A stretch of DNA of 64,000 bases. It comes from an uncultured Chloroflexia bacterium. GTDB lineage: Bacteria > Chloroflexota > Dehalococcoidia > SZUA-161. Below, piece by piece: positions 1-64,000 of the stretch. The notes under the pieces are model-generated. The model was not told where the DNA came from. It did not search any database and saw only the letters and a program-made list of their open reading frames with translations. A program made the translations under genes and the position numbers. Position 1 is the stretch's first letter. Every line of letters starts with the position of its first letter. The DNA lies in contig CAWKAJ010000001.1 in NCBI GenBank assembly GCA_963847595.1, positions 759,263 through 823,262 of the forward strand, read 5' to 3'.

Positions 1-320
1 TAAACGACGGCGATGAGCTTCCCCTACTTGGCGGCATCAAGATATTGCATACCCCGGGCCACACGCCGGGAAGCATCTGCCTGTTCATACCGCAGGAGAA
101 GCTGGTTATCGTGGGTGATTTGCTTACCCATAGATTTGGGCTGAGAGTGCCCTCACGGCTGTTCACTGTTGACGTAGGTCAAGAGGTAAACTCCATAAAA
201 CGGTTAGCAGGCCTTGAGTTCAATATCATAGGCTTTGGTCACGGCAGACCTATCCTGCATGAAGCTCATCAGGCAGTCACTCATTTCGCCGAGAAGCTTG
301 AGAGTAAGTATAAAGTCTAG
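1..320 (+). CDS. MBL-fold metallo-hydrolase, C-terminal fragment (5' end lies outside the window)
   Basis: The frame stays open back to nt 3 (NDGDELPLLGGIKILHTPGHTPGS...). The HTPGHTPGS motif is shared with the paralog at 18830-19501. TAG stop at 318-320. Confidence 0.8.
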   Translation, partial: NDGDELPLLGGIKILHTPGHTPGSICLFIPQEKLVIVGDLLTHRFGLRVPSRLFTVDVGQEVNSIKRLAGLEFNIIGFGHGRPILHEAHQAVTHFAEKLESKYKV

Positions 321-369
321 CTGAAGCCTTCAATCGCTTTTGACAGTAAATAGTAAAAGGGACGATAAA

Positions 370-2100
370 ATGAAAAAATTCTGGATCTCGCTGGTTCCGT
401 TGCTCATTATTGCGCTGGTCGCGGGCACTGTCGCCTGCGCTGGCGGGGGCACGCAGCCCGTAACCCTGCACACCCCATCGCTTTGGACAGGCGATGCGCT
501 GGTACAGACCGTGTACGGCCCCGTAAAAGGTTTTGCAGACACGAATGATACCTGGGTATGGAAAGCCATCCCGTATGCCAAGCCGCCCGTGGGTGAACTG
601 CGCTGGAAGGCTCCGCAAGACCCCGACCCCTGGAATGTCACGCGGGCGGAAACACAATTCTGCAGTGAATGCACCCAGTACACCATCACCGGTACAGTTG
701 CAGGCAGTGAAGATTGTCTCTATCTGAACATATGGCGGCCCCAGTCCGAACAGACGAATCTGCCCGTTTACTTCTGGATACACGGCGGAGGCGATAGCAT
801 GGGTACTGCCTCGTACGAAGGATATAACGGGGCGAACATTGCCGGCACATCCGACATGGTGGTGGTGACCGTGAACTACAGGCTCGGTCCTCTGGGGTGG
901 TTCACCTATGCCGCGCTGAGAAGCGAGCAACCCGGCCATGAGCTTGACGATTCCGGCAACTACGGCACATTGGACCTGATAAAGGCTCTCCAATGGGTGC
1001 AGGCCAATATCGAAGCCTTCGGCGGGAACTCCTCGAATGTCACCATTGCCGGCGAATCGGCAGGTGCTATGAACGTTCTCTCTCTTTTAATCTCACCGCT
1101 TGCCCATGGCCTCTTCCAGAAAGCTATAGCCCAGAGCGGGTTCCCTGTTGCACGCCCCGTGGCGGATGGCGAGGCGAGTGCACACGATGCCATTTTGAAG
1201 CTGTTGGTAAATGACGGGACTGCCGCAGATGCAGATTCGGCCCAGAAATATCTCGACACTCTTTCCGACGCTCAAATTGAAGCCTATCTACGCTCTAAGA
1301 GCGCTGCTGAATTATTGAAAGCCTATGACACAGGCTATTTGGGTATGCTCTCGTTCCCTTACATTTTTGAAGATGGCACAGTCATCCCCAAGACCGGGTT
1401 CGACACGTTCGAAGCTGGGACCTATCCCAACAAAGTCCCGCTCATCATAGGAACTACCAAGGAAGAGACCAAGCTATTTCTGTTCCTGGACCCGACATTT
1501 ACCGGCAAGGACGAGTTGTACCAGACCGTAGCATCTTATAGCAGCGACCTCTGGAAGGCTGTAGGCGCAGACGGCGTGGCCAGAGAGTTGAGCTCACACA
1601 CAGACCAGCCCAACGTATATGTTTATCAATTCCTCTGGGGTTCAGGCGGAGACACCGGCACCAGCGTAATCCCGGCGCCGTGGGGCTTCAGGCTCGGCGC
1701 TTGCCATTCGATGGACATCCCCTTTTTCTTCGGCAACGATATTTGGAACGGCCCCCTGGGCCTCCTGGTCTTTACCAACGGTAACCGCCCGGGCAGGGAA
1801 GCACTCTCCAGCGCCATAATGGCATATGTCGCGCAGTTCGCCCGCACCGGGGACCCCAACGAGCCCAGCTCAGGTCTCACCGAGTGGTCCCCCTGGTCCA
1901 ACGCTGCTGATGGACCGAAGTGCATACTATTCAATGTGCAGAGAGATATGCCCTACCTGACTATGTCCAATGTGGAGTTGACGGCATCGGGTGTAAAAGC
2001 GAAGCTGGCGTCCGAGGTTCCCGAACCGCTGTACTCGGAGACGCTCCAATACCTCGGCAACATGAGCATAAGGTTCGATTTGGGAGTGACACTGCCCTGA
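370..2100 (+). CDS. Type-B carboxylesterase/lipase, secreted or lipoprotein
   Basis: GESAGA nucleophile elbow and WIHGGG oxyanion motif. N-terminal hydrophobic signal ends in VAC-AGG. ATG at 370 follows an AAGGGA RBS. Confidence 0.9.
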   Translation: MKKFWISLVPLLIIALVAGTVACAGGGTQPVTLHTPSLWTGDALVQTVYGPVKGFADTNDTWVWKAIPYAKPPVGELRWKAPQDPDPWNVTRAETQFCSECTQYTITGTVAGSEDCLYLNIWRPQSEQTNLPVYFWIHGGGDSMGTASYEGYNGANIAGTSDMVVVTVNYRLGPLGWFTYAALRSEQPGHELDDSGNYGTLDLIKALQWVQANIEAFGGNSSNVTIAGESAGAMNVLSLLISPLAHGLFQKAIAQSGFPVARPVADGEASAHDAILKLLVNDGTAADADSAQKYLDTLSDAQIEAYLRSKSAAELLKAYDTGYLGMLSFPYIFEDGTVIPKTGFDTFEAGTYPNKVPLIIGTTKEETKLFLFLDPTFTGKDELYQTVASYSSDLWKAVGADGVARELSSHTDQPNVYVYQFLWGSGGDTGTSVIPAPWGFRLGACHSMDIPFFFGNDIWNGPLGLLVFTNGNRPGREALSSAIMAYVAQFARTGDPNEPSSGLTEWSPWSNAADGPKCILFNVQRDMPYLTMSNVELTASGVKAKLASEVPEPLYSETLQYLGNMSIRFDLGVTLP

Positions 2101-2126
2101 GCCTGGGGAAAAACGCACGAACCCGG

Positions 2127-2693
2127 CTAACCCTTTTCCTTTTTCAACCTCTGAGTCCAGGCGACCAGGGCCTCGAGCAGTTTCCTTATCAGTTCTTTCG
2201 CTATTTCGTCGGTCAATGCACCTTTCTCATCGAATTTGCTGGGTGCAAATGTCACAATTACTTCCGGTTTATTTATGGGGTGCATATCGAGGAAAACGAA
2301 AACCTGGCGCAGATGGTATTGTGCCCTGGCTCCCCCTAACAATCCAGTAGACGCGCTCATCATAGCCACTGGTTTGCCCTGAAAGGAGTTGTCCGGATAA
2401 GGTCTGGAAGCCCAATCTATAGCATTTTTCAGCACCCCGGGTATCGAATAGTTGTATTCCGGGGTCGCAATCAATATCGCGTCAGCCGCCCTTATCTTCG
2501 CCTTGAACTCCTTGACTTTATTCGGCATTGACTGTTCCAGCTCCTGATTGAAGGGCGGGATTCCTTCCAGGTCGAAGATTTCAAGTTTCGCACCGGCCGG
2601 CACCAGCTTCGCTGCCTCACGCAGCAGCGCCTTGTTGTACGAACCCTTGCGCAGGCTTCCCGCAAAGCCGAGGATATTCACTTGTCCATTCAT
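2127..2693 (-). CDS. NAD(P)H-dependent FMN reductase family oxidoreductase
   Basis: ILGFAGSLRKGSYNKALL N-terminus is typical of the FMN_red/ChrR-like family. ATG at 2693 is preceded by an AGGAGG RBS, so the ORF-track start at 2747 is probably too long. Confidence 0.85.
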   Translation of the reverse strand: MNGQVNILGFAGSLRKGSYNKALLREAAKLVPAGAKLEIFDLEGIPPFNQELEQSMPNKVKEFKAKIRAADAILIATPEYNYSIPGVLKNAIDWASRPYPDNSFQGKPVAMMSASTGLLGGARAQYHLRQVFVFLDMHPINKPEVIVTFAPSKFDEKGALTDEIAKELIRKLLEALVAWTQRLKKEKG

Positions 2694-2772
2694 TGGAACA
2701 CCTCCTGTTACAGAATACCCCGACCAGGCATACCTCTTTTGCCCCAACCGACAAGCTTACATAATAGTCACA

Positions 2773-2820
2773 AAGAAGTCATAAAATACGGGCGAAAATT
2801 GTGAAAAATCTCTTACATTT
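2773..2820 (+). promoter_or_regulatory. Bipartite intergenic motif AAGAAGTCATAAAAT-N27-ACATTT, copy A
   Basis: Exact 15-mer plus ACATTT at fixed spacing. Lies 80 nt upstream of the minus-strand start at 2693. Confidence 0.5.
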
Positions 2821-2948
2821 CTAATGCGATTTTCCTAGACTCCCTGTTTTAACCATGTGCCTGAAAGGATGCCTTAAACCTAAGGCAACACGCCCTGTAG
2901 CGCTTGTTCTGGACCTTCGGCTTGACGCTGACAAGTAGATTGTCTAGA

Positions 2949-3137
2949 ATGGGAAACATGAAAAAGTCGCCAGCTTTCTATGCCGTTATTGCCGGCATAT
3001 TGGTGGTAGTGGTCGGCCTGCTGGTTGGCCTGGGGCTGACTGGAAAGTGGATTGCCTTCCTTACTATCGCCATCCTTTTTATCCTCATGTTTGTATTTCT
3101 CTCGGACATGCCCAGCGGGCAAAAAAGCTCAAAGTAA
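2949..3137 (+). CDS. Small hypothetical membrane protein (two predicted TM helices)
   Basis: The ORF has two hydrophobic stretches. No recognisable family, and the start is uncertain (2949 or 2958). Confidence 0.4.
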   Translation: MGNMKKSPAFYAVIAGILVVVVGLLVGLGLTGKWIAFLTIAILFILMFVFLSDMPSGQKSSK

Positions 3138-3178
3138 CCGAGCCTGTCCTGCCCAACGGCTTTTCGAGGGCTGAATCA

Positions 3179-3763
3179 TCACTTTTTCTTGCCGTGGAAT
3201 AGTTCGCTGCCTGCGCCCGGATATACAATCCGTTCCGACCTGGGAGTCGGCCTCGCGACCTTGGGCCATGACTCCGGCCTCGGCTCCGCCCCCTCCAGAG
3301 TTACCTTGGATGGCTGCCTGTCTCTCATCTGGGGCATCTTTCGCACGTCGACTCCCTCCACATTGTGAGAGAACTCGATAGGTATGCCATTAGGGTCATA
3401 GGCATAGATGGAGTGAATGAAGCCGTGGTCGATCATGTCGGACACCTCAAATCCGGCCGCCTCCAGCTTATCTTTCAGCTCCCACAGGTCGTCTTCCTTG
3501 TCCACTCCAAAGGACACGTGGTCGAAAATGAACGGCCCACTGACCGGCCTGCCATGCTCTTTGGGCGCTACAGGCTCCACCCCGGGCCATTCGAAAAATG
3601 CCAGCAAATCGTATTCAGAGAGCTGGAAGAAGTAGTGCCTGTACCCCCTCTGGCCCAAGCCGGCAACAAGCCGCATTCCGAGCAAATCCCGCCAGAAGCG
3701 GATGGTCTTGTCCATGTCGCCGGTAGCCATAGCAAGATGATTTACACCGTTGAACGTAATCAT
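3179..3763 (-). CDS. VOC family protein (glyoxalase/bleomycin-resistance/dioxygenase fold)
   Basis: GVNHLAMATGDMDKTIRFWRDLLGM and a repeated beta-alpha-beta-beta-beta module with His/Glu ligand positions. Confidence 0.85.
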   Translation of the reverse strand: MITFNGVNHLAMATGDMDKTIRFWRDLLGMRLVAGLGQRGYRHYFFQLSEYDLLAFFEWPGVEPVAPKEHGRPVSGPFIFDHVSFGVDKEDDLWELKDKLEAAGFEVSDMIDHGFIHSIYAYDPNGIPIEFSHNVEGVDVRKMPQMRDRQPSKVTLEGAEPRPESWPKVARPTPRSERIVYPGAGSELFHGKKK

Positions 3764-3861
3764 TTTCTCCTCCTCCTCATGCCTGCCCGTGGATGTTGTG
3801 AGTCATGCGGGCAGCCCAAATATCTGTTTCCTACGATGAACATTATGGTCTGCCAGCCATC

Positions 3862-3909
3862 AAGAAGTCATAAAATCCCACTCTGAAAGCTTAAGAAATC
3901 ATCACATTT
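3862..3909 (+). promoter_or_regulatory. Bipartite intergenic motif, copy B
   Basis: AAGAAGTCATAAAAT-N27-ACATTT. Lies about 100 nt upstream of the minus-strand start at 3763. Confidence 0.5.
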
Positions 3910-4021
3910 TCCCACAGCTAAGTTACTTCATATGTCATTGCTTTAGAGGCATCCTCGCTTGACCTCCTGTGCGACCGGTGGCACAATGGTATAGTAACAC
4001 CGCTGGTAAAGGAGGGACGCC

Positions 4022-4267
4022 ATGCTATTCGTTACGCTTTTGACTCCGAAAGGCAAAGGACGGGAGGCTGTCAACTACATGAAGAGGCTCAAGGCTCCCA
4101 AAGGCATCAAGATCCTGGATATCTATTTCACCATGGGCCGTTATGATGGTGTAATTATCTTCGAGGCGTCTGATGCCAAAACAGCGATCAGGTTTGCTGC
4201 GGACGTGGGCTTTACCACCGACTACTCGGTGGAGACCTTAACCGCTATCCCTGCCAAAGACATGTAA
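4022..4267 (+). CDS. GYD domain-containing protein
   Basis: MGRYDGVIIFEASDAKTA (GRYD core) in an ~80 aa protein. AGGAGG RBS upstream. Confidence 0.8.
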   Translation: MLFVTLLTPKGKGREAVNYMKRLKAPKGIKILDIYFTMGRYDGVIIFEASDAKTAIRFAADVGFTTDYSVETLTAIPAKDM

Positions 4268-4313
4268 GTCGCGCTACGCTTCGCGGCGTTACTTTCTCAA
4301 TTTGGAGGCGGCA

Positions 4314-4568
4314 ATGCCTAAGAAAACTAATGCCACATGCCTGACCTGCGGCAAGACTGCAGAATTCGAAACTTGCACACAGCAATGTGCTCAGCCGGAG
4401 GATGCCCGCTGCGTAGTGCTTGAGGGATGGCTGTCAGTTGCTTACTGGAGGGGCAGGATGGAAGCCGAACGTTACGACTTCTGCTCCTTTACCTGCCTTC
4501 AGAAGTGGGTAGATTTGAAGGTGCCTAAGGTCCCCGAATCGTTCTTCAAGGCCTTCGGCGAAGATTAG
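4314..4568 (+). CDS. Cys-rich hypothetical protein (possible zinc ribbon)
   Basis: CLTCGK...CTQQC...CSFTC pattern. GGAGG RBS before the ATG at 4314. No family recognised. Confidence 0.55.
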
Positions 4569-4612
4569 AACTGGCAGATTTGAAGCTAACTAGAGAATTA
4601 AGAGGCAATAGA

Positions 4613-4771
4613 ATGGCAAAATATAAGTGCACAGTCTGCGGCTACATTTACGATCCGGAGAAAGGTGACCCCAAGGGCAACATACCGCCCGGGACCCCAT
4701 TCGAGGAACTGCCCGATACCTGGGTCTGCCCCGTCTGCGGCTGGTTCAAAAACAAGTTCAGACAGATATAG
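4613..4771 (+). CDS. Rubredoxin
   Basis: [17 protein letters not shown]...WVCPVCG, the two canonical CxxCG knuckles. ATG at 4613 follows AAGAGG. Confidence 0.95.
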
Positions 4772-4795
4772 CTCTGAATTTGACCAGCCTTCCCC

Positions 4796-5752
4796 TTATA
4801 CAAAGTCCTGAGACAGGTAACCGCCTGCCTTGCTCGCTTTGTCGTATACCAGCTTGGCCACAGCTACATCCTCGATGGCCAGTCCCGTAGAATCGAAAAT
4901 GGTGATAGCCTTCTTGTCTTTTCTGCCCTTTTTCTTGCCGATGATTACCTCGCTCAGGGTAGCGCAGACCTCCTCAACTTTGAACAGGCCGTTCCTCACG
5001 GGAACGTTGATTTCTCCCGCCGCTGCCGCCTGCCTCAAGTCGTCGACCACCACCACCGCTTTTTTCAGCAAAGAAGGGTCGAGTTCCTCCTTCCCCTCTG
5101 CATCGGCACCGATGGCATTTATATGCGTACCAGGACGTACCCATTCGCTCTTCACAAACGGCTCCCTGGCCGGAGTGACCGTACATACGATGTCCGAGTC
5201 TACCGTTTCCTCCAGGGAACACGCTTTTATCGAATATGCAGGGAATGACTTGATAAATGTCTCAACGGCGGCGGCTCGCTTATCGAACACCTTGATTTGT
5301 CGGAGGTCGAAGAGCTCGCCATGCGCCATTAGCTGAGTATACGACTGGCGGCCAGCGCCCACTATGCCCAGTATGTGTGAGTCCTTTCGCGCCAGGTATT
5401 TCGAGGCGATAGCAGATGCTGCCCCTGTCCTATAGGCTGTTATATCTGTGCCATCCAGCACCGCCAGGGGATAGCCCGTGGCCGGATCGTTGTAGATAAT
5501 GATAGCCATAACTGTAGGTAAGCCCAGGGACTGGTTTTGAGTATGTACATTCACCCACTTCATTCCCGCAGCCCCCGGTATAGCCCCTGGCATAGCCCGA
5601 AAATCCCCCTGCTCCAGAACAAGGTATGCCTTAGGCGGCATCTTTGCTTTCCCCAGCGCCAAGTCCTTAAGAGCCTGCTCTACCGCTTTTATGACCTCGG
5701 CCATATTCAGAAGATTTCGCACATCGTTCTTAGTCAGAAAAAGAGTCGGCAT
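4796..5752 (-). CDS. Ornithine cyclodeaminase / mu-crystallin family protein (archaeal-type alanine dehydrogenase-like)
   Basis: Rossmann GIVGAGRQS motif and the family-typical N-terminus MPTLFLTKNDV. ATG at 5752 follows GGTGGAG. The longer ORF to 6013 runs into a repeat element. Confidence 0.85.
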   Translation of the reverse strand: MPTLFLTKNDVRNLLNMAEVIKAVEQALKDLALGKAKMPPKAYLVLEQGDFRAMPGAIPGAAGMKWVNVHTQNQSLGLPTVMAIIIYNDPATGYPLAVLDGTDITAYRTGAASAIASKYLARKDSHILGIVGAGRQSYTQLMAHGELFDLRQIKVFDKRAAAVETFIKSFPAYSIKACSLEETVDSDIVCTVTPAREPFVKSEWVRPGTHINAIGADAEGKEELDPSLLKKAVVVVDDLRQAAAAGEINVPVRNGLFKVEEVCATLSEVIIGKKKGRKDKKAITIFDSTGLAIEDVAVAKLVYDKASKAGGYLSQDFV

Positions 5753-5884
5753 ATCTTCTCCACCCCTTGCAGAATTGACTCTATCACCCTCACAATATCT
5801 CGCAAATACTCGATCACATCGATAATACATGATACTGCCAACGCACGAATGGGGCAAGGAAACATATAGAGGCCGTTTACTGAC

Positions 5885-5990
5885 GGGGGAGTGCAGAGGG
5901 GGCAAAGCCCCCTTTGCCAGGGGTCTGGGGGTGTCCCCCAGTATTAAAATTCCCCCAAGAGTGGGGGACAAAGGGGGTTGAGAAGAGATT
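5885..5990 (+). repeat. Triple-hairpin intergenic repeat, copy 1
   Basis: GGGGAGTGCAGAGGGGGCAAAGCCCCCTTTGCCAGGGGTCTGGGGGTGTCCCCCAG...TCCCCCAAGAGTGGGGGA...GGGGGTTGA. Confidence 0.9.
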
Positions 5991-6189
5991 AATAGACAAC
6001 ACCACACAATCATACGAAAATATCTGTATGACTTTGGAGAACACAGAGCATCAATTTGTTACCATGTAACCATTAGTTGCAGGAGAGGAAAACGAATCTG
6101 GTGGCACTAGAACCAAAAATGAACTTCAATTGACATGGCGCAGGCGGAAGATTACCATTTAAATCAATTTTAAGAAAGGAAGCCGAGTT

Positions 6190-6483
6190 GTGTCTGATAT
6201 AGTGGATGATGAAAAACGCCTCGGAGAGCTAGGCTTTCATATGAGCCATGATACATTTAAGACCATCAGGTCCAGGTTGATCATGCCGGATGCGGTTAAA
6301 GAGGTTATAGCCCATGCCGAAGCAACAGGCGATAAGCTGTACCTACCCGGAAAGAATAGATACCTGGCGCGAATGAGGCACTACCGCGCTACAATTTATG
6401 TAGACTACTCACTTGAGCTAGCAGGTGGTTACACAATCCATACAGCTTATGGACACGAAGTGGAGATCAAAGAGGGCCAATGA
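6190..6483 (+). CDS. Hypothetical protein, first gene of the radical SAM operon
   Basis: GTG start. Its stop overlaps the next start (ATGA at 6480-6483). No family recognised. Confidence 0.6.
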   Translation: MSDIVDDEKRLGELGFHMSHDTFKTIRSRLIMPDAVKEVIAHAEATGDKLYLPGKNRYLARMRHYRATIYVDYSLELAGGYTIHTAYGHEVEIKEGQ

Positions 6484-6668
6484 TGGAAGAATGGTATTGT
6501 TTTAAATGTAAAGAAGCAATGGTAGAAGCCGAGATCCCGTTTGTGTACCTCGACGCAGAGGAAAAGGTCAAAGGAATAAAATGCCCCAAATGTGGCGTGG
6601 CATATTTTGATGAGCAGACCGTGCTTGATGTAATAATACCCGCAGAAGAGGATATAGAAGGGAAGTAG
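6480..6668 (+). CDS. Small zinc-ribbon protein (2 x CxxC) with an acidic tail
   Basis: CFKC...CPKC pairs in 62 aa. Translationally coupled to the upstream ORF. Confidence 0.65.
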   Translation: MMEEWYCFKCKEAMVEAEIPFVYLDAEEKVKGIKCPKCGVAYFDEQTVLDVIIPAEEDIEGK

Positions 6669-6704
6669 GCTGATAACCACGTACTGTAGCCGCAGGAAAA
6701 TGAA

Positions 6705-8111
6705 TTGGTAAAGGAAGTAATAGGAGAAACAGAGAGCCTCTGTCCGGTCTGCTTGCAGAAGATTCCTGCAAAGCGGGTTAGCGAAGACGAAAGAGTCTAT
6801 CTTGAAAAGACCTGTCCTGACCACGGCGATTATAAGGTTCTGGTCTGGCGGCGTGGCGGAAAGCACTACCTTGATTGGGGTCGGTGTAGTCAACAGGCGG
6901 CGGCGCCACCCAAAAGGCTCACGGATACTGACAAGGGGTGTCCCTATGATTGTGGTCTCTGCCCAACCCACAAAGCGAACACCTGTAGCATGCTAATCGA
7001 AGTCACCTCAAGATGCAATCTACATTGTCCCATCTGTTTCGCTAGTGCTAACGAGACTGAGGAACATGAGCCGGACTTAAATATGGTCGGGAAAATATAT
7101 GAAACGGTGTTAGATACAGTCGGCTCTTGCACGGTTCAACTTAGTGGGGGAGAGCCAACTCTTCGGGATGACCTGCCTGAGATTGTTTCACTGGGCAGGA
7201 AGATGGGACTAAGTCACATCTTGGTAAACACCAACGGAATCAGATTGGCCAAAGACAAAGCTTACCTCCGGAAGTTGAAGGAAAGTGGTACTAGTGCTAT
7301 CTATCTTCAATTTGATGGCGTAACTGACAAGGTATACCATTCTATTCGTGGTGTTAACCTCTTCGACCTGAAGGTCCAAGCCATAGAGAATTGCGCTGAA
7401 GTTAAGATGGGTGTTATCCTTGTTCCCACCATAGTCCCCGGGATTAATGACCACGAACTGGGTGAGATTTTTGAATTTGCCAAGAAGTGGGTGCCAGTGG
7501 TAAAGGCAATTCACTTTCAGCCTGTTAGCTATTTTGGACGCTATCCGAAAGCGCCTGAAGATGAAGATAGAATTACAATTCCCGATGTGATTGATGCGCT
7601 TGTCAGCCAAAGCAACGGACAACTTAAAATAGAAAACTTCCCGCCTCACACATGCCAGGATTCGCACTGTGGATTTTCTGGCCTGTTCGTCTTGAGGGAA
7701 GACGGTGAGTTGTTTGCTGCTACTAAACTTGCCAATGAACTGGTTAGTGGCTGGGGCTTTATGTCTGAGGCTGGTGATGTCAAGGCGCGGCGTTTCATGA
7801 GCCGACACTGGCGATTTACGGAGGAAGAGGCAGGACAGGTACACGATTCTAATGCCGGCCTGGGCTCGCAACCGGGTCCCTCGAGACGAGCACTAACCCA
7901 TAGCTTAGCCGTAACGTGCATGCCTTTCCAGGACGTCTGGAACATCGATTTACAGAGGTTGCAAGGGTGCTGCGGTCATGTCGCTACTGCTGACAAACGT
8001 ATAGTGCCGATATGTGCTTTCTACCTCACCAGCGTCTGCGGGCAGCGACTTCATTCCACCGACTGGTTCTCGTTACAGAAAGGTTGCCCTGATGGCAGAG
8101 GATGTCCCTAG
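6705..8111 (+). CDS. Radical SAM protein, COG1964 / MJ0619 (Tes, GDGT-MAS)-like architecture
   Basis: N-terminal CPVC...CPDHG knuckle, a CPYDCGLCPTH cluster motif and a CNLHCPICF radical SAM CxxxCxxC. C-terminal MPFQDVWNIDLQRLQGCC...VPICAFY. Apparent TTG start. Confidence 0.8.
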   Translation: MVKEVIGETESLCPVCLQKIPAKRVSEDERVYLEKTCPDHGDYKVLVWRRGGKHYLDWGRCSQQAAAPPKRLTDTDKGCPYDCGLCPTHKANTCSMLIEVTSRCNLHCPICFASANETEEHEPDLNMVGKIYETVLDTVGSCTVQLSGGEPTLRDDLPEIVSLGRKMGLSHILVNTNGIRLAKDKAYLRKLKESGTSAIYLQFDGVTDKVYHSIRGVNLFDLKVQAIENCAEVKMGVILVPTIVPGINDHELGEIFEFAKKWVPVVKAIHFQPVSYFGRYPKAPEDEDRITIPDVIDALVSQSNGQLKIENFPPHTCQDSHCGFSGLFVLREDGELFAATKLANELVSGWGFMSEAGDVKARRFMSRHWRFTEEEAGQVHDSNAGLGSQPGPSRRALTHSLAVTCMPFQDVWNIDLQRLQGCCGHVATADKRIVPICAFYLTSVCGQRLHSTDWFSLQKGCPDGRGCP

Positions 8112-9502
8112 CAATGGAAACCATTTTTTTGGAGCGATGGCTTCATAACATAATGAGACAAAGCCTCAAAGATGATGGTGAATATCGCCAATTCATAGGT
8201 AAGGATAGCCTGGCTGACATCACAAGCTCTGACGTACAAGATTTTCAACTTTACAAGCTTAAAAGAATCTTGAACTATGCATATGACAAAAGCCCCTTTT
8301 ATCATGATTTGTTTACTCGAGATGGAGTCAACCCCAATGACATCTTATCCCTGGATGCCCTGGCCAAAGTCCCCTTTACTGAGCCTTCATACATATCCAA
8401 GAACCCATATAACTTCTCATGCGTTTCTCTGGGCGAGATTGCTCGGTCAACTGTTTTCACCACATCAGGCACCACTGGCCCCCGGAAGAAGGTCTTCTGG
8501 ACCAAAGGCGACCTGGAGACAATAACTGATTTTATGGGAGCGGGCATGAAGTCATGCGTTGTGAGTGACGATGTGGTTCAAATAATGCTACGCAGTGGAA
8601 GACCAAATAGCTGCGCCGAGTTACTTGCCAGAGGTCTGGAGAAAGTGGGCGCTTTCCCCGTAATATCTGATATTTCTTTGGGCGCCGAGGAACACATCAG
8701 AGCCATTGAAGAGCATCATCCCGATGTCTTGTTTGGACGCACCGCCAGCCTTTATCGAATGAGCAAAGAAGCACAAGAGAAACACGATTTGGCCGGAATG
8801 GGGCTGAAGGCAGTCTTCGTTACTTCTGGTTATTTGTCAGAAACGATGAGAAAAGAGCTGGAAAACATTTGGGATTGCCCCGTCTTTGTCCATTACGGAC
8901 TTAACGAGATGGGCATGGCGGTTGCTGTAGAGTGTGAGGCACACCAAGGCTACCATTATGACCAGGCAGACTTCTTGGTAGAGGTAGTAGACCCATGGAC
9001 TGGTGCTACATTAGACAAGGATAAGAAAGGCGAACTCGTTATTACCACTCTCAGTAGAGAGGCGATGCCACTGATTAGATACAGAACAAACGATATTTCC
9101 TGCCTGCTAGGGAGCCCATGTGAGTGCGGATCTTCTACCCTGCAAAGGATAGGGAAGATCATCAAGAACATTGGTACAACCGTAAAAATAGGGGAAGATG
9201 TAGAGATTTTCCCATCGCTCTTCGAGGAGCTACTCTATTCCTACTCCGATGTTATCGATTATCGGGTAATTGTTAGCCGGATGGACGGTAAAGACGTCCT
9301 TACTATTAAGGTTGAGGTGAATAGGCTGTCTGATGAGGTTCGCAAGACGATAAACGAAGTGATATTGAGAGCTGAACCAATAAAAAGGAGCTTGGAATCA
9401 GGGAACCTAGCTTTGCCGCGGATAGAGTTGGTAAACCAAGGAGAATTCGAGAGCTTTCTCAGGACTAGAAGACCCATTATAGACGAGCGAACACATTTCT
9501 AA
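8102..9502 (+). CDS. Phenylacetate-CoA ligase / coenzyme F390 synthetase-like adenylate-forming enzyme
   Basis: TTSGTTGPRKKVFWT AMP-binding motif and ~465 aa PaaK-like length. The start overlaps the radical SAM stop by 10 nt. Confidence 0.85.
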   Translation: MSLAMETIFLERWLHNIMRQSLKDDGEYRQFIGKDSLADITSSDVQDFQLYKLKRILNYAYDKSPFYHDLFTRDGVNPNDILSLDALAKVPFTEPSYISKNPYNFSCVSLGEIARSTVFTTSGTTGPRKKVFWTKGDLETITDFMGAGMKSCVVSDDVVQIMLRSGRPNSCAELLARGLEKVGAFPVISDISLGAEEHIRAIEEHHPDVLFGRTASLYRMSKEAQEKHDLAGMGLKAVFVTSGYLSETMRKELENIWDCPVFVHYGLNEMGMAVAVECEAHQGYHYDQADFLVEVVDPWTGATLDKDKKGELVITTLSREAMPLIRYRTNDISCLLGSPCECGSSTLQRIGKIIKNIGTTVKIGEDVEIFPSLFEELLYSYSDVIDYRVIVSRMDGKDVLTIKVEVNRLSDEVRKTINEVILRAEPIKRSLESGNLALPRIELVNQGEFESFLRTRRPIIDERTHF

Positions 9503-9517
9503 GCATCCTCCCCCCAA

Positions 9518-11053
9518 TTAGTCGTCTTTCTTCGGAGCACGTATTCGCACTGGTAATATGACAAGCGTAATGATAGCGACCACAGCCATAACAACTGCAG
9601 CTACCACCAATGCATGTACCATGCCAGATGTAAATGCCATTCTGGCTTCATTATTAATCATCGTTGACAATTGAGCATCGTGAACATTTTGGGCGGCAAT
9701 TTGGGCTTCCTGGACGCCGCTGCGAATTACCTCAATAACCCGGGCAGGTAGTTGAACCGGCCAATTAACTTTATTAATGCTGGCTATATAGGTGGAATTC
9801 ATCAAGGTGCCGAGTACTGCCACTCCCAAGGCACCGCCGACCTGACGGGTCGTGTTATTCATGGCCGAGCCAACGCCGGCTTGACTGACGGGGATTGACC
9901 CCATGATAGAGTTCGTAGCCGGGCTCATCACCAAACCCATACCAAGGGACGAGATAATTGCACCGAGCACAAACTGCCCGTAATTGGTGTTCACGGCTAG
10001 AATCCGGGAGAAGTAGAAAAAGCCTATGGCTGCGATAATGATGCCGAGGGCGACGGTGTATTTGGTGCCAACCCGCTGGGCAACCCGGGCCGATATCACG
10101 GCGGCGACAAAGAACGTCCCCGCCATAGGTAGCAGGCGTACTCCAGCTTGAAGTGGAGTATAACCTTGCACAGACAGCAGATACTGGCCCAGAAAGAAAA
10201 AACACCCCATTAAAGCGAATGCAACAAATGTCAAGGCTATATTGGCTCCGGTGAACGACATATTCTTGAAGAAGCCTAGAGGAAGCATGGCATTCTTGGT
10301 GCGGGCCTCCCATAAGGCGAAAACGGTGAACAGGACGGCCGCTACACCGAAGGCGAACAACACGTCGGGGGCAGTCCAGCCACCCACCCCTGCCTGGATA
10401 ATGGCATACACCAAGGCTAAAAGTCCGGAAATCGAGAGAATGACGCCGGGGACATCGGTTTTCCTCGGGTTCTCGGCTTTGGAATTTTCGATGAAAAACT
10501 GCCCGCCGATGAGTGCTATGATTACGATAGGTATATTCACGTAGAAAATTGAACTCCAACTGAAATGCTCTAGAAGAGCCCCCGCAATGAGAGGCCCGAT
10601 ACCCAATCCAAGCCCGTAAACCGCTGACCAGATGGCAATGGCTTGGGCACGCTCTTTCGGATTGCGGAACGTGGCGGTCAGAATCGAAAGGCTAGATGGC
10701 ATAATTGCGGCAGCACCCACACCCATCAAGGCCCGCATAATGATAAGGTTATCCGTGGACTTGGCAAGTGCGGCGCCCAGCGAGAAGAAGCCAAATATCA
10801 CCAAACCGACCTGCAAAATTCTTTTCCGACCGAACCTGTCACCGATCGAACCGGTTGTCAGCAGTAATGCTGCATAAAACAGGATGTAGGCATCCACAAT
10901 CCATTGAAGCCCACTCGCACTGGCTCCAAGATCCTTAGCAATGGACGTCAGGGCCAAGTTCACCACAGTGTTATCCACCGAGATAATAAACAGTGAAAGC
11001 GTTAAAAAGCCGAGCGCGATCCATCTTCTCCGGTATCCTTTACTTTGTTCCAT
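9518..11053 (-). CDS. MFS transporter, DHA2 (EmrB/QacA-like, 14-TMS) family
   Basis: 511 aa with about 14 hydrophobic segments and a GDRFGRKR motif. Confidence 0.9.
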   Translation of the reverse strand: MEQSKGYRRRWIALGFLTLSLFIISVDNTVVNLALTSIAKDLGASASGLQWIVDAYILFYAALLLTTGSIGDRFGRKRILQVGLVIFGFFSLGAALAKSTDNLIIMRALMGVGAAAIMPSSLSILTATFRNPKERAQAIAIWSAVYGLGLGIGPLIAGALLEHFSWSSIFYVNIPIVIIALIGGQFFIENSKAENPRKTDVPGVILSISGLLALVYAIIQAGVGGWTAPDVLFAFGVAAVLFTVFALWEARTKNAMLPLGFFKNMSFTGANIALTFVAFALMGCFFFLGQYLLSVQGYTPLQAGVRLLPMAGTFFVAAVISARVAQRVGTKYTVALGIIIAAIGFFYFSRILAVNTNYGQFVLGAIISSLGMGLVMSPATNSIMGSIPVSQAGVGSAMNNTTRQVGGALGVAVLGTLMNSTYIASINKVNWPVQLPARVIEVIRSGVQEAQIAAQNVHDAQLSTMINNEARMAFTSGMVHALVVAAVVMAVVAIITLVILPVRIRAPKKDD

Positions 11054-11104
11054 TACTCGACCTCCGATTCTTTCTCCATAATTATTGAAAGAGACATTAT
11101 AATA

Positions 11105-11116
11105 GTAAGTACTTAC
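11105..11116. promoter_or_regulatory. Perfect 12-bp palindrome GTAAGTACTTAC, candidate TetR operator upstream of the MFS gene
   Basis: Lies between the TetR stop and the MFS start. Related to the palindrome at 11817-11838. Confidence 0.5.
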
Positions 11117-11175
11117 AAAGATATTTTCTTATTAAAAAAGGATGCTTCAATACGCAACCCTATTGTCATCCTGTT

Positions 11176-11805
11176 CTATTTTTTGCTCAGGCCCCTCAAG
11201 AAGATGCTAACCAGTGTTTCCACCACTTCATCATCCGAAAAAGGCAGCGTCGGGCCGGTTATTACCGCCGCTTGATCGGCTATATACATGAAGACTGTCT
11301 CTACAAACAGCCGTGCCGCAATCTCAGCATTGGTTTCGACGAACGCTCCTTCGTCAGTCCTTTTCTGGATATATCCGGTTATCAGGGTGAGCATGGAAGG
11401 ACCGGTTTCATCTCCATGGGTAAGGTCCCCGAAGTATCTACCTTCAAGAGAGCTGTAAATCGCCAGCTTCATGATTCTGGGGTCTTCCCGGTTGCGCTTA
11501 ATTAGGTGCAAGGCAATCGTCTGGAAGAAGTCAGCGTCATCGTCTGACTGTTCCAGGTGTGCTTTCAGCTCGACGCTGACCGGATGAGAGTGGAACAGTA
11601 CGGCTAATGCTGCCCGAATCAGGCCATCCTTGGTCTTGAAATGCTGGAAGATAAGAGTTTCGCTGATACCGACGGCCTCGGCTATTTCGTGAGTCCGGGT
11701 GTTGGCAAATCCTTTTTCGGCAAAGAGCGTCAGGGCGGTATCGATAATTTGGGCCCTTCTGTCCTCGCCGCTGAGGCGTTCCCTTCTCCGATTCTCTGGT
11801 TTCAT
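11176..11805 (-). CDS. TetR/AcrR family transcriptional regulator
   Basis: N-terminal HTH (ALTLFAEKGFANTRTHEIAEAVGISETLIFQHF). Confidence 0.9.
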   Translation of the reverse strand: MKPENRRRERLSGEDRRAQIIDTALTLFAEKGFANTRTHEIAEAVGISETLIFQHFKTKDGLIRAALAVLFHSHPVSVELKAHLEQSDDDADFFQTIALHLIKRNREDPRIMKLAIYSSLEGRYFGDLTHGDETGPSMLTLITGYIQKRTDEGAFVETNAEIAARLFVETVFMYIADQAAVITGPTLPFSDDEVVETLVSIFLRGLSKK

Positions 11806-11816
11806 CGCTCACCCTA

Positions 11817-11838
11817 TATTAGTAACTACTTACTAATA
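11817..11838. promoter_or_regulatory. Inverted repeat TATTAGTAA-ctac-TTACTAATA, candidate TetR autoregulatory operator
   Basis: 9-bp perfect arms, 12 nt upstream of the TetR start codon. Confidence 0.55.
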
Positions 11839-12002
11839 TTATGACCACAGGCAAAGCATTTGTCAATGTTGAACGTAGCGAGTTGAACAAAACTGAAGAT
11901 TGTGCACCGTGACTCGATTGTGTCACACATATCGTTATAAAGTGTGGTATATTGGTGGAGTGAGCACCCCGCAACCTCTTATAGCTGATAAAGGATGCTG
12001 AA

Positions 12003-13928
12003 GTGACAGCGCAATGCGGATATGCCGGCAAAATCCTGAGAGTTGACTTATCCTCGGGAAACATAAGCCTTATGTCAACTACGGACTATGCCGGGAGGTT
12101 TCTGGGCGGCAGGGGCATCGCAGCCAAAATCTACTGGGATGAGGTGTCACCGCAGGTCAAGGCCTTCGACCCCGAAAACCGGCTGATATTTGCTACCGGG
12201 CCTCTGGCAGGGCTCAAAGGTGTGAGCGGCTCCAGATGGCAAATCTGCGGCAAGTCCGCCCTGACCAATCCCGAATACTTCAATTACTGCAATCTGGGCG
12301 GAAATTGGGGCGCCCAGCTCAAGCTTGCAGGCTACGATGCGCTGGTGATTCAGGGGAATTCGGAGAAACCAGTCTATATACTCATAGAGGATGAGAAGGT
12401 TCAAATCAGGGATGCCTCCGCTCTCTGGGGGAAAAGCACTATCGAAGCACGCGAAATCCTGAAACAGCAGTTGGGAGGCCAGGTAAGCGTTGTCGCCATC
12501 GGCCCCGCCGGAGAGAACCTGGTTACCTTCGCCTCTGTCCTTGCTGACAACGATGCCAGCGGTTCGAGCGGCCTCGGAGCCGTCATGGGTTCCAAAAAAC
12601 TCAAAGCAATAGCAACGAGAGGCAGTGGCAAGGTCAATATAGCTGACCCGCAAAGATACAGAGAGTTGGCACAATATGCCCGCAAACTGAGGCAGGGGAT
12701 CGGCATGGGCATAACGCCCGGCACAGACCAGGGCATGAAGCTGAAGAAAGACTATTGCTGGGGCTGCGCTGGCGGGTTCTGCTTCAGAGGAATTTATAAA
12801 GCATCCGATGGCAAAGCGGGCAAATTCATGTGCGGCTCAGCGACCTTCTACATCCTGCGAGCGCGCAATTACTATGGCGAATGGAACGAGGTGCCTTTCC
12901 TCGCCAGCAGGCTTTGCAACGAATACGGCGTCGACACTCACCAGATGGACACCATGATGCAGTGGCTCTCCAAATGCCACCAGGCGGGCATCCTGACCGA
13001 TGAGAGCACAGGCATACCTCTTTCCCGGCAGGGCAGTCTGGAGTTCATAGAAAGCCTGGTGAAAAAGATTGCGCTGCGGGATGGCATCGGAGACATCTTA
13101 GCTCAAGGACACTGGCGGGCTGCCGATGCCATAGGACGCGGGGCAAAAGAGTTGCTCACTGACTACATTACAGATACCGGCCACTTCGCCCTGATCGAGA
13201 ACCCCAGGATGTATATCACTACGGGGCTGCTTTACGCTATGGAGCCGAGGCAGCCCATGAACCAGTTGAATGAGATGGGCTCTCTAAACTTATGGCTTAT
13301 GTGGGTATATAAGCAAGATGGGGCATTTGTCTCCAACGACGTGTTCCGCGCCATCGGCAAGAGATTGTTGGGGAGCGAGGCTGCGGTGGATTTCACAACC
13401 TATAAGGGGAAGGCGCTGGCGGCGAAGATGATACAGGACCGCGAATGCGCCAAGGAGAGCCTGATCCTGTGCAGCTATCTGTTCCCCGTTATGTTCTCCA
13501 GGCAAACCGAAGACCATGCAGGCGATCCCGGTCTGGAAAGTAAGATACTCTCTGCGGTGACGGGAGATGATGTAGACGAGGCAGGCCTTTACCGTATAGG
13601 GGAACGGATATTCAACGTGCAAAGGGCGATACTTGCCAGGGAAGGCCATAGAGGGAGAGACTACGATAGAATTTCCGACTATAATTTCACCAAGCCCCTT
13701 AAATTCGATTTGCACAATCCCGAATTGCTGTCCCCCGGGAAAGGCGACAAGGTAGTAAGCAAAAAAGGCGCCGTGCTCGACAGGGATAAGTTCGAGAGAT
13801 TGAAGGATGAATACTATAGCCTTAGAGGCTGGGATATTAGCACAGGCCTGCAGACGCGAGCTAAGCTCAATGAACTCGGGATAAGCGATATGGTGCCGGA
13901 TCTGGAGCGAAGAGGGCTCGTAATGTGA
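12003..13928 (+). CDS. Aldehyde:ferredoxin oxidoreductase (AOR) family tungsto/molybdopterin enzyme
   Basis: N-terminus GYAGKILRVDLSSG...GGRGIAAKI and 641 aa length are typical of the AOR family. GTG start. Confidence 0.9.
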   Translation: MTAQCGYAGKILRVDLSSGNISLMSTTDYAGRFLGGRGIAAKIYWDEVSPQVKAFDPENRLIFATGPLAGLKGVSGSRWQICGKSALTNPEYFNYCNLGGNWGAQLKLAGYDALVIQGNSEKPVYILIEDEKVQIRDASALWGKSTIEAREILKQQLGGQVSVVAIGPAGENLVTFASVLADNDASGSSGLGAVMGSKKLKAIATRGSGKVNIADPQRYRELAQYARKLRQGIGMGITPGTDQGMKLKKDYCWGCAGGFCFRGIYKASDGKAGKFMCGSATFYILRARNYYGEWNEVPFLASRLCNEYGVDTHQMDTMMQWLSKCHQAGILTDESTGIPLSRQGSLEFIESLVKKIALRDGIGDILAQGHWRAADAIGRGAKELLTDYITDTGHFALIENPRMYITTGLLYAMEPRQPMNQLNEMGSLNLWLMWVYKQDGAFVSNDVFRAIGKRLLGSEAAVDFTTYKGKALAAKMIQDRECAKESLILCSYLFPVMFSRQTEDHAGDPGLESKILSAVTGDDVDEAGLYRIGERIFNVQRAILAREGHRGRDYDRISDYNFTKPLKFDLHNPELLSPGKGDKVVSKKGAVLDRDKFERLKDEYYSLRGWDISTGLQTRAKLNELGISDMVPDLERRGLVM

Positions 13929-13970
13929 TGCCTGGCAAACAGAGACGCTGAAGATTTAAGGAGGCATGAA

Positions 13971-14312
13971 ATGGAGAGATGGCTTCTCACTGTGGAGAGC
14001 AATTGCTGTGACCCCTCAAGGGAGAATGAGTTCAACGACTGGTATGACAACGTCCACCTGCCGGATATCCTGGAGACGCCGGGGTTCCTGCGCGCTGTAC
14101 GTTATGAAAATACCAGCCCGGCAGAAGGACAGGGGAAGTTCATTGCCATGTACGAGATTGAAACTGACGACCTGGCGAGTACACTGGCTAAATTCGACGA
14201 AATCGTCAATGCCAGAGCAAAGCAAGGTCGCATGAGCGATTTAGTGATGGCCGTAGGGGGAGGTCTTTACCGTCAGGTAGGCGCTCCCGTAAAAAGGAAG
14301 AAAAAGAAGTAG
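13971..14312 (+). CDS. Dimeric alpha/beta-barrel (EthD/DUF4286-like) protein
   Basis: ~110 aa with FNDWYDNVHLPDIL...FLRAVRYE. AAGGAGG RBS. Confidence 0.55.
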   Translation: MERWLLTVESNCCDPSRENEFNDWYDNVHLPDILETPGFLRAVRYENTSPAEGQGKFIAMYEIETDDLASTLAKFDEIVNARAKQGRMSDLVMAVGGGLYRQVGAPVKRKKKK

Positions 14313-14481
14313 AGGCTTCAGCCTTAATCCTTATCAATCATGCTGCAAATCAAGGACACCGGCATTTCAGCTACTTCTCTACAACCCTTCTCACTGATTT
14401 CATGGAATTGACAGAGGTCACCTGTGCGCTTAAGCTGTCCCTGACCGAGATACATCCAGAATACCGTTAAGAGGCTGAACG

Positions 14482-15522
14482 ATGAGAGTAATCTATCCTG
14501 CGCAGACATTCAGAGAAATCCCTGAATCAATGATAATAAAGCAATCCGACGACGCCTGGCACCCATTGAAAGACCGCAACTATGTCGAATGGTGGTACTT
14601 CGATGTGATGAACGGAGATGGAAGCATTATCAGGGGCCAATTCTACCTCTCCGGCGATATTACCCGACCCCGCAGGGTAATAACAGGTGTTCGAGCCACC
14701 TATGTTGCGCCTGATGGAACAGAGATTCCTATAGAAAAGAAATTCCCCTATTCCTCCTTCAAAGCGTCCACAGAATCCTGCGAGGTAGAGATCGGCAAGA
14801 ACTTCATTAAAGGAGACCTTTCACACTATTCGCTCCATATCGAGGACAGCGAAAAGTCCCTCGACTTGGAGCTTGACTCCAGGATAAGGGGCTTCACCAG
14901 CTATGCCTGCTTCGGAGATGAGATAAAGTGCATGTATTGGGTCGTCCCCCAGCCACGGGGCCATGCCCAGGGAACCTTCAAGACTAAGGAAAAGGCTTTC
15001 AGCATAGATGGATTGGGCTACCGCGACCACAACTGGCTGAATTTCTATCCCTTGAACACTATCGAGTATTGGGATTGGGGCAGGGTCTATGATAAAGAAT
15101 TCACCTTTATCTTTGCGGACATCGTTACAACCAAAAGACTTAAGAATGCTCATATAAAGCCTTTGGTTATTTATGATTCATCCAGGCTGATCTACGTCAC
15201 CAATGAATCTAGCAAGTGGAGCCTTGACAAGGTGGATATCAAGCTCGATCCCGACACAAAGCTAGCACTTCCCGAGCGACATCTAGTAAAGGCTCAGGAT
15301 AAAGATTTATCCCTCGAGTTGAATTTGCATCTGGAGAAGGTCTTTCAGAGAATAGACCTCCTGGCAGACTACAACCCGATAGTGAGATGGTTAATCCGTA
15401 CCTTCAAGGCAAAACCCTCGGTAACATCCTACTTCTCCACAGGCTCAGGAAAGTTGAACCTTGCCGGGCGACAAAGCGCTTTGACCTGCACCGCAGTGCA
15501 TGAGCTTGTCCGAAACATCTGA
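14482..15522 (+). CDS. CrtC/AttH-like (carotenoid 1,2-hydratase-like lipocalin fold) protein
   Basis: VEWWYFDV motif near the N-terminus. 346 aa. Confidence 0.55.
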   Translation: MRVIYPAQTFREIPESMIIKQSDDAWHPLKDRNYVEWWYFDVMNGDGSIIRGQFYLSGDITRPRRVITGVRATYVAPDGTEIPIEKKFPYSSFKASTESCEVEIGKNFIKGDLSHYSLHIEDSEKSLDLELDSRIRGFTSYACFGDEIKCMYWVVPQPRGHAQGTFKTKEKAFSIDGLGYRDHNWLNFYPLNTIEYWDWGRVYDKEFTFIFADIVTTKRLKNAHIKPLVIYDSSRLIYVTNESSKWSLDKVDIKLDPDTKLALPERHLVKAQDKDLSLELNLHLEKVFQRIDLLADYNPIVRWLIRTFKAKPSVTSYFSTGSGKLNLAGRQSALTCTAVHELVRNI

Positions 15523-15658
15523 GCGCTCAACCTTCTCGTTCTCCTTTTCGCACTTTGCAGCTCGATGAAGTTGCCCCGCTTCTATAAAGAAGGAGTTTGA
15601 CTACCTGGCAGCAGAGTATGTAGAATTACCTATCGAAGCAATCGGGCATGGAATTATT

Positions 15659-16558
15659 ATGTCTATGATGAACGGTCAGTCAAATGATGTTCCAGGCCCA
15701 GACCCCGAATTGATCATGAATGGTCTGGGTGACCCGGACATTCTCTGTTTCATCAACAGTCTGATTGACCAGAATAGCGACCTTGCAGGCAAACTCGAAC
15801 AGATAGATACCCTCATGAAGCTTGCAGAGGAGCAGTCAGAAACGGCCAGAGCAGAAGCCGATAGAATCATCGCTGAAGCTCAGCAAATGGCGGAACAGAG
15901 CACGCAAGAAAAGGTCTCGATAGCTCAGCAAAAGGCGCAGGAGATCATAAGAGCAGCAGAGGAACAGGCCAGCAGAATTATCTCAGAAGCAAGGCAAAAA
16001 GCCGAAGCTGCTGAATGGCAAGCCCGACAAATCCTGAATGCAGCGAAGGATAATGCCGAAAAAGAGGCGCTCCTTATCAGGCAAGAAGCACAACAGCTGC
16101 GACTGAAAAGCAAGCCGCTATCAGAAGGTGAGCCCCCCAAAACTTCTGAGGCTAACTCTGAGAAATCACATTCGAACTCGGGAGGCTTGGAAGTAAAGCA
16201 AGCCTTACTGCCATCCGGCCAGGAAGGCGGGGCCAAAGAGGAAATCTCGGAGCTTTACGACGGCACAGTAGAACTGGTCATCCCTCCACCCATAACGCCA
16301 ACGCGATTGCTCAAATTCGGCAGGCAATTGAGGCATACCCGGCAAATCAGGGTAGTAGGGCTGAACGGCTCATTGACACAGGGCATCAGGATCAGACTTT
16401 TCTTGCGAACCCGCATCCCGCTTCTTAAGGTTCTCGAAGCAATACCGGAGGTAGACAAAGTCTCAGGTGAACTCAAGAAGGCCGGCGCAGCACACAACCC
16501 CGCCCAAACAAGAGATGAACTGAGTGCAAAGACCATCCTGGTCCGCATCAAAAAGTGA
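15659..16558 (+). CDS. Coiled-coil protein with an Ala/Glu/Gln-rich repetitive centre and a basic C-terminal domain
   Basis: Repeated A-E-x-x-A-x-R-I-I-x-E-A-x-Q-K-A heptad-like units. No family recognised. Confidence 0.6.
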   Translation: MSMMNGQSNDVPGPDPELIMNGLGDPDILCFINSLIDQNSDLAGKLEQIDTLMKLAEEQSETARAEADRIIAEAQQMAEQSTQEKVSIAQQKAQEIIRAAEEQASRIISEARQKAEAAEWQARQILNAAKDNAEKEALLIRQEAQQLRLKSKPLSEGEPPKTSEANSEKSHSNSGGLEVKQALLPSGQEGGAKEEISELYDGTVELVIPPPITPTRLLKFGRQLRHTRQIRVVGLNGSLTQGIRIRLFLRTRIPLLKVLEAIPEVDKVSGELKKAGAAHNPAQTRDELSAKTILVRIKK

Positions 16559-16630
16559 CCCGCTGGCATTGAATCCTGAATGACTACTTTATTCCGTCGC
16601 CAGCTACAGCATGCCGACTCGCCATCCAGC

Positions 16631-16846
16631 CTAGTCCGGCATTTTCTTAGCCCCCGGCCATTTCCTGAAAGCATCTATTTCCTTTTGCAGGCTGGCGGCT
16701 AAGGGACGCCCATGAGAGGCAGCCAGCGACCTGTACATATCTATGGCAGTATCGGCCAGCTTGTCCTGAGCCCTCAGTATGAACACCGGCTCATCGGCTG
16801 CGATCTTGGGGATATTCAACTTGCCATATTTACCTGATACAGCCAT
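16631..16846 (-). CDS. Hypothetical protein (71 aa)
   Basis: Strong AAGGAGG RBS 6 nt before the ATG. Confidence 0.6.
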   Translation of the reverse strand: MAVSGKYGKLNIPKIAADEPVFILRAQDKLADTAIDMYRSLAASHGRPLAASLQKEIDAFRKWPGAKKMPD

Positions 16847-16890
16847 GACAACCTCCTTTCTCGTCTATTACTTGAGTCTCTCCCCCAGAC

Positions 16891-17570
16891 TCATCCGATC
16901 GCTTGCAACACCTTCCTGTAGTTTTTTAAGTTTCTAAACAGATAGTCCGGTTCACTGGCTGACAGCTTTCCCTCCGAGTGAAAACCGGTAGCTACGGCAA
17001 TTGTCATGGCATTGAGCTGTTTGCCGCTTTCCACATCCCGCAGAGAATCGCCGACTATGACTACATCCTACCCCTGAATTTCTTACCTGTTATACTCTCA
17101 GCCTTTTCCACCGCAAGCCTGACCATCCCAACCCGCGTCTGCGCTTCCGTTCCGTACACGGAGAATCTGAAATACTTGCCCAAACCGGTAGCACTCAATA
17201 CCCTCTCGACTATGCCTGCCGAACCACCCGTATATAACACAACGAAGTTATCGGTTTTAGATAGCTCCTCTAAAAGCCTTCTCGCCCCGGGAAGGATATG
17301 GCTGGATGCGTCTTGGGGCAGCCTTTCGCCAAAAATCCGCTCATAGTTTTCTAATAGTTCCCGGCTAAACCTACTGACCCTGTCTTCGGGTATGCCTTTC
17401 AACCTGGCCAGTTCGAGAAAAATATCAGTCAAACTTTTTCCCGCAAAATCGATATCCGTCAGCCTAGCATCTACGCCGAAAAACTTCTGGAATAGTTCTT
17501 GCGTAGCCTCGTCATGCACCGATATGAAATCTACCAGGGTTTGGTCCAGGTCGAAAATGACTAACTTCAC
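16891..17570 (-). pseudogene. HAD-superfamily hydrolase (phosphoglycolate phosphatase-like) with a 1-nt frameshift near 17068-17072
   Basis: N-terminal frame has VIFDLDQTLVDF (motif I) and ends at TAG 17061-17063. The other frame continues DVVIVGDSLRDV (motif IV) to TGA at 16891. The joined length is about 226 aa. Confidence 0.8.
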
Positions 17571-17679
17571 TTTAGGCCCAACGTGTCGAGAATGGTCTTG
17601 CCCATCGCCTCTGTCTCGGGATGACAGTGCCCTCCTCCGCCTCCATGCAGGTTGAGAATATGATAGATTGGCAGGCATT

Positions 17680-17728
17680 AAGAAGTCATAAAATGGCGTG
17701 AGAAAAAAGTTAAGAAATTATTACATTT
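17680..17728 (+). promoter_or_regulatory. Bipartite intergenic motif, copy C
   Basis: AAGAAGTCATAAAAT-N28-ACATTT. Lies about 110 nt upstream of the HAD start at 17570. Confidence 0.5.
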
Positions 17729-17791
17729 GCGATATGTAATTCTCAGTGAATGTCCAGAAGTATGCAGAAGGCAAATCGAGAAGCCCCATGA

Positions 17792-17920
17792 AGAGGCCGT
17801 GTGGTAAGGGGGAGTGCAGAGGGGCAAAGCCCCTTTGCCGAGGGCTTGGGGGTGTCCCCCAAACTTATAATTCCCCCAAGACTGGGGGACAGGGGGTTGA
17901 AAAATGGTTATGTAGATAAC
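17792..17920 (+). repeat. Triple-hairpin intergenic repeat, copy 2
   Basis: Same consensus as copy 1. Sits in the divergent intergenic region. Confidence 0.9.
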
Positions 17921-18047
17921 CCCAAGTAACAGATATTGACACGAGGGCCATAATTCCGTAGATTATCGTCGAAAGATATTCCCTGAAGAACGCGTCACGT
18001 GTAGAGCCACTCAATTTAATCTTTAAGAACCAAAGGAGGCAGCACAA

Positions 18048-18812
18048 ATGACCATTCCCAACTTCTCCTTAAAGGGCAAAGTGGCTATCGTCACCGGAGG
18101 AAGCCGAGGCATCGGCAAGACAATTGCCCTGGGATTCGCCGAGGCCGGTGCCGACATAACGATTGCAGACATCAATATGGCGGAAGCAAACAAGACCGTC
18201 GCGGAGATTAAAGCCCTGCATCGGCGTGCTGTGGCGGTTGAGACCAATATCGCTATCAAGAGTCAGGTAGACAATATGGTAGCGAAGACTGTCGAGGAGC
18301 TGGGCACGATCGATATCCTGGTAAACGATGCTGCCATTAACATCATGCGCCCTCTTGTTGACCTTCGAGAAGATGGTTGGGATAAGGTGATGAACGTCGA
18401 CCTCAAGGGATATTTCCTGTGCAGTCAGGCAGCAGCGAAGGTGATGATGGGTAAACAGAGTGGCAACATAATCAATATGGTGTCCACCGGCGCTGCGAAG
18501 GCAGCCCCGGGGCTGGGCGCCTACAGCATAGCCAAGGCCGGTGTGGTCATGCTCACCAAACTTCTCGCTGTCGAGCTGGCCAGCTATAACATTCGCGTCA
18601 ATGCCATCGGCCCGTACCTGGTCAAGACTGCGTTCAGCCAGCCCATGTGGGCAGACCCCGAGGCATGCAAGTCTCTGGAAGCCTCTATCCCGCTCGGACG
18701 CCTCGCTGAGCCTCAAGACATACTCTCGACGGCGTTGTTCCTGGCCTCCGACGTTTCGAGCTATATCACAGGCCAGACCATATTTGTCGATGGCGGAACC
18801 ATGGCCGTCTGA
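18048..18812 (+). CDS. SDR family oxidoreductase (FabG-like)
   Basis: VTGGSRGIGKTIA cofactor motif and a YSIAK catalytic motif. Confidence 0.9.
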   Translation: MTIPNFSLKGKVAIVTGGSRGIGKTIALGFAEAGADITIADINMAEANKTVAEIKALHRRAVAVETNIAIKSQVDNMVAKTVEELGTIDILVNDAAINIMRPLVDLREDGWDKVMNVDLKGYFLCSQAAAKVMMGKQSGNIINMVSTGAAKAAPGLGAYSIAKAGVVMLTKLLAVELASYNIRVNAIGPYLVKTAFSQPMWADPEACKSLEASIPLGRLAEPQDILSTALFLASDVSSYITGQTIFVDGGTMAV

Positions 18813-18829
18813 GATTTAGGTGTGAACTA

Positions 18830-19501
18830 GTGACCAAGTCGTTCAAGGTCTGTAAAGACGTATACATGGTGGGTGGTTCCGATATCTCGCACCCTTACGA
18901 TTGCGGAGTCTACCTCCTCGACGCCGGCGACCTGGTGCTTATCGATGCAGGCGCTGGCATGAGCTTCGACAAGCTTGTGGCCAACATAGAAAAGCTCGGC
19001 TTCGACCCCAAGAAGCTCAAGAGCGTTCTGGTAACTCATGCCCACATCGATCATATCGGCTCGCTTCACCGTTTCCAGAAGGAATTCGGCGTCCGCATAA
19101 TAGCTCACGAACTAGATGCCGACGCCATAGAGGGAAGAGGTGGGGTGGCCGCCGAGGCTTACCGCGTTGTCTACACCCCCTGCCATGTCGACCTGAGAAT
19201 CAAAGGCTCTGGGGAGACCTTGAAGCTCGGCAAGTACGAACTGAAGGTGCTTCACATCCCGGGCCACACTCCGGGCAGCGTAGCGGCATACGTAGACATC
19301 GATAAACAAAGGGTGCTCTTCGGACAGGATATTCACGGCCCCTATTATCCTGAATGGGGAGCAGACCCGGCACAGGCTAAGCTATCGCTACAGAAACTTA
19401 TAGAACTAAAGGCCGATATACTGTGCGAGGGCCACTTCGGAATCTACCAGCCAGCCTCGGAGGTGAAGAGGTATATTCAGCAATACGTCTATAGCCTATA
19501 G
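18830..19501 (+). CDS. MBL-fold metallo-hydrolase
   Basis: THAHIDHIG (HxHxDH) and HIPGHTPGS motifs. GTG start. Confidence 0.9.
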   Translation: MTKSFKVCKDVYMVGGSDISHPYDCGVYLLDAGDLVLIDAGAGMSFDKLVANIEKLGFDPKKLKSVLVTHAHIDHIGSLHRFQKEFGVRIIAHELDADAIEGRGGVAAEAYRVVYTPCHVDLRIKGSGETLKLGKYELKVLHIPGHTPGSVAAYVDIDKQRVLFGQDIHGPYYPEWGADPAQAKLSLQKLIELKADILCEGHFGIYQPASEVKRYIQQYVYSL

Positions 19502-19561
19502 CAAATCCGTTTCAAATCCGCATTGGCGAGTTAATCTAATCTCAATACGGCTTGGTTTTCC

Positions 19562-20890
19562 GTGACAAATAAGCGTGTTATCGTCATCGGGGCCGGGGCA
19601 AGCGGCATGATGGCTGCGGGGCGAGCAGCAGAGTTGGGCGCTGAGGTGCTGCTCCTGGAAAAGATGAAACGCCCCGGCAAGAAGCTCCTCATCAGCGGCC
19701 AGACCCGCTGCAACCTGACCAACGCTAGAGAATTAGACGATTTCATCTCGATGTACGGCCCCAATGGGCGCTTTCTTCGCAACGTCTTCCACCGCTACTT
19801 CCGCAATGACCTGCTGGCATTCCTGAGACGCTACGGTGTACAGACCAAGACCGAGCCCGATGGCAGGATATTCCCCGCCTCTGACGATGCCCGCGATGTG
19901 GTGAAAGCCTTCCGGAGATATCTGGCTGACCATGACGTACAAATGCTCACCGGCGTCCGAGCAACCGGGATACAGGTTGAGAAAAAGCGTGTAACAGGCA
20001 TACCAACGGAGCAGGGCGAATATGATGCAGCAGCGGTTATCCTGGCGACTGGCGGCGCTTCCTACCCCGGCACTGGCTCCACAGGCGATGGCTATCGCAT
20101 GGCTGAAGCCGTGGGACATACCATAACGGGATTACGCCCTGCGCTGGTTCCCCTCGTTGTCCAGGAAGTCCGGCTTGCAAAAAGCATGCAGGGCGTCGGC
20201 CTTGGCAGTGTTCGCTTGACCGCCTTCCGGTCCCGGGCCGACGATATTGAGGCATCGCTGACCCCAACTAATGACATAGGGCGCGGCACTGGACATGGTA
20301 AAGCTCCCCGGCCCATCATTGAAAGCCGCAGGGGCAAGATAATATTCACCCATTTCGGCATCAGCGGGCCCGTCACGTTGCAGATGAGCCTGGCGATAGT
20401 CGATGCGCTGGAGAAAGGGCCCGTGAGCGTGTCCATCGACCTTCAACCCGACCTCAGCGAGAAGCAACTGCACCAGCTTTTTCAACACGACTTCGAACTC
20501 CACGGCAGGCAGGGCTTTAAGCGCATCATCTCAGACCTATTGCCCCGCAAAATGGTTGAGCCTTTCGTCGCGATGACCGGCATTCCGACTGATAAACCCG
20601 TTAATCAGGTCAGCGCCGAAGAGCGAAAAGCGTTAGTCGGCTTGCTCAAATCCCTGCGTTTCAACATCGCAGGCCCTCTGCCCCTGGCCGCTGCCATGGT
20701 CACCGCTGGCGGCGTCTCGCTTAAGGAGGTAGACCCGCGCACTATGGCCTCGCGTTTGGTCGCTGGACTTTACTTCTGCGGCGAGGTACTGGACCTGGAT
20801 GCCGATACCGGCGGGTATAACCTGCAAGCTGCTTTTTCCACAGGCTACGTCGCCGGCGAGGAGGCAGCCGCCTTCGTTAACGCTACATAA
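19562..20890 (+). CDS. NAD(P)/FAD-dependent oxidoreductase, BaiN/HI0933-like family
   Basis: VIVIGAGASGMMAA dinucleotide fold, then GKKLLISGQTRCNLTN and GEVLDLDADTGGYNLQ. Confidence 0.85.
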   Translation: MTNKRVIVIGAGASGMMAAGRAAELGAEVLLLEKMKRPGKKLLISGQTRCNLTNARELDDFISMYGPNGRFLRNVFHRYFRNDLLAFLRRYGVQTKTEPDGRIFPASDDARDVVKAFRRYLADHDVQMLTGVRATGIQVEKKRVTGIPTEQGEYDAAAVILATGGASYPGTGSTGDGYRMAEAVGHTITGLRPALVPLVVQEVRLAKSMQGVGLGSVRLTAFRSRADDIEASLTPTNDIGRGTGHGKAPRPIIESRRGKIIFTHFGISGPVTLQMSLAIVDALEKGPVSVSIDLQPDLSEKQLHQLFQHDFELHGRQGFKRIISDLLPRKMVEPFVAMTGIPTDKPVNQVSAEERKALVGLLKSLRFNIAGPLPLAAAMVTAGGVSLKEVDPRTMASRLVAGLYFCGEVLDLDADTGGYNLQAAFSTGYVAGEEAAAFVNAT

Positions 20891-20892
20891 TA

Positions 20893-21000
20893 TAAGGGGA
20901 GTGCAGAGGGGCTTTGCCCCTCTGCCAAGGGGCTGGGGGACACCCCCAGCCCCTTAAATTCCCCTAAGAATGGGGGCTACAGGGGATTGATAAGAATTAA
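20893..21000 (+). repeat. Triple-hairpin intergenic repeat, copy 3 (loops of hairpins 1 and 2 complemented)
   Basis: GAGGGGCTTTGCCCCTC and CTGGGGGACACCCCCAG, where the other copies have loops AAA and TGT. Confidence 0.85.
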
Positions 21001-21004
21001 GTCC

Positions 21005-21580
21005 TCACAATACGCGGATTCCGAACTCTTTAAGCCCTTCCGCCAAAGCGCTGAGGGGAAGCCCTATCACATTGAAATAGTCCCCTTCGATTCTTTCCAC
21101 AATGACAGAGCCCAATCCCTGAATTGCGTATGCTCCGGCCTTGTCCAGTGGCTCCCCTGATTTAACATAGGCCTCGATCTCGTCCGAGGTTAAATTCTTA
21201 ATATGGACTACTGTCTCCACCGATTTAGTTAATACTTTGTTCTTGTCTGTATCCAGAATGGTGAAACCTGTGATCACTGAATGAGGCTTTCCCTTCAACC
21301 TCGTAAGCATTTTTCTTGCTTCAGCCCCAGTGCCTGGCTTACCCATGATTTTGCCCCTGAACACAATAAAGGTATCGGCGGCAATGACTATGGCATTCTT
21401 ATGCCTGCTGGCGACCACCCTGGCCTTCCCCAGTGAAATCGCTCTGGCAAGCTCATCAGGGCTTAATCCCGAGCGCATATCTTCCGCATAATCGCTGGGC
21501 TCGACCTCGAATTTCAGGCCGATTTTCTCCAGAAGTTCTCTTCTCCGCGGAGACGCTGACGCCAATATAATTCTCTTCAT
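21005..21580 (-). CDS. maf: Maf-like nucleoside triphosphate pyrophosphatase
   Basis: IILASASPRRRELL N-terminus. 191 aa. Confidence 0.9.
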   Translation of the reverse strand: MKRIILASASPRRRELLEKIGLKFEVEPSDYAEDMRSGLSPDELARAISLGKARVVASRHKNAIVIAADTFIVFRGKIMGKPGTGAEARKMLTRLKGKPHSVITGFTILDTDKNKVLTKSVETVVHIKNLTSDEIEAYVKSGEPLDKAGAYAIQGLGSVIVERIEGDYFNVIGLPLSALAEGLKEFGIRVL

Positions 21581-21669
21581 GATTAATGCCTCACCTTGAC
21601 GATAAGAAAACAGGGTGTCGGCACGCTAGTTGCTTGACACCCTGTTCTTACACTCAAGAACCCTTTTGC

Positions 21670-23238
21670 TTAAGTGTTGTCCGCCTTGCTGTGCTGGTCT
21701 CGCAGCACCCTCTTCAGTATCTTGCCGGTAGAGGTACGCGGCAGTTCATTGACAAATACCACATACCGCGGTCTCTTAAAGCTGGAAAGCTTCTGCCGGC
21801 AGAACTCCATCAACTCCTCTGGAGTAGCCTTCGTACCTTTCTTGAGGACCACTACCGCCTTCGGTTCCTGCCCCCATTCCACGCTGGCAACTGCGATCAC
21901 CGCAGCCTCTTCGACACAGGGGTGGGCATACAGCACGTTCTCCACCTCTTCGGGGGAGATGTTCTCGCCTCCCCTTATGATCATGTCGTCGCCTCGCCCT
22001 GCCAGGTAGATGTAGCCCTCTTCGTCCATATATCCCTTATCGCCGGTGTGCAGCCAGCCATCCTTCGTCAGAGCCTTTGCCGTCTTCTCGGGATCTTTCC
22101 AGTACCCGCTCATCACCCTTGACCCCTTGGCCACAATCTCGCCCACCTCGCCCAAGGGAACCTCTTTGCCATGCTCGTCCGCTATCTTGATCTGCACATC
22201 ATCCATAGGCCTGCCAATGGAGCATTGCAGTCTTTTCAGCTTCTTCTGCTTTTGCTCCTCGGTCCCCGAGATAACATGGTCCTCAGGCCCGAGAGTGGTT
22301 ATAGTAGAGGCAGTCTCCGTCTGCCCGAAGGCATTGATGAACATCACCTTGGGGAATACTTCTATCGCCTTCTTTATCACCTCAAACGGCATCGAAGCAG
22401 CCCCATACGTTATCACCTTGAGGCAGGAAAGGTCGTGTTTACTGAACTCGGGGTCATCGATGACTCTCTTGAGCATAGTGGGCACGAGCATAGCTCGATT
22501 CGCTCTGGTCCGTTCCACCGTCTTCATCCACTCTTTCACCTCAAACTGCCTCATCATTGCCAGAGTCCTGCCGCCGTAGGTAGCAGCCAGCACAGCTTGG
22601 GCTCCGGCGACATGGTACAGCGGCACAGTGAGCAGGTTAGTCTCCTCTATCTCGGGGTCGACAGGGCTTACATTGCTCAGCATATATGTGACAAAGCTGT
22701 TATGTGTTAAGGGCACTCCCTTCGGCCTTCCCGTAGTCCCTGCGGTGTACATCAGCATGGCGACATCGTTATCGTCGATCTCAGTAAAGACATCCTCTGG
22801 AGATGCCTTAGCCAGCAGGTCTTCATAGTAGAGCATGCCATCTACTTTTTTATCTATGCTTATATAGTGCTGCACCTTGGGCAGATTGGGGCGCATGGTT
22901 CCCACCATCTCAAGGTAGCGCTCGCCGACAAATAAAATCTTGGCCTCACAGTTGTTGAGCATATAGGTAAGCTCTTCGGCCTTGGCTCTGAAATTCAGCG
23001 GTGCGAAGATAGCGCCGAGCTTTACCGTTGCGAAGTATGCTTCCAGGTACTGATTGCAGTTTACCTGCAATATAGACACAATGTCGCCCTTCTTGATTCC
23101 GAGTTTAGTAAGGGCGTGAGCTAGCCTGTTCGAGCGCTCGTTAAGCTGGCCGAAGGTGAAATTCTTGCCCTCGAAGATTATTGCCGGCCGGTCAGGTACG
23201 ATGGCGCTGGCTATGGTGAGGAAGTCAGTAGTATTCAT
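21670..23238 (-). CDS. AMP-dependent acyl-CoA synthetase/ligase (long/medium-chain fatty acid type)
   Basis: MYTAGTTGRPKGV AMP-binding motif. 522 aa. Confidence 0.9.
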   Translation of the reverse strand: MNTTDFLTIASAIVPDRPAIIFEGKNFTFGQLNERSNRLAHALTKLGIKKGDIVSILQVNCNQYLEAYFATVKLGAIFAPLNFRAKAEELTYMLNNCEAKILFVGERYLEMVGTMRPNLPKVQHYISIDKKVDGMLYYEDLLAKASPEDVFTEIDDNDVAMLMYTAGTTGRPKGVPLTHNSFVTYMLSNVSPVDPEIEETNLLTVPLYHVAGAQAVLAATYGGRTLAMMRQFEVKEWMKTVERTRANRAMLVPTMLKRVIDDPEFSKHDLSCLKVITYGAASMPFEVIKKAIEVFPKVMFINAFGQTETASTITTLGPEDHVISGTEEQKQKKLKRLQCSIGRPMDDVQIKIADEHGKEVPLGEVGEIVAKGSRVMSGYWKDPEKTAKALTKDGWLHTGDKGYMDEEGYIYLAGRGDDMIIRGGENISPEEVENVLYAHPCVEEAAVIAVASVEWGQEPKAVVVLKKGTKATPEELMEFCRQKLSSFKRPRYVVFVNELPRTSTGKILKRVLRDQHSKADNT

Positions 23239-23309
23239 GTGCCCTCCTATTTAATATTGCCTGGCTAAATATGTCATTCTGAGCGCAGCGAAGAATCTCG
23301 TCTGTTCGC

Positions 23310-24113
23310 TCACTTGCTGCCCAGCTTTGTCTTGACCTTCTTTACCACCTGGGACATAACTTTGCCTGCCTTGTCATCAATGCGGATATCGGCGGCGTGA
23401 TCCAAGCTGGTTTCGCCTTCGTTTATTATAACCAACTTTGCCCCTGACTGCACTGCATACTGCGGCATCAGCGCCGCCGGATAGACCACGAGGGAAGACC
23501 CAATCACTATACAGAGGTCACACATACTGGAGCGTCTCTCTGCTTCCATGGTCTCCTTAACCGGCATCGCCTCCCCGAAAAACACGCCCTCGGGCTTGAT
23601 GATTCCACCGCACTTGACGCATTCCGGGTCCTCAGCGCCAGCCTCTACCCACTTCATTACCTCCTCATTGCGCCAGCGCTCGCCGCAGCTAAGGCATCTC
23701 GCCCACTGCATGTTTCCATGAAGCTGGAGGACCTTATCCTCAGAGTTGCCGGCCTTTTGATGAAGTCCATCCACATTCTGCGTGATGACGCAATCTAGCT
23801 TGCCCAGCTTCTCCAGTTCAGCAACAGCATAATGAGCCTCGTTTGGCTTCATATCCTGCCAGCTCAACCCTACGGTCTTACTCATCCCCCACAGCCTCTT
23901 CCTCGCCTCGCGGCTGGTGACGAATCTCTGGTAGGTAAAATCTTCAGGGTCGAACTTCGTCCATAGCCCGTCAGGGCCCCTGAAGTCAGGTATTCCGGAC
24001 TCAGTGCTTATGCCCGCGCCGGTAAACACCACAATTCGCTTCGAACTTACGATAAGGCTAGCAACCTCATCGATAAGCTCGTTCAGCGTTTTGTCACCCA
24101 TTCCTTGCTTCAT
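23310..24113 (-). CDS. cobB: NAD-dependent protein deacylase (Sir2 family)
   Basis: GAGISTESGIPDFRGPDGLW, QNVDGLH and a Zn-ribbon CxxC...CxxC. Confidence 0.9.
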   Translation of the reverse strand: MKQGMGDKTLNELIDEVASLIVSSKRIVVFTGAGISTESGIPDFRGPDGLWTKFDPEDFTYQRFVTSREARKRLWGMSKTVGLSWQDMKPNEAHYAVAELEKLGKLDCVITQNVDGLHQKAGNSEDKVLQLHGNMQWARCLSCGERWRNEEVMKWVEAGAEDPECVKCGGIIKPEGVFFGEAMPVKETMEAERRSSMCDLCIVIGSSLVVYPAALMPQYAVQSGAKLVIINEGETSLDHAADIRIDDKAGKVMSQVVKKVKTKLGSK

Positions 24114-24148
24114 TCAGCCATCACCACCTCATCCTGCTTCATACATTC

Positions 24149-24904
24149 TTAACTCGGGGGACGAGTCGGAGCACCCGCTCCAACCGTGCCCAGCACCATC
24201 GCGAAAAGTTCTCTCTCCATCTCCAACCCCTGCTCCAGAGGCAGGTCTAAACCTCGGTTTATAGCCTGTTTAGCATATCTCACAGCGATCTGACTGCGAG
24301 ACATTATCTTCCTCGCCATATCCTCTGCAGCAGAGAGGAGATTGGCACGAGTCACTATCCTGTTTATCAGCCCCATCCGCAAAGCCTCGGCTGTGTTGAT
24401 GATCTCGCCCGTCAGAATCGGCGCCGTGCACATTCCCAATGGCACCAGCCTCGGCATAGTCTGGCTGCCCCCGGCGGTGGGCACCATGCCTAAGCCAACC
24501 TCCGGCAAGCCGAACCTCGCATCATCCGAGGCTATCCTGATATCGCAGCACATCGACATCTCCACCCCTGCCCCCAGTGCGAAACCGTGTATGGCAGCGA
24601 TTAGAGGCTTGGAGACACCCAGAAACCGCCCCCATAGGTCACGTTCCCACCTCACCTGCCGGGCAATGGCCTGAGAAGGAGTAGTGCCGAACTCAGTTAT
24701 ATCCGCCCCTGCAGAGAACCCCCTATCTCCAGCTCCTTTGATGATACCTACCATTACTTCAGGGTCATCCTCAATCGCAGGCAGCACCTCGTATAGCTCG
24801 TCTCTCATCTTTGTGTTGACTGCATTCAGCGCCTGAGGACGGTTCAGCGTGATATATGCAATGCCGTCTTTTTTCTGGTAAATTATAGTCTCAAAGGCAT
24901 TCAT
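24149..24904 (-). CDS. Enoyl-CoA hydratase/isomerase family protein
   Basis: Crotonase fold (FSAGADI, GFALGAGVE). Confidence 0.9.
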   Translation of the reverse strand: MNAFETIIYQKKDGIAYITLNRPQALNAVNTKMRDELYEVLPAIEDDPEVMVGIIKGAGDRGFSAGADITEFGTTPSQAIARQVRWERDLWGRFLGVSKPLIAAIHGFALGAGVEMSMCCDIRIASDDARFGLPEVGLGMVPTAGGSQTMPRLVPLGMCTAPILTGEIINTAEALRMGLINRIVTRANLLSAAEDMARKIMSRSQIAVRYAKQAINRGLDLPLEQGLEMERELFAMVLGTVGAGAPTRPPS

Positions 24905-24920
24905 TGCTGAAATCTATTCT

Positions 24921-25054
24921 TGAGATTGTTTAGCAACTGGGGAGTCCAGAGGAGCAAAGCCACTTTGACGGGGGTCTGGGGGTGTCCCCCAGCTTCTAAA
25001 GTCCCCCAAGAGTGGGGGATATAGGGGGTTGAAAAAGGATTCATAAACAATCTC
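24921..25054 (+). repeat. Triple-hairpin intergenic repeat, copy 4 (most complete; flanked by inverted GAGATTGTTTA/TAAACAATCTC)
   Basis: Three hairpins plus 11-bp terminal inverted repeats. Confidence 0.9.
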
Positions 25055-25831
25055 TTATTCTCCCTTAAAGGTTGCCTTTCTCTTCTCCAGGAAAGCCTTG
25101 ATACCTTCCGCCCTGTCCTTTGTGGTCTGGAGCAAGAAAGAAAGGTCTGCCTCCAGCCTCAGACCCTGCGCCAGCGTCATGTCCATGCCCTTGTTCAGCG
25201 CCTCTTTGGCATATCTCACGGCAATGGGCGCCCGCAAGATGAGCTTCCTGGCGATCTCCTCAGCCTCAGCAGCAAGACCTTGCTTGGATACTACCTTGGT
25301 TACTAGCCCTATGCGATACGCCTCGGCAGCATCTATAGGCTCAGCGGTGATGACCATCTCCGTAGCCTTACCCTTGCCCACAATTCTGGGCAGACGCTGG
25401 GTCCCTCCGCCGCCGGGAATAAGGCCATAAGAAGTCTCGGGGAAGCCTAAATGGGCGTTCTCCGAGCAAATCCTGATGTCGCAGCTCAGCGCTAGCTCCA
25501 GGCCAGCGCCCAAAGCATCCCCGTTTATAGCAGCGATGACAGGGCAATTCAGGCCAGCCACTGCAGTCGAGCTCAGGCTCGCAGCGTTGGTTACCTTCAG
25601 ATTATCAGCGGATGTTGAGCGAAGCTCGGCAAGGTCGCAGCCTGAACAAAATGCCTCTCCGGCCCCGGTAATGATAACTGCCCTGACGTCGTCATCCTGG
25701 TTTATGGCATGGCAGGCGTCAACAAGCTCGTTTGCCAGTTCTAGGTTTATGGTATTGCCAACTTTGGGGCGGTTGAGGCTGAGCCAGGCGACCTGCTCTT
25801 TCCTCTCGTAGATTATTGTCTTATAGGGCAT
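25055..25831 (-). CDS. Enoyl-CoA hydratase/isomerase family protein
   Basis: Crotonase motifs (FCSGCDL, GDALGAGLE). ATG at 25831 follows AAGGAA. Confidence 0.9.
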   Translation of the reverse strand: MPYKTIIYERKEQVAWLSLNRPKVGNTINLELANELVDACHAINQDDDVRAVIITGAGEAFCSGCDLAELRSTSADNLKVTNAASLSSTAVAGLNCPVIAAINGDALGAGLELALSCDIRICSENAHLGFPETSYGLIPGGGGTQRLPRIVGKGKATEMVITAEPIDAAEAYRIGLVTKVVSKQGLAAEAEEIARKLILRAPIAVRYAKEALNKGMDMTLAQGLRLEADLSFLLQTTKDRAEGIKAFLEKRKATFKGE

Positions 25832-26013
25832 GAGGGTTCCTTGCTTCACAGTCCAGAGCAAATCTTACCTGACACGCGAGTCTGTGTCAAGAAAAACGCT
25901 CTTGGAGTCACCGTCCGTTGCAGCGCACCGTCAGATGGAATATTATTAGCAACAAGAAACTCAGATTAATAACGGAGCAGGGTAATCGATGGGCTCTGGG
26001 GAGGTGCATTGAA

Positions 26014-27657
26014 ATGTCAGAGGTTGACGGAGGCAGTCTTGTTGCCAAAGCGCTGAAGGCGGAGGGGGTAAAATACCTTTTCGTGTTATGGGGCTTCCAC
26101 ATACTCACCATCATCCAGGCTTGCGAGCGTGAGGGGATCAAAGTAATCGATGTCAGACATGAGCAGGCGGCAGGACATGCCGCGGAGGGCTGGGCCAAGG
26201 TGACAGGACAGCCGGGTGTAGCTGCCGTAACAGCAGGCCCGGGTGTCACTGACGTAGTCACCGCAGTGGCCAACGCCTTCCAGGCAGGCAGCCCCATGCT
26301 CGTCATAGGCGGGCGCAGCCCGGTGAATTCTTTCGAGAAAGGCACACTCCAGGAGCTCGACCACATTGCGTTCATGAAGCCCATCACTAAATGGGCGCGC
26401 ACTGTGTTCGAGACCAAACGCCTCCCCGAATATGTCAGCATCGCTTATAGAAATGCCCTGGCCGGCAGGCCGGGACCAGTGTTCCTGGAATGCCCTATCG
26501 ACATCCTTGAGAGCCAGGTTGACGAGTCCCAGGTCTCCTTTCCTGAGCCGTCAAAGTCTCGCGCAACCTCCAGGACGCCGGGAAATCCCGACCTGATTAA
26601 GGCAGCAGCCAAACTTCTCGCCGCCTCACGAACCCCTGTGGTCATCGCAGGGAACACCGTATATTGGTCTCAGGCCAGCCAGGAGCTTCGCCAGTTCATC
26701 GAAGCCATCGATGCGCCAGTGTTTTTGAACGGCATGGGACGCGGCTGTATTTCTGCCGACCACCCTCAGTTCTTCGTCTACTCTCGCCGCTTCGCCCTGA
26801 GCCAGGCCGACGTCGCCGTGCTCATTGGGACCGAGATAGATTTCAGGCTGAACTACGGGGCTCCGCCCCTGTTCAATCCCAAGGGAAAGGTCATTCAAAT
26901 CGACATCGACCCGACCGAAATCGGGCATAACCGGAGTATCGACGTCGGCATTGTGGGAGATGCCAAAGAGGTATTGCATCAACTGCTGACAGAGCTGGAC
27001 AAGAAGAAAATGCCCCGGAGAACAGCCTGGCTGAAGAAGGTTCGAGGCTTCGAGATCAAAAGACTCAAGGCTCTCGAGCCCCTGTTGCACTCCGATGCTG
27101 TTCCTATCCATCCCCTGAGGCTGCTCAAAGAAGTTTGCGACTTCTTGGATCACGACGCCGTAGTAGTTGGCGATGGAGGTGACATCGTCTCCTTCGCTGC
27201 TCAAGTTCTGAAAACCCGCTACCCCGGACACTGGCTCGATACAGGTAAGCTGGGCTGCCTCGGAGTGGGGACTGGTTTCGCTATGGCAGCAAAACTGGCT
27301 AAGCCGGACAAGCAGGTGCTTCTTGTGCACGGGGACGGTTCCTTTGGCCTCAATGGCATGGAGTTCGACACCATGGTTCGACACAACATACCGGTGGTAT
27401 CAGTTATCGGAAACAACCGTGCCTGGATGCCCATCGTCGATGGTGATCCCGGCCTGGCCAGGCATTTGGGCTGGGCAAGATACGACAAGGTTGTGGAAGC
27501 CCTGGGGGGACACGGTGAGTTTGTGGAGCGCCCCAAGCAGATCCGCCCCGCTCTGGAGAGAGCTTTTGCCAGCGGGCTTCCCGCCGCCATCAATGTGATG
27601 ATCGACCAGACCAAAGGCTATTTTCATGTGACGTCTAGCCTGGGAGCACCCACCTAA
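26014..27657 (+). CDS. Thiamine-diphosphate enzyme (acetolactate synthase / oxalyl-CoA decarboxylase / 2-hydroxyacyl-CoA lyase-like)
   Basis: Three-domain TPP layout with GDGSFGLNGMEFDT and a GGAGGTG RBS before the ATG at 26014. I cannot assign substrate specificity by eye. Confidence 0.85.
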   Translation: MSEVDGGSLVAKALKAEGVKYLFVLWGFHILTIIQACEREGIKVIDVRHEQAAGHAAEGWAKVTGQPGVAAVTAGPGVTDVVTAVANAFQAGSPMLVIGGRSPVNSFEKGTLQELDHIAFMKPITKWARTVFETKRLPEYVSIAYRNALAGRPGPVFLECPIDILESQVDESQVSFPEPSKSRATSRTPGNPDLIKAAAKLLAASRTPVVIAGNTVYWSQASQELRQFIEAIDAPVFLNGMGRGCISADHPQFFVYSRRFALSQADVAVLIGTEIDFRLNYGAPPLFNPKGKVIQIDIDPTEIGHNRSIDVGIVGDAKEVLHQLLTELDKKKMPRRTAWLKKVRGFEIKRLKALEPLLHSDAVPIHPLRLLKEVCDFLDHDAVVVGDGGDIVSFAAQVLKTRYPGHWLDTGKLGCLGVGTGFAMAAKLAKPDKQVLLVHGDGSFGLNGMEFDTMVRHNIPVVSVIGNNRAWMPIVDGDPGLARHLGWARYDKVVEALGGHGEFVERPKQIRPALERAFASGLPAAINVMIDQTKGYFHVTSSLGAPT

Positions 27658-27677
27658 CCCATACGGAGAGAAGATAG

Positions 27678-28595
27678 ATGCGGATTGTGCTAATCGGGCA
27701 GGCTGCTTTCGGACAGAAGGTCCTGGAGACTTTGCTGAACAGGGGTGAGCAGGTTGCGGCTGTTTACGTGCCACCCAATAAACCTGGCTCCAAGATTGAC
27801 CCCCTCAAGGAATCGGCTCAGCAGCATGGTATCTCCGTTTTCCAACCTCAACGCATGCGCGATACCGGTGTCTATGAAAAATTTGTGGAGCTGGCTCCGG
27901 ATTTGGGGGTTATGGCATTTGTCACTGACATTGTACCCGAGTCCATACTGAACAGTCCCAAACTGGGAACCATTCAGTATCACCCTTCATTGCTGCCCAA
28001 GCATCGGGGAAGGAGTTCCATCAACTGGGCCATCATCAACGGAGACAAGAAAACAGGCATCACCATCTTATGGCCCGATGCCGGTATTGATACCGGTCCC
28101 ATACTGCTGCAAAAAGAGGCCGAGGTCTCACCATCTGATACCGTAGGCTCGCTCTATTACGATAAGCTTTTCCCTCTGGGTGTGGAGGCCTTAATGGAGT
28201 CAATCGACCTTATCCGCAAGGGACAGGCTCCCAGGATACCCCAGGACGAGTCTCAAGCCACCTACGAGCGCCCCTGCGGGGAGAAGGACGCCGTTATCGA
28301 CTGGGCTCAGCCCATAGTCAGGGTTCACAATCTGATTCGCGGCACAAACCCACAGCCTGGCGCCACCACCTCGTTGCGTGCTCAGAAACTCAAGATATTC
28401 GATTGTGAGCTGATTATGCAGAACGTCGCTGCTGCGCCTGGCGAGATTATTCAAAGCTCCGCTAAAGGCATAGCCGTTGCTGGCCAGGGGGGATGGCTGC
28501 TTATCAAGCGAGTGCAGCCCCAGGGACAACCCAAGGTGAGCGCTTCAGAGTATGCCCTCAAGATAGGTCTTAAAGCTGGGGAAAAGCTTGTCTGA
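27678..28595 (+). CDS. Formyltransferase family protein (Fmt / formyl-THF-dependent, N- plus C-terminal domains)
   Basis: HPSLLPKHRGRSSINWAIINGDKKTGITI catalytic motif. 305 aa. Confidence 0.8.
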   Translation: MRIVLIGQAAFGQKVLETLLNRGEQVAAVYVPPNKPGSKIDPLKESAQQHGISVFQPQRMRDTGVYEKFVELAPDLGVMAFVTDIVPESILNSPKLGTIQYHPSLLPKHRGRSSINWAIINGDKKTGITILWPDAGIDTGPILLQKEAEVSPSDTVGSLYYDKLFPLGVEALMESIDLIRKGQAPRIPQDESQATYERPCGEKDAVIDWAQPIVRVHNLIRGTNPQPGATTSLRAQKLKIFDCELIMQNVAAAPGEIIQSSAKGIAVAGQGGWLLIKRVQPQGQPKVSASEYALKIGLKAGEKLV

Positions 28596-28621
28596 TGGGG
28601 AGGCAGCGATGGCCTCCCCAT
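28595..28621. terminator. Hairpin between convergent genes (ATGGGGAGGC-agcgatg-GCCTCCCCAT)
   Basis: 10-bp perfect GC-rich stem just after the formyltransferase stop. No strong U-tract. Confidence 0.5.
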
Positions 28622-28656
28622 ACTGTGTATGATTCTAGCATGCCTTCGCCTACATT

Positions 28657-29910
28657 CTACGAATAGATAGTGTATGTCAGAGTATAAAAGTTATGCTCAA
28701 TCCCATAATTCTCATATATAACGAAATTGTATGTCCCGGTGGTCTGCGCCTGTAGGCTGAAGGTGGCCTGCTTTATTCGGCCAAGCTCTTTCGTTACGTT
28801 GCCGTAAGGGTCCTGGATTTGTGCTCCAATATCATACGTATTCGCTATTATCTCCCCCTGCACCCACTGACCGGCACTGAGCTGTATCGGTATCGACACG
28901 ACCTGCCCATACAGCTCACCATTTATTGGGGGCTGGTCATGCGCTGTTAGCTGCGTAAAGTAAACGGTCACGCTTTTGTCTGAGTTCATGGTTACGGTGG
29001 TCGGGTTCACGCCATCGTTGTCTGTTCCGGCCCAATTCTTAAAGACATAGCCCAATGCCGCCGTAGCCGACACATCTACCACTGTGCCTGCATCGTAAGT
29101 GTCCCTGGTAGGACTTACACTGCCCCCGTCAGTCGGACTGCAAGAAGCGGAAAGATTATAGAGCCTGGTGAAATAGGCAGTGACTGTTTTGTTGCCATCC
29201 ATGACGACATTCAACGTAGTTAATGTACCGGAGGCATCTCCTCCCCAATGGTCGAACCTGTAAGATGTAGCCGGGATGGCTGTCAGGGTCACATTGGCTC
29301 CAGCTTGGTAGTCGCCCCCTGGAGGATCAACGCTGCCCCCGCCGCCAGGGCTGAGCCTGCTCTCAAGAGTATATATGACCTTGCTGAAAACAGCCTTGAC
29401 TGTTTTATCAGCATCCATAGTAATCACTATATTGGCTGAGGTGCCAGAGGCGTCCACTTCCCAGTGGTCAAACTTATAGCCTATGGCCGGGGCAGCTACC
29501 AGTGTAAGCTCAGTCCCTTCATCATAAATGCCGCTGCCGAGGTTGACGTTGCCGCCTCCCACCGGGCTGGTGAGTACAGAGAGATTGTCCAGCTTAACGA
29601 AATAGGCCGTGACCGTTTTCTGAGAATTCATGGTGATTTCCACCGTTGTTGCTACACCGGTGGCATTACCTCCCCAGTGGTCAAACCTGTAACCTGCGGC
29701 TGGGGTGGCCGTTAGAGTCACCTCAGTCTTATCCACATAGCTGCCGCCGCTGGGGCTGATGCTCCCGCCTGCGATAGGACTGCTTAAGGTTGAAAGAGTA
29801 TAGTGCGCCGCGCTGCAACACGCCCCCAACACAAGTGCAGACACAATCAGCATGATTGCCAGGGCAGCCAAGCAGGTATTCTTGTTCACTTCGTGCCTCC
29901 TCAGAAGCAT
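28657..29910 (-). CDS. Secreted protein with 4 divergent InlB-B-repeat-like domains and a C-terminal beta-rich domain
   Basis: Signal peptide, then four ~72-aa repeats (Y.L....P..GG.V.P....Y..G..V.L.A.P..GY.F..W.G...). Confidence 0.8.
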   Translation of the reverse strand: MLLRRHEVNKNTCLAALAIMLIVSALVLGACCSAAHYTLSTLSSPIAGGSISPSGGSYVDKTEVTLTATPAAGYRFDHWGGNATGVATTVEITMNSQKTVTAYFVKLDNLSVLTSPVGGGNVNLGSGIYDEGTELTLVAAPAIGYKFDHWEVDASGTSANIVITMDADKTVKAVFSKVIYTLESRLSPGGGGSVDPPGGDYQAGANVTLTAIPATSYRFDHWGGDASGTLTTLNVVMDGNKTVTAYFTRLYNLSASCSPTDGGSVSPTRDTYDAGTVVDVSATAALGYVFKNWAGTDNDGVNPTTVTMNSDKSVTVYFTQLTAHDQPPINGELYGQVVSIPIQLSAGQWVQGEIIANTYDIGAQIQDPYGNVTKELGRIKQATFSLQAQTTGTYNFVIYENYGIEHNFYTLTYTIYS

Positions 29911-30054
29911 TTACCGCTTGATAGCATCGAATGCTATAATTGCTTTTAATTTTCAACTGTGGATTATAGCACAAAAAAAGCACTGTCAAGCCCCCGAGTC
30001 CCGATGCTTGCCTTCGTTTTCCCTGACAGATATACTGTTTGAGAGGAGACCAAG

Positions 30055-30651
30055 ATGGCAAATGATGCTGCCTTAGAACAAGCCTCCGCTGAAATGAAAG
30101 GGATTGTTCCCTATGCAGTAGCCGCGAAGAGCGGCACCGACTACGATGGCAAGAGGTTCAGGATACCCTTCTTTAACCGCTCGTTTTTGGTGTACTATCC
30201 CGAAGTAAAAATAGCCGAGGAAGGGAAGACAGCCCCGGTCCCGCAGTATCTGGAGATTATCCTGCTGCACTACCTGCTGCAGGCCAGAGGCGCATCTGTA
30301 GCCGATGAGTGGATAGCTTACCGGCAGCTTCCCGGAGCCAGTCTATTCGAGCGGAGATTCATCCAGATGGCGGTACAGCCTCTGCTTCGCGCTTTCGACA
30401 ACAATGTCGAGGGATTCAAGAAAGCTGGCATGGCCTTGGGAGGCATACCTATAACCCGCACCGGCGATGCGGCCTTCAAGTTCATGGCGCTGCCCAAAAT
30501 CCCTATGGCGTGTATCTTCTACCAGGGCGAGGAGGGCATACCTTCTGCAGTCAACATCCTCTTCGATGCCGCCGCCCCCAATTACCTGCCCACCGAAGAC
30601 CTATCTTTAGTGGGCGTCTACCTCGTCAATGCCCTGAAGAAAGCTAAGTAA
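30055..30651 (+). CDS. Hypothetical protein (DUF3786-like by recollection)
   Basis: ~198 aa with a conserved-looking core (YLEIILLHYLL...WIAYRQLPG). The family assignment is from memory only. Confidence 0.5.
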   Translation: MANDAALEQASAEMKGIVPYAVAAKSGTDYDGKRFRIPFFNRSFLVYYPEVKIAEEGKTAPVPQYLEIILLHYLLQARGASVADEWIAYRQLPGASLFERRFIQMAVQPLLRAFDNNVEGFKKAGMALGGIPITRTGDAAFKFMALPKIPMACIFYQGEEGIPSAVNILFDAAAPNYLPTEDLSLVGVYLVNALKKAK

Positions 30652-30670
30652 GGACATTGCGCGAACCACC

Positions 30671-31486
30671 TTACGGTAATTCGTACTTGCGAAATATCTC
30701 CGGAACGAGGACTTTCGTTTGAGGAGATAGGCGCTCGATCATCCGAGCGAATTTACCCGGATTCACTCGTTGCAGCGGTGGGAAAGTCGACCTAAGCTCC
30801 TGCACCTGTATATGGGGCCGGAGCGGCTTGGACAGGGGACGGAAGAAATCGTCCCAGTGAGTCAGAACAACAACCTTGGGCTGCACTCGGGGCAAAAGCG
30901 TCCTGCAATATGCAGCGCCTCTGTGCGGGAAAAGGAATAGTATATCAGCAGCCACCGCGGTCTCGGGGCGTTCACCGGGGTCTGTGAGCAACCTCAGCCC
31001 CCCGACAGAGAGCAAGAAGCTCAAGTCCTTGTCCATTCGGTAGTCCCTGGCCCGCAGCGGCGGCTTTAGAACGGCAGGAAGTCTACCGGGCAAATACCCG
31101 GGGAGTTTGACATGCTGAGATGGGAAGACTTCGACCTGAAACTCTGCCAGGGTTAGTTTGTCACCTGCTTTGACCTCACGGATCCGGTCGTCCGGCACGC
31201 CGCACACACTCAGCAGCCTGCACGTATTTGGAGAGCCCATTACGATAGCGCCCGTGTTCCGGACTACGTCAGGCACGTCCATAAGATGATCGAAGTGGGC
31301 ATGTGTGATGAGCACGAAGTCGCAATGCTGTATCTTTTCCGCTATCAATTCTCGGTCCGGCTGAACGCGTCCAAACAACGCTTTCCTGAGCGGAAAGCGG
31401 GTAAAGTACGGGTCTATCACCATGACGTGATTGCCCACACTCAATTCGAGACCTGCAACGCCCAGCCAGCGGAATGAAATCGACAT
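30671..31486 (-). CDS. MBL-fold metallo-hydrolase
   Basis: ITHAHFDHLMD motif. Confidence 0.85.
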   Translation of the reverse strand: MSISFRWLGVAGLELSVGNHVMVIDPYFTRFPLRKALFGRVQPDRELIAEKIQHCDFVLITHAHFDHLMDVPDVVRNTGAIVMGSPNTCRLLSVCGVPDDRIREVKAGDKLTLAEFQVEVFPSQHVKLPGYLPGRLPAVLKPPLRARDYRMDKDLSFLLSVGGLRLLTDPGERPETAVAADILFLFPHRGAAYCRTLLPRVQPKVVVLTHWDDFFRPLSKPLRPHIQVQELRSTFPPLQRVNPGKFARMIERLSPQTKVLVPEIFRKYELP

Positions 31487-31534
31487 TGCTCACCCAGCCT
31501 TAAGAAGTTTCCCCATTATATCATGGATATCAGA

Positions 31535-31665
31535 GGTCGTTTAGCAACTGGGGAGTGCAGATGGGCCAAGCCCCTTTGCCAGGGGCTTGGGGTATCCCCC
31601 AAATCTTAAAAGTCCCCCAAGATTGGGGGATATAGGGGGTTGAAAAGAGGTTTTAGACGCCCTCG
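31535..31665 (+). repeat. Triple-hairpin intergenic repeat, copy 5
   Basis: Shares the left flank GTTTAGCAACTGG with copy 4. Confidence 0.9.
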
Positions 31666-31723
31666 AAATCATAGCTTTGATGATAGGGTGATAGCATCCA
31701 GCGCTTTTGAGTGATTTGAATCT

Positions 31724-33194
31724 TCAGGTCCTCGAACCAATTCTCCGCAGTATGTCCCAGAAAGCTCCGCGGTATCCCGCCTTGATGGCATTCACCAGCA
31801 CAGTGTTGTCATTGTAGTTGTAGTTCCTCTCCGCACCCGATGGCGAGGCATAGAAAAAGCGCTCGTCTCCCCCGATAAGCTGCGAAAGGTACTCAGGTGC
31901 ATCAGGCCCCAGGCCTGATGACACATAAAATATGGGTCTGAAGAAGTCTTCATTCCCCTCGATTGTGCCGTGCAGATTAGGGTTCTTATTCAAAGGGCCC
32001 TGCCTTTTAACTAGAGCTGCCATCTTCGTCTGTGGGCAGATTACGCACCCCCAGGGCAGTGCCTACCCTGTCCGGCGCAAGCCTCTTCATGGTCTCGATG
32101 GTCTCTCTCAAGGACTCCCTGGTCTCGCCCGGACCGCCCAGCAGCAGGTCATACATGAAGATAATGCCCTCATGGTGGCAGACCTCAGCCGTACGGCTGA
32201 GGTCTGCCACCGAAAACTCGCGTCCCAGACTACGCAACATGACGTCGTTGCCGCTGTCCACACCGAAGTCTATTCCGGCGCATCCAGCCTTGCGGCACAG
32301 AGCAGCCAGCTCCTGAGAAAAGGGCACCGGGCTGGCATAGGCATACCATCTCAGCTTATCCCCCAGCCCCCGCCTTATCAGCTCCCGGCAGATGTCGCGG
32401 GCATGGTCTTCGGGCAGGTTAAACTCACTGTCGCAGAAATGTAAATGGTCTATGCCCATCTCAAGCAGAGACTGTATTTCGTCGGCAACGCTTCGTGGGG
32501 AACGCAGCCGCAGCTTCTTCCCTTTGCCCACCGGGTCGGCGCAGTAAATGCACCCCTGGGGACAGCCTCGCTTGCTCTCGATACCAGCCATGCCGCCCTC
32601 GATAAAATAGCGATAGTTGTCAATCGTGCTCCTCTCCGGTGCAGCTATGTGGCTCAGGTCGAGGTATTTGGGGGCGTTGGAGTGGAAGCCTTTCCCGCTG
32701 CGGAATACCAGGCCGGGCACATCGCGGTAATCCTGCTTTGACGCAATCATGTCGAGAAGTAGAGGCAGAGAAAGCTCGCCTTCACCCCAAATCCCCAAAT
32801 CGAGGCCGTAATAGCTCAGGATATCCCGGGGCATGACGGAGAACCCGGAGCCGCCCAGGATAATAGGCACGGAGGTTTGCGCCTTGAGCAGGTCTACGAC
32901 CAGCTTGTACCTGTCTATGCAGAAATCCTGGCTGGCCAGGTAAGTATCATCGGTGTTGCGCAGGGTTACCGCTACCGCCAGAACATCGTTATGGGCAAAA
33001 TAGCTCTTTACTTCGAAAGGTACGTCAGTTGAAAAACAGAGGTCGAGCAGGTCGACTTGATAACCCTTCTGCTTGAGGGCATGGGCCAGATAGTCCAGCG
33101 CCAGGGGCGCTACCGGGGGCTTCATCTGGTTGGGGTTTACTAAACAAACCCATCCCTTTCGAGGTCGAGGTGGCGTTGTCGAGGGTCTAGACAT
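31724..33194 (-). pseudogene. B12-binding-domain radical SAM protein with a 1-nt frameshift near 32042
   Basis: The N-terminal B12-binding domain and ESKRGCPQGCIYC cluster end ...ALGVRNLPTDEDGSSS*. Skipping one A (CGT-A-ATC) restores ...ALGVRICPQTKMAALVKRQG..., which joins ORF 31724-32023. The joined length is about 489 aa. Confidence 0.8.
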
Positions 33195-33400
33195 GCCGAC
33201 ACCATCCTTAGGGAGAGCAGTATAACGGTATTATAATATCCGGTGACATGAGCGAGCAAGACGACGTCAGGCGAATAATCCTTGAGGCCCCATGACACTC
33301 AGGTAATTAAGCGCAAGCAACCCCTGCAATTGGAGATAGCTGTGTCGAGAGTGGGAACATTGAAAAAGATAAATTCAATATTGAGTCTACGTCTACGTAG

Positions 33401-33424
33401 ACATCCCGATGTTCGTCGAATGGT
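33401..33424 (+). repeat. Short hairpin motif ACATCCCnnTGTTyGTnnArTGGT, copy 1
   Basis: ACATCCCGATGTTCGTCGAATGGT. Confidence 0.6.
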
Positions 33425-33648
33425 AGACCGCTGAAGCTGCGATAGGTTCACTAACCATCTGAAGCAATAGACTCAATACGCGCCAAAGCGGTTGCAGAAC
33501 GATTTGCTCTTAGCAACTCCCTGTGTTGACACTCCTTAGGGCTTGCGTTAATATTCTTTATCAGTCCGAGCGCAACCAGAGGCCTCTATGATGCTGAAAC
33601 CTGTTATTTGTTGGTCAATTACTGCGTGTGGCAAAAGGAGGTATCAAG

Positions 33649-34074
33649 ATGGCGATTAATCTAAAAAAGTTTGCGAAAGATTATATTGGAGCGTGGGATT
33701 CACATGATGCCGATAAGATAGCTTCCTTCTTCACGGATGACTGTGTCTACGAGGATTTGGCTGCTGGAATAGTTAACCGGGGCAAGAAAGAATTAAAGGA
33801 TTTTATTAAGGCCACGTTCATTTGGAGCCCTGACTTAAAGTTCGAGCTGAAATCATCCTTCGGCGCTGGCGACCAAGTAGCCAGCGAATGGGTCATGAGT
33901 GGCACTCATGCCGGCGAATTCGGCGGAATGCCGCCCACCGGCAAGACTTTTTCACTAAGGGGAGCTTCAATCCTGGAGCTGCGCGAAGGGAAGATTTACA
34001 GAAATTCCGACTACTATAATGCGGCTTCTTTCCTGCAGCAGGTCGGTTTGCTGCCTCAGGCACCTTCTCAATAG
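33649..34074 (+). CDS. SnoaL-like / ester cyclase (NTF2-fold) protein
   Basis: YIGAWDSHDADKIASFF...GMPPTGKTFSLRG. AGGAGG RBS before the ATG at 33649. Confidence 0.8.
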   Translation: MAINLKKFAKDYIGAWDSHDADKIASFFTDDCVYEDLAAGIVNRGKKELKDFIKATFIWSPDLKFELKSSFGAGDQVASEWVMSGTHAGEFGGMPPTGKTFSLRGASILELREGKIYRNSDYYNAASFLQQVGLLPQAPSQ

Positions 34075-34138
34075 TGTCATATTGGTAGAATACTCAGTGA
34101 TTCCTTGCCGGTAGCGTGGTTATAGACAAGCAAAGCAA

Positions 34139-34162
34139 ACATCCCAGTGTTTGTTCAGTGGT
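34139..34162 (+). repeat. Short hairpin motif, copy 2
   Basis: ACATCCCAGTGTTTGTTCAGTGGT, 65 nt after the SnoaL stop. Confidence 0.6.
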
Positions 34163-34193
34163 TATAAAATATAGGCACGATTGAACTAAAATC

Positions 34194-34230
34194 AGGGGCG
34201 TTCAGTTGACAACCAGACGCCCTTTCTTTA
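34194..34230 (+). terminator. Candidate intrinsic terminator (GGGGCGT...ACGCCCT + TTCTTT)
   Basis: Stem followed by a T-rich tract, downstream of the SnoaL-like gene. Confidence 0.4.
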
Positions 34231-34338
34231 TCCTCAAAATACTCAAAGTCTCACAGCCGAAACTAGTTGATTAGATGGTAAACGGACCGATGCAGGTCAA
34301 AGCACCTATTGCCCAGTTCTTCAAAGGGAGATATAGCA

Positions 34339-34761
34339 ATGCAGCCAAGTGAACTTATTGACGATCTTGTTGCAAATCTTACTGATTGGCGCGGCACTAC
34401 GTTTGCCAACATTAGAAGGATTATCCATGATGCGGATCCCGAAATAGTTGAGGAATGGAAATGGATGGGGACTCCCGTCTGGTCCCACAATGGAATAGTC
34501 TGTGTTGCCAATGCCTTCAAAGACAAAGTGAAGCTAACTTTTTATCAGGGGGCGCACCTTGCCGACCCGGACAAGCTCTTCAATAACGGACTCGAAGGCA
34601 AACAATGGCGAACCATCGATATTTACAAGGACGACAAGATCAATGAGAGCTCACTAAAGACTCTCATCATTGCTGCCGTGGACCACAATCACGCCAAAGT
34701 GAAACCCGCCAATAAGCCTAGCCGGACACAAGGCAGACTGAAGCAGAAACCGGCAAAGTAG
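34339..34761 (+). CDS. DUF1801 (YdhG-like) domain protein
   Basis: IRRIIHDADPEIVEEWKWMGTPVWSHNGIVC...KVKLTFYQG. Confidence 0.75.
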   Translation: MQPSELIDDLVANLTDWRGTTFANIRRIIHDADPEIVEEWKWMGTPVWSHNGIVCVANAFKDKVKLTFYQGAHLADPDKLFNNGLEGKQWRTIDIYKDDKINESSLKTLIIAAVDHNHAKVKPANKPSRTQGRLKQKPAK

Positions 34762-34797
34762 CACACTCTATCTCAAAACGTACGCATGGAATGGTAA

Positions 34798-34821
34798 ACA
34801 TCCCTATGTTGGTGAATTGGT
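34798..34821 (+). repeat. Short hairpin motif, copy 3
   Basis: ACATCCCTATGTTGGTGAATTGGT, 37 nt after the DUF1801 stop. Confidence 0.6.
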
Positions 34822-34876
34822 GGCGCACTGTGGTTTTTTGACCTACTGACAGCCCCTTCCCTGCTCTCTGGCTGTT

Positions 34877-35032
34877 TTATGATGGTGCTTTCTTGCCTGT
34901 AATGTCCCGCTCTTTGCCTGCTTCCTTCTCTGTGTTATCTCGAGAATCTCGCCATACCCACCTTTTTGCAACGATATAGGGACTGATAAACAGTATTAAG
35001 AAGCTTTTCTGAATTAATGCCTTGACATCCAT
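34877..35032 (-). pseudogene. Truncated duplicate of the 3' end of the neighbouring GtrA-like gene (51-aa ORF)
   Basis: Segment 34895-34975 is about 85% identical to 35160-35245. The ORF MDVKALIQKSFLILFISPYIVAKRWVWRDSRDNTEKEAGKERDITGK matches the GtrA C-terminus ...IVKRWVWRGSRNNTEKEEGKERDITSK. GAGGTG RBS. Confidence 0.6.
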
Positions 35033-35144
35033 AATTTGTCACCTCATTTCTTTGGCACTGTACGTGGTCAGCAAAAATGAGACACTTTGGCCTTGGTAAC
35101 TAACGGGCACTTACAGGCCACTGCTCTGCCCCCTGATGGTTCTA

Positions 35145-35654
35145 CTATAGCCGCTCCTTGCTTGTAATATCCCGCTCTTTGCCTTCTTCCTTCTCTGTGT
35201 TATTTCGAGAGCCTCGCCATACCCACCTTTTTACAATAGAATAGCGAAACAGAAACATTACTAATATGGCTAATGCAGCAGCCAATTCAGGCCGCAAATG
35301 CCCAAAATCAACAATGACAGCAAGTAGTGCTATATCGCCGATGACGGTTACTGCAACTGCGGAAAGATACCTAAGATAGCTCTGGCTGTATTTCTGCATA
35401 TCACCAAATGTCCACGCCTTGTTCATAAAATACTGGCATGTGGCTGCGATATAAGTTGATACCAAGAATGGCGGTAAATAAAAGTGACTGCCGAGGAAGG
35501 TGACTTCTTTGCTGAATACTAATGTAAGTGGATAATAGAGAGCCATATTTATGATGTATCCTATGCCACCTACTATCATAAAATTCAATAAGCGATACTT
35601 ATTGAGGTAGAAACTTATTGTACTTCGGGGATGTCTAAAAAGACTCTTTATCAT
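35145..35654 (-). CDS. GtrA family membrane protein
   Basis: Four TM segments and the family-typical NKAWTF motif. Confidence 0.75.
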   Translation of the reverse strand: MIKSLFRHPRSTISFYLNKYRLLNFMIVGGIGYIINMALYYPLTLVFSKEVTFLGSHFYLPPFLVSTYIAATCQYFMNKAWTFGDMQKYSQSYLRYLSAVAVTVIGDIALLAVIVDFGHLRPELAAALAILVMFLFRYSIVKRWVWRGSRNNTEKEEGKERDITSKERL

Positions 35655-35879
35655 ATACCTTCGCCGCCGATTATTAGCCTCACTCTTATGGCAATGCCGC
35701 CATATCTGCCAGGTCTACCTTAACCCGAACTGGACTGCACTTCTATGACTGGACAGATGGGCCTAGGAGATAGTATACCAGCCCAAGTAGAATGTCACAA
35801 GAATTAGAACGACAACGCCCTGAAGCATACCAGCAGTGACACGACCTCATGAAGAGTCGTCATAGTACAAACAAATCAA

Positions 35880-35903
35880 ACATCCCAATGTTCGTCCAGT
35901 GGT
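35880..35903 (+). repeat. Short hairpin motif, copy 4
   Basis: ACATCCCAATGTTCGTCCAGTGGT. Confidence 0.6.
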
Positions 35904-35943
35904 GACTTCATCTGGTTCGGGTTGACCAGAAGCACCTTCCCCC

Positions 35944-36759
35944 TTATTCTTGACGAACCGGATGAAGGCGCCATCGATTCCCCTCAGCCAGGCCGTTCAC
36001 CTTTTTCAGCCAGGCCAAAGCAGCGTTCATAGCTGGTTCGCTGAGGCGCAGCTTGTGCTCAGCGCCAGGAATGATGGAGATTTCTTTGGGCTCTTTAGCC
36101 TTATGGTAAAGCTCCCAGGCATGGCTCAGGGGAACAGTCTGGTCGCTATCGCCGTGGACTATCAGCAGGGGACGGGGTGAAATCCTGTGTATCCACTTGA
36201 GGGGCCTGACCTCATCGAAGCCCCTGGCCCATTCCTCCACGGACGGCGGGAATTTGCTATCCCTGATTATGCCTACCTGGCGGCAGTGTGCCAGGAACTC
36301 CTCAATCCTGCTGAACTCCGATATGTCAAAGAACCTGGCGGGACAGGCACATGCGACGACCGACGAAACCCGCTTGTCTCTGGCAGCACAATAAACACAG
36401 GCCATCGCTCCCCCGCTGAACCCCATCAGCGACAGTCGGGATTTATCCACAGCATCGAGTCCGAGCAGATAGTTTATCGCTGCCTTCAAATCTCGCGTCC
36501 AGCCCGGCATATCGAAGTTGCCCTCGCTCTCGCCAGTGCCCCTGAAATTGAAGATAAAGGAAACAAACCCCTCCTTGCTGAACCGCTCAGCAAGCAACGG
36601 ATAGCCCTTATCCGCCGCGTCTGGGGTGCGCTTGGCAGGCACGCCATGGCAGATGCAGACAGCGGGATGAGCGCCTTTGCCAGCAGGTAAATAAATTTCT
36701 GCCGCGAGGTGGAGGCCTTCTACCTCAAGGCTTACCCTTTTTATCGACATGGACTTCAC
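35944..36759 (-). CDS. Alpha/beta hydrolase (dienelactone hydrolase / S9 peptidase-like)
   Basis: GFSGGA nucleophile elbow and a C-terminal HGDSDQTV...H triad pattern. Confidence 0.8.
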   Translation of the reverse strand: MKSMSIKRVSLEVEGLHLAAEIYLPAGKGAHPAVCICHGVPAKRTPDAADKGYPLLAERFSKEGFVSFIFNFRGTGESEGNFDMPGWTRDLKAAINYLLGLDAVDKSRLSLMGFSGGAMACVYCAARDKRVSSVVACACPARFFDISEFSRIEEFLAHCRQVGIIRDSKFPPSVEEWARGFDEVRPLKWIHRISPRPLLIVHGDSDQTVPLSHAWELYHKAKEPKEISIIPGAEHKLRLSEPAMNAALAWLKKVNGLAEGNRWRLHPVRQE

Positions 36760-37156
36760 CCTTCTCTTTGCCCTCCTTCGTGGTCACCTTCTGCTTGAGG
36801 CGGTCTACAGCATATTCGCAGGCGGCGAAGGCCTCCTGGCGATGAATAGCAGCAACAGCGATTACTATGGTGACCTCACCCGGCCCTATCTTACCTCTTC
36901 GGTAGCAGAAGCCTATCTCGCCTACTTCCCACCTTCTCCTGATCTCAGCCACTATGTCCTTCAGCATCTTCTCCGGGGCTTCGCCTGAGACACCATGCTC
37001 CAGGTAGAGCACTTTTTTGTCTCCGGAGCGGCCACGCACCCTGCCGGTGAAGGTCACCACAGCGCCGCAATCTGCGCCTTTGACCTTGGCGATGACCTCC
37101 TCGGGCATAATCGGCTTATCCGTAACCTCAAGTATATCCTTCTTGCTCATCTCCAT
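36725..37156 (-). CDS. moaE: Molybdopterin synthase catalytic subunit MoaE
   Basis: GAVVTFTGRVRG...IAVAAIHRQEAFAACEYAVDRLK. The start is ambiguous (37177 GTG, 37156 or 37150 ATG). Confidence 0.8.
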   Translation of the reverse strand: MEMSKKDILEVTDKPIMPEEVIAKVKGADCGAVVTFTGRVRGRSGDKKVLYLEHGVSGEAPEKMLKDIVAEIRRRWEVGEIGFCYRRGKIGPGEVTIVIAVAAIHRQEAFAACEYAVDRLKQKVTTKEGKEKGEVHVDKKGKP

Positions 37157-37642
37157 CTCCCTACCGGAAAGGCTCACTCAATGGCATCCTAGCAAATTAT
37201 ATCTTATCGATGGTTTGAAGTCGAACCCGGATTTTGAATGCCTACAGCTTGGGTTTCAGCTTCGTGAATCGGAGTGGCAGTCTATAATTTTGTGATATAA
37301 CAAGGTGAGGTCATCAGAGCGCGTTAAGTACAGTTCAAATGGAAGGCATATTAAACCGCTATCCCTTCGACTACTATTATCGAGGGAGTACAGAGATTGC
37401 GGTGCTGCCTGTCGAGGCCATAGAAAAGGGTGAGCCTATCACAGGTATCCAAAGGCTGTAGTGAGTTATAAGAGGCTCCGATTCCACAGAAGACGGAACT
37501 CCGAAATCAGCGCTGGTTGAGCTTTATGGCAACGACTCGCTGCAACTAGAGATGCAATTCCTGCATGTCACTGTTTATCTTTATGATCCCGGTAACGAAC
37601 AAGGCTGATCCCGGCTCTCCATCTCGCAACGAGCGCCAGGGG

Positions 37643-38482
37643 CTAGGACTTATCTTCCGGCGTATCGACGACCGGGGGCGATTGCTCCGGTGCAGGCGTA
37701 TCAGTAATCGGAGCCGCTTCTGTCTCTTTGAGACCGTCCGGTATTGGGATAACAGCCTTCGGTTTCTTCGCCTTGCCGCGAAAAACACTGACACCCACAA
37801 ACGATACCAGCAGCAACGCGGCGATGCCGCCGATTATCCAGCCCCAGGGAGTAGTTCGGGAGAACTCAGCGGTTATGACCTGGGGAGAATCTACTACCAA
37901 TGTTATGTTGCCTTGAGTAAGATTGCCCTCAGTAAGGTTACCTTGATAGCCGGTTAAATTGCCGTTCCATCTATCGAATTTGTAGCCTGAGGCAGGGATG
38001 GCTGACAGTTGTAACACCGTTCCCATCGCATAGGGTATGGAGAGAGACGTTTGATTAGCCGAGGTGCTGAAAGAACCGCCTACGGTCGTAGCCAGAATAG
38101 TGCCGCCTGAACTCGGACTGACGTCCACGAGGACAGTATAAAGGGCAACAAAATTGGCTGTTATGTTTATGTCCTTATTCATCGTGACACGGATGGTAGT
38201 ATTGCCGGGCGCGTTGTCCCCTATATCACCGGACCAACCGCTGAACTCGAAACCATCCAAAGCAGTGACAGTCACAGTGACGACAGTGCCGTCGTTATAG
38301 GTTTCAGCCGCGCACAACGGTGGATTATAGGTGAAATTGCCCCCCAAGGCGGGATCGCTGACAACCGTCAGCTTATACACCCCTCAGGCACATATCACGC
38401 TGGGAGCGAGCAAAGCCACCAGCACCGCTATCAATGCAGCTGCGACGATTATCAGCCAGAGTTGATTTAGTTTTCTCCCCAT
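37643..38482 (-). pseudogene. InlB-B-repeat surface protein (signal peptide, 2 repeats, C-terminal TM anchor, Pro-rich tail) interrupted by an in-frame TGA at 38384-38386
   Basis: ATG at 38482 (AGAGG RBS) encodes MGRKLNQLWLIIVAAALIAVLVALLAPSVICA, followed by TGA, then GVYKLTVVSDP... in the same frame. Confidence 0.75.
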
Positions 38483-38732
38483 TTTGAACCTCTAATCGGC
38501 ATTAACGTATGGCGAATGCCATCGAGCACCGGCTAAGACCATGCCCTTGAATAAAGAGTATCCCAAATAAGCTTTATAGTCAATATCCCCAAGGTTTTTA
38601 GATGACCAAGTGGCCTGTTTGGAACCTGCCCCTATAATTTTGCTCTTTACAGGACTAATCGAGTGATATATAATATAAGCGTAGATGCGCATATAAGCCA
38701 ATAGATGAAGAGTGCGCATCCCTGGTGGAGCC

Positions 38733-39458
38733 ATGACAATAGTGTCAGACCATAAGACAGGTTGTCTTGTTTGCGGTGGTGAACTCGTTTATCACGCCAC
38801 TTTTGAGCCCCGTGAGTGCTTCTACTGCAAGCAATCTTATGAGTCTAATAGTGCCTGCGCCGCCGGGCATTATGTGTGCGATTCATGCCACAGCCTTTCC
38901 GCAACCAACCTCATCCGGCAGTTCTGCAGCTCAAGCGAACTCACTGATCCACTTCAGATGGCGCTCATCCTGATGCAACATCCTGCGGTCAAAATGCACG
39001 GCCCTGAACACCATTTCCTGGTTCCGGCAGTCTTACTGGCCACCTACTACAACTTGAAAGACGATCCTGAGAGTAAGAAAAGGAAAATAGTGGAAGCAGA
39101 GAAGCGGGCTAAACAGATTCTGGGAGGCTTTTGCGGATTCTATGGAGACTGCGGTGCTGCTGTGGGTACGGGCATCTTCTTGAGCCTGATCACTGATGCC
39201 ACCCCCGTTTCCGTGCATAGTTGGAGGCTTTCCAATATGATGACGGCTAGCGCCCTCATGTCCATCGCTCTCCACGGCGGGCCCAGGTGCTGCAAACGTA
39301 ACACTTACCTTGCCATTATGGAAGCTGCCCAGTTTCTGAAAGAGAACCTTAATGTCCAGATGGATGTCTCTTCAGAAATCCAGTGCCAGTTCAGCCACTT
39401 GAACAAGGAATGTCTAAAAGAAGAATGTCGTTTCTATCCCAGGAACACGAGAATCTAA
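38733..39458 (+). CDS. Cys-rich putative metal-binding protein (DUF5714-like by recollection)
   Basis: CLVCGG...CFYC...CAAGHYVCDSCH...FCGFYGDCGAAVG...RCCKRN. Lies immediately upstream of arsR. Confidence 0.6.
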   Translation: MTIVSDHKTGCLVCGGELVYHATFEPRECFYCKQSYESNSACAAGHYVCDSCHSLSATNLIRQFCSSSELTDPLQMALILMQHPAVKMHGPEHHFLVPAVLLATYYNLKDDPESKKRKIVEAEKRAKQILGGFCGFYGDCGAAVGTGIFLSLITDATPVSVHSWRLSNMMTASALMSIALHGGPRCCKRNTYLAIMEAAQFLKENLNVQMDVSSEIQCQFSHLNKECLKEECRFYPRNTRI

Positions 39459-39471
39459 AGGAAATCCGAAA

Positions 39472-39831
39472 ATGCGCGATTTAGTCAAAGCTATGAAAGC
39501 GCTGTCTGATGAGACCAGGCTCAGGATACTGAACCTGCTCCTGGAGAGGGAGTGCTGCGTCTGCGAGGTGATGCAGGCGCTGGAGATCTCGCAGACCAGG
39601 GCCTCCCGCAACCTGAGCGCCCTTTACGATGCCGGGTTCCTCAAGCTGAGGAAGGAGGGCCTGTGGTCATTGTATTCCATAGATGCAGAGGGAATGAAAC
39701 CCTATTACGCCGACCTGGTCGAGGCTGTGAGAAAAGGGCTTAAAGGCAATGATTTGGTGGCGCAGGACATAGAGCGACTCAAGGTAGCCCAGCGCGTGGG
39801 CCCGGGCTGCGTCCGGAAATGTGCCAAATAG
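39472..39831 (+). CDS. arsR: ArsR/SmtB family metalloregulator
   Basis: LSDETRLRILNLLLERECCVCEV (CVC metalloid site) plus a winged HTH. Confidence 0.9.
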   Translation: MRDLVKAMKALSDETRLRILNLLLERECCVCEVMQALEISQTRASRNLSALYDAGFLKLRKEGLWSLYSIDAEGMKPYYADLVEAVRKGLKGNDLVAQDIERLKVAQRVGPGCVRKCAK

Positions 39832-39904
39832 CCTCTCTTTTTTTGCCTTATAAGCATGCGTTATTGCGCATCTAGGGAAGAGTGCGTAGAGGGGGTGTTT
39901 TTTT

Positions 39905-40057
39905 ATGCTTGAAATCAGAAAAACAGCCATAGCCCTTGAGGAAGAGGAACTGCTTGAGCTTGCGTGCATCATGGTTAGCCGCGACGAAAAGGAAGCGTTC
40001 AACTTTCTAAAGAAATCGGTGTATGACAAGGTAGCCCGTATCCAGCAGGCAAAGTGA
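39905..40057 (+). CDS. Small hypothetical protein, paralog 1 (50 aa; the homologous frame continues past TGA to 40123)
   Basis: The first 47 nt are identical to 40116-40162. After the TGA, the frame still aligns with the paralog 2 tail (KPRLGSGGAPVER vs [13 protein letters not shown]). Confidence 0.6.
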   Translation: MLEIRKTAIALEEEELLELACIMVSRDEKEAFNFLKKSVYDKVARIQQAK

Positions 40058-40115
40058 AAGCCACGTCTGGGCTCCGGTGGAGCCCCGGTGGAAAGAACCA
40101 TTGGAGAGGTGACTA

Positions 40116-40325
40116 ATGCTTGAAATCAGAAAAACAGCCATAGCCCTTGAGGAAGAGGAACTGCTCGAGCTGGAACAAATAATGGTTGACCGCGATGAGA
40201 AGGAAGCCCTCGCCTTCCTGAAGAGGTCGGTCTACGACAAAGTATCTCATTCTCAACAAGGCAAGTTGAAGTCGCACCTCGACACCGGCGGAGACCCTGT
40301 GGAGAGATTCAAGCAGAAGCTATAA
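40116..40325 (+). CDS. Small hypothetical protein, paralog 2 (69 aa)
   Basis: [32 protein letters not shown]... with a GGAGAGG RBS. Lies between arsR and ACR3. Confidence 0.65.
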
Positions 40326-40335
40326 AGGAGAAAAC

Positions 40336-41415
40336 ATGGGTAGCGCTGAGTCAAAGACTAGCGTACGTCGGCTTGCCCTATTGGACCGCTTCCTCACGCT
40401 CTGGATATTCCTGGCGATGGGGCTGGGCGTGGGGTTGGGCTATTTTATTCCCGGCACAGCCGATTTTATCAATCGCTTTCAAGTAGGTACGACCTCTATC
40501 CCCATAGCTATCGGCCTCATATTGATGATGTATCCCCCACTGGCCAAGGTGAGGTACGAGCAACTGGGCAAGGTGTTTCGCAACTGGCGCATTCTCGGTC
40601 TATCGCTGGTGCAGAACTGGGTCATCGGCCCGCTGCTCATGTTCTTCCTGGCTATCGGTTTTCTGGGCTTCCTCTGGCATTACCCCGCCTACATGCAGGG
40701 GCTGATCATGATAGGCCTGGCTCGCTGCATCGCCATGGTCATCGTCTGGAACGAGCTGGCCAAAGGCGACAGCGACTATGCCGCCGGCCTGGTCGCCTTC
40801 AACTCCATCTTCCAGATAGTCTTCTATTCCTTGTATGCCTATGTCTTCATCACGGTGCTTCCGGGGTGGTTCGGACTCAAAGGCACCGAGGTGCACGTCA
40901 CTATCTGGCAAATAGCTCAAAGTGTGCTCATCTACCTGGGTATACCTTTCTTCGGGGGCATGATAACCCGATTCACACTTATCAAAGCTAAAGGGCGGGA
41001 ATGGTACGAGAAGAAGTTCATAACAACGATAAGCCACATCACGCTCATTGCTCTGCTGTTCACAATAGTGGTCATGTTCTCGCTAAAGGGCGATTACATT
41101 GTTCAGTTGCCTCTGGATGTGATCCGCATCGCTATACCGCTGCTGATCTACTTCGTGATTATGTTCCTGGTATCCTTCTACATGGGGAGGAGAATTGGTG
41201 CTGACTACTCCAAAACAGCAACCATTTCCTTCACCGCTGCCAGCAACAATTTCGAGTTGGCTATCGCCGTAGCTGTGGCGGTATTCGGCATCGGCTCAGG
41301 TCAAGCCTTCGCCGCCGTCATCGGGCCGCTGGTGGAGGTGCCTGTTTTGATAAGCTTGGTAAACGTAGCCCTCTATTTCCAGAGGCGGTATTTTAAGGTT
41401 GAGGCGAATGTGTGA
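40336..41415 (+). CDS. arsB: ACR3 family arsenite efflux transporter
   Basis: [22 protein letters not shown]-terminus and ten TM segments. 359 aa. Confidence 0.9.
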
Positions 41416-41639
41416 GCAAGAGACGTAGCGGCAAGCGTGCCGCGCCCCACAAGGCATCCAATGGCCGCCTATTGGAATTAGCTTGACGGCAACGTTTAAT
41501 GCGTATATCATCTTTTGAAGAGCGATTGGTGATGATTGCCTCATTGCCCGTCAAAATGCTGCTTCGGTAAGAATTGTCGGCTTTGATACGCTTACAGACC
41601 TCGCGTCCTAGGGTGAAGGGACAGAAGTTTTGAGGCACA

Positions 41640-42656
41640 ATGTTTTCCACAAAGACCAGCGCCGCTGGTCTCACTATCCTATCCAACAGTCTGCTTTTGG
41701 TCGCGAAGCTGGCAGCTGGTTTCGCCATGGGCAGCGCCAGCGTTATTTCCGAGGGCATCCACAGCACAGTAGACCTGCTGGCATCCCTTATTGCCTTCTT
41801 CAGCATCCGCGCCTCCGTCAAGCCAGCCGATGAGGAGCACGAATTCGGCCACGGCAAGATTGAGAATATCAGCGGCACTATTGAGGCAGTGCTGATATTC
41901 CTCGCAGCAGGCTTCATTATTTACGAGGCAATAATAAAGATCATCAAAAGGGCGCAGCCAGAATTTCTTATTGTAGGCATAGGCATCATGGCATTCTCGA
42001 CAGTGGTCAATTTCTTCGTCTCACGTCGTCAATACAGGATGGCACGTTTGAATGATTCAGTTGCACTGGAAGCAGATGCCTGGCATCTGACCACCGATGT
42101 TTACACATCTCTGGGGGTACTTGTCGGGCTCGTAATTGTGCGCCTTACCCATCTATACATACTCGACCCCATAATCGCTATAGGAGTGGCGTTGCTCATC
42201 TTCAGGGCAGCCTGGAACATTACCCGCAAGTCGATGGGCGGCCTGGTAGATGTGCGCTTGCCCCAGGCAGAGGAGGATATTATAGCGGCCAGCATCACAG
42301 AACACTTGGGGGAAATAACGGGTTTTCATGAGCTGCGCACCCGCAAGTCAGGGAGCCAGCGTTATATAGACCTGCACCTCGTTCTGCCCAAATCGGTTAC
42401 TTTGGAGGAAGCACACAAGCTTTGTGACCACCTCGAAGGGGATATTAAGAGCAAGCTATCCAACGGATTGGTCACCATTCACTGCGAGCCCTGCGAACAA
42501 GCGGAGAATGGCACATGCCCGGCTGACTGTCCTGTAATAGATTGTACCATTCACGCGGGGAAAGATGACCCCGGGAAAACACAACATACGTCGCGGTCAG
42601 TTCGACCGAACACTCTGCGTTTACTTAGACAAAGACGCTTCCGCAAGCAATCGTAA
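41640..42656 (+). CDS. Cation diffusion facilitator (CDF) family transporter
   Basis: SEGIHSTVDLLAS...HEFGHGKIE...DAWHLTTD motifs and a C-terminal cytoplasmic domain. Confidence 0.9.
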   Translation: MFSTKTSAAGLTILSNSLLLVAKLAAGFAMGSASVISEGIHSTVDLLASLIAFFSIRASVKPADEEHEFGHGKIENISGTIEAVLIFLAAGFIIYEAIIKIIKRAQPEFLIVGIGIMAFSTVVNFFVSRRQYRMARLNDSVALEADAWHLTTDVYTSLGVLVGLVIVRLTHLYILDPIIAIGVALLIFRAAWNITRKSMGGLVDVRLPQAEEDIIAASITEHLGEITGFHELRTRKSGSQRYIDLHLVLPKSVTLEEAHKLCDHLEGDIKSKLSNGLVTIHCEPCEQAENGTCPADCPVIDCTIHAGKDDPGKTQHTSRSVRPNTLRLLRQRRFRKQS

Positions 42657-42674
42657 AGGGAGATAACACAGAGA

Positions 42675-43475
42675 TTACTCCTCCCTCCTGAGCGCCAGCG
42701 CCATGCCAGCTGCAAAACATACAATTGCGTAGGCCACCATCACCGCTATGCCCACCCCCAAATGGGGTGTAAACGCTGGTAAAGTAGACGGGCCCTCTCC
42801 GCGTCCAAACCCGAGGCTGCTTGAGACACCTAAAACGTTAGTTATAAGATCTGATGAGTAAGTGACGATGAACCAGGGTTCCTGGTTCACACGGGTCAGG
42901 ATCTCCTGGACGACCCGCAGTATCACCATGAGAAACAGGAAGCCAACAATCGTGGAAGAAATGGAGCGCTTGAGAAGGCCACTGAAAAAGTATATCACGC
43001 TTACCGCGGCTGCTGAGAAAAGCAAGGCTGTTAAGAAGGATTTCCCCAGTTCTGCCGGAATCGCTGCCCACCCATACAGTTGTGCTGTCTGCAGCGTCAT
43101 GACCACGTAATAGAGCAGAACCACAAGGAAGGTAGCCAACAGTGCAGCTATATACTTACCTGCGAAGATTGAGGAACGTCTTTGCGGTGTGGGAAACGAT
43201 AGCAAGTTCGTCTTCTTCTCGAACTCACCACATATGGCATCCCCGGCAAACATGGCCGCTGAGATTACTATCAGTACGTTGAGAAAGGTGAGGACGTTGA
43301 CGGCAAACACGCCTGCGGTGTCCGGAACTTTCACATAGAAGATCAGGGGTATGATAATAGCCAGCGCCGCAATAATGAGCAGCCTCCTGGTCTTCAGGTA
43401 TTTCATTAATTCAAACTTAACTGACAGGTAAGTGTCGAGGACATCGTTCCTAATGTTATCTCTAGCTATTTCCAT
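42675..43475 (-). CDS. ABC-2 type transporter permease
   Basis: Six TM segments. The start abuts the ATPase stop. Confidence 0.75.
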   Translation of the reverse strand: MEIARDNIRNDVLDTYLSVKFELMKYLKTRRLLIIAALAIIIPLIFYVKVPDTAGVFAVNVLTFLNVLIVISAAMFAGDAICGEFEKKTNLLSFPTPQRRSSIFAGKYIAALLATFLVVLLYYVVMTLQTAQLYGWAAIPAELGKSFLTALLFSAAAVSVIYFFSGLLKRSISSTIVGFLFLMVILRVVQEILTRVNQEPWFIVTYSSDLITNVLGVSSSLGFGRGEGPSTLPAFTPHLGVGIAVMVAYAIVCFAAGMALALRREE

Positions 43476-44453
43476 CTAATTGCCCTTCTTCTCCTCACCC
43501 ATCACGGAGACATAGTAGTCTTCCAGTCCTGCGGTCTCCACATTGTAAGATACCACATCCAAATTCAAAGACACGAGACGTCTCAGTATTTGCACGCTTG
43601 ACACCGGTTGCCCGTCGTAGAGCAGTCTAGCGGTGTTATCGTTCACGTCTACGCTTTTTACCAGTTCGATTGCCCTCAGTTTCTCAATTTCTTCCCGCGA
43701 TAGCGGCTTGAGAAACTTCACATCCACCACCTTACGTTCCATCGTGCTCCCGATCCTATCCATGGAATCCGATGAGACAACCTTGCCCTTATTCAGGAAG
43801 ACCACCGTATTGCAGACTTCGGCAACCTCCCCCAGGAGATGGGAGCTCAGGAAAACTGTCATGCCCGCGCTACGGAATTGACGTATCAGCTCTCTGACGT
43901 CCCTGATCCCTTCTGGGTCCAACCCGAGGACCGGCTCATCGAGGATCAGGTTATCAGGCTTGTGCAGTATGGCTTTGGCTATTGTGAGCCTTCGCAGCAT
44001 ACCCGTGCTGAAGGTACCTACCTTCTTGTGCTCCCAGTCTGATAGTTTCACCAGCTCCAGCGTTTCCTTGATTCTGCGGTCTATCTCGCCGCCGCTCATT
44101 CTGTAGACCCTGCCGAAATAGGTCAGCATCTCGTGAGGGGTCAGGTAGTCATAGACGCCGGGTACTTCGACCAGCGCTCCGATAGTCCGCAGAGCCTCTC
44201 TTGGCCCTGCCGTTACGTCGATGCCATTCACATAGGCATGTCCCGAGCTGGGCTTGATTAGGCCAGTCAATATCTTGATAGTTGTTGTCTTTCCCGCGCC
44301 GTTGGGACCAACATACCCCACGACCTCGCCCTTTTTTATCCGCAGGGAAATCCCATCCAGCGCAGTAAAGTTATTGCCGTATCTCTTGACAAGATTCTCG
44401 GTTCGAATTGCGTATTCCACAGCTTTATGTCCTTCTTGTTCCTGATCAGTCAC
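43476..44453 (-). CDS. ABC transporter ATP-binding protein
   Basis: Walker A GPNGAGKTTT, signature FSTGMLRRL and Walker B LILDEP. Confidence 0.9.
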   Translation of the reverse strand: MTDQEQEGHKAVEYAIRTENLVKRYGNNFTALDGISLRIKKGEVVGYVGPNGAGKTTTIKILTGLIKPSSGHAYVNGIDVTAGPREALRTIGALVEVPGVYDYLTPHEMLTYFGRVYRMSGGEIDRRIKETLELVKLSDWEHKKVGTFSTGMLRRLTIAKAILHKPDNLILDEPVLGLDPEGIRDVRELIRQFRSAGMTVFLSSHLLGEVAEVCNTVVFLNKGKVVSSDSMDRIGSTMERKVVDVKFLKPLSREEIEKLRAIELVKSVDVNDNTARLLYDGQPVSSVQILRRLVSLNLDVVSYNVETAGLEDYYVSVMGEEKKGN

Positions 44454-44569
44454 ACTCTCAATCCAATGCTATCATGTGGCCATTAAACCCTCAGCATCTG
44501 CTCCTAGGCAATTAAATCCTGTCCGTTACGCTATGCGGTAGTCGCCTGCTCTGAGCTCTGTCTCGCAGC

Positions 44570-44794
44570 TTATCTGCCCTGTTTTTCCCCTCCTTCAATC
44601 TCCCCGAACTCAGGCATGAAGTTCTGTAAAATCCAAATATAGGCTTCGGCAACCTTCTTCTGCTGATCAGAAGATGCACCTCTAATTACGAGAGTACGAC
44701 CTCGGTCGGTTCGCAGTGTCTTCCTCATCACCGTATGCCCTTCCAACTGGTTCCCCTCAGTTCGTGTACACATCTTTCCCACCTTCTCTTGCAC
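44570..44794 (-). CDS. Hypothetical small protein (weak call)
   Basis: An ORF only, with a GTG start and no recognisable family. Confidence 0.25.
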   Translation of the reverse strand: MQEKVGKMCTRTEGNQLEGHTVMRKTLRTDRGRTLVIRGASSDQQKKVAEAYIWILQNFMPEFGEIEGGEKQGR

Positions 44795-44800
44795 AGTCCC

Positions 44801-45889
44801 TTATGAGGGGCTTTGCCCTAGTGTAACCGACACCACCTGCTGGCTATTTCCTCGCCAGAAGGTTATGCTTACTGTGTCCCCAACATTGTATTGCCACAGC
44901 AACTTTATCAATTGGGATGCCTCGGTCTCAGTTTGGCCCTGGAAGCTGGTTATCACATCATTGGTTTGTATGCCTGCTTTGGCTGCCGGGCTGCCAGGAG
45001 CAACATACGCTGCCAGGACCCCTTTAGTTATAGATATGCCAAGCTGTGAGGCTAATGCAGGCGTGAGGTCTTCCATACTGAGGCCCAGGTAGGGTCTGGT
45101 CACTTTCCCATATTTGACCAGGTCGTCATACACGCTGCTGGCAGTGTTGGCGCTCACAGCAAAGCCGATGTTCTCCGCTCCGGAGATGATGAACGTATCG
45201 ATTCCCACCACCTGGCCTTCCAGGTTGACCAGGGGGCCGCCGCTATTGCCCGGGTTGATGGCAGCATCGGTCTGTATTATGTCATAGTAGGCAGACTGCC
45301 CTATGGTATAGGAGCGCCCGAGACCGCTCACTATACCCAGAGTAACTGTAGGGCCACCTTCTACCAGCCCCAGGGCGTTGCCGAGGGCTATTACCCAATC
45401 TCCGTCGCGTAACCCGGAGGCGTCGCCAAACTGGGCTGTGGGAAAGTTTTGGCCATCGATCTTAATCACTGCCAGGTCGCTGGTCGGGTCAGCGCCCACA
45501 AGGCTAGCCTGATAAGTTTGTTCGTCGTTGGGTAGCGATACCTCGATCTTGGTATAGCCGTCTATTACATGGTTATTGGTCAGGATATAGCCATCGGGGC
45601 TGAGAACCACCCCTGAGCCGCTTTTGGTGGCTGCGGTCTGCCCAAAGAATGAGGTAGCCGTATAGTCGACAGAAACATAGGCTACGGCTGGCATGACCTT
45701 CGCCACAACATCGGCAACTGAGGGCAGGTCAGATAGCGGTGTCCCAGCCGGTGTTGCAGTAGGCTGAGCTGTGGACGTTGCGGTGGGGGTCGGAGTGTTC
45801 GTCAGCGTGGCTGTAGTTGTACAGGCGCTGACCAACACCATCAGCAGAATGACCGGAATGAGAATCCTGAGTTTGCTTATCTTAGACAT
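44801..45889 (-). CDS. HtrA/DegP-family serine protease with a PDZ domain
   Basis: TNNHV, D...AVIK and GNSGGPLVN catalytic triad context. N-terminal lipoprotein-like signal (LVSAC). Confidence 0.9.
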   Translation of the reverse strand: MSKISKLRILIPVILLMVLVSACTTTATLTNTPTPTATSTAQPTATPAGTPLSDLPSVADVVAKVMPAVAYVSVDYTATSFFGQTAATKSGSGVVLSPDGYILTNNHVIDGYTKIEVSLPNDEQTYQASLVGADPTSDLAVIKIDGQNFPTAQFGDASGLRDGDWVIALGNALGLVEGGPTVTLGIVSGLGRSYTIGQSAYYDIIQTDAAINPGNSGGPLVNLEGQVVGIDTFIISGAENIGFAVSANTASSVYDDLVKYGKVTRPYLGLSMEDLTPALASQLGISITKGVLAAYVAPGSPAAKAGIQTNDVITSFQGQTETEASQLIKLLWQYNVGDTVSITFWRGNSQQVVSVTLGQSPS

Positions 45890-45981
45890 GCCTCCTCCTT
45901 TTCCACCCTTTCAATCGTCGGTCAGTTTGCCGACGCAAAGTTATTGTTCAGACTGGTACCGGCACCCTGCAAGCTAAAACG

Positions 45982-47394
45982 CTAGGATACGGGCTTTTGT
46001 TGAGTTACAGGCAATGTAAAAGAGAACTTGCTCCCCTTGCCTACTTCGCTTTCAACCCAGATTCTGCCTCCATGAAGCTCAACCATCTGCTTGGCTATGG
46101 CAAGTCCCAGACCGGCTCCCCCGGTTTTCCTGGAACGGGCATCGTCAACCCTATAGAAACGCTCGAATACATAAGGTAAATGCTCTGCGGGAATCCCCTC
46201 TCCTGTGTCTGAAACGGAGACCAGTATACCATCCTTATCTGGTGAGACAGCGATGGTCACAGTCCCACCCGAAGGAGTGTGATTGAGGGCGTTATCCAGT
46301 AGGTTTGCCACAACCTGCTCGATTCTTCTGCCATCCGCCTCAATCTCTGGCAAGCCCTCTGTCATGTCCGTCCTCAGGCTTATGTTCTTTTCCTGCGCTA
46401 TGACCTCAGCCTGAGAGACCCGACGCTGCACCAGCTCTGCCAGGTTTGTGGGCTCGACCTGCAATTTCAGGTGTCCTGATTCAGCAAGTGTCAAATCTCG
46501 CAGCTCGCCTACAAGCCTGGTGAGCACCTCCGTCTCTTCTTTTATCGAAGTGAGGTTATCAGGATTCGGCTCGTATACGCCGTCAAGCATGGCGTCCACT
46601 GTCCCCCCGATAACAGCCAGCGGGGTGCGCAACTCATGGGCAATATCGGCAAATAAGCGACGGCGCGATTGTTCACTGCTGTCAAGGCTCGCAGCCATGG
46701 AGTTGAACGAATTGGCCAGCTCGCCGAACTCGTCTCTCGACTTGGCTTCTACTCTGTAGGCCAGGTCACCATTAGAGATGCGGGCTGCGCCTTTCTTCAA
46801 CGCCCGGATCGGCTTGGTGAATTGTGTGGTCAAAAGCAGGCCCAGTAATATCGCTACTGCAGCGCCCACACCCCCAGCTATCCACAGAGACGTGTTGACA
46901 TGGCTGAGAAAGCGCTGCTCAGGTGAAACAGGCGGCTGCTGACCTGAAAGCGCGCCTCCAGGCGGTACGAACTGCACGATTACCATCCCGGACGATAGCA
47001 AATAGAGTTTGCCTACCTCTTGACCGGAGACGACAATGCTTGTCGGCTTAGACAGCCCCACGCTTTGAACAGTGTCTCCCAGCCACTCTCCATTTGTGTC
47101 ACCAATTATTGTGCTGGAGTTGTCCGCTAAAATAAACCGGTCATTGACAAATGTGGGCAGGCTCTGAAGCAGGTTCTGCACCCCGGACCAGTTGCCATTC
47201 TCAGTATAGAAGTCCTTCAGCCTTTGTTCTGTCTGCTCCAGAGATGAGGCCCTGCTTTCCGAGATGAAGTCGCTGAACTCGCTGGTGGTGCGGTGGTGGG
47301 TCAAATATGCTGTAAGACCCACAGAGACAACAACGACCAAAAGCAATGAAAGAGCGATCTTCCAGCTCAGGCTACGCACCTTTGACCTCCCCAA
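45982..47394 (-). CDS. Sensor histidine kinase (TM-sensor-TM, HAMP, HisKA, HATPase_c)
   Basis: H-box [12 protein letters not shown], plus N, G1 and G2 boxes. Confidence 0.9.
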
Positions 47395-48067
47395 ATTTAT
47401 AACCCACCCCCCGTACCGTTATTACATACCGGGGATGGTCGGGGTCGGTCTCCACCTTCTTGCGCAGGTTCTTGATATGGCTGTCTATGGTGCGTTCATA
47501 ACCTTCGTAGGCACTCCCTTGAGCCTTGTCCAGCAACTGCATGCGGCTATAAACACGGCCAGGCGCTTCAGCTAGCACTCTGAGAAGTTCAAATTCAGTA
47601 AGCGTCAGTTCCACGAGCCTCTCACCCTGCCTAACTTCATGCCTTTCCAGGTCAATGCTCAGGTCTGCGATCTCTATCTTTTTCGCTTTAGCTGCTGCGC
47701 CCTCCGCACGGCGCAGGACCGCCCTTACCCTTGACACCAGCTCCTTCGGATTGAAAGGCTTGACCACATAGTCATCCGCGCCTAACTCAAGTCCCACTAT
47801 CTTATCGGAATCGTCGCCAAGGGCTGTCAGCATGATAATAGGCACATTCGACTCAGTGCGCAGGGTGCGGCACACATCCCACCCCGACACCTCAGGAAGC
47901 ATCAGGTCTAGAACGATAAGGTCAGGTGACTCGCTCCTCGCCATATGGAGAGCCAGCCTCCCATCATAAGCGACAATGACCTTATAGCCATCCCTTTCGA
48001 GATAGGCTTTCACGATATCAACTATCTTTTTCTCGTCATCTACCACGAGGATTTTTTTGTGTGCCAT
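47372..48067 (-). CDS. OmpR/PhoB-type response regulator
   Basis: Receiver domain (DD...D...K) plus a winged-helix output domain (TVRGVGYKF). Confidence 0.9.
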
Positions 48068-48139
48068 AAGCGGACCCTGCGCAATCCAACCTTCTTAAAT
48101 ATTGATTCTCACTTCCCCGAAAATAATTGTCAAATGATT

Positions 48140-48179
48140 GAGCGAAGGGGCGACCTAAATTCGAGGCGTCCCTTCGCTC
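48140..48179 (-). terminator. Hairpin GAGCGAAGGG...CCCTTCGCTC after the MacAB-type operon
   Basis: 10-bp perfect stem 33 nt downstream of the 48212 gene end. A TTGACA-N17-GAGAAT promoter-like sequence follows, in front of the RR/HK genes. Confidence 0.45.
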
Positions 48180-48211
48180 CCCATTAGCCCTTACCTAAAT
48201 CAGCAAGACAC

Positions 48212-48712
48212 TTACTGGCTCGATGCGCCTCCTCCGAAAGAAGGCAAGGTAAAACCAGAGATTATGGTTATACTCCTGGCCTCGATAGAGCCGTCTGCAT
48301 TCGTATTGCCCGAAACAGTGATATTCTCGCCAAGCGAGATATCCCCCAGGCTGCCCTCGCTCATCTTCTGTATGGAAGTGCTGTTACCGATGTCAACCAG
48401 AACAGTAGTGCCCGTACGAGTGTTGAGTGTTACTATATTACCTTCAACCTTCTCCACTGTGCCTATTGTAGTTCCATTGCCCGAAGAAATTCCTGTGTAG
48501 TTCCCTGGCAACCGGAAATTTCCCTGCCCCGTGGTACCACTCCCCAGCCCCGTGGTAGAAGAGGACTGGCCTATCTGGCTGACCAATGTCTGGCGGGCTT
48601 CTGACTTGCCCTGGCTCTTGCCAATGGCTACTCCTCCTGCCAGCGCACCGCCGATAGCACTGCCCAAGATGACCGCCACCACCAGCAAGGTTACAAAAGA
48701 TTTCGTTTTCAT
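48212..48712 (-). CDS. Secreted Gly/Ser/Thr-rich protein (DUF5666-like)
   Basis: N-terminal TM/signal. GTVEKVEGNIVTLNT...ITVSGNTNADGSIEARSITI. Confidence 0.6.
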   Translation of the reverse strand: MKTKSFVTLLVVAVILGSAIGGALAGGVAIGKSQGKSEARQTLVSQIGQSSSTTGLGSGTTGQGNFRLPGNYTGISSGNGTTIGTVEKVEGNIVTLNTRTGTTVLVDIGNSTSIQKMSEGSLGDISLGENITVSGNTNADGSIEARSITIISGFTLPSFGGGASSQ

Positions 48713-48724
48713 GGTTATCCTCCC

Positions 48725-49975
48725 TTATTCATAGCGCAACGCTTCGATAGGTTTGAGACGGGCAGCCCGGTAAGCTGGGTAGAGCCCGAAGAGTATCCCT
48801 ATAGCTGCTGAAACGCATACCGCCAGAATGGGTATGTCAGCAGATATCACCGTATGAATTGTCTGCCCGCCCACAGTCACCCCGGAGATGAGGCTTGAGA
48901 TACCCCAGCCCACAAGCACACCAATCGCGCCGCCGATCAGGCTCATCAAAGCAGCCTCTATCAAAAATTGAAGCAGGATGTTGCCCCGCTTGGCGCCCAA
49001 TGCCTTGCGGATGCCTATCTCCCGCGTACGTTCCGTGACAGACACCAGCATGATATTCATGATGCCGATGCCCCCCACCAGGAGGGAGATGCCGGCGATA
49101 GCACCTAACAGGATAACCCACACCTGAGTGGAGTTCTGCAGGCTTTGTATCAAACTATTTTGGCTGGTGATAGTGAAATCGTCCTGGCTATTTGTGATAT
49201 TGTGCCGCTGCTCCAGGAGAGAAGTTATCTGCTGGGTAGCAGCGTTAACCTGATTAGCGTTTACCACCTGGACACTAATAGTCGAAACGTTACGCGCTCC
49301 GGTAGCAGTTCTCGACGAAGATAAGCGGTACATCACACTGGTTATGGGGGCCATGACTACATCGTCCTGAGAGCCTAAACCTGTACTCCCCTTAGTCTGC
49401 AACACCCCTATCACCGTGAATCGCAGCCCGTTTATCATGACATATTGACCCACAGGGCTCGTATCCGGGAATAGAGTATCCGCCACACTGCTGCCCAGCA
49501 CTGCTACCATTGAGTTGGCCTCTACTTGCGCATCTGAGATAAAGTCACCTTCTGCCACCTGGTAGTCGCGCACGGACTGGTAATCCGGCGTCACGCCGAT
49601 AATCTCAGTTCGTGCGTTCTCGCTCCCGGCCACCACCTGGGCAAAGCTGTCAACCTCAGGGGCCACCGCCGCCACAGAAGGAGCCAGACTCGAGTCGGCG
49701 GCCAGTGCGTTGGCATCCGCCAGGGTCAATGTGGCAGCGCTCCCCTGCGCCCCCCGTACCACTCCCGTGGAGCTTGCGCCCGGGCGAACGAAGAGCAAAT
49801 TGGTGCCCAGCGATTCGATATTGGAGGTTATGGCTGACTGAGAGCCTTGACCTATAGACATCAATGCTATCACGGCAGCTACTCCAATGATTATGCCCAG
49901 CACTGTCAGGGAAGAGCGCATCTTGTTAGTGGTCAGCGCCGTTAAAGCCGTACGTACCGTCCTTGCCAGATTCAT
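48725..49975 (-). CDS. MacB-like ABC transporter permease (FtsX domain)
   Basis: N-terminal TM, large periplasmic domain and a C-terminal FtsX 3-TM bundle. ATG at 49975. Confidence 0.9.
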   Translation of the reverse strand: MNLARTVRTALTALTTNKMRSSLTVLGIIIGVAAVIALMSIGQGSQSAITSNIESLGTNLLFVRPGASSTGVVRGAQGSAATLTLADANALAADSSLAPSVAAVAPEVDSFAQVVAGSENARTEIIGVTPDYQSVRDYQVAEGDFISDAQVEANSMVAVLGSSVADTLFPDTSPVGQYVMINGLRFTVIGVLQTKGSTGLGSQDDVVMAPITSVMYRLSSSRTATGARNVSTISVQVVNANQVNAATQQITSLLEQRHNITNSQDDFTITSQNSLIQSLQNSTQVWVILLGAIAGISLLVGGIGIMNIMLVSVTERTREIGIRKALGAKRGNILLQFLIEAALMSLIGGAIGVLVGWGISSLISGVTVGGQTIHTVISADIPILAVCVSAAIGILFGLYPAYRAARLKPIEALRYE

Positions 49976-49988
49976 TGTCCTCGCCTCA

Positions 49989-50708
49989 TCATGAAAGTTT
50001 CCCTGCCCCACCTTGCACGGCCAACTGTCCCTCAACAATCTGGCCATCTCTGAGGAAGATAATGCGCTGCGTGTGGGCTGCTATTCCCTGTTCATGAGTC
50101 ACCACCACTACAGTGATGCCGTCCTTTTTGTTGAGTTCCTCCAGGATAGCTATGATGTCCAAGCTCGACTTGCTGTCCAGATTGCCAGTCGGCTCATCAG
50201 CAAGTATGATGGCAGGACTGTTGACCAGAGCCCGGGCAATGGCTACCCTCTGCTGCTCGCCGCCGGAAAGCTCATTCGGCTTGTGGGTGGCCCGGTGGCT
50301 CATGCCTACCCTCTCCAAAGCCTCCAGCGCCAGCTTTTTGCTGTTGCTCTTGTTGCTATAGAGCAGTGGCAACTCCACATTGGCCACGGCTGAGGTACGA
50401 GCCAGCAGGTTAAAGTTCTGAAACACAAAACCGATCTTCCTGTTCCTGACGTCAGCCAGTTGCGAGTCGGAGAGCCTGCTCACCTCAACCCCATCGAGCG
50501 AATAGCTGCCTGAGGTGGGTACATCGAGACAGCCCAGGATGTTCATAAGAGTTGACTTGCCGCACCCGGAGGGGCCCATGATAGCCACCATCTCACCCTT
50601 TGCGATGCTACAGCTCAATCCGCGCAGTGCCTGAACCTCTACCTGGCCGCCTATCTGGTATGTCTTAACGATGTCCTTGAGTTCAATTATGTTCTTGAGT
50701 TCAATCAT
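49989..50708 (-). CDS. ABC transporter ATP-binding protein (MacB/LolD type)
   Basis: [24 protein letters not shown] and [14 protein letters not shown] at 50708 follows AGGTGGA. Confidence 0.9.
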
Positions 50709-50718
50709 ATTTATCCAC

Positions 50719-52158
50719 CTAGCGTCCAATGAATACCGCGCCCCCGCCACCAAAACCACCTAGCCCCAAACCTCCCCGTAAAGTGCTGCTGGAAGTGCTA
50801 CTAGACGTGCTGGTGGAGGTAACCACTACCATATCACCTGCGTTGAGCCCCGACACCACCTCGGTCGACGTGCCATTGCTGGAACCCAGCTTGACCGCTC
50901 TCACCTCGGGCACACCGTTAACCATCACCGTTACCGTAGGGTTAGTGGAGCTGCTGCCGCTGATAGCCGTCGAGGCTACCAGCAGGACATTGTCTACCTC
51001 TTGAGTCGTAATGGTAGCTGTAGCGCTCATCCCTTGCCGCAACTGAACCCCTGAAGGTACGGTCAAGTTAATGGTGACCGGGTATGACACCACTCCAGAC
51101 TGGGAATTTCCCAGGATTGAAATAGTGGAGACCACCCCGGAAAACTCATCGTTCGGCAGGGCATCCAGAGATACGGCCACCTTCTGCCCCACCTGCATCT
51201 GCGGGACATCGATCTCATCCACAGTGGCGCTCACTTCGACATCAGACGGGTCTACTATCACAATGGCAACCGTACCGGCATTCACCGTCTGCCCCGCCAC
51301 AATATTTACCGCAGTCACGATACCATCGAATGGAGCCACCATGGTAGCGTTCCCCGGTGTTGCCAGCGCCTCATCGAGGGCAGCCTGAGCACTTGCCACC
51401 TGCTGCTGTTTCAACTCCAGGTCCGGAGAGCCTGGCCCCGCGTTCGTCAGCGCCTGTTCGGCTGCAGTCAGGTTGTCCTGGGCATCGGCCACAGCCTTAT
51501 CCGCGTTCTGCTGGGCAATCTCAAGATTAAGGTTCGCTGTCTGTAACTGTATCGCTGCATTTTGCAAATCCCCAGCAGTGATACTTCCACTCATGAACCG
51601 CGTCAGGCTATTATTGTAATTTTGGGTGGCAGTGTCCACCGCATACTGCGCGTTGGCAATATTGAGAGGCCCCTGGGTCTGAGCATTAGAAAGCTGCTGC
51701 TGCGCTTCCTCCACAGCCCGTTGGGCATCGGCAACGCCCTGTGTCTGTGCGTTCTGCAGAGCGTCCTGTGCATCCCTCAGGGCGATTTTGTCGCTGGTCA
51801 CCGACTCCTGCCAAGATAGAATGGTTGCGTTATCGAGCTCGGCGAGTACATCACCTTGCTTAACGGAATCGCCTACCCCTGCATTCACCTCCTGCACAGT
51901 GCCCGCACTGCCGAAAGTGAGATCATCTATATTGGCGAAAACCAGGCTGCCGCTGGCGCTCACCGAGTTGGTCAGGTTTCCATACTGTACTCGCACAAGT
52001 CGGGCGTTAGCCGGAAGCGATGACGATGAGGTACTGGCGCTGCTGGCTCGGCCGTAGGCGCCGTAGAACCCCCCAACGATACCACAGACTATCAACAGCA
52101 GCACCACCACCTGCCATGCTTTCAACGTTATAAATATCTTAAGCATCTTTCCCTCCAC
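50719..52158 (-). CDS. HlyD/MacA-like periplasmic adaptor (membrane fusion) protein
   Basis: N-terminal TM, a lipoyl-like domain, a long coiled-coil hairpin, a beta-barrel, and a Ser/Thr/Gly-rich tail. Confidence 0.85.
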   Translation of the reverse strand: MEGKMLKIFITLKAWQVVVLLLIVCGIVGGFYGAYGRASSASTSSSSLPANARLVRVQYGNLTNSVSASGSLVFANIDDLTFGSAGTVQEVNAGVGDSVKQGDVLAELDNATILSWQESVTSDKIALRDAQDALQNAQTQGVADAQRAVEEAQQQLSNAQTQGPLNIANAQYAVDTATQNYNNSLTRFMSGSITAGDLQNAAIQLQTANLNLEIAQQNADKAVADAQDNLTAAEQALTNAGPGSPDLELKQQQVASAQAALDEALATPGNATMVAPFDGIVTAVNIVAGQTVNAGTVAIVIVDPSDVEVSATVDEIDVPQMQVGQKVAVSLDALPNDEFSGVVSTISILGNSQSGVVSYPVTINLTVPSGVQLRQGMSATATITTQEVDNVLLVASTAISGSSSTNPTVTVMVNGVPEVRAVKLGSSNGTSTEVVSGLNAGDMVVVTSTSTSSSTSSSTLRGGLGLGGFGGGGAVFIGR

Positions 52159-52443
52159 AATTGCTAAACAAACAATTTATCTCGTATTATGCAACCCTTA
52201 TATGGAGATATTATGGATAAATTACGTTTTTCTAATGTAATTATGCTCTCGCCTTAGTAACCGAGCGGTGTTTCACCCGCCAGATTGTATTTGCTGAAGG
52301 TGGGACAACCTTCCGCAGATGCAGCCCAAATTCCCCGCAATGAAAAATACCTTCGAGCTTGAGACCTGTGCCATTTCGCCCCCTCCCCACCGCCTCCATT
52401 GGCTTCTTAGCGATTTTACCCTTATAGTAAATAATTGAGTATT

Positions 52444-52491
52444 AAGAAGTCATAAAATTTGGCGGGGAAAAATCATAAACTTGTAACATTT
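52444..52491 (+). promoter_or_regulatory. Bipartite intergenic motif, copy D
   Basis: AAGAAGTCATAAAAT-N27-ACATTT. Lies between the terminator at 52566-52600 and the operon start at 52158. Confidence 0.5.
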
Positions 52492-52565
52492 CTGGAGGAT
52501 GGCCGCTCAGTCCCATCTGGTGGAGCAGATAGCTTCACACTTTCCACTGGACTGCGGGGGAAAAT

Positions 52566-52600
52566 CTAGGGGGCATCCGCCTCGGGCGGATGCCCCCTAG
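52566..52600 (-). terminator. Intrinsic terminator (16-bp perfect stem CTAGGGGGCATCCGCC/GGCGGATGCCCCCTAG, then ATTTT on the minus strand)
   Basis: Lies 30 nt downstream of the 52630 gene end. Confidence 0.75.
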
Positions 52601-52629
52601 ATAAGCTGTTCGCTGTTTTCCTAAATGCC

Positions 52630-53841
52630 TTAGCTTGCCCAGATTGCGTCTATTATCTTTGTCCTTATCATGCGGAACGCGGGGATGAATGCCGAGACTG
52701 CGGCGACGCCGCACAGTATCAACGCCGAGGATATGAGATATGGGATATTCACCGGCAGGAATACGTCCCCAAATGGGAAGTGGAAAGGATAATGTGCCTC
52801 CAGGGGCACAACGCCGTATCTGAATATCAAAGCTGCTGCAAGTATTCCCACAATCGCGTAGACAATGGCACGAAAGATGTAAGAGGTTACTATCGAAGAC
52901 CCTGTTATGCCGATAGCGCGCTGTATACCGATTTGCCTTCGCTTGTTCACCAGGTCAACGTACGTAATGATGAAGATTGTGATCGCTGCCACAATAAAAG
53001 CAGTCGCCCGTAGTATGACAATTATCTGCTTAAAGCTGTCTGTCATGCTTCTCAGAAACCCTTCATAATCCTCCCAGGTCTGAAACTTCAGTCCTGGCCT
53101 AACGCCATTTATTTCCTCTATCACCGATTCCAGCTTAACGTTATCTTGAGTCTTCACATGTATGAAGGACGCCTTATCCTCCATCAAGGGGTTCATGGCA
53201 TTGAACTCTTTTTCGGTTATGTACGCTCTCACATCGCCCTGAGTCAATTCAGTATAGAATATGCCCTTCACTGTATATTCCTTCTGCACACCGCCTACAT
53301 AATTGACTGATACTCGGTCCCCCGCATGGACAGACTTGAGAGAACTTGAATAAAGCGCGAGGTCCTTCCGGTCGCTTCCGGCAATCTGAACGCCCAGAAG
53401 AATCTGGTCGGTGTCTTCCGGAGCCAGATAGCTGCCCTCAATTATGTCCTGCGAGATCTGAAACACTTTGCTGTCCTGGTCCGGATCAATGGCGTAGACC
53501 ACAGTTGTAGCGCGCTCTCCTTCATAACTGATGTCAGCCCCTAGGCTATTACGTGCACATGCCGCACTAACTCCATTTAGAGACTCGATCTGGGAAACAA
53601 GCTCGCTTGCATTACCTATGGCCAGTGCTTCCCCCGCAGGCTGCACCACAACATCCCCTGACATAGTATTTATGGTTTTATCGTTGACGGTTTCCACAGC
53701 TCCATCGAGAAGAGCAGGTGTGAAAAGGAGATTGAGGTATACCAGGATCAACATAGCGATAGTGAGCAGAAGAACCCTGACATTTCCTCTTGCTATGGAC
53801 TTGATCGCCAGGAAAGTTGCTACTTTAAGCGAGTTCATCAC
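52630..53841 (-). CDS. ABC transporter permease (FtsX-like)
   Basis: TM1, an extracytoplasmic domain and a C-terminal 3-TM FtsX bundle. Confidence 0.85.
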   Translation of the reverse strand: MMNSLKVATFLAIKSIARGNVRVLLLTIAMLILVYLNLLFTPALLDGAVETVNDKTINTMSGDVVVQPAGEALAIGNASELVSQIESLNGVSAACARNSLGADISYEGERATTVVYAIDPDQDSKVFQISQDIIEGSYLAPEDTDQILLGVQIAGSDRKDLALYSSSLKSVHAGDRVSVNYVGGVQKEYTVKGIFYTELTQGDVRAYITEKEFNAMNPLMEDKASFIHVKTQDNVKLESVIEEINGVRPGLKFQTWEDYEGFLRSMTDSFKQIIVILRATAFIVAAITIFIITYVDLVNKRRQIGIQRAIGITGSSIVTSYIFRAIVYAIVGILAAALIFRYGVVPLEAHYPFHFPFGDVFLPVNIPYLISSALILCGVAAVSAFIPAFRMIRTKIIDAIWAS

Positions 53842-53864
53842 AATCCTGCAGACTTAAACTGCCT

Positions 53865-54539
53865 CTAGATATATTCCGGAACCTGCCTGCCATCCTTCAG
53901 AAAGACGAATCTATTAGCGTACTTCTTATCATCAGGGTCATGCGAGACGAAGACAATCGTTACCCCCAATTCTTTGTTAAGTCTCACAAGCGTCCCCATT
54001 ACCCGCTCTGATGACAGGGTATCGAGATTGGCACAGGGTTCATCAGCAAATAAAATGCGCGGATCGTTAATCAGAGCCCTGGCGATAGCCACCCTTTGCT
54101 GCTCACCCCCTGAAAGCTCCTTGGGCTTATGGTGCATGCGTTCCTTTAACCCCACTATGTCCAGCAATTCCTCTGCCCTGTTCCTGTAATCGGCTGCCTT
54201 AACGCCCAGCATCATACCGGGGAGATAGACATTCTCACGAGCAGTCATTTCTGCAAGAAGCGCAAATTCCTGGAATATATAACCCAGATACGTCAGTCGC
54301 AGCCTCGACCTCGCCCCATCTGAAAGCCTGGTTACATCGCTGCCGTCGAGGAATATCTGGCCGGAGGTAGGACGGTCGATAAGCCCGAGCTGTCTCAACA
54401 GGGTTGACTTGCCTGAGCCACTCTTGCCCATTATGCAGGTTACATCACCGGTCTCTATCCCCAGTGACACGTCGACCAGGGCTTTTACTTCAACGTTTCC
54501 CAGTTTATATATTCTGGTCAGATTCTTTACATTGATCAT
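53865..54539 (-). CDS. ABC transporter ATP-binding protein
   Basis: [24 protein letters not shown] and LFADEP. ATG at 54539. Confidence 0.9.
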   Translation of the reverse strand: MINVKNLTRIYKLGNVEVKALVDVSLGIETGDVTCIMGKSGSGKSTLLRQLGLIDRPTSGQIFLDGSDVTRLSDGARSRLRLTYLGYIFQEFALLAEMTARENVYLPGMMLGVKAADYRNRAEELLDIVGLKERMHHKPKELSGGEQQRVAIARALINDPRILFADEPCANLDTLSSERVMGTLVRLNKELGVTIVFVSHDPDDKKYANRFVFLKDGRQVPEYI

Positions 54540-54642
54540 GTTATCCAGACCATTCTCTACACAAATCGGGTAGGTCGGAGCAACTTCCCCCACCTACCCA
54601 CAAATAAACCCCCACTGCCAATAAGGGAATCACCCAGTCTCT

Positions 54643-55158
54643 TTAAAAACCTACCTTCTCAATACGCTCGAAGGGCACCTCCACAGATACAGGCCCGATT
54701 CCTATCCATGCCGAGCCCGCCACCTTCAGAGTAACCGAGCCCCCTTGATTATACATCTCGTACAACGCCGCTACGGCCGGGAGAGTCCCTATTTGGTTTA
54801 TTATATCAAAGTTGGTCGAGCTGCTGGCTTTGATAGTGACGTCCTCCGTTCTATCCGCACTGCCTAATTGCACCCACTTGCCATCTTCCTCGAAATAGAT
54901 TACATAGGCAATCCTGTGCAGGACAGCACCAATCCGGTTCGAATTGTGCACACTAACCGTGACATCCACTGTCACCGTAGTCAGACTGATGCCTTTAAAG
55001 CTGATGCCCACAACGTTCACATCCGCCGTAGCTGCTTTGTTCGCCAGCCATTCCTTGCAACTCCGTACACCCGTGACAGCAAGCACGATACCGCATACCA
55101 CCAGAATGATGGCTATGACTAGAAGCCACTTGCGAGCACAGCTTTTCGATACCCTCAA
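54643..55158 (-). CDS. LEA type 2 (NDR1/HIN1, water-stress-like) domain membrane-anchored protein
   Basis: N-terminal TM, then a beta-sandwich-like VTVDVTVSVHNSNRIGAVLHRIAYVIY pattern. Confidence 0.6.
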   Translation of the reverse strand: MRVSKSCARKWLLVIAIILVVCGIVLAVTGVRSCKEWLANKAATADVNVVGISFKGISLTTVTVDVTVSVHNSNRIGAVLHRIAYVIYFEEDGKWVQLGSADRTEDVTIKASSSTNFDIINQIGTLPAVAALYEMYNQGGSVTLKVAGSAWIGIGPVSVEVPFERIEKVGF

Positions 55159-55296
55159 ACGATCCCTCGTGCGCTACATTATATACAACGAAGTGGAGAA
55201 CAAAAAGTTAGGAGGCGTTCTGAAAATGGCGCAAAAGCTCAAGACGTGATTTGAGCTTCTTAACAGTGCCTGAAGCATAGCACAGTGCGGCAGGCT

Positions 55297-56667
55297 TTAT
55301 GCCCAGGGAGGCTCTTTGCAATCGGCACTGGCAAAATAGTCATCGTCTAGTTGTCGCTGAGCCAGCCCTGACGCTACAGCGGCCCTGGCGACGGCGTGAG
55401 TCACTGCCAGATGCATCTTGGAGTCAAGGGCGCTGGGCACAAGCTCTCCCTCAGCCGCAGCGCCAGCGATGGCTAAGGTAGCAGCCTTGAGCATCTCGTA
55501 ATTTATCTTTTTGGCCCTGGCGTCCAGCGTACCGCGCCAAATTCCAGGATAACCAAGCAGGTTATTAACCGACCTGCCGTCAGCAGCCATAATTGCCCCC
55601 GATGCCCTTGCCGCTTCTGGAGTGATCTCCGGATACGGGTTCGATAGAGCGAATATTATCTGCCCTTTCCTCACCTTGTTTGGGTCTATCAGGCCTCTCA
55701 CCCCAGTGGTGGCGATCACAATGTCAGCCTTCTGCATGATTTCATCGAGGCTGGAGGGAATACCTCCTGCCTCCGCGTGACGTTTTATGCTGGCTTCGGT
55801 CCTCGCCGTGCCCATTGCGGGGTTCCCTGTGTACTGAAGCAGGAACTTACCGATAGAGAGGCCGGCTGCCCCCAGTCCAATGAGCCCGACCTTAGCCTCT
55901 TGTAGAGTAACCTTAGTGAGCCTGCAGGCATTTATCAAAGCTGCCAGCGTAACTACTGCCGTCCCCTTCTGGTCATCGTGCATAACAGGGATATCCAACT
56001 CTCGAGCAAGCCTGTCCTCAATGTAGAAGCATCTTGGCGATGCTATGTCTTCCAACTGGATGCCTCCGAATGTGGGGGCGATATGTTTCACCGTCTCCAC
56101 AATCTCGTCTGAGTCTTTAATGTTCAACAGTATCGGTATGCCGCTGACTCCTACCAGTTGCTGGAGCAGAGCAGCTTTCCCCTCCATGACCGGCATACCC
56201 GCCACCGCACCGATGTCCCCCAGTCCCAGTATCGCGGTCCCATCAGTGACAATAGCCACAGAATAAGGGATAGCGGTATAGGTATCCTTCCAGCTTGGCT
56301 GGCCCTCGATTAACCTGCACACTTGAGCCACACCTGGGGTATAGACTTTGCGAAGCGTGTCAAGCGAGGTGATGGGAACCGTGTTTATCATTTTAATCTT
56401 GCCGTTCTTGTGGAATTCGAGCACAGCATCCCTGACCTGCACAACCGAGACTTCTTTGAGCCTCGACACCTCGTTTATCACTTGCGAAAGTTGTTCTTCA
56501 TTCTCGGCATATACATCGATGTCTCGAATCGTATAATGCGGGCCTAAGTGCACTGTTGTTATATTCCCGATGTCCACCCCGACCTTACCAATGGTTGTAG
56601 CCAGTTTGCCCAGGGTGCCCGGGATATTAGCATTCTTGCAGCGTAAAGTCCTGACAATCTTCTCCAT
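55297..56667 (-). CDS. NAD(P)-dependent malic enzyme with an N-terminal ACT-like domain
   Basis: VYTPGVAQVC...DGTAILGLGDIGAVAGMPVMEGKAALL...GLGAAG. Confidence 0.9.
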   Translation of the reverse strand: MEKIVRTLRCKNANIPGTLGKLATTIGKVGVDIGNITTVHLGPHYTIRDIDVYAENEEQLSQVINEVSRLKEVSVVQVRDAVLEFHKNGKIKMINTVPITSLDTLRKVYTPGVAQVCRLIEGQPSWKDTYTAIPYSVAIVTDGTAILGLGDIGAVAGMPVMEGKAALLQQLVGVSGIPILLNIKDSDEIVETVKHIAPTFGGIQLEDIASPRCFYIEDRLARELDIPVMHDDQKGTAVVTLAALINACRLTKVTLQEAKVGLIGLGAAGLSIGKFLLQYTGNPAMGTARTEASIKRHAEAGGIPSSLDEIMQKADIVIATTGVRGLIDPNKVRKGQIIFALSNPYPEITPEAARASGAIMAADGRSVNNLLGYPGIWRGTLDARAKKINYEMLKAATLAIAGAAAEGELVPSALDSKMHLAVTHAVARAAVASGLAQRQLDDDYFASADCKEPPWA

Positions 56668-56771
56668 GAGTGCACCTCACAACTCCCGAATCGCAGGAGT
56701 CTCAACTGTCGCCAAAGATTATAGCACACCTGTACAGGCCGCACGCATTCCTAAAGACAAACTTCAGAAAA

Positions 56772-56830
56772 GGTCGTTCCGGAACTGGGGAGTCCCCCAA
56801 GACTAGGGGATTTAGGTGGTTGAAAAATGC
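56772..56830 (+). repeat. Triple-hairpin repeat, copy 6 (internally deleted; only the left flank, hairpin 3 and the tail remain)
   Basis: AACTGGGGAGT is joined directly to CCCCCAAGACTAGGGGATTTAGGTGGTTGAAAAA. Confidence 0.7.
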
Positions 56831-56903
56831 TCCTTGGCTATATGCGGTCATAATTATATAATGGTAAGTATGAAGATGAGCATATCGGGCGAGAGGAGCT
56901 TCG

Positions 56904-57542
56904 ATGACTGCCAATACTGAGAGCCTTCCTTTGTTTCTGGGCTCAGTCATCTTCCTCTCAGCCTCCGGGGTGATGATGCCAGGCCCGGTGACTGCGGTTA
57001 CGATTACCAAGGGGTCGCAGCGCAAATGGGCTGGCGTCCTGGTTGCCATAGGGCATGGCATTATCGAGATACCCCTGATTCTCCTTATCTACTTCGGGCT
57101 CGCCAGCTACTTTAAAATGCCGGAGGTGAAGATAGGTGTGGGTTTGGCTGGTGGGCTGATGCTCCTCTGGATGGCCTGGGGTATGTTCCGAACCAGGCCC
57201 ACAGCTCTGGATGAGAAAAAGGACACGCCCCATAGTTCCATAGTCGCGGGATTGGCGACGACCGCTGCCAGCCCTTACTTCTTCCTCTGGTGGGCCACCG
57301 TCGGCGCTGCACTCCTGGTAAGTGCCAGAACCTTCGGCAAGACGGGCATCATTGCTTTCGGTGCGGTGCACTGGTCCTTTGACCTCGTTTGGCTTTTCCT
57401 GCTCTCCTGGGTAGTCTTCAAATCGAAGAGGCTGTGGACGCCGAAGGTGACCGGCGTGATATTCGGCATTTGCGCAGCCGTTCTAGCCGGATTCGGAGCC
57501 TGGTTTATTTACTCCGGTATCAGCCTTGCCCTATCGTCTTAA
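56904..57542 (+). CDS. LysE family translocator
   Basis: ~210 aa with six TM segments and an N-terminal PGP motif region. Confidence 0.7.
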   Translation: MTANTESLPLFLGSVIFLSASGVMMPGPVTAVTITKGSQRKWAGVLVAIGHGIIEIPLILLIYFGLASYFKMPEVKIGVGLAGGLMLLWMAWGMFRTRPTALDEKKDTPHSSIVAGLATTAASPYFFLWWATVGAALLVSARTFGKTGIIAFGAVHWSFDLVWLFLLSWVVFKSKRLWTPKVTGVIFGICAAVLAGFGAWFIYSGISLALSS

Positions 57543-57553
57543 GTTAGGGGCAA

Positions 57554-60262
57554 TCACGAGAGCCTGATTCGGGCATCGACTACCGCATACCCGCGTTCCA
57601 ATGCCTTCAACGGATTAAGGTCCATCTCCATTATCTGCGGAAAATCTTCTACCATCGCCGAAACCCTCAGCAAGAGTTCCTCAAGCGCCTTTATGTCGGA
57701 GGGCTTCGCCCCTCTCCAGCCTTCGAGGAGTCGATAGGCTTTGATAGAACGCACCATCTCCTGAGCATCGATATCTGACAGCGGATGAATGCGAAACACG
57801 GCGTCTTTGAACAGCTCGGTATAAATGCCGCCCATGCCGAACATGATAAGCGGACCGAAAGACGGGTCCTGGGTTACACCGACGATCACCTCGACTCCCT
57901 CCGTCACCATCTTCTGAACGAGCACCCCGTCCATCTCACCTTCTTTTGAGATACGGGCCAGGCGCTCCTTTATCTGAAGGAAAGCCCCCCGTGCCTCATC
58001 CTCCGAATGGACATCCAGGACCACGCCGCCAACCTCCGTCTTATGGATTATTGTCCTGGAGACGAGTTTCACCGCGACGGGAAAGCCCATCGCCTTGGCT
58101 GCCTTCATCGTCTCCTCAGCCGTCCTGGCCGTCTTCGATTCCACCACACGAACGCCATAGCACCCCAGTAGTTCGTTGACGGAATCAGCGTCAAGCCAGA
58201 AGGGGCGAGCCTGGTCTTGCTTCAATGCTGAATTCACTATCTGCTCAGCCCGCTTCTTATCGATACCCGCCAGTTCCGGGATTGTCCCCTTCGGTCTCCT
58301 CAGCCATTCGCCGTACTCGCAAGCCGCAGCGAGTGCAGTAGCAGTAGCCTCCGGGAAGGTAAAGGAAGGGACATAACCCTCCTCGCGAGAGCCCAGCTCT
58401 ATGGAGGCGCCGCGCGAGCCCATGAACGAAGCCAGAAGAGTCTTGCCGCGCTGTCGGAACTGCGGCGCAACCTCCCGAATGGCACTGGCTACCGCTTCCG
58501 CCTGCGTAACTATGGGCGGGATGAAGATAACTATCACTATGTCTATGCTCTCGTCCTGCGCCATGAGATTGAGAGCTTTCCTGTATTGCTCGGCAGTAGC
58601 TTCGGCAGTCATATCGATAGGGTTAGTGACATTAGCCCGGGGCGGCAGGAAAGTCTCCAGCTCTGAAATGGTCTTCTCGGAGAGGACAGGCAATTCAATG
58701 CCCCTCGCCGCACAGGCGTCCGCAGTCATTATCCCCGGCCCGCCGCCGTTGGTAATTATGGCCAGTCTTCTCCCCGACGGTATGGGCTGGTGAGTTAGCA
58801 GGTTCGCCACATCGAACAGCTCCTCCAGCGTATCCACACGGATGAGGCCTGCCTGCCAGAACAGGGCTCCCGCAAGCACCTCGGTGGTGGCCAGCGCCCC
58901 CGTATGCGATGCGGCAGCCCTGGAGCCTGCTGAAGTGCGCCCGCTCTTCACCGCTATTACCGGCTTGGTCTCTGCCACGCTGCGGGCTATGCGAGCGAAT
59001 TTTCGGGGATTGCCGAAAGATTCCAGGTAAAGCAGGATGACGTGAGTAGCCGGGTCTTCTTGCCAGTACTGGAGGAGGTCATTGTTCGATACGTCAGCCC
59101 TGTTCCCCAGGCTGACGAAGGTCGACAGCCCCAAATTCAGGCTTTGCGCATATTCCAGAATGGCAAGCCCCAGGGCGCCGCTCTGGGTGCCGAAGGCGAC
59201 GCTTCCCGCAGGAGGGTAGACCAGGGAGAAAGTGGCATTCATATTGACATTCTTACCGGTATTTATTATCCCCATACAATTTGGGCCGACCAGACGCATC
59301 CCGTATGCGCGAGCTGTCTCCAGCAGTTTTCTCTCCTCCTCCTTGCCTTCGGAACCGCTTTCCCCGAAGCCGGCCGATACTATTACAACGCCGCGCACAC
59401 CCTTTCGCCCGCACTGCTCCAGGACCTGATGCACTCCCTCTGCTGGAACAATAATCACTGCCAGGTCTACATCTCCCACAATGTCGAGAACGGACGGATA
59501 CACCTTGACCGAAGCCACCATCTCGGCATTCGGGTTCACCGGATATGCAATTCCGTTGAAACCCTGCAGCAGCAAATTGCGGAACAGCGTATGGCCTATA
59601 CTCCCCTCTCTTCGCGAAGCGCCGATAACAGCTATGGAGCGGGGCGCGAGAAAAGCTCTTAGAGAAGCTATAGTGGCGACTTTCTCCCGCTCAGCGGACT
59701 TCTCTTCCACCGCAGGAGTCGGTGCAATATCCAGAACCACGCGGTAAACGCCTGAGTCGACCTGGTTCGCTACCCGGAAGCCGCTGTCCCTCATCACATT
59801 CATCATTTGCTCGTTCTCCACCAGCACCTCAGCCTCAAAACGCCTTATCTTTTTCTCTCTCGCTATCGTGGCCAACTGCTCCAGCAACTGGGTCCCGATG
59901 CCTCTCTGCTGGTACGCATCCTCGACCACCAGGGCCATCTCGGCAGCATCGCCCTTGGGAAGCCGCGCATAGCGTCCCACAGCGATAATTTTCTCCTCAG
60001 CCTCCTCCCCGGAAGTTGCCACCAGGGCAAAAGTATTATCGTAATCTACGGTGCAGAAGCGCCGTGCTTGCTCTTTAGGCAGATTTGTCAAGACCTGGTG
60101 AAACCTCAGATAGATAGTATGGGGGCTCATGCGATAGAAAAAAGCGAGCAGTCTCTCCTCGTCATCCTGCCGGATGGGCCGCAGATGTAAAGTAGCGCCA
60201 TCCTTGAGTATTACTGCTGTCTCGTATTTGTCCAGGCTATTGTCGCTCGGATTTCCAGTCAT
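57554..60262 (-). CDS. Bifunctional GNAT acetyltransferase / ADP-forming acyl-CoA synthetase-like protein (Pat-like, GNAT at the N-terminus)
   Basis: N-terminal GNAT (QQRGIGTQLLEQL), a CoA-binding domain (IAVIGASRREGSIGH), a ligase-CoA domain and a C-terminal ATP-grasp. 902 aa. Confidence 0.85.
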   Translation of the reverse strand: MTGNPSDNSLDKYETAVILKDGATLHLRPIRQDDEERLLAFFYRMSPHTIYLRFHQVLTNLPKEQARRFCTVDYDNTFALVATSGEEAEEKIIAVGRYARLPKGDAAEMALVVEDAYQQRGIGTQLLEQLATIAREKKIRRFEAEVLVENEQMMNVMRDSGFRVANQVDSGVYRVVLDIAPTPAVEEKSAEREKVATIASLRAFLAPRSIAVIGASRREGSIGHTLFRNLLLQGFNGIAYPVNPNAEMVASVKVYPSVLDIVGDVDLAVIIVPAEGVHQVLEQCGRKGVRGVVIVSAGFGESGSEGKEEERKLLETARAYGMRLVGPNCMGIINTGKNVNMNATFSLVYPPAGSVAFGTQSGALGLAILEYAQSLNLGLSTFVSLGNRADVSNNDLLQYWQEDPATHVILLYLESFGNPRKFARIARSVAETKPVIAVKSGRTSAGSRAAASHTGALATTEVLAGALFWQAGLIRVDTLEELFDVANLLTHQPIPSGRRLAIITNGGGPGIMTADACAARGIELPVLSEKTISELETFLPPRANVTNPIDMTAEATAEQYRKALNLMAQDESIDIVIVIFIPPIVTQAEAVASAIREVAPQFRQRGKTLLASFMGSRGASIELGSREEGYVPSFTFPEATATALAAACEYGEWLRRPKGTIPELAGIDKKRAEQIVNSALKQDQARPFWLDADSVNELLGCYGVRVVESKTARTAEETMKAAKAMGFPVAVKLVSRTIIHKTEVGGVVLDVHSEDEARGAFLQIKERLARISKEGEMDGVLVQKMVTEGVEVIVGVTQDPSFGPLIMFGMGGIYTELFKDAVFRIHPLSDIDAQEMVRSIKAYRLLEGWRGAKPSDIKALEELLLRVSAMVEDFPQIMEMDLNPLKALERGYAVVDARIRLS

Positions 60263-60390
60263 CGGTGCACTTCCTCCTCCTTCACCACACTCAACGCAGC
60301 CTCACCGGAAGTATCGGGCTGGCCACATTGCATTAGAAACAGATGCACCTAATCATACATTACATGTCAAGTTCAGAAAAGGAGGACAAA

Positions 60391-60660
60391 GCAATCTCCT
60401 CGTACTCGATAACGTTTCACATGTCATTGCGAGAAGTCCGCCTCTGGCGGACGACGAGGCAATCTCCCCGTACTCGATAACGTTTCACATGTCATTGCGA
60501 GGAGTCCCCTCTGGCGGACGACGTGGCAATCTCCCCGTACTCGATAACGTTTCACATGTCATTGCGAGGAGTCCCCTCTGGCGGATGACGTGGCAATCTC
60601 CTCGTACTCGATAACGTTTCACATGTCATTGCGAGAAATCCGCCTCTGGCGGATGCCACC
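60391..60660 (+). repeat. Tandem repeat, 4 x 67-68 bp
   Basis: Units start at 60391, 60459, 60526 and 60593. Unit: GCAATCTCCyCGTACTCGATAACGTTTCACATGTCATTGCGAGrAGTCC(G)CCTCTGGCGGAyGACGwG. Confidence 0.95.
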
Positions 60661-60949
60661 TATCAAGAAAATAGAAGACTTAGGCTTCTGTGTGTCATTC
60701 TGGGATGAGCAATGGCCACCGACAATAACACTAGAATCCGGTATCATAGTACTCGGAGTCGAACTTTGGGTCAAGCGACTCGCTGCCGTCGCTTTAGAGA
60801 ATAGTGTATTTCACGGCACAGAAAAGGTTAGCCCGCTACCTCGTTAGGCTAGCCTTCTTTGCCACCTTTCTCAGAGAACTCGCTTTATGAAATAGGCTCT
60901 ATTGTGACTTTCATGGGTTGCGGGTTGCCGCGCTCTTTAACCTGCTCTT

Positions 60950-61168
60950 TCACGGGGTAAGGACCAGGCTTCGCCTTGCGGGTTCCTTCTCCTCCTCTTT
61001 GCTAATCAGACCTGCCTTCCTGGCTGCACTGCAAGTATTGCTGTCATCATGAGTCAGGCCATTGTCATCAACAAAGATTATGGAGTTCGCCTTGAATAGC
61101 TTCTCTCTACTCCTGGCCGCATTCAGTCGCTGAAATCATTCCATAGCACCATCCTCTGTCTTATCCAT
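60950..61168 (-). pseudogene. Degenerate paralog of the small gene at 62460-62786 (in-frame TGA; the original start is frameshifted)
   Basis: MDKTEDGAME*FQRLNAARSREKLFKANSIIFVDDNGLTHDD...ARKAGLISKEEE aligns to MTEDGYMRLNAARDKEKALKDKPIVFVDDHGEVHDD...AREAGLLAKEKE. Confidence 0.65.
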
Positions 61169-61247
61169 GCCAAAAATTAGCCATTCGACATCGCTACCTC
61201 CTCTGACTCAGCATGAGTCAGCCCATGACACCAGCCCTTCTGTTTTT

Positions 61248-61275
61248 AGATTAACCCACTTTTTCGGTTTGTCAC
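61248..61275 (-). promoter_or_regulatory. Sigma70-like promoter module (GTGACA-N16-TAATCT) upstream of the degenerate small gene
   Basis: One of three copies of the same ~40-nt block. The others are at 62937-62964 and 63097-63124. Confidence 0.5.
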
Positions 61276-61418
61276 GTTCGAAACCTTTTTATTAGCGTGA
61301 ACGTATTGCATAATTTTCGTGAGTCACTGACCTGCAATAGTCGTACGGAACGTATTTATCAGTGACCTGTCGATACTAATTTATCATGAGTTGACAATGA
61401 CGAAAAAGAAGGAAGATT

Positions 61419-62523
61419 AGGCTTAGGAGGCCCACACGGATGGATGGGATATTTTGATGGGAATCGTGAACATCGTTCCTAGCCTACTCCTATCATTTGC
61501 TATGGCGGCCGGGCATCGTGACGAGGTTATGGTGTGATATCAGAAATTCTCCAGAAATTGAACGTGATGTCGTCCGTCTGTCCGTCCATTTGATATTTGA
61601 ACGATTTGGGCGAATTTGAACAGGCATTTCGGCGCATCACAGCTTCAGGGAACAACTATACCTGCCACATGGAGGAAACAGTGGGCTAATGGACTCGACT
61701 TTTGGACGTCGTAGCGACGTCGTAATTGAAGCTAAAAGTCCAACCGTCTGTTGACCATTTGAGCGGGTTTGCGGGCATGGTAAACGACATTTCGGCGGCC
61801 CCCACGTTCACGACGACTTTTTCGACTTTGGACTTTGGGGAGTGGAAAGTCCTAGGACTTTTCAGTTTCTACGTCCAAGTCGTGAAGTCGTCATTTGCCT
61901 ATTCTTTTAACATCTGGACGCTCCTGGACGGCGCTTTTTGGCGAACCACAGCACCCTGTTTGACATGGCCTAAGAACGCGTAAGGCTTAAAAGAAGAAGC
62001 CTACAATGGATGGATGGGCTATTTTAATGGGCATCGTGAACATCGTTGCCAGGCTGCCCCTATCATTTGCCATGGTGGCCGGGCATCGTGACGAGGTCAT
62101 GGTGTTATATCAGAAATTCTCCAGAAATTGAACGTGATTTCATCCGTCTGTCCGTCCATCTATCCCTTTGACATTTGAACGGATTTGGACGAATTTGAAC
62201 AGGCATTTCGGCGCACCACAGCTTCAGGGAACAACTATACCTTCCACATGGAGGAAATAGTGGGCTAATGGACTCGACTTTTGGACGTCGTAACGACGTC
62301 GTAATTGAAGCTAAAAGTCCAACCGCCTGTTGGCCATTTGAGCGGGTTTGCGGGCATGGTAAACGACATTTCGGCGGCCCCCACGTTCACGACGACTTTT
62401 TCGACTTTGGACTTTGGGGAGTCGAAAGTCCAGGACTTTTCAGGTTTCTATGTCCAAGTCTACCGCTCCATCCCTTTGGCATCTGGACGCTCCTGGACGG
62501 CGCATTTTGGCGGACCACAGCAG
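61419..62523 (+). repeat. Large tandem direct repeat, 2 copies of ~565 bp (61419-61982 and 61983-62523), apparently non-coding
   Basis: GGATGGATGGG anchors at 61438 and 62008 (570-bp period). About 90% identity with indels that break every ORF frame. Confidence 0.9.
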
Positions 62524-62786
62524 GTCGTTTGGCAAACCGCAGAAACTTGAAGGAAAATCGAGATGAGGACCGGCCCCTGGGCTTCCTTTTCCTTCGCCAG
62601 CAGTCCGGCTTCTCTGGCATCCGAGACGTTATGGACGTCGTCGTGGACTTCGCCATGGTCGTCAACAAAGACAATGGGTTTATCCTTGAGTGCCTTCTCT
62701 TTGTCCCTGGCCGCGTTGAGGCGCATGTAGCCGTCCTCGGTCATCTCCTCTTTCTTGTCTGTGCCCTGAATCATCCACGTTGCCAT
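62460..62786 (-). CDS. Small hypothetical protein (conserved part about 75 aa; the ORF tail runs into the large repeat)
   Basis: AAGGAGG RBS. A paralogous remnant lies at 60950-61168. No family recognised. Confidence 0.55.
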   Translation of the reverse strand: MATWMIQGTDKKEEMTEDGYMRLNAARDKEKALKDKPIVFVDDHGEVHDDVHNVSDAREAGLLAKEKEAQGPVLISIFLQVSAVCQTTCCGPPKCAVQERPDAKGMER

Positions 62787-62836
62787 GGTGGCCTCCTTGT
62801 GATATCACACTGAATATCACATAGCTTTGATTTATT

Positions 62837-63168
62837 CCTCCGGCGGCCCCCCGGACAAAAAGAAAGGGCTGGCCTAACTACCTGTCCGAGGAAGTGCCAC
62901 CCTTTTTTTAACTTGTATTTTTAGATCGGTACTTTTAGCTTAACCTACTTTTTGACGATGTCAAGCGACCTATTTTTGATATCAGGACCTTGTCTGCGCT
63001 GATATCAGCCTCCGGCGGCACTCCCGGGGCAAAAAGAAAGCGGCAGCTAAACTTCCTGCCCCAGGAAGTGCTGCCGCTTTTCTATCTTGTATTTTTAGAT
63101 TAACCCAGTTTTTCGACTTGTCAAGCGACCCGTTTTTGATATCAGGACCTTATCTGCGCTGATATCAG
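62837..63168 (+). repeat. Tandem duplication of a 160-172 bp module (hairpin + promoter-like block + paired TGATATCA palindromes)
   Basis: Module 1 at 62837-63008 and module 2 at 63009-63168. Hairpins at 62863-62908 and 63037-63080 carry compensatory stem changes. Confidence 0.85.
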
Positions 63169-63398
63169 GGCTGATATTATGGCTGATATCAGGGTCCTAT
63201 CTGCGCTGATATCATACTTGATATCAGGATCTTAACAGGGCTGATATCATGATATTTGGCTGAAATTTTACCACAAATTTTCCCACATTTTTATTCAAAA
63301 TGTGAAACTATTTTGTCAGCATTTTCACGGACATTTCAGCAGATTTTAGCTGAAAATTATTCTGATATCAGACTGATATCAGCGATTTTTATACTTTT

Positions 63399-63570
63399 CA
63401 TCCGTCCGCTATTTGAACAGATTTGGACTCTGCTGAACGGCGCATTTCGGCGAACCACAGCACCCTGTTTGACATGGCCTAAGAACGCGTAAGGCTTAAA
63501 AGAAGAGGCCTACAATGGATGGATAGGATATTTTGATGGGCATCGTCGACATCGCTCCCAGGCTGCCCCT
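63399..63570 (+). repeat. Partial third copy of the ~565-bp repeat (internally deleted; spans the end/start junction)
   Basis: ...CGGCGAACCACAGCACCCTGTTTGACATGGCCTAAGAACGCGTAAGGCTTAAAAGAAGAGGCCTACAATGGATGGATAGG... matches 61940-62070. Confidence 0.85.
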
Positions 63571-64000
63571 TGAGAAATTCTTGCAGCGGAACCCGGTTAA
63601 AGACTTCGACCAATTCGCACAGAGCCTTGAAAAGAAGGGGCTGCTAACTGAACCAGCGGTCGTGAGTCGGAGTCCTCGGTTTGGTACAACGAACAGGTAG
63701 GCGGGAAGCTGCTCAGTATCCTTTTCTCCAGGAACGAGTCTTTTATTCGTTGACTCCCAGGGAAAACCAGCCGTGCTGCCCTGGGCAGACCCGATAGCCG
63801 CCAGTCATCCTGAGTTCCGTTGACAAGGTTTTAACTGAATCTACCTCAATTCCCATATTTCCGAAGCTAACTATCACCAAAACTACGATTTTCAGCTTCA
63901 ATTGAAGAACTAGCTACTTCTTTTTATATACAAAAGGTACTTTTGTAAAGTATGCTGTTCACAGAGCTATGTTTCGAGAGTGCAAATAGCTTCAGCACAT

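Follow-up and report, generated by a model that had tools for sequence, protein, structure and literature searches.

Tandem promoter-hairpin leaders with two conserved folds in the duplicated control region of a probable integrated mobile element

Introduction

In lambdoid late control (the PR'-tR'/Q system), the operon begins with a constitutive-looking promoter and, a short distance behind it, an intrinsic terminator, a layout of which the default product is a short terminated RNA (the 6S RNA) and in which gene expression requires read-through. The promoter-hairpin cassette described here, which occurs in a 64-kb window (i.e., the whole stretch of DNA that was analyzed) and in related loci designated by L numbers, has a similar layout and, as in lambdoid late control, is found ahead of a late-like operon (in L138 and in L139). 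It differs from the lambda leader in that its terminator is located only ~10–25 nt from the predicted start site, in that a downstream segment is predicted to re-pair with the hairpin, and in that the cassette also heads an early operon. Furthermore, unlike in the case of lambda Q, no Q-family or other antiterminator was found using Pfam and PHROGs among the scanned proteins of L139, L138, L143, L146 and L001, a set that represents a subset of the ORFs and in which remote homologs may be missed.

The immunity RNAs of phages P4 (CI RNA, with seqA and seqC) and P1/P7 (c4) offer a further parallel, being short leader-derived RNAs of the immunity or early region that are complementary to a nearby sequence of the same unit, with a complementarity that co-varies between heteroimmune relatives, and the predicted cassette RNA resembles them in these respects. 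However, it exhibits no Rfam sequence or structure match and no indication of RNA processing, and its partner sequence is positioned immediately 3' of the terminator, beside the ribosome-binding site. The cassette also shares with the trp, pyr, T-box and pT181/pIP501 attenuators the possession of a 5' leader with two mutually exclusive conserved folds, an intrinsic terminator being one of them. In those systems, however, the partner is found upstream of the 5' arm of the terminator, and can thus pre-empt termination, whereas that of the cassette comes after the U tract. The cassette also yielded no sign of an aptamer, a leader peptide or an antisense promoter.

In lambda sib/tI, terminated and read-through transcripts differ in structure, and a long duplex is formed in the read-through RNA only; the 23-bp duplex predicted for the cassette would likewise be long enough to act as an RNase III substrate. 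Unlike the cassette, sib acts from the 3' end of the int mRNA, which it destabilises, whereas the cassette constitutes a 5' leader for which opening of the ribosome-binding site, and not decay, is predicted. Finally, temperate-phage immunity regions contain divergent promoter-like sites flanked by several short palindromes, with an integrase or recombinase nearby, and the palindrome sequence varies between related elements, as in heteroimmunity. The control region described here conforms to this description, but differs in that its first rightward gene encodes an acidic two-domain protein without detectable fold relatives, and in that it has undergone two- or threefold tandem duplication.

Results

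The region between positions 60690 and 64000 of the window was found to represent a mosaic with three partial copies of an element's divergent control region, and the same mosaic is present in L143, L146 and L001 at ~90% identity. In the contigs of relatives, the order is integrase, leftward genes, divergent intergenic region, a family gene, a 420–466-aa gene and more genes. In the window, the first leftward gene is represented by a plus-strand remnant of its 5' part (63515–63789), which is frameshifted and has TAG as its fourth codon, and which was identified by tblastn using the leftward genes of L138 (253 aa), L143 (94 aa) and L146 (57 aa). A plus-strand site with the sequence TTGACA-N15/16-TAAGGCT (63469–63496) precedes the leftward ATG by 19 nt and, judged by its motifs, may act as the leftward promoter. 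This site is repeated in two tandem ~569-nt units of 89% identity (61438–62522, unstranded; R1, 62522–61954; R2, 61953–61438) and is conserved in all R copies. Each unit comprises, on the plus strand, the leftward promoter-like site, a ribosome-binding site, ~30 codons of the leftward gene and iteron clusters, and the leftward promoter-like sites of both units face the rightward module B described below. At the far end of the mosaic a conserved element tail (60949–60690, minus strand) is 94.6% identical to positions 6458–6716 of L146, and homology to relatives stops at ~60690. The remaining 60 kb of the window yielded no further element genes by tblastn.

The iterons, phased direct repeats of ~10 nt with the sequence CGTYCAAAT, form a minus-strand cluster of three to four copies immediately ahead of the leftward promoter-like site (63410–63474), with additional copies at 62470–62534, 61901–61965, 62173–62201 and 61595–61622. 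Readings of the repeats as a CRISPR array or plasmid iterons, and of the locus as a type I toxin-antitoxin system, were dropped because the R units, including their plus-strand mini-ORFs, correspond to 5' ends of the leftward gene; the toxin-antitoxin reading is further contradicted by the acidic nature of the protein of the 163–182-aa family. Integron attC sites were likewise ruled out, as the ~60-nt repeats do not fold stably on either strand (z from -0.1 to +1.3) and consist of phased direct 10-mers.

On the minus strand, three blocks are regarded as putative rightward promoters: block A (63124–63097; TTGACA-N16-TAATCT), block B (62964–62937; TTGACA-N16-TAAGCT, behind which 14 nt of the -10 region are duplicated) and block C (61275–61248; GTGACA-N16-TAATCT). 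An initial reading made from the letters of the window (the sequence-only reading) had reported three copies of a ~40-nt block at these positions, and a pattern search with TTGACA-N5-AAAAA-N-T-N-GGTTAA-N-CTAAAA, allowing at most one mismatch, indeed returned three matches against 0.00 expected. Its description of these promoters as near-consensus holds for the -35 hexamer, with 6/6 consensus positions in blocks A and B, 5/6 in block C (GTGACA) and a 16-nt spacer, but not for the -10 hexamer (TAATCT/TAAGCT), which agrees with TATAAT at 3/6 positions (T1, A2 and T6); for this reason blocks A to C were left uncalled by a simple consensus promoter scan. The block is kept in at least 13 copies across loci. 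Block C, a hairpin-less variant with orthologous blocks of the same type in L138, L143 and L146, precedes a pseudogene, in agreement with the earlier proposal that the third promoter is associated with a degenerate paralog.

The palindromes that had been proposed to occur in pairs ahead of the tandem promoters were also recovered, one TGATATCA pair being present upstream of promoter A and one upstream of promoter B. Exact TGATATCA octamers occur 12 times in the 64-kb window (0.93 expected), in all cases within 61535–63381, and an unstranded operator-like array of ten such palindromes extends from 62977 to 63381, with a spacing of mostly 23–24 or 11–12 bp. The sequence GTGATATTCAGTGTGATATCAC (62820–62799, minus strand), which immediately precedes the small ORF's ribosome-binding site, may represent either an operator-like palindrome or a 7-bp stem, and an inverted repeat of the operator-like TGAnTCA type, CTGACTCA-tgc-TGAGTCAG (61221–61203, minus strand), is positioned between promoter C and its ribosome-binding site; L138 possesses CTGACTCA/TGAGTCAG-type sites as direct repeats. 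The palindrome differs between related elements (TGATATCA, TCGATATCGA, TGACTCA, TGAWTCA and GACGTC), and these sequences are considered candidate operators.

Modules A (63168–63009) and B (63008–62837) are tandem paralogs with 76% identity over 175 nt, and in both of them the promoter block is directly followed by a hairpin with a U tract, exactly where the sequence-only reading had located these. Hairpin A (63080–63037, minus strand, U tract to 63031; CUUUCUUUUU) is of the intrinsic-terminator type, i.e., a GC-rich stem-loop followed by a U run on the transcribed strand, with a folding energy of -33.8 kcal/mol (z = -5.5). Hairpin B (62908–62863, minus strand, with a U tract to 62856) is similar in make-up yet eroded, and a bulged G and two inner-stem mismatches account for its weak fold when considered by itself (z = -0.66). 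The outer stems of the two hairpins differ at three pairs, all of which are compensated (C-G to G-C, C-G to U-A, and A-U to G-C). In an alignment of 11 related copies from 8 loci, one of which served as the source of both folds assessed here, 91.9% of the cells are paired in the terminator fold, with seven pairs altered on both sides, as compared to 33–66% in slid controls. The earlier claim that the hairpin structure is under selection is thereby supported, and transcripts are predicted to terminate at these leader hairpins.

The hairpin is preceded by an A tract in 9 of the 11 copies, resulting in a U tract on the opposite strand, and a stable fold is also predicted for the plus-strand RNA (-43.5 kcal/mol, z = -5.4). 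It is therefore plausible that the hairpins additionally terminate plus-strand transcripts, a possibility that is added here to the interpretation offered by the sequence-only reading. Of note, a hairpin identical to that of the cassette, yet without a promoter, constitutes an intergenic terminator at positions 9220–9290 of L139.

A second conserved helix excludes the terminator fold. In this alternative helix the 5' half of the hairpin (segment 1) pairs with a segment 3 that consists of the U tract and ~18 nt downstream. In module A, segment 3 (63036–63013, minus strand; the U tract plus GCCCCGGGAGUGCCGCCG) can form a 23-bp helix with the 5' half of hairpin A, and the corresponding partner in module B is located at 62862–62842 (minus strand). 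Across the same 11 sequences, 91.9% of the cells are paired in this helix as well, with five pairs altered on both sides and slid controls at 43–60%. G·U pairs are present at columns 30–58 (11/11), 23–65 (10/11) and 31–57 (9/11), and these fit the rightward (minus-strand) RNA only, as the opposite strand would have A·C at these columns. The alternative helix represents the minimum-free-energy fold for module A (-46.7 kcal/mol), module B and L001, and the pairing of both hairpin A and its alternative helix is perfect. Moreover, for the most divergent copies the cognate segment 1/segment 3 duplexes are the best. The minimum-energy fold of L145 is the terminator state, and no clear segment 3 is apparent in the L139 early leader or in module L146b.

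Folding also links these two states to the accessibility of the ribosome-binding site. With the terminator fold enforced, this site is mostly paired, with a P(unpaired) of 0.14 in L145 and 0.19 in L146a, and in the unconstrained ensemble of L146a, the minimum-energy fold of which is the alternative helix, P(unpaired) is 0.61. This effect is not uniform, being missing in L139-late and L151. The folding models suggest that the leader may switch between the terminator fold and the alternative helix. A classical terminator/antiterminator attenuator was rejected: the conserved partner is located downstream of the U tract, where it could not act as a classical antiterminator while the same RNA is being transcribed, and no upstream partner was seen. 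Neither the second helix nor the surrounding control-region mosaic had featured in the sequence-only reading.

The small gene behind module B is a 108-aa ORF (62786–62460, minus strand), of which codons 1–72 (62786–62571) represent the N-terminal domain of the first rightward gene family, and of which the C-terminal third is a read-through into repeat DNA (the iteron element). In intact relatives, full-length members of 163–182 aa, which also possess a second domain, are encoded by the first gene of the rightward operon. An exhaustive HMM profile search defined a family of 20 cluster representatives, as compared to two relatives returned by a word-based protein search, and a scan of metagenome contigs with the back-translated small protein gave no match. 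The protein is acidic and appears soluble. The predicted structure of the 72-aa domain, based on four sequences, is poor (pLDDT 63.6), and that of a 163-aa member is good in the N-domain. Foldseek searches of PDB and BFVD returned no fold relative below E = 0.6, and a sequence profile search of PDB was without a match.

Paralogs of the small gene exhibit a dN/dS of 0.2. Comparison of the window copy with that of L002 revealed nine nonsynonymous changes and one synonymous change (dN/dS ~2), and the L001 copy is frameshifted. The degenerate paralog reported earlier was confirmed as a pseudogene (61191–60950, minus strand): 1 nt is deleted from codon 3, and, once the frame has been repaired, codon 19 reads TGA. 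The pseudogene is 75% identical to the small gene over 73 nt, and shares 86% amino-acid identity with a 117-aa paralog of L143. Related strains possess a single module, module A being missing, as is also the case in L001 and L002. The 9:1 ratio of nonsynonymous change, the L001 frameshift and the missing module A imply that the window copies may be non-functional, and the features of the window, i.e., the truncated small gene, the pseudogene copy C and the eroded hairpin B, are probably in part a relic.

Copies of the promoter block or of the hairpin leader are present in L001, L002, L138, L139–L141, L143, L145–L147 and L151, and relatives were shown to contain 11 distinct copies of the promoter-hairpin cassette, which head early and late-like operons. 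The cassette precedes the family gene, a 146-aa HTH gene (L146, position 6825) and late-like operons (L138, position 11078; L139, positions 11040–11160). In L145, L146a, L138b, L139-late and L151, a ribosome-binding site and ATG follow 1–15 nt after segment 3, which indicates that the cassette RNA is a 5' leader. Since the cassette is thus located directly 5' of a Shine-Dalgarno sequence and start codon in relatives, the leader attenuator is favoured among the two options, sRNA or leader attenuator, that had been put forward.

The suggestion that the locus is part of a mobile module is in agreement with comparative genomics. L138–L141 encode a tyrosine integrase, L143 and L148 a large serine recombinase, chromosomal genes flank these elements, and nearly all of their genes are unannotatable. 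The combination of a site-specific recombinase and an element-specific gene block was observed in the relatives only, and the window contains the control-region part. Almost all element proteins are without Pfam, PHROG or structural matches, the PHROG search of the relatives' proteins returning one weak tail-fibre match only. No antiterminator or repressor was recognised among the element proteins, and the window likewise yielded no repressor of the CI/Cro type. Rfam 15 covariance models gave no match at the gathering score over the whole window and, at E <= 1 between positions 60000 and 64000, only a noise match to mir-3122 (23.6 bits against a threshold of 92 bits); tRNA and tmRNA genes are absent from the window. 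Phage and plasmid collections contained no blastn or tblastn match, and IMG/VR no relative. Searches of GTDB genomes with the hairpin pattern and of metagenome contigs with the promoter-block pattern returned chance matches only, and BLAST found no relatives.

Discussion

From the observed sequence features, their conservation and covariation, and their genomic context, we infer, at a probability of roughly 0.6, that the locus derives from an integrated, uncharacterised mobile element with a duplicated divergent control region and with operons headed by a promoter and a switching terminator leader. The element is probably temperate phage-like, and an attenuator or antitermination-type leader, rather than a stand-alone sRNA, is the best model for the cassette. 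According to this model, the cassette would consist of element-specific TGAnnTCA-type operator palindromes, the conserved promoter block (~40 nt, sigma-70-type), a GC-rich hairpin of ~45 nt with its U tract, present in the A/B type and situated ~10–25 nt past the start site, a downstream segment complementary to the 5' half of the hairpin, and a Shine-Dalgarno sequence followed by the first gene. Most transcripts from the cassette promoter would stop at the hairpin, yielding a ~60–75-nt RNA, and the operon would be expressed through read-through, which may be leaky or helped by an element factor. The read-through RNA would then refold into the more stable long helix of segments 1 and 3, and this refolding would pull the U tract off the purine-rich ribosome-binding site, leaving the latter open for translation. 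The palindromes would serve as repressor sites that set immunity specificity.

A bolder form of this model, which we consider tentative and rather less likely to be correct, holds that the cassette is a three-segment RNA switch, composed of a terminator, a U tract that acts as an anti-Shine-Dalgarno sequence and a re-pairing segment, which couples termination to translation and represents an undescribed class of leader. Such a switch would be situated at every operon head of temperate 'dark-matter' elements from bacteria of peat and sediment, and would operate together with an element antitermination factor and heteroimmune TGAnnTCA operators.

Two other functions for the promoter-hairpin units were weighed, each of which appears unlikely. 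The units might be stand-alone genes for ~60–75-nt sRNAs, trans-acting immunity or antisense RNAs like those of P1/P4 (C4/CI), which would target the segment 3 of read-through or adjacent transcripts. The strong terminator directly after a promoter with a consensus -35, the lack of a gene behind module A, and the covarying complementarity of segments 1 and 3, for which the cognate A, L138b and L143c pairs outperform non-cognate ones as would be expected for specificity pairs, are in keeping with such RNAs; on the other hand, segment 1 would be buried in a -30 kcal/mol stem of the terminated RNA, no Rfam match was obtained, the C4 antisense family included, L139 employs the same hairpin as an ordinary intergenic terminator, and the ribosome-binding site and ATG are positioned close behind segment 3 in the five copies named above. 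The intergenic hairpin of L139 also fits with plain bidirectional terminators or insulators, which would keep convergent plus-strand transcription (from the R1/R2 leftward promoters and downstream genes) out of the operator-promoter region, and whose proximity to a promoter would be devoid of regulatory meaning. The A tract in 9/11 copies, the good plus-strand fold and the orientation of the R1/R2 sites towards module B agree with this. Yet the promoter-to-hairpin layout is conserved across divergent elements and ahead of three different downstream genes, segment 3 and the hairpin's 5' half show covariation and depend on G·U pairs that are possible in the minus-strand RNA only, and intact elements do not possess convergent genes immediately downstream.

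A different concern, to which we attach a higher likelihood than to either of these functions while still considering it doubtful, is that the whole region is inert debris in this genome, its features having been inherited from past integrations or from recombination between related elements. The pseudogene paralog, the truncation of the small gene and its fusion to repeat DNA, the dN/dS of ~2 relative to L002, the L001 frameshifts, the eroded hairpin B, the missing module A in related strains and the remaining 60 kb without element genes all point in this direction. Against it stand the perfect pairing of hairpin A and its alternative helix, the occurrence of the same mosaic in L001, L143 and L146, and the possibility that the element runs past the end of the window. 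This explanation covers the window copies only, and is compatible with a leader function at the level of the family.

If the switching-leader model is right, the cassette would represent a compact (~100-nt) and portable promoter-terminator-switch, and its natural variants, in which both folds are kept, would provide a ready system for the study of coupling between read-through and translation. It would also offer a first handle on the regulation of abundant, wholly unannotated integrative elements of peat and sediment bacteria, elements that are almost without gene matches in Pfam, PHROGs, PDB and known phages. The differences in operator palindrome would mark immunity groups, and the promoter block and leader may be used as a search key for further elements. 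With regard to annotation, the small ORFs and the 'non-coding' sequence of this 3.3-kb stretch are to be read as duplicated control regions and truncated genes, and not as independent genes. The 224-aa genes of L001 and L139 are not homologous to each other; synteny with L001 and L143, involving genes of 173, 224 and 347 aa, suggests that the element may continue past the end of the window.

Promoter blocks and distribution of the leader cassette

The minus strand of positions 64000-60263, a stretch upstream of a 902-aa GNAT/acyl-CoA-synthetase-like gene, is devoid of long ORFs and carries three promoter blocks, i.e., A (63124-63097), B (62964-62937) and C (61275-61248), where the sequence-only reading had placed them; their shared pattern matches three times in the window against zero expected. 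The blocks had been described as near-consensus promoters, which holds for the TTGACA -35 element of A and B (GTGACA in C, with a spacer of 16 nt), but not for the predicted -10 element (TAATCT or TAAGCT), which retains only T1, A2 and T6 of TATAAT, explaining why a simple promoter scan of the window did not call these sites. Module B also contains a 14-nt tandem duplication of its -10 and start region (62937-62911; TTAAGCTAAAAGTACCGATCTAAAAATAC), which is the same in the related locus L002 and present in variant form in locus L001.

The 64-kb window has twelve exact TGATATCA octamers (0.93 expected), all of them inside 61535-63381. The palindromes vary from element to element (TGATATCA, CATGATATCA/ATGAGATCA, TCGATATCGA, TGACTCA, TGAATCA/TGATTCA, GGAGTCGACA and GACGTC), a pattern that would be expected for operators of heteroimmune relatives. 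Copy C pairs its promoter block with TGACTCA in inverted repeat and with a paralog of the small gene (62786-62460, minus strand), and the different palindrome reported for this third promoter belongs to a hairpin-less variant with TGAnTCA sites that is also found in L138, L143 (twice) and L146.

Comparison by pattern scan and covariance model showed that L001, L002, L138, L139-L141, L143, L145-L147 and L151 possess the promoter block or hairpin leader. The cassette stands ahead of the family gene (the gene of the small-protein family), ahead of a 146-aa HTH gene (L146, 6825), or where a late-like operon begins (L138, 11078; L139, 11040-11160). An identical leader hairpin at L139 9220-9290, lacking promoter and downstream segment and located between two genes after a 70-aa gene, reads as an ordinary intergenic terminator; its sequence is reused at 11076-11154 in a cassette of promoter, hairpin and segment 3 (U tract and downstream partner) that heads the next operon.

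Alternative predicted folds of the leader RNA

Between the tandem paralogous modules A (63168-63009) and B (63008-62837) identity is 76%. Contigs of related strains possess a single module, their sequence jumping from 62990 to about 63201-63205; L001 and L002 likewise have one module. The fold of hairpin A (63080-63037, with a U tract reaching 63031) has an energy of -33.8 kcal/mol (z = -5.5); hairpin B (62908-62863), which has one bulged G and two inner mismatches, folds alone no better than shuffled sequences (z = -0.66). The earlier claim that the two hairpins differ yet keep their pairing was corroborated by direct reading, since all three outer-stem pairs at which they differ are compensated.

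The proposed selection on structure is further substantiated by 11 distinct leaders, in which 91.9% of cells are paired in the terminator fold, with seven pairs (17 cells) changed on both sides, against 33-66% paired in slid controls; a second structure, the alternative helix, likewise reaches 91.9%, with five pairs (nine cells) changed on both sides and 43-60% in slid controls, all of these counts being drawn from few, related sequences, from one of which both structures were derived. A MAFFT alignment of nine sequences gave 90.1% paired and five doubly changed pairs for the terminator fold, and 93.1% for the alternative helix. The latter comprises 23 bp, in which the hairpin 5' arm and inner hairpin pair with the U tract and about 18 nt downstream, and is the minimum-free-energy fold when folding takes in the 30 nt downstream (A, -46.7; B, -34.3; L001, -36.2 kcal/mol). 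In predicted duplexes of the most divergent copies, cognate segment pairs bind best. Base composition alone could account for the part of the helix formed by the U tract and AGGAAG, and a clear segment 3 is missing from the L139 early leader and L146b. The two folds, both conserved, are mutually exclusive.

Proposed mode of action

The predicted start precedes the terminator-type hairpin by 10-25 nt, and in several relatives a ribosome-binding site directly follows the alternative pairing. Most transcripts would end at the hairpin, yielding an RNA of about 60 nt (A) or about 75 nt (B), operon expression would need read-through, and the read-through RNA would refold into the long helix. Under constrained folding, the U tract of the terminator state pairs with the purine-rich ribosome-binding site, whose probability of being unpaired is then 0.14 in L145 and 0.19 in L146a; in the unconstrained L146a ensemble, where the alternative helix is the minimum-energy fold, it is 0.61. 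The same comparison revealed no such opening in L139-late and L151. With its partner located 3' to the U tract, the alternative helix cannot be a classical antiterminator, and delayed hairpin closure through some factor, or simple leakiness, must be assumed for read-through; the scanned element proteins yielded no such factor.

With an A tract on their 5' side, the hairpins might additionally end transcripts of the plus strand that come from leftward promoter-like sites in the tandem repeat units R1 (62522-61954) and R2 (61953-61438). Regarding the alternative helix, G·U pairs at columns 30-58, 23-65 and 31-57 occur in nearly all copies and would become A·C on the opposite strand, and the helix is not predicted in folding of the plus-strand RNA.

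The cassette resembles lambda PR'-tR'/Q in having a promoter and then a terminator at the head of an operon, the P4 CI and P1 c4 immunity RNAs in the complementarity of a leader RNA to nearby sites, lambda sib in a long duplex that forms only in read-through RNA, and classical attenuators in its two exclusive folds. It belongs to none of these systems, as the leader has no Rfam match, no Q-like protein is present among the element proteins scanned, and the topology is wrong for a classical attenuator. The cassette is a variant control element with logic akin to known systems in an unannotated mobile-element family; the original observation is confirmed, and its interpretation is supported and extended.

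The small-protein family

A word-indexed search returned only two relatives of the 108-aa small protein, while an exhaustive profile search returned 20 cluster representatives. In the 163-aa family protein, AlphaFold modelled the N-domain with pLDDT above 90, and structure and sequence searches found no relative in PDB, BFVD, Pfam, PHROG or PDB sequences. Intact members (P0007, P0014 and P0020; 163-182 aa) possess a second conserved domain, so that the window ORF amounts to the N-terminal domain alone; from about codon 73 it enters a repeat element with other copies at 63410-63474 and 61901-61965. The paralog behind promoter C is indeed degenerate, having lost one nucleotide at codon 3 and containing a TGA in frame. 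Between the two paralogs dN/dS is 0.2 (dN 0.40, dS about 2), which argues that the family is or was protein-coding. The small gene differs from its 95%-identical L002 copy by nine nonsynonymous changes and one synonymous change, and the L001 copy is frameshifted.

A 181-aa plus-strand ORF (62268-62813), antisense to the small gene and extending into R1, is probably spurious because its frame is conserved in neither R2 nor L001; gene callers may prefer it over the real small ORF. Two very large proteins, P0016 (4351 aa) and P0019 (837 aa), each contain four stretches matching the core of the N-terminal-domain profile (the I-V-F-V-D-D-x-G-x-x-H region), which may represent a repeat module elsewhere or a chance low-complexity match.

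Mobile-element context

The suspected accessory or mobile nature of the module is supported by relatives that carry a tyrosine integrase or serine recombinase, and almost none of the scanned element proteins match Pfam or PHROG. Contigs encoding intact family members (L138, L139-L142 and L144) share a layout, in which a tyrosine integrase with a series of small leftward genes and a 224- or 253-aa leftward gene (both in L138-L141) are followed by a divergent intergenic region of 250-320 nt, the family gene as first rightward gene, a 420-466-aa gene (with a DnaJ-domain gene after it in L138-L142), and a glycosyltransferase with many more genes. In a second layout (L143, L146 and L001), leftward genes of 173, 224 and 347 aa precede a multi-kb window-like mosaic, after which comes the family gene; L143 then continues with an HTH_3 gene and a 572-aa serine recombinase adjoining chromosomal genes. 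Peat and sediment metagenomes contain related sequence, and deposited phages, plasmids and IMG/VR gave no match to element sequences.

Locus L148 encodes a D5-type primase together with recombinases of both types. At 5306-10186 (NCBI MAG GCA_014874385.1), about 3 kb separates a truncated family member from a consecutive cluster of D5_N/DUF5906 primase-helicase, tyrosine integrase and large serine recombinase, an arrangement that suggests nested or composite elements. The 16-22-kb contigs L138 (1-15243), L139 (1-14987) and L144 encode an integrase, a DnaJ-domain protein, a GT2 glycosyltransferase and a C2H2 zinc-finger protein, plus a NosD/beta-helix protein in L144. No capsid, terminase or replication gene is recognisable in them, and their scanned proteins gave one weak tail-fibre PHROG match and only marginal, sub-threshold Pfam matches; these contigs may belong to temperate viruses or integrative elements of a group not yet described.

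A mosaic of control regions

On the plus strand, R1, R2 (~569 nt each) and the stretch 63515-63789 each hold the opening 30-90 codons of the element's leftward gene, together with a ribosome-binding site and a promoter-like site (tblastn). Identity to L143 3356-3913 is 91% for 61485-60929, and identity to L146 6458-6716 is 94.6% for 60949-60690, with homology ending at about 60690. These leftward-gene starts and homologies show that 60690-64000 is made up, mosaic-like, of three partial copies of the element's divergent control region, the rightward half of each copy being one of the modules originally noted. The copies are probably in part relics, and tblastn found no element genes in the window's other 60 kb.

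Just upstream of the leftward promoter-like site, ~10-nt direct repeats (CGTYCAAAT) recur in phase, three to four per cluster (minus strand: 63410-63474, 62470-62534, 61901-61965, 62173-62201 and 61595-61622), with 17 of the window's 43 near-matches falling within 1.9 kb; they look like candidate binding sites for some protein. This repeat element supplies out-of-frame C-termini of several truncated family ORFs from other metagenomes (P0005, P0006 and P0008).

Just beyond the end of mobile-element homology, a 67-nt unit occurs in four tandem copies (60381-60653) directly upstream of the 902-aa gene, and the four share an identical 33-nt core. Neither strand of the unit folds significantly (z = +0.8 and +2.0), and an additional copy is located at L001 68-113, upstream of an SBF/ACR3-type transporter gene.

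Follow-up and report, generated by a model that had tools for sequence, protein, structure and literature searches.

A copy-number-variable, non-coding repeat of phased words in the putative control region of an integrative element of Dehalococcoidia-type bacteria

In phage Mu the operators O1–O3 lie between c and ner and consist of short repeated sites of ~11 bp. Plasmid R1 carries at parC, its centromere and promoter, ten 11-bp iterons arranged in two clusters. The crr region of the satellite phage P4 is made of two 120-bp direct repeats holding iterons, and the origins of SaPI/PICI elements are likewise sets of iterons. Within Dehalococcoides, the IME1 integrative elements of 21–28 kb (~23 kb) have a XerCD-type tyrosine recombinase located after a tRNA and a terminal Cro/CI repressor, and also encode a primase-helicase, a pI-like ATPase and a metallophosphoesterase-like large CDS (bioRxiv 10.64898/2026.09.15.751708). 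The terms ‘repeat’, ‘intergenic’ and ‘origin of replication’ do not occur in the main text describing IME1 (bioRxiv 10.64898/2026.09.15.751708). Here we analyse a repeat of ~570 bp located towards the end of a 64,000-nucleotide stretch of DNA from an uncultured Chloroflexia bacterium, which we will call the window, and compare it with these systems.

An earlier note on this DNA described a tandem duplication of about 570 bp with a partial third copy at 63399–63570, and this is borne out by blastn, by a de novo repeat search and by a MAFFT alignment, which shows the register of the window copies. The first two copies (61427–61995 and 61996–62535) are tandem units, 89% identical, with a period of ~570 bp. 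When 60800–64000 was compared by blastn with the whole window, 62008–62522 aligned to 61438–61953 at 89.0% over 526 columns, and 63421–63570 aligned to 61912–62061 at 90.7% over 150 nt, reproducing the end-to-start junction of copies 1 and 2; no additional copy was found elsewhere in the 64-kb window. The de novo search recovered the same blocks, at spacings of 570–579 and 1509 nt, and Tandem Repeats Finder missed the ~570-bp repeat because its longest period is 500. The two window copies are separated by indels of 8, 1, 1 and 10 nt. Their identity of ~90% was noted correctly at the outset, but they did not arise by a recent duplication. They belong to two paralogous unit types of older date (a and b), which lie apart in a related element (L096), and copy 1 matches in sequence type the unit that stands directly upstream of the small gene p73 there (L096_b). 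The repeat is real and not an assembly artefact, because the same units occur with varying copy number in independent contigs. They were found in five independent metagenome contigs from different samples, at 85–95% identity and with distinct junctions, which answers the concern, raised in the earlier note, that re-assembly might collapse them.

Table 1. Features of the repeat region and its surroundings, in window coordinates.
Feature	Position	Strand	Description
Left edge of segment common to relatives	~60690–60700		Start of homology with L004 and L101; chromosomal genes adjoin
small108-family pseudogene	60880–61190	-	N-terminal domain ~60959–61186, broken by a stop and a frameshift
Leftward promoter-like motif	61237–61274	-	TTGACA, ~15–17-nt spacer, TAAKCT-like -10; by eye
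Putative rightward promoter P1 and first p73 codons	61391–61491	+	TTGACA 61391–61396, TTAGGCTTAGGAGG 61417–61430, ATG 61440
Unit copy 1, b-type	61427–61995	+	p73 N-terminal stub, X segment, clusters A, M, B, putative promoter P2, Shine-Dalgarno
Copy 1 clusters	A 61590–61650; M 61752–61812; B 61905–61955; P2 TTGACA 61960–61965	+	
Unit copy 2, a-type	61996–62535	+	ATG 62006 with 41-codon stub ORF, X segment, clusters A, M, B'
Copy 2 clusters	A 62163–62225; M 62331–62391; B' 62474–62525	+	
Promoter-like TTGGCA-18-GAAAAT	62529–62558		After copy 2; points antisense into small108
small108 gene	62541–62786	-	Conserved N-terminal domain of ~72 aa; annotated ORF extends to 62460, antisense through cluster B'
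Two tandem modules	62837–63008 and 63009–63168	-	76% identical; each with a hairpin terminator with A/T runs and a leftward promoter motif
Array of 10-bp palindrome CTGATATCAG	62976–63382	.	Mostly 23 nt apart
Collapsed third unit	63399–63570	+	One hybrid cluster 63405–63465, P2 TTGACA 63468–63473, Shine-Dalgarno, ATG 63515
p73 gene	63515–63752	+	Conserved N-terminal ~45 aa intact
Putative promoter/leader start of p173-p224-p348 operon	63903–64000	+	Operon lies beyond the window end

The units are organised hierarchically: words of 10–11 nt with the consensus nTTTGRACGn are grouped in fours into clusters, and three clusters, ~163 nt apart, make up one unit. The words of a cluster are ATTTGAACGG, ATTTGGACGA, ATTTGAACAG and GCATTTCGGCG, followed by nACCACAGC, each cluster ending in CATTTCGGCG-nACCACAGC. 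All twelve words of a unit are on the + strand and form a direct-repeat array in a single orientation, and the orientation of the clusters is identical in all sequences compared. Matches to TTTGRAC are concentrated here, with 11 of the 26 in the window found in 61596–63428, all on the + strand, while the other 15, in the remaining 62 kb, are close to the chance expectation of 14.8. The 22-nt cluster core GCGCATTTYGGCGNACCACAGC (with up to 3 mismatches) occurs five times, only in the repeat region, against 0 expected. Autocorrelation of 4-mers within a single unit gives peaks at lag 10 (z 6.5–7.4) and at lag 163–164 (z 8–11.5), both exceeding 6.2, the 95th percentile of shuffle maxima; the enrichment of words inside one unit is modest (7–8, compared to 5.2 in mononucleotide shuffles). 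The word counts, the 22-nt motif and the autocorrelation together support the original description of helically phased direct repeats of a kind bound by proteins, with the correction that each unit contains CATTTYGGCG three times altogether (in clusters A, M and B) and not four times. Two GACGTCGT words, 11 nt apart, both become GACGTCTT in L004, L001 and L002, a joint change that fits direct-repeat recognition but could also have been produced by gene conversion. In the diverged cluster M of one unit from L001 (L001_c2) the sequence is altered and the four-word pattern is kept. Cluster B is followed by TTGACA, a possible -10, AAGAAGAAGCC or GAGGAGG, and then ATGGATGG, and we read this end of the unit as a promoter-like site with a Shine-Dalgarno sequence and the first 19 codons of p73 (a name taken from the length of the gene in relative L001).

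Close homologues of small108 (ORF 62460–62786, - strand) led to contigs L001 and L002, which contain the same DNA at ~90–95% identity. Beyond the equivalent of the window end, L001 continues with p73 and then with genes of 173, 224 and 348 aa (p173, p224 and p348). The p348 family comprises more than 200 metagenome proteins; members are found in Dehalococcoidia and in some Desulfobacterales MAGs, and at least 289 metagenome stretches with a member were confirmed out of the 600 pattern matches listed. The p173-p224-p348 module is syntenic in ~40 loci, often together with a tyrosine integrase, and, apart from generic HTH matches in p348, could not be assigned to any family. In addition to a MarR-like winged helix, this protein has another HTH and a Cys4 motif of invariant cysteines, and no viral relatives of it were found in IMG/VR. 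A role for p348 as a Rep-like initiator or as a sigma factor was considered and rejected: the AlphaFold model has a pLDDT of 60, and Foldseek returned only MarR-type winged helices and one weak SigB match.

The complete element is represented by L096, which is 90–95% identical to the window over the control region (~12 kb of this locus were read, the outer ends lying outside the mapped extent). Going outward, its left arm encodes a small108 paralog, a 316-aa protein, a Cro/CI-like HTH_3 protein, a Prim-Pol+PriCT_1 primase whose relatives are primase-polymerases of phages and plasmids, and a tyrosine integrase. The right arm is p96(p73)-p175-p224-p343, and the units, with three small108 paralogs, are found between the arms. 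The earlier note had proposed to look for an integrase beyond the window, and the one in L096 supports membership of the repeat in a mobile element. The integrase of L003 sits beside tRNA-Lys; the 3' end of this tRNA has only a 10-nt word in common with the right end of L003 and is not itself repeated there, and a T-arm-like hairpin after p348, considered in this context, is a terminator. The right arm adjoins SBF in L001 and L003 and an epimerase in L004, and the shared segment of the window adjoins an acetyl-CoA synthetase-like gene. The repeat is therefore found between the gene arms of an element that encodes an integrase and has varied chromosomal neighbours, an arrangement which, as far as gene order can tell, marks it as part of the divergent control region, or switch, of a mobile, integrative element carried by bacteria of the Dehalococcoidia type. 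The element in the window has no integrase/primase arm; it may be a remnant in decay. Comparison with phage and plasmid DNA gave no match, and no exact motif matches were found in the genome, viral and metagenome contig collections. The cluster words are also absent upstream of p173 in ~20 more distant loci, and these loci therefore yield no deep comparative set.

The surroundings of the repeat (Table 1) contain small genes, promoter-like motifs and palindromes. At the left edge of the shared segment, window 60700–60959 is 94% identical to L004 7037–7295 and 95% identical to L101 7867–8125. The breaks in the small108-family pseudogene are visible in the three-frame translation; its C-terminal tail (60880–60960) resembles a 52-aa gene of L004, and in tblastn the small proteins of L096 match window 61186–60998 at 79%. 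The leftward promoter-like motif has three copies in the window (61237, 62926 and 63086) and is found upstream of small108-family genes in the distant L098, L100 and L006 as well. The P1 region is collinear with L102 8584–9035 (90%), where P1 leads into a full-length p73 with no units. A consensus promoter scan gave 8 sites against 4.1 expected, the promoter assignments being consensus matches only. The small108 family (16 representatives) is 40–85% identical over residues 1–72 with variable tails, and small108 has no match in Pfam and PHROGs; the junction between the unit and small108 is the same in the window, L001, L002 and L096. In the two tandem modules, the hairpin at 63035–63078 has z of -3.9 on the - strand and -4.6 on the + strand, and the hairpin at 62866–62909, followed by a T7 run, has z of -2.6 on the + strand. 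The palindrome CTGATATCAG (with up to 1 mismatch) is concentrated in 61534–63382, which contains 11 of its 13 window matches compared to 2.2 expected; L098 has CGATATCG palindromes in the equivalent position and the same leader hairpin. These palindromes are probably operator sites. An AT-rich stretch (63200–63399, 31–33% GC) separates the palindrome array from the cluster of the collapsed unit (C). The C-terminal half of p73 in the window is in a frame that differs from L001, L004 and L102 and is the same as in L096. The leader of p173 is conserved in all p173 loci, with a ~55-nt core common even to the distant ones, and it is at this leader that the homology with L003 joins. No tRNA or tmRNA was found at the boundaries within the window.

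The number and order of the units differ between relatives. In L102/L103 there are none, and the equivalent of window 61036–61491 runs directly into that of 63519–63982, so that P1 leads to an intact p73 without any cluster, which we regard as the ‘empty’ state; L006 has a similarly simple intergenic region with no cluster array. L004 has one unit (A-M-B-P2) directly upstream of p77. Two full but non-adjacent units are present in L096, the a-type beside small108 and the b-type beside p73, while the window has the b-type and the a-type side by side and the collapsed unit in addition. L001 contains at least three adjacent units and the contig ends in the repeat, and L101 shows another order again, with two motifs inverted. 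Relative to L102, the window has 2.08 kb of extra DNA (61492–63569) bracketed by p73-stub direct repeats, of which 61391–61491 is the left copy and copy 3 the right member. Upstream of the p73 start there are no clusters in L102, L006 and at P1 of the window, one in copy 3, and three in L004, L096_b and copy 1. Since the number of upstream clusters varies in this way, the array would be a dispensable upstream element of the p73 promoter. The cluster of copy 3 is a hybrid, with an A-like left half and a B-like right half, which is what A × B recombination predicts. These comparisons show a hypervariable region, shaped by unequal homologous recombination among its own repeats and with related elements. 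The 22-nt motif was rejected as a site-specific recombination site, Xer/dif-like or other: by eye it has no inverted arms, and the breakpoints, also judged by eye (window versus L102; B'–small108), lie elsewhere, within the p73 stub or immediately behind the -10-like region of P2. The copy number of the array also differs between otherwise near-identical strains.

What could such units be? That they are non-coding, as originally claimed, is clear from the translations: all six frames are interrupted by stops in every copy, a frame of 80–85 codons common to copies 1 and 2 is frameshifted between them, is interrupted by a stop in L004 and gives an unrelated amino-acid sequence in the diverged L001_c2, and the 113 variable sites are distributed over the codon phases as 42/41/30, without codon periodicity. 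ORFs of the repeat region had no match in Pfam and PHROGs. The loss of frame between copies had been pointed out already, along with TTG starts for the ORFs, which is not correct for 62268–62813, as it starts with ATG. Gene callers place 147-aa ORFs on the units in L096 and contig L001 ends inside the repeat, which is what can be said for a degenerate protein-coding gene or for an assembly artefact; with no frame conserved, with the units recovered from different samples as described above, and with copies ~11% apart and therefore different enough to assemble separately, either of these is scarcely credible. A large structured RNA, suggested in the earlier note by the dense hairpins, fares little better. 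In that case transcription of the unit from P1/P2 would give a long, folded non-coding RNA or leader, and indeed promoter-like sites and a short stub ORF stand ahead of each unit, the units are without an internal terminator (the first one on the + strand is at 62866–62909), and local hairpins, including all those named in the note, are present in the sequence. However, Rfam 15 gave nothing at gathering score and only noise, all outside the units, at E ≤ 10, and one unit folds no better than shuffled sequences (z -1.16 on the + strand and +0.07 on the - strand). In RNAalifold five copies have a covariation term of +5.08, that is a penalty, with 5 compensated pairs and many broken ones, the power of these stability and covariation tests being limited by the 85–95% identity of the copies. 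The stems are not maintained in relatives either: the GACGTCG-taa-CGACGTC hairpin is GACGTCTTGTCGACGTCTT in L004, L001 and L002, where both direct-repeat copies have changed G to T, which is not compensatory. We consider a structured RNA very unlikely.

Since the repeat belongs to a mobile element, its reading as iterons or as operators is reasonable. As iterons the clusters would form a replication origin, or a cis region for replication and incompatibility similar to P4 crr, used by the Prim-Pol replicase after excision, with extra units serving for handcuffing or copy control. The repeats are direct and in one orientation, and they are helically phased, a feature for which the earlier note had named iterons, origin-like regions and centromere-like arrays; the complete relative L096 encodes the Prim-Pol+PriCT_1 protein, a few kb from the units; its control region is its only repeat-dense part, with no comparable array in the portion of the left arm that was covered (6380–9060, including a 735-nt intergenic gap); and the AT-rich stretch at 63200–63399 is nearby. 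This stretch lies outside the units, however, which are themselves ~50% GC (39–56% per 100 nt) with no AT-rich unwinding element, and the words have 10–11 nt compared to the usual 17–22 nt. No DnaA box TTATCCACA (with up to 1 mismatch) was found in 60.7–64 kb, cumulative GC skew has no turn in the window, and p348 has neither a Rep-like nor any other recognisable fold. Furthermore, in the unit-bearing L004 and window a primase is missing from both the shared segment and the called genes next to it, and the p73 promoter module is present in L102 and L006 with zero clusters. A role as an origin is therefore possible but weakened, because the units are not AT-rich, a DnaA box is missing, no replication gene was seen beside the array in L004 and the window, and the array is absent from L102 and L006; we regard it as rather unlikely. 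About the same modest weight can be given to a broader proposal, in which the array would be the origin/incompatibility determinant of an undescribed Prim-Pol integrative-element family of Dehalococcoidia, or a decoy for a regulator, and its copy number would tune the integration/replication switch. Another conceivable role is in partition: with small108 or a similar small protein as adaptor, the clusters might act like the centromere of R1 parC, given clustered direct repeats of 10–11 bp beside promoters and the adjoining small genes with unassigned function. But the element is integrated in the chromosome, and neither a par gene nor any ParA, ParM or TubZ Pfam family is present in the gene tables of L001, L003, L004, L096, L098, L100, L101 and L102; because no locus has a partition NTPase, we find this role highly improbable. 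Finally, the array is missing from some relatives and could therefore be dispensable debris, with no present function, left by homologous recombination or by tandem accretion and deletion between elements sharing the small-gene/p73 module. The arrangement is different in every contig (window, L001, L004, L096 and L101), the window copy contains pseudogenes (the broken small gene at 60880–61190 and the frame-shifted p73) and lacks an integrase/primase arm, and the 61492–63569 block between p73-stub direct repeats is absent from L102. Conservation cannot separate function from recent common descent here, because the unit-bearing sequences are all 85–95% identical. Against debris speak the grouping of phased words by fours into clusters and of clusters by threes into units, an order that is hard to obtain by accident and is kept even in the diverged L001_c2 cluster, and the conservation in four contigs of the junction between the a-type unit and small108; on balance we hold it to be unlikely, if less far-fetched than the RNA or partition roles.

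The explanation that we prefer, with chances that we judge to be about even, is that the repeat, non-coding and variable in copy number, belongs to the control region of the element, and that the clusters are putative protein-binding sites upstream of a rightward promoter. The units are read as binding-site arrays because none, one or three clusters stand upstream of p73, because they are phased and end just before a -35-like hexamer, and because HTH proteins are encoded in the element and operator-like palindromes are found nearby. The sequences themselves show how the repeat is built, that it is non-coding and without an RNA signal, that it lies in a mobile element and that its copy number varies; that a protein binds, which protein this is and how transcription responds is what we infer. 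The clusters would be cooperative sites for a DNA-binding protein encoded by the element, possibly with phased T-tract bends contributing as well. Candidate binders are the multi-HTH p348, the Cro/CI-like HTH protein of the left arm, p73 and small108. The sites would set the activity of the rightward promoter, driving the p73-p173-p224-p348 operon, against the convergent or divergent promoters of the small genes. The tandem arrangement probably arose by unequal homologous recombination among the p73 stubs and clusters of related elements, and with each extra copy there would be more promoters and more binding sites, as well as antisense transcription through small108, which would stop at the terminator 62866–62909. 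An ECF-type promoter was also considered by eye as a reading of the words and was dropped.

Mobile elements with repeat arrays in their control regions are a familiar phenomenon, and the finding is therefore a useful annotation and not a surprise; while the array is of a known kind, the family of elements seems unannotated. Dehalococcoidia are of importance in bioremediation, and the description of their mobile elements has only begun. The region would mark the switch of a small, previously unannotated family of integrative elements, and the p173-p224-p348 module is present in hundreds of sediment metagenome contigs. If the arrays are sites for a regulator or an initiator, they offer a handle for finding the DNA-binding protein of the element and for following strain-level variation, and could lead to promoters or vectors for bacteria with few genetic tools.

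How does the locus then compare with the described systems? As in Mu, short repeated sites are clustered in a divergent control region between the leftward and rightward promoters of an integrated element. In contrast to Mu, there is no Mu-like repressor or transposase here, the words are all direct and in one orientation, the clusters are tandemly amplified and their binding is only predicted. R1 parC has in common with the array the phased direct repeats of 10–11 bp clustered beside a promoter, but parM/parR-type genes are absent from the relatives, and the clusters here come as three per unit, ~163 nt apart, in many units. With P4 and the SaPI/PICI elements our element shares its integrative nature, a primase of its own and long direct repeats carrying short iterons. 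It differs in that array and primase gene are unlinked, in that related elements lack the array, and in that the units have no AT-rich core; in comparison with P4, moreover, the primase is of the Prim-Pol and not of the alpha type. In our assessment, none of Mu, R1 parC and P4 crr/SaPI is a family under which the array can be filed. From IME1, compared by description only, the element is set apart by the ~12 kb of locus read and by the combination of Prim-Pol with the p173-p224-p348 module, yet both are integrative elements of Dehalococcoidia with a recombinase next to a tRNA (tRNA-Lys in L003), a primase and a Cro/CI-type repressor.

The C-terminal half of p73, the small gene that heads the rightward operon (window 63533-63752), is read in two different frames among close relatives, and in L006 (788-1366), a related metagenome locus, it is broken by an in-frame TAG and an insert of ~350 nt. 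Despite the frame changes, the stop codon and the insert, L006 and L004 (7976-8271) share ~86% identity over the DNA that runs from the C-terminal end of p73 on into the leader downstream of it. The region may be conserved as DNA or RNA rather than as protein.

Beyond the window end the operon continues as a conserved three-gene module, p173-p224-p348, which has its own conserved promoter/leader of ~320 nt and was found in ~40 fetched loci and in hundreds of metagenome contigs. Searches against Pfam and PHROG left the three proteins unassigned apart from the winged helix of p348. Four cysteines of p348 are invariant.

Locations of the three-gene module and of the ubiquitin-like operons in related metagenome loci
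Feature	Locus	Coordinates
p173-p224-p348 module	L001	1789-4376
p173-p224-p348 module	L003	6832-9419
p173-p224-p348 module	L004	8539-11041
Prok_Ub/Prok-E2/Prok-JAB/ThiF operon behind p73 promoter module	L101	16677-18174
Prok_Ub/Prok-E2/Prok-JAB/ThiF operon behind p73 promoter module	L102	11715-15246

Upstream of p73, window 62837-63168 holds two modules in tandem, each consisting of a strong hairpin, flanked on both sides by A and T runs, and then a leftward promoter motif. Their layout looks like that of a bidirectional terminator, and the hairpin at 63035-63078 scores z ~ -4 on the + and - strands alike; a leader or small RNA of ~70 nt on the minus strand is possible. A perfect 10-bp palindrome, CTGATATCAG, is arrayed at 62976-63382, around an AT-rich stretch, and also occurs at 61534; these places account for 11 of its 13 matches in the window, with a spacing of mostly 23 nt. 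The equivalent position in L098 carries the palindromes CGATATCG. These palindromes probably serve as operator sites for a dimeric repressor. The DnaA-box-like word TTATCCACA (≤1 mismatch) matches 23 times in the whole window vs 11.6 in shuffles (2x), scattered across 3-59 kb, and the same scan gave 0 matches in the tandem-unit region.

In the stretch that separates the acetyl-CoA synthetase-like gene from the edge of the element, a 67-68-nt unit is repeated four times in tandem (60373-60653; 93-100% identity), each copy carrying the hairpin GTCCGCC-TCT-GGCGGAC and the motif CATTGCGAG...GGCAATCTC. It is present as a single copy upstream of an SBF gene in L001 and L003, and is probably a REP/MITE-like genomic repeat.

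In two other elements, L101 and L102, the same p73 promoter module stands at the front of an operon whose genes include Prok_Ub, Prok-E2, Prok-JAB and ThiF (E1-like), a bacterial ubiquitin-like conjugation set of a kind linked to phage defence; L102 additionally encodes a large serine recombinase. Some variants of the element, seen in L003 (4320-6280), L009, L010 and L027, have, instead of the small-gene/p73 module, an integrase and a 457-aa protein with HTH_23/HTH_28 at its N-terminus; a 199-aa protein that overlaps the latter matches AAA_22 faintly. By analogy, this pair recalls IstA/IstB or an initiator/loader pair.

Follow-up and report, generated by a model that had tools for sequence, protein, structure and literature searches.

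A ~700-bp divergent control region in the window, that is, the whole 64,000-nt stretch of DNA analyzed here, carries an array of the palindrome TGATATCA, lying between a small gene on the minus strand and the remnant of a second gene, p73, on the plus strand. The array is a real and conserved feature and is probably functional, and we hold the chances to be even that it is the multi-site operator of a specificity-switching regulatory module in a Chloroflexota mobile element. We infer that a protein binds and does so cooperatively, and likewise the direction of its regulation and its identity. Among the functions proposed when the region was read from its sequence alone (the sequence-only reading), an operator or switch proved the best supported, on account of the divergent intergenic location, the fixed distance of the proximal site from a conserved promoter-like element, and the replacement of the palindrome by others in homologous promoters.

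The density of sites is far above chance. GATATC occurs 29 times in the 64-kb window versus 15.0 ± 3.7 in shuffled sequences, with 11 of the 29 falling in 62801-63380, and the extended palindrome TGATATCA occurs 12 times versus an expected 0.93 ± 1.0 (never more than 5 in 100 shuffles). These 12 are confined to 61535-63381, and 11 of them to 62800-63381. The dense GATATC cluster noticed in the sequence-only reading is therefore real, with small corrections: the span holds 11 perfect cores and not 12, the core put at 63244 lies at 63243, and the site in the large repeat lies at 61536 and not at 61546. The repeating unit is an 8-10-bp palindrome, yTGATATCAg, with GATATC as its core; all 11 8-mers of the array are perfect, and a one-mismatch site, TGATATTA, is found in addition at 63172. 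These are clustered palindromic sites of a kind suited to a dimer. Outside the insertion described below (60.7 kb of the window), TGATATCA is absent, and the 17 GATATC sites left of 60703 match the number in shuffles, with no depletion. A general compositional bias, which the sequence-only reading had wanted ruled out, is thus not seen at the scale of the window.

The same counts bear on a proposal that the sites are EcoRV-type restriction-modification or methylation targets. The core GATATC is indeed the EcoRV recognition sequence, but the remainder of the window gives no sign of avoidance, what is conserved is the longer unit yTGATATCAg, relatives of the array tolerate TGATCTCA and TGAGATCA, both of which destroy the EcoRV site, and paralogous modules carry unrelated palindromes. 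We therefore regard the probability of this explanation as close to nil.

The features of the region are listed in Table 1. Sites of the core array follow one another at 23, 12, 12, 23, 12, and 23 bp, and the 23-nt centre-to-centre spacing given earlier was correct. A 31/32-nt unit with a palindrome at each end had been described as occurring three times; it is exact at 62977 and 63137, but the third copy, at 63184, is 83% identical. Spacers between the window sites are near-identical, as exemplified by GGACCTTATCTGCGC, which is present three times. Seven sites stand on one side of an AT-rich segment and two on the other, and T-tract periodicity in that segment reaches a power of 1.30, whereas none of 556 background windows exceeds 0.32; the segment is predicted to be intrinsically curved DNA.

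Table 1. Features of the array region and of the inserted element, in window coordinates
Feature	Position	Strand	Remarks
Left part of inserted element, leaving the window at its end	60703..64000		From comparison with L001 and L268
Decayed small-gene paralogue, in-frame TGA	60950..61330	-	Own promoter-like element; TGACTCA/TGAGTCA palindromes
Isolated TGATATCA	61535..61542		Within the first copy of the 570-nt tandem repeat; the second carries TTATATCA at 62105
Small orphan gene, 108 aa	62460..62786	-	Conserved ~70-aa N-domain; tail fused to repeated box sequence
5'-UTR site pair, TGTGATATCACA and imperfect TGAATATCACA	62798..62821		Immediately upstream of the small-gene RBS
Leader hairpin 1, with U-tract	62849..62915	-	Between P1 and RBS; folding z-scores of -2.6 to -3.1
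Promoter-like P1, TTGACA-16 nt-TAAGCT	62937..62964	-	Putative, at consensus level
Site pair upstream of P1, two TGATATCA at 23 bp	62977..63007		Centred near -50 and -73
Leader hairpin 2, duplicate module	63023..63085	-	Followed by a vestigial RBS, GCCGCCGGAGG, only
Promoter-like P2, TTGACA-16 nt-TAATCT	63097..63124	-	Putative, at consensus level
Core array, seven sites	63137..63249		63137, 63160, 63172 (one mismatch), 63184, 63207, 63219, 63242
AT-rich segment, ~110 bp	63250..63362		29% GC; T-tracts phased at 11.0 bp
Distal site pair, two TGATATCA at 11 bp	63363..63381		Sites at 63363 and 63374
~11-nt direct repeats ATTTGAAC/ATTTGGAC, three or four	63410..63460	+	Followed by box GCGCATTTCGGCGAACCACAG
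p73 remnant, divergent gene	63533..63700	+	Corresponds to the first 45 aa of proteins that have 224-253 aa in complete elements

The window is chromosomal. Genes for MacB/MFP ABC transporters, a malic enzyme, LysE, and a GNAT-fused acyl-CoA synthetase (57554-60262) lie in it, and those homologues of its malic enzyme that are named (74-77% identity) come from Dehalococcoidia and Chloroflexota MAGs. A 1.14-Mb metagenome contig (L001) is 98% identical and syntenic with the window up to 60702 and has unrelated genes after that point, and a second locus (L268) has sequence in common with the window from 60700 on, with a different left flank. These two comparisons indicated that the DNA from 60703 to past 64000 is a strain-variable insertion. 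Its junction is exact, between CTG and GGATGAGCAAT, and falls within a host REP-like hairpin. We found no tRNA or tmRNA gene usable as an attachment site; an Rfam scan of the whole window at the gathering threshold and a permissive scan of 60300-64000 returned nothing relevant, and BLASTN of 60700-64000 against phage and plasmid collections gave no match.

Several repeats and a further indel were noted in the host DNA. Just left of the insertion point, 60391-60702 consists of ~4.6 copies of a 67-nt tandem repeat, whose copy number varies in L001 and L002 and fragments of whose unit adjoin an SBF transporter gene in L265 and L267. The dispersed REP-like hairpin GTCCCCCAAGAnTGGGGGATATAGGGGGTTGAAAAA has four intergenic copies (17872-17906, 25000-25036, 31611-31646, and 56797-56830). 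An 894-aa PAS histidine-kinase gene of L001 (2554-5238), placed between the MFP and MacB transporter genes, is missing from the window (52158-52630), constituting a second strain-level indel.

The inserted DNA is a member of an uncharacterized family of elements in Chloroflexota/Dehalococcoidia-like bacteria, and the copy in the window is integrated and partly decayed. The upstream start of p73 is closed by a TGG-to-TAG change at codon 4 (63524-63526), and there is a frame change versus L265. That locus (JGI 3300035659) matches window positions 64000-63441 at 91% and extends beyond the window end, where it carries genes for proteins of 173, 224, and 348 aa (p173, p224, and p348). No recognizable DNA-binding gene lies inside the window, as the sequence-only reading had stated, and its suggestion that one might lie just past 64000 could be followed by proxy in L265: p348 is a winged-helix protein with a C-terminal HTH, but the same protein is encoded in loci that have no array. 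It has 211 homologues, all unnamed, and its model (pLDDT of 64) yielded Foldseek matches to generic MarR/ArsR wHTH folds only. The p173/p224/p348 trio is also present in L267, beside a tyrosine integrase, and in L268/L269, the p348 copies of L267 and L268 being 99% and 86% identical. Neither a TGATATCA cluster nor the small gene was found in L267 and L268, although the rest of the element is common to them. Thus, the array belongs to an accessory module and is not the partner of p348, and p348 was rejected as the binder. No relatives of p348, p224, or the 466-aa protein described next were found in IMG/VR.

In the complete 16-21-kb elements (L270, 5240-6640; L272, 3492-4754), the full-length small gene is followed by a gene for a 420-466-aa protein that has a zinc ribbon at its C terminus and, internally, three repeats of ~35 aa (KKxYxVDExG...GEYTLxEAR..SASIQ). 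Downstream lie a DnaJ-domain gene and then a glycosyltransferase gene, and none of these has a PHROG match. A possible relationship between the core motif of the small protein and the repeats of the 420-466-aa protein was dismissed as not significant (hhalign probability of 1.2%).

A 570-nt tandem duplication spans 61420-62560, with 91-94% identity, and a third, partial copy lies at 63421-63570. The submodules of this repeat each end in a box, GCGCATTTCGGCGnACCACAG, and each has its own short repeat pair, such as GGACGTCG/CGACGTCG at 61700-61722 and GGACTTT/AAAGTCC at 61822-61870. The conserved box occurs seven times in 61600-63460, and the homology breakpoints of the window, L016, L265, and L268 fall at it, indicating that the box behaves as a recombination junction.

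The array is built into a module that reads, on the minus strand, from the small gene through its RBS, the 5'-UTR site pair, a leader hairpin with a U-tract, and P1 to the 23-bp site pair. This module has been duplicated, the two copies being 160-174 bp apart, and the second has lost its gene. Both of the duplicated promoter-like elements have sites at -50/-73. The earlier observation that sites lie upstream of the -35-like hexamers and again between the leader and the RBS (62798-62821) was borne out. The TTGACA-N16/17-TAAGCT/TAATCT element is kept in eight of nine homologous upstream regions, and a strict consensus scan did not call the P1 promoter. The sites are accordingly positioned relative to putative promoters of divergent genes, these promoters having been recognized from sequence.

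The leader was also noted for its folding. Two mutually exclusive structures can be drawn for it in the window, L016, L265, and L277, one a terminator-like hairpin with a U-tract and the other a longer hairpin that pairs with the U-tract, and compensatory changes back both folds (five copies). The leader therefore looks like an attenuator; it has no Rfam match. In L277, the counterpart of hairpin 2 leads straight into a gene.

Homologous arrays were found in independent assemblies, namely, L265, L266 (ENA ERZ27247683), and L016 (a GTDB MAG), so an assembly artefact is unlikely. The 23/12-13 alternation is kept in L265 (23, 13, 23, 12, 23, and 13 bp), whose array alternates TGATATCA and TGATCTCA, and in L016 (23, 12, 23, and 13 bp). 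In an alignment for which the sites themselves supplied part of the anchoring, site columns of L265, L266, and L016 are 91-95% identical to the window versus 63-70% for non-site columns (Fisher p of 0.001 to 0.0001). The order of array, AT-rich segment, and one more site is also kept in L265 and L016, where the counterpart of the distal site is TGAGATCA and TGGTATCA, respectively. The distance from the array to the distal site varies (107, 121, and 129 bp). All TGATATCA arrays of the lineage (window, L265, L266, and L016) adjoin a copy of the small gene. A two-site pattern scan of GTDB gave 19 matches, which is close to the chance expectation, and L016 was the only homologous one; the matches in L009 (Dehalococcoidia) and L005 were set aside as unrelated hairpins.

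These comparisons bear on the case for an array with no present function, generated as a by-product of recent tandem duplication or recombination in a decaying element. The near-identical window spacers would be expected of such an event, as would the doubling of the terminator-promoter-site-pair module 160-174 bp apart, and the neighborhood is visibly decayed: the paralogue has an in-frame stop, p73 has a nonsense codon, and the small gene is truncated and has a pN/pS of ~1.1 versus L266, a value that comes from 15 changes only. It may be, then, that the small gene is drifting and the sites are retained. Nevertheless, the sites are kept in L265, L266, and L016 even though the spacers there have diverged from one another and from those of the window, the 23/12-13 alternation is conserved, and none of the 11 8-mers has lost a base. 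We consider duplication debris an improbable account of the array.

An operator is also favored by the behavior of the palindrome in related modules. The proximal palindrome lies 12-13 nt from the -35-like hexamer, in the same aligned columns, in P1, P2, L016, L272, and L277, and this aligned position is filled by CGATATCG or CGACGTC in L272 and L277. The palindrome is TGACTCA/TGAGTCA in L270 and in the window's decayed paralogue, TCGATATCGA and TCGACGTC in L272, CGACGTCG/ACGTCAG in L277, and ATCATGAT/GTGATTCAC in L275. Palindromes next to the RBS are likewise found in L016 (TGAGATCA), L270 (TGACTCA, twice), and L272 (CGATATCG). Among related modules, then, the operator-like sequence differs (TGATATCA, TGACTCA, CGATATCG, or CGACGTC) while the architecture is kept. 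A palindrome fixed in position but changing in sequence is characteristic of an operator whose specificity shifts together with its regulator.

The main rival would make the array the element's replication origin, in which initiator-binding repeats surround an AT-rich, curved unwinding segment, after the manner of SaPI-type origins or the lambda ori, possibly combined with promoter control. The layout suits this idea, with seven and two sites around a 110-bp, 29%-GC segment whose T-tracts are phased at 11 bp, with the ~11-nt direct repeats ATTTGAAC/ATTTGGAC coming next, and with the arrangement of array, AT-rich tract, and further site preserved in L265 and L016. SaPI origins consist of 6 to 12 short iterons divided by a central AT-rich region, the iterons being 5-6-nt repeats immediately downstream of the rep helicase gene (PMC9371898), and the array resembles them in that short repeats flank a central AT-rich segment (PMC9371898). 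It differs from them in having no adjacent initiator gene and in being missing beside near-identical copies of the conserved genes of the element. We found no Rep, helicase, primase, or Rep_3-type gene by the array, either in the window or in L265, and no DnaA boxes in the region; p348, the sole multidomain wHTH protein, is encoded in the array-free L267 and L268. Furthermore, the distal site lies at differing distances from the array, and other palindromes occupy the same promoter position in loci with one to three sites and no long AT-rich tract. The iteron or origin function suggested in the sequence-only reading thus has in its favor the sites that flank a phased AT-rich segment but lacks an accompanying initiator gene, and we rate it as unlikely.

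If the array is an operator, the protein encoded next to it is a candidate for its regulator. The small-protein family is rare, with 16 representative homologues among 1.84 billion proteins, and its N-domain is variable (40-65% identity). Full-length members have 163-181 aa, and the copy in the window is truncated and acidic (pI of 4.9). Domain searches of the small protein with Pfam, PHROGs, and PDB profiles returned no match and no RHH, HTH, or ParB signature, and its AlphaFold2 model, made from a three-sequence input, was unusable (pLDDT of 44). In a very small sample, the position that follows the conserved Gly (EDG-Y/F/W-xRLN) holds a residue that varies with operator type. The N-domain is our leading candidate for the binder of the array, tentatively and at somewhat less than even chances, and a trans-acting factor from a complete element or from the host is about equally likely. 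The p73 protein was discarded as the specificity determinant, since its N terminus hardly differs between TGATATCA-type and GACGTC-type loci.

The gene content bears equally on a centromere-like function, in which a partition site of the parC/parH/omega type would be coated by a small centromere-binding protein to segregate the excised element. The array has at least seven short repeats with near-helical phasing, located upstream of a small-gene promoter, as such a site would have. Against it, no Walker-type, actin-like, or tubulin-like motor gene was found in the window, L265, L270, or L272, no NTPase motif was found in the 420-466-aa protein encoded after the full-length small gene, the small protein has no RHH or ParB signature, and the element is integrated in the chromosome. 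A ParB-parS system fits no better, since the motif has 8-10 bp and not the 16 bp of a parS palindrome, and there is no ParB domain. With no ParA/ParM/TubZ-type motor, ParB, or RHH gene in the window or in its longer relatives, the centromere or parS function suggested earlier was not sustained, and we think it very improbable.

The array can be compared with known systems. As in the lambdoid operators OR1-3/OL1-3 of heteroimmune phages, dimer-type palindromes are spaced 23-24 bp centre to centre in a divergent control region, and the architecture is kept while the operator sequence changes among related elements. Unlike lambdoid operators, the array sites are only 8-10 bp long, number at least 11, and lie not over the core promoter but upstream of the -35 hexamer and in the 5'-UTR, and no recognizable CI/Cro-like HTH gene lies by the array. 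Repeat arrays bound by RHH proteins include the omega heptads of pSM19035, the ParR-parC system of R1, the ParG-parH system of TP228, and the MetJ metboxes. The array has in common with these its many short, roughly helically spaced repeats upstream of a small-gene promoter, and with the metboxes an 8-bp palindromic unit; as in the RHH-bound systems, one array could serve both repression and formation of a higher-order complex. It differs from them in that adjacent proteins have no RHH signature, there is no partition motor, and the spacing is 23/12 instead of contiguous.

Unrelated arrays of the same palindrome were sought by three-site pattern scans for TGATATCA, which matched at least 120 stretches of viral contigs and at least 120 of metagenome contigs. 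The matches listed are heterogeneous, including one gut-phage lineage, giant-virus sequences, probably eukaryotic repeats, and others, and none of those listed encodes relatives of the element's proteins. About 50 of the listed matches belong to a single ~56-kb gut-phage lineage (IMG/VR sample 3300045988, L044-L141), which carries seven or eight TGATATCA in ~80 bp of intergenic DNA (e.g., L083, 5534-5922). In these phages, the array separates an RHH-like gene of 88 aa from an Arc/HicB-type gene of 151 aa and stands directly upstream of the latter. The 8-bp palindrome is the same, but the spacing differs (22, 14, 8, 14, 14, 19, and 14 bp) and there is no homology past the motif, so these RHH-adjacent arrays support an operator by analogy only and not by homology. 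A control palindrome of the same composition, TCATATGA, gave 58 viral matches; because clusters of it, too, are frequent in viral contigs, a palindrome cluster is of little significance by itself, as is the wide occurrence of TGATATCA arrays, and such clusters are a generic feature of mobile-element control regions. A literature search for the motif returned primers and unrelated sequences only. A high-GC metagenome contig (L263, 11892-12060) was observed to carry nine copies of another palindrome-array motif, GTGATATCAC, with spacings of 21, 31, 23, 11, and 21 bp; that array adjoins an ORF resembling a reverse transcriptase by eye and is unrelated in sequence to the one in the window.

Taking the array as an operator, we propose the following mode of action. 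A sequence-specific and probably dimeric regulator would bind one dimer per 8-10-bp palindrome, and pairs at 23 bp, about two helical turns, would be bound cooperatively. The 23/12 alternation, the predicted curved AT-rich segment, and the distal pair could together assemble one higher-order protein complex, which would control the small-gene promoter or promoters from -50/-73 and from the 5'-UTR beside the RBS and may control the oppositely oriented gene too. The palindrome would be the specificity determinant of the module, such that related modules keep the promoter, leader, and gene and swap the palindrome, as heteroimmune phages do. Several observations weigh against this proposal, among them the following: the sites at -50 and -73 leave the core promoter uncovered, at least 11 sites are far more than simple autoregulation requires, and the small protein is acidic and truncated, with no recognizable DNA-binding domain.

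A broader version joins the array to its neighbor. The ~70-aa N-domain may be a previously undescribed sequence-specific DNA-binding module that has co-diversified with the palindromic operators (TGATATCA, TGACTCA, CGATATCG, and CGACGTC), the combinations defining immunity-like groups in elements of Dehalococcoidia/Chloroflexota, and the 11-site array in a decayed copy would then be an operator sink that responds to, or titrates, the regulator of a coresident complete element. We put this combined version forward as an unlikely one.

A palindromic operator cluster in the control region of a mobile element is ordinary in kind; the interest here lies in a dark-matter element and, possibly, in a new DNA-binding module. 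To our knowledge, next to no characterization exists of mobile elements in uncultured Chloroflexota and Dehalococcoidia, and for the proteins of this family, the only known domains are a single winged helix and the tyrosine integrase that some copies encode. The array offers a testable entry point to such elements, with a defined 8-10-bp site, a conserved geometry, few candidate binders, and natural specificity variants. If the small protein does not bind, the array can still be used as bait for the true regulator; if it does, it would provide a new DNA-binding fold together with an immunity-type classification of the elements.
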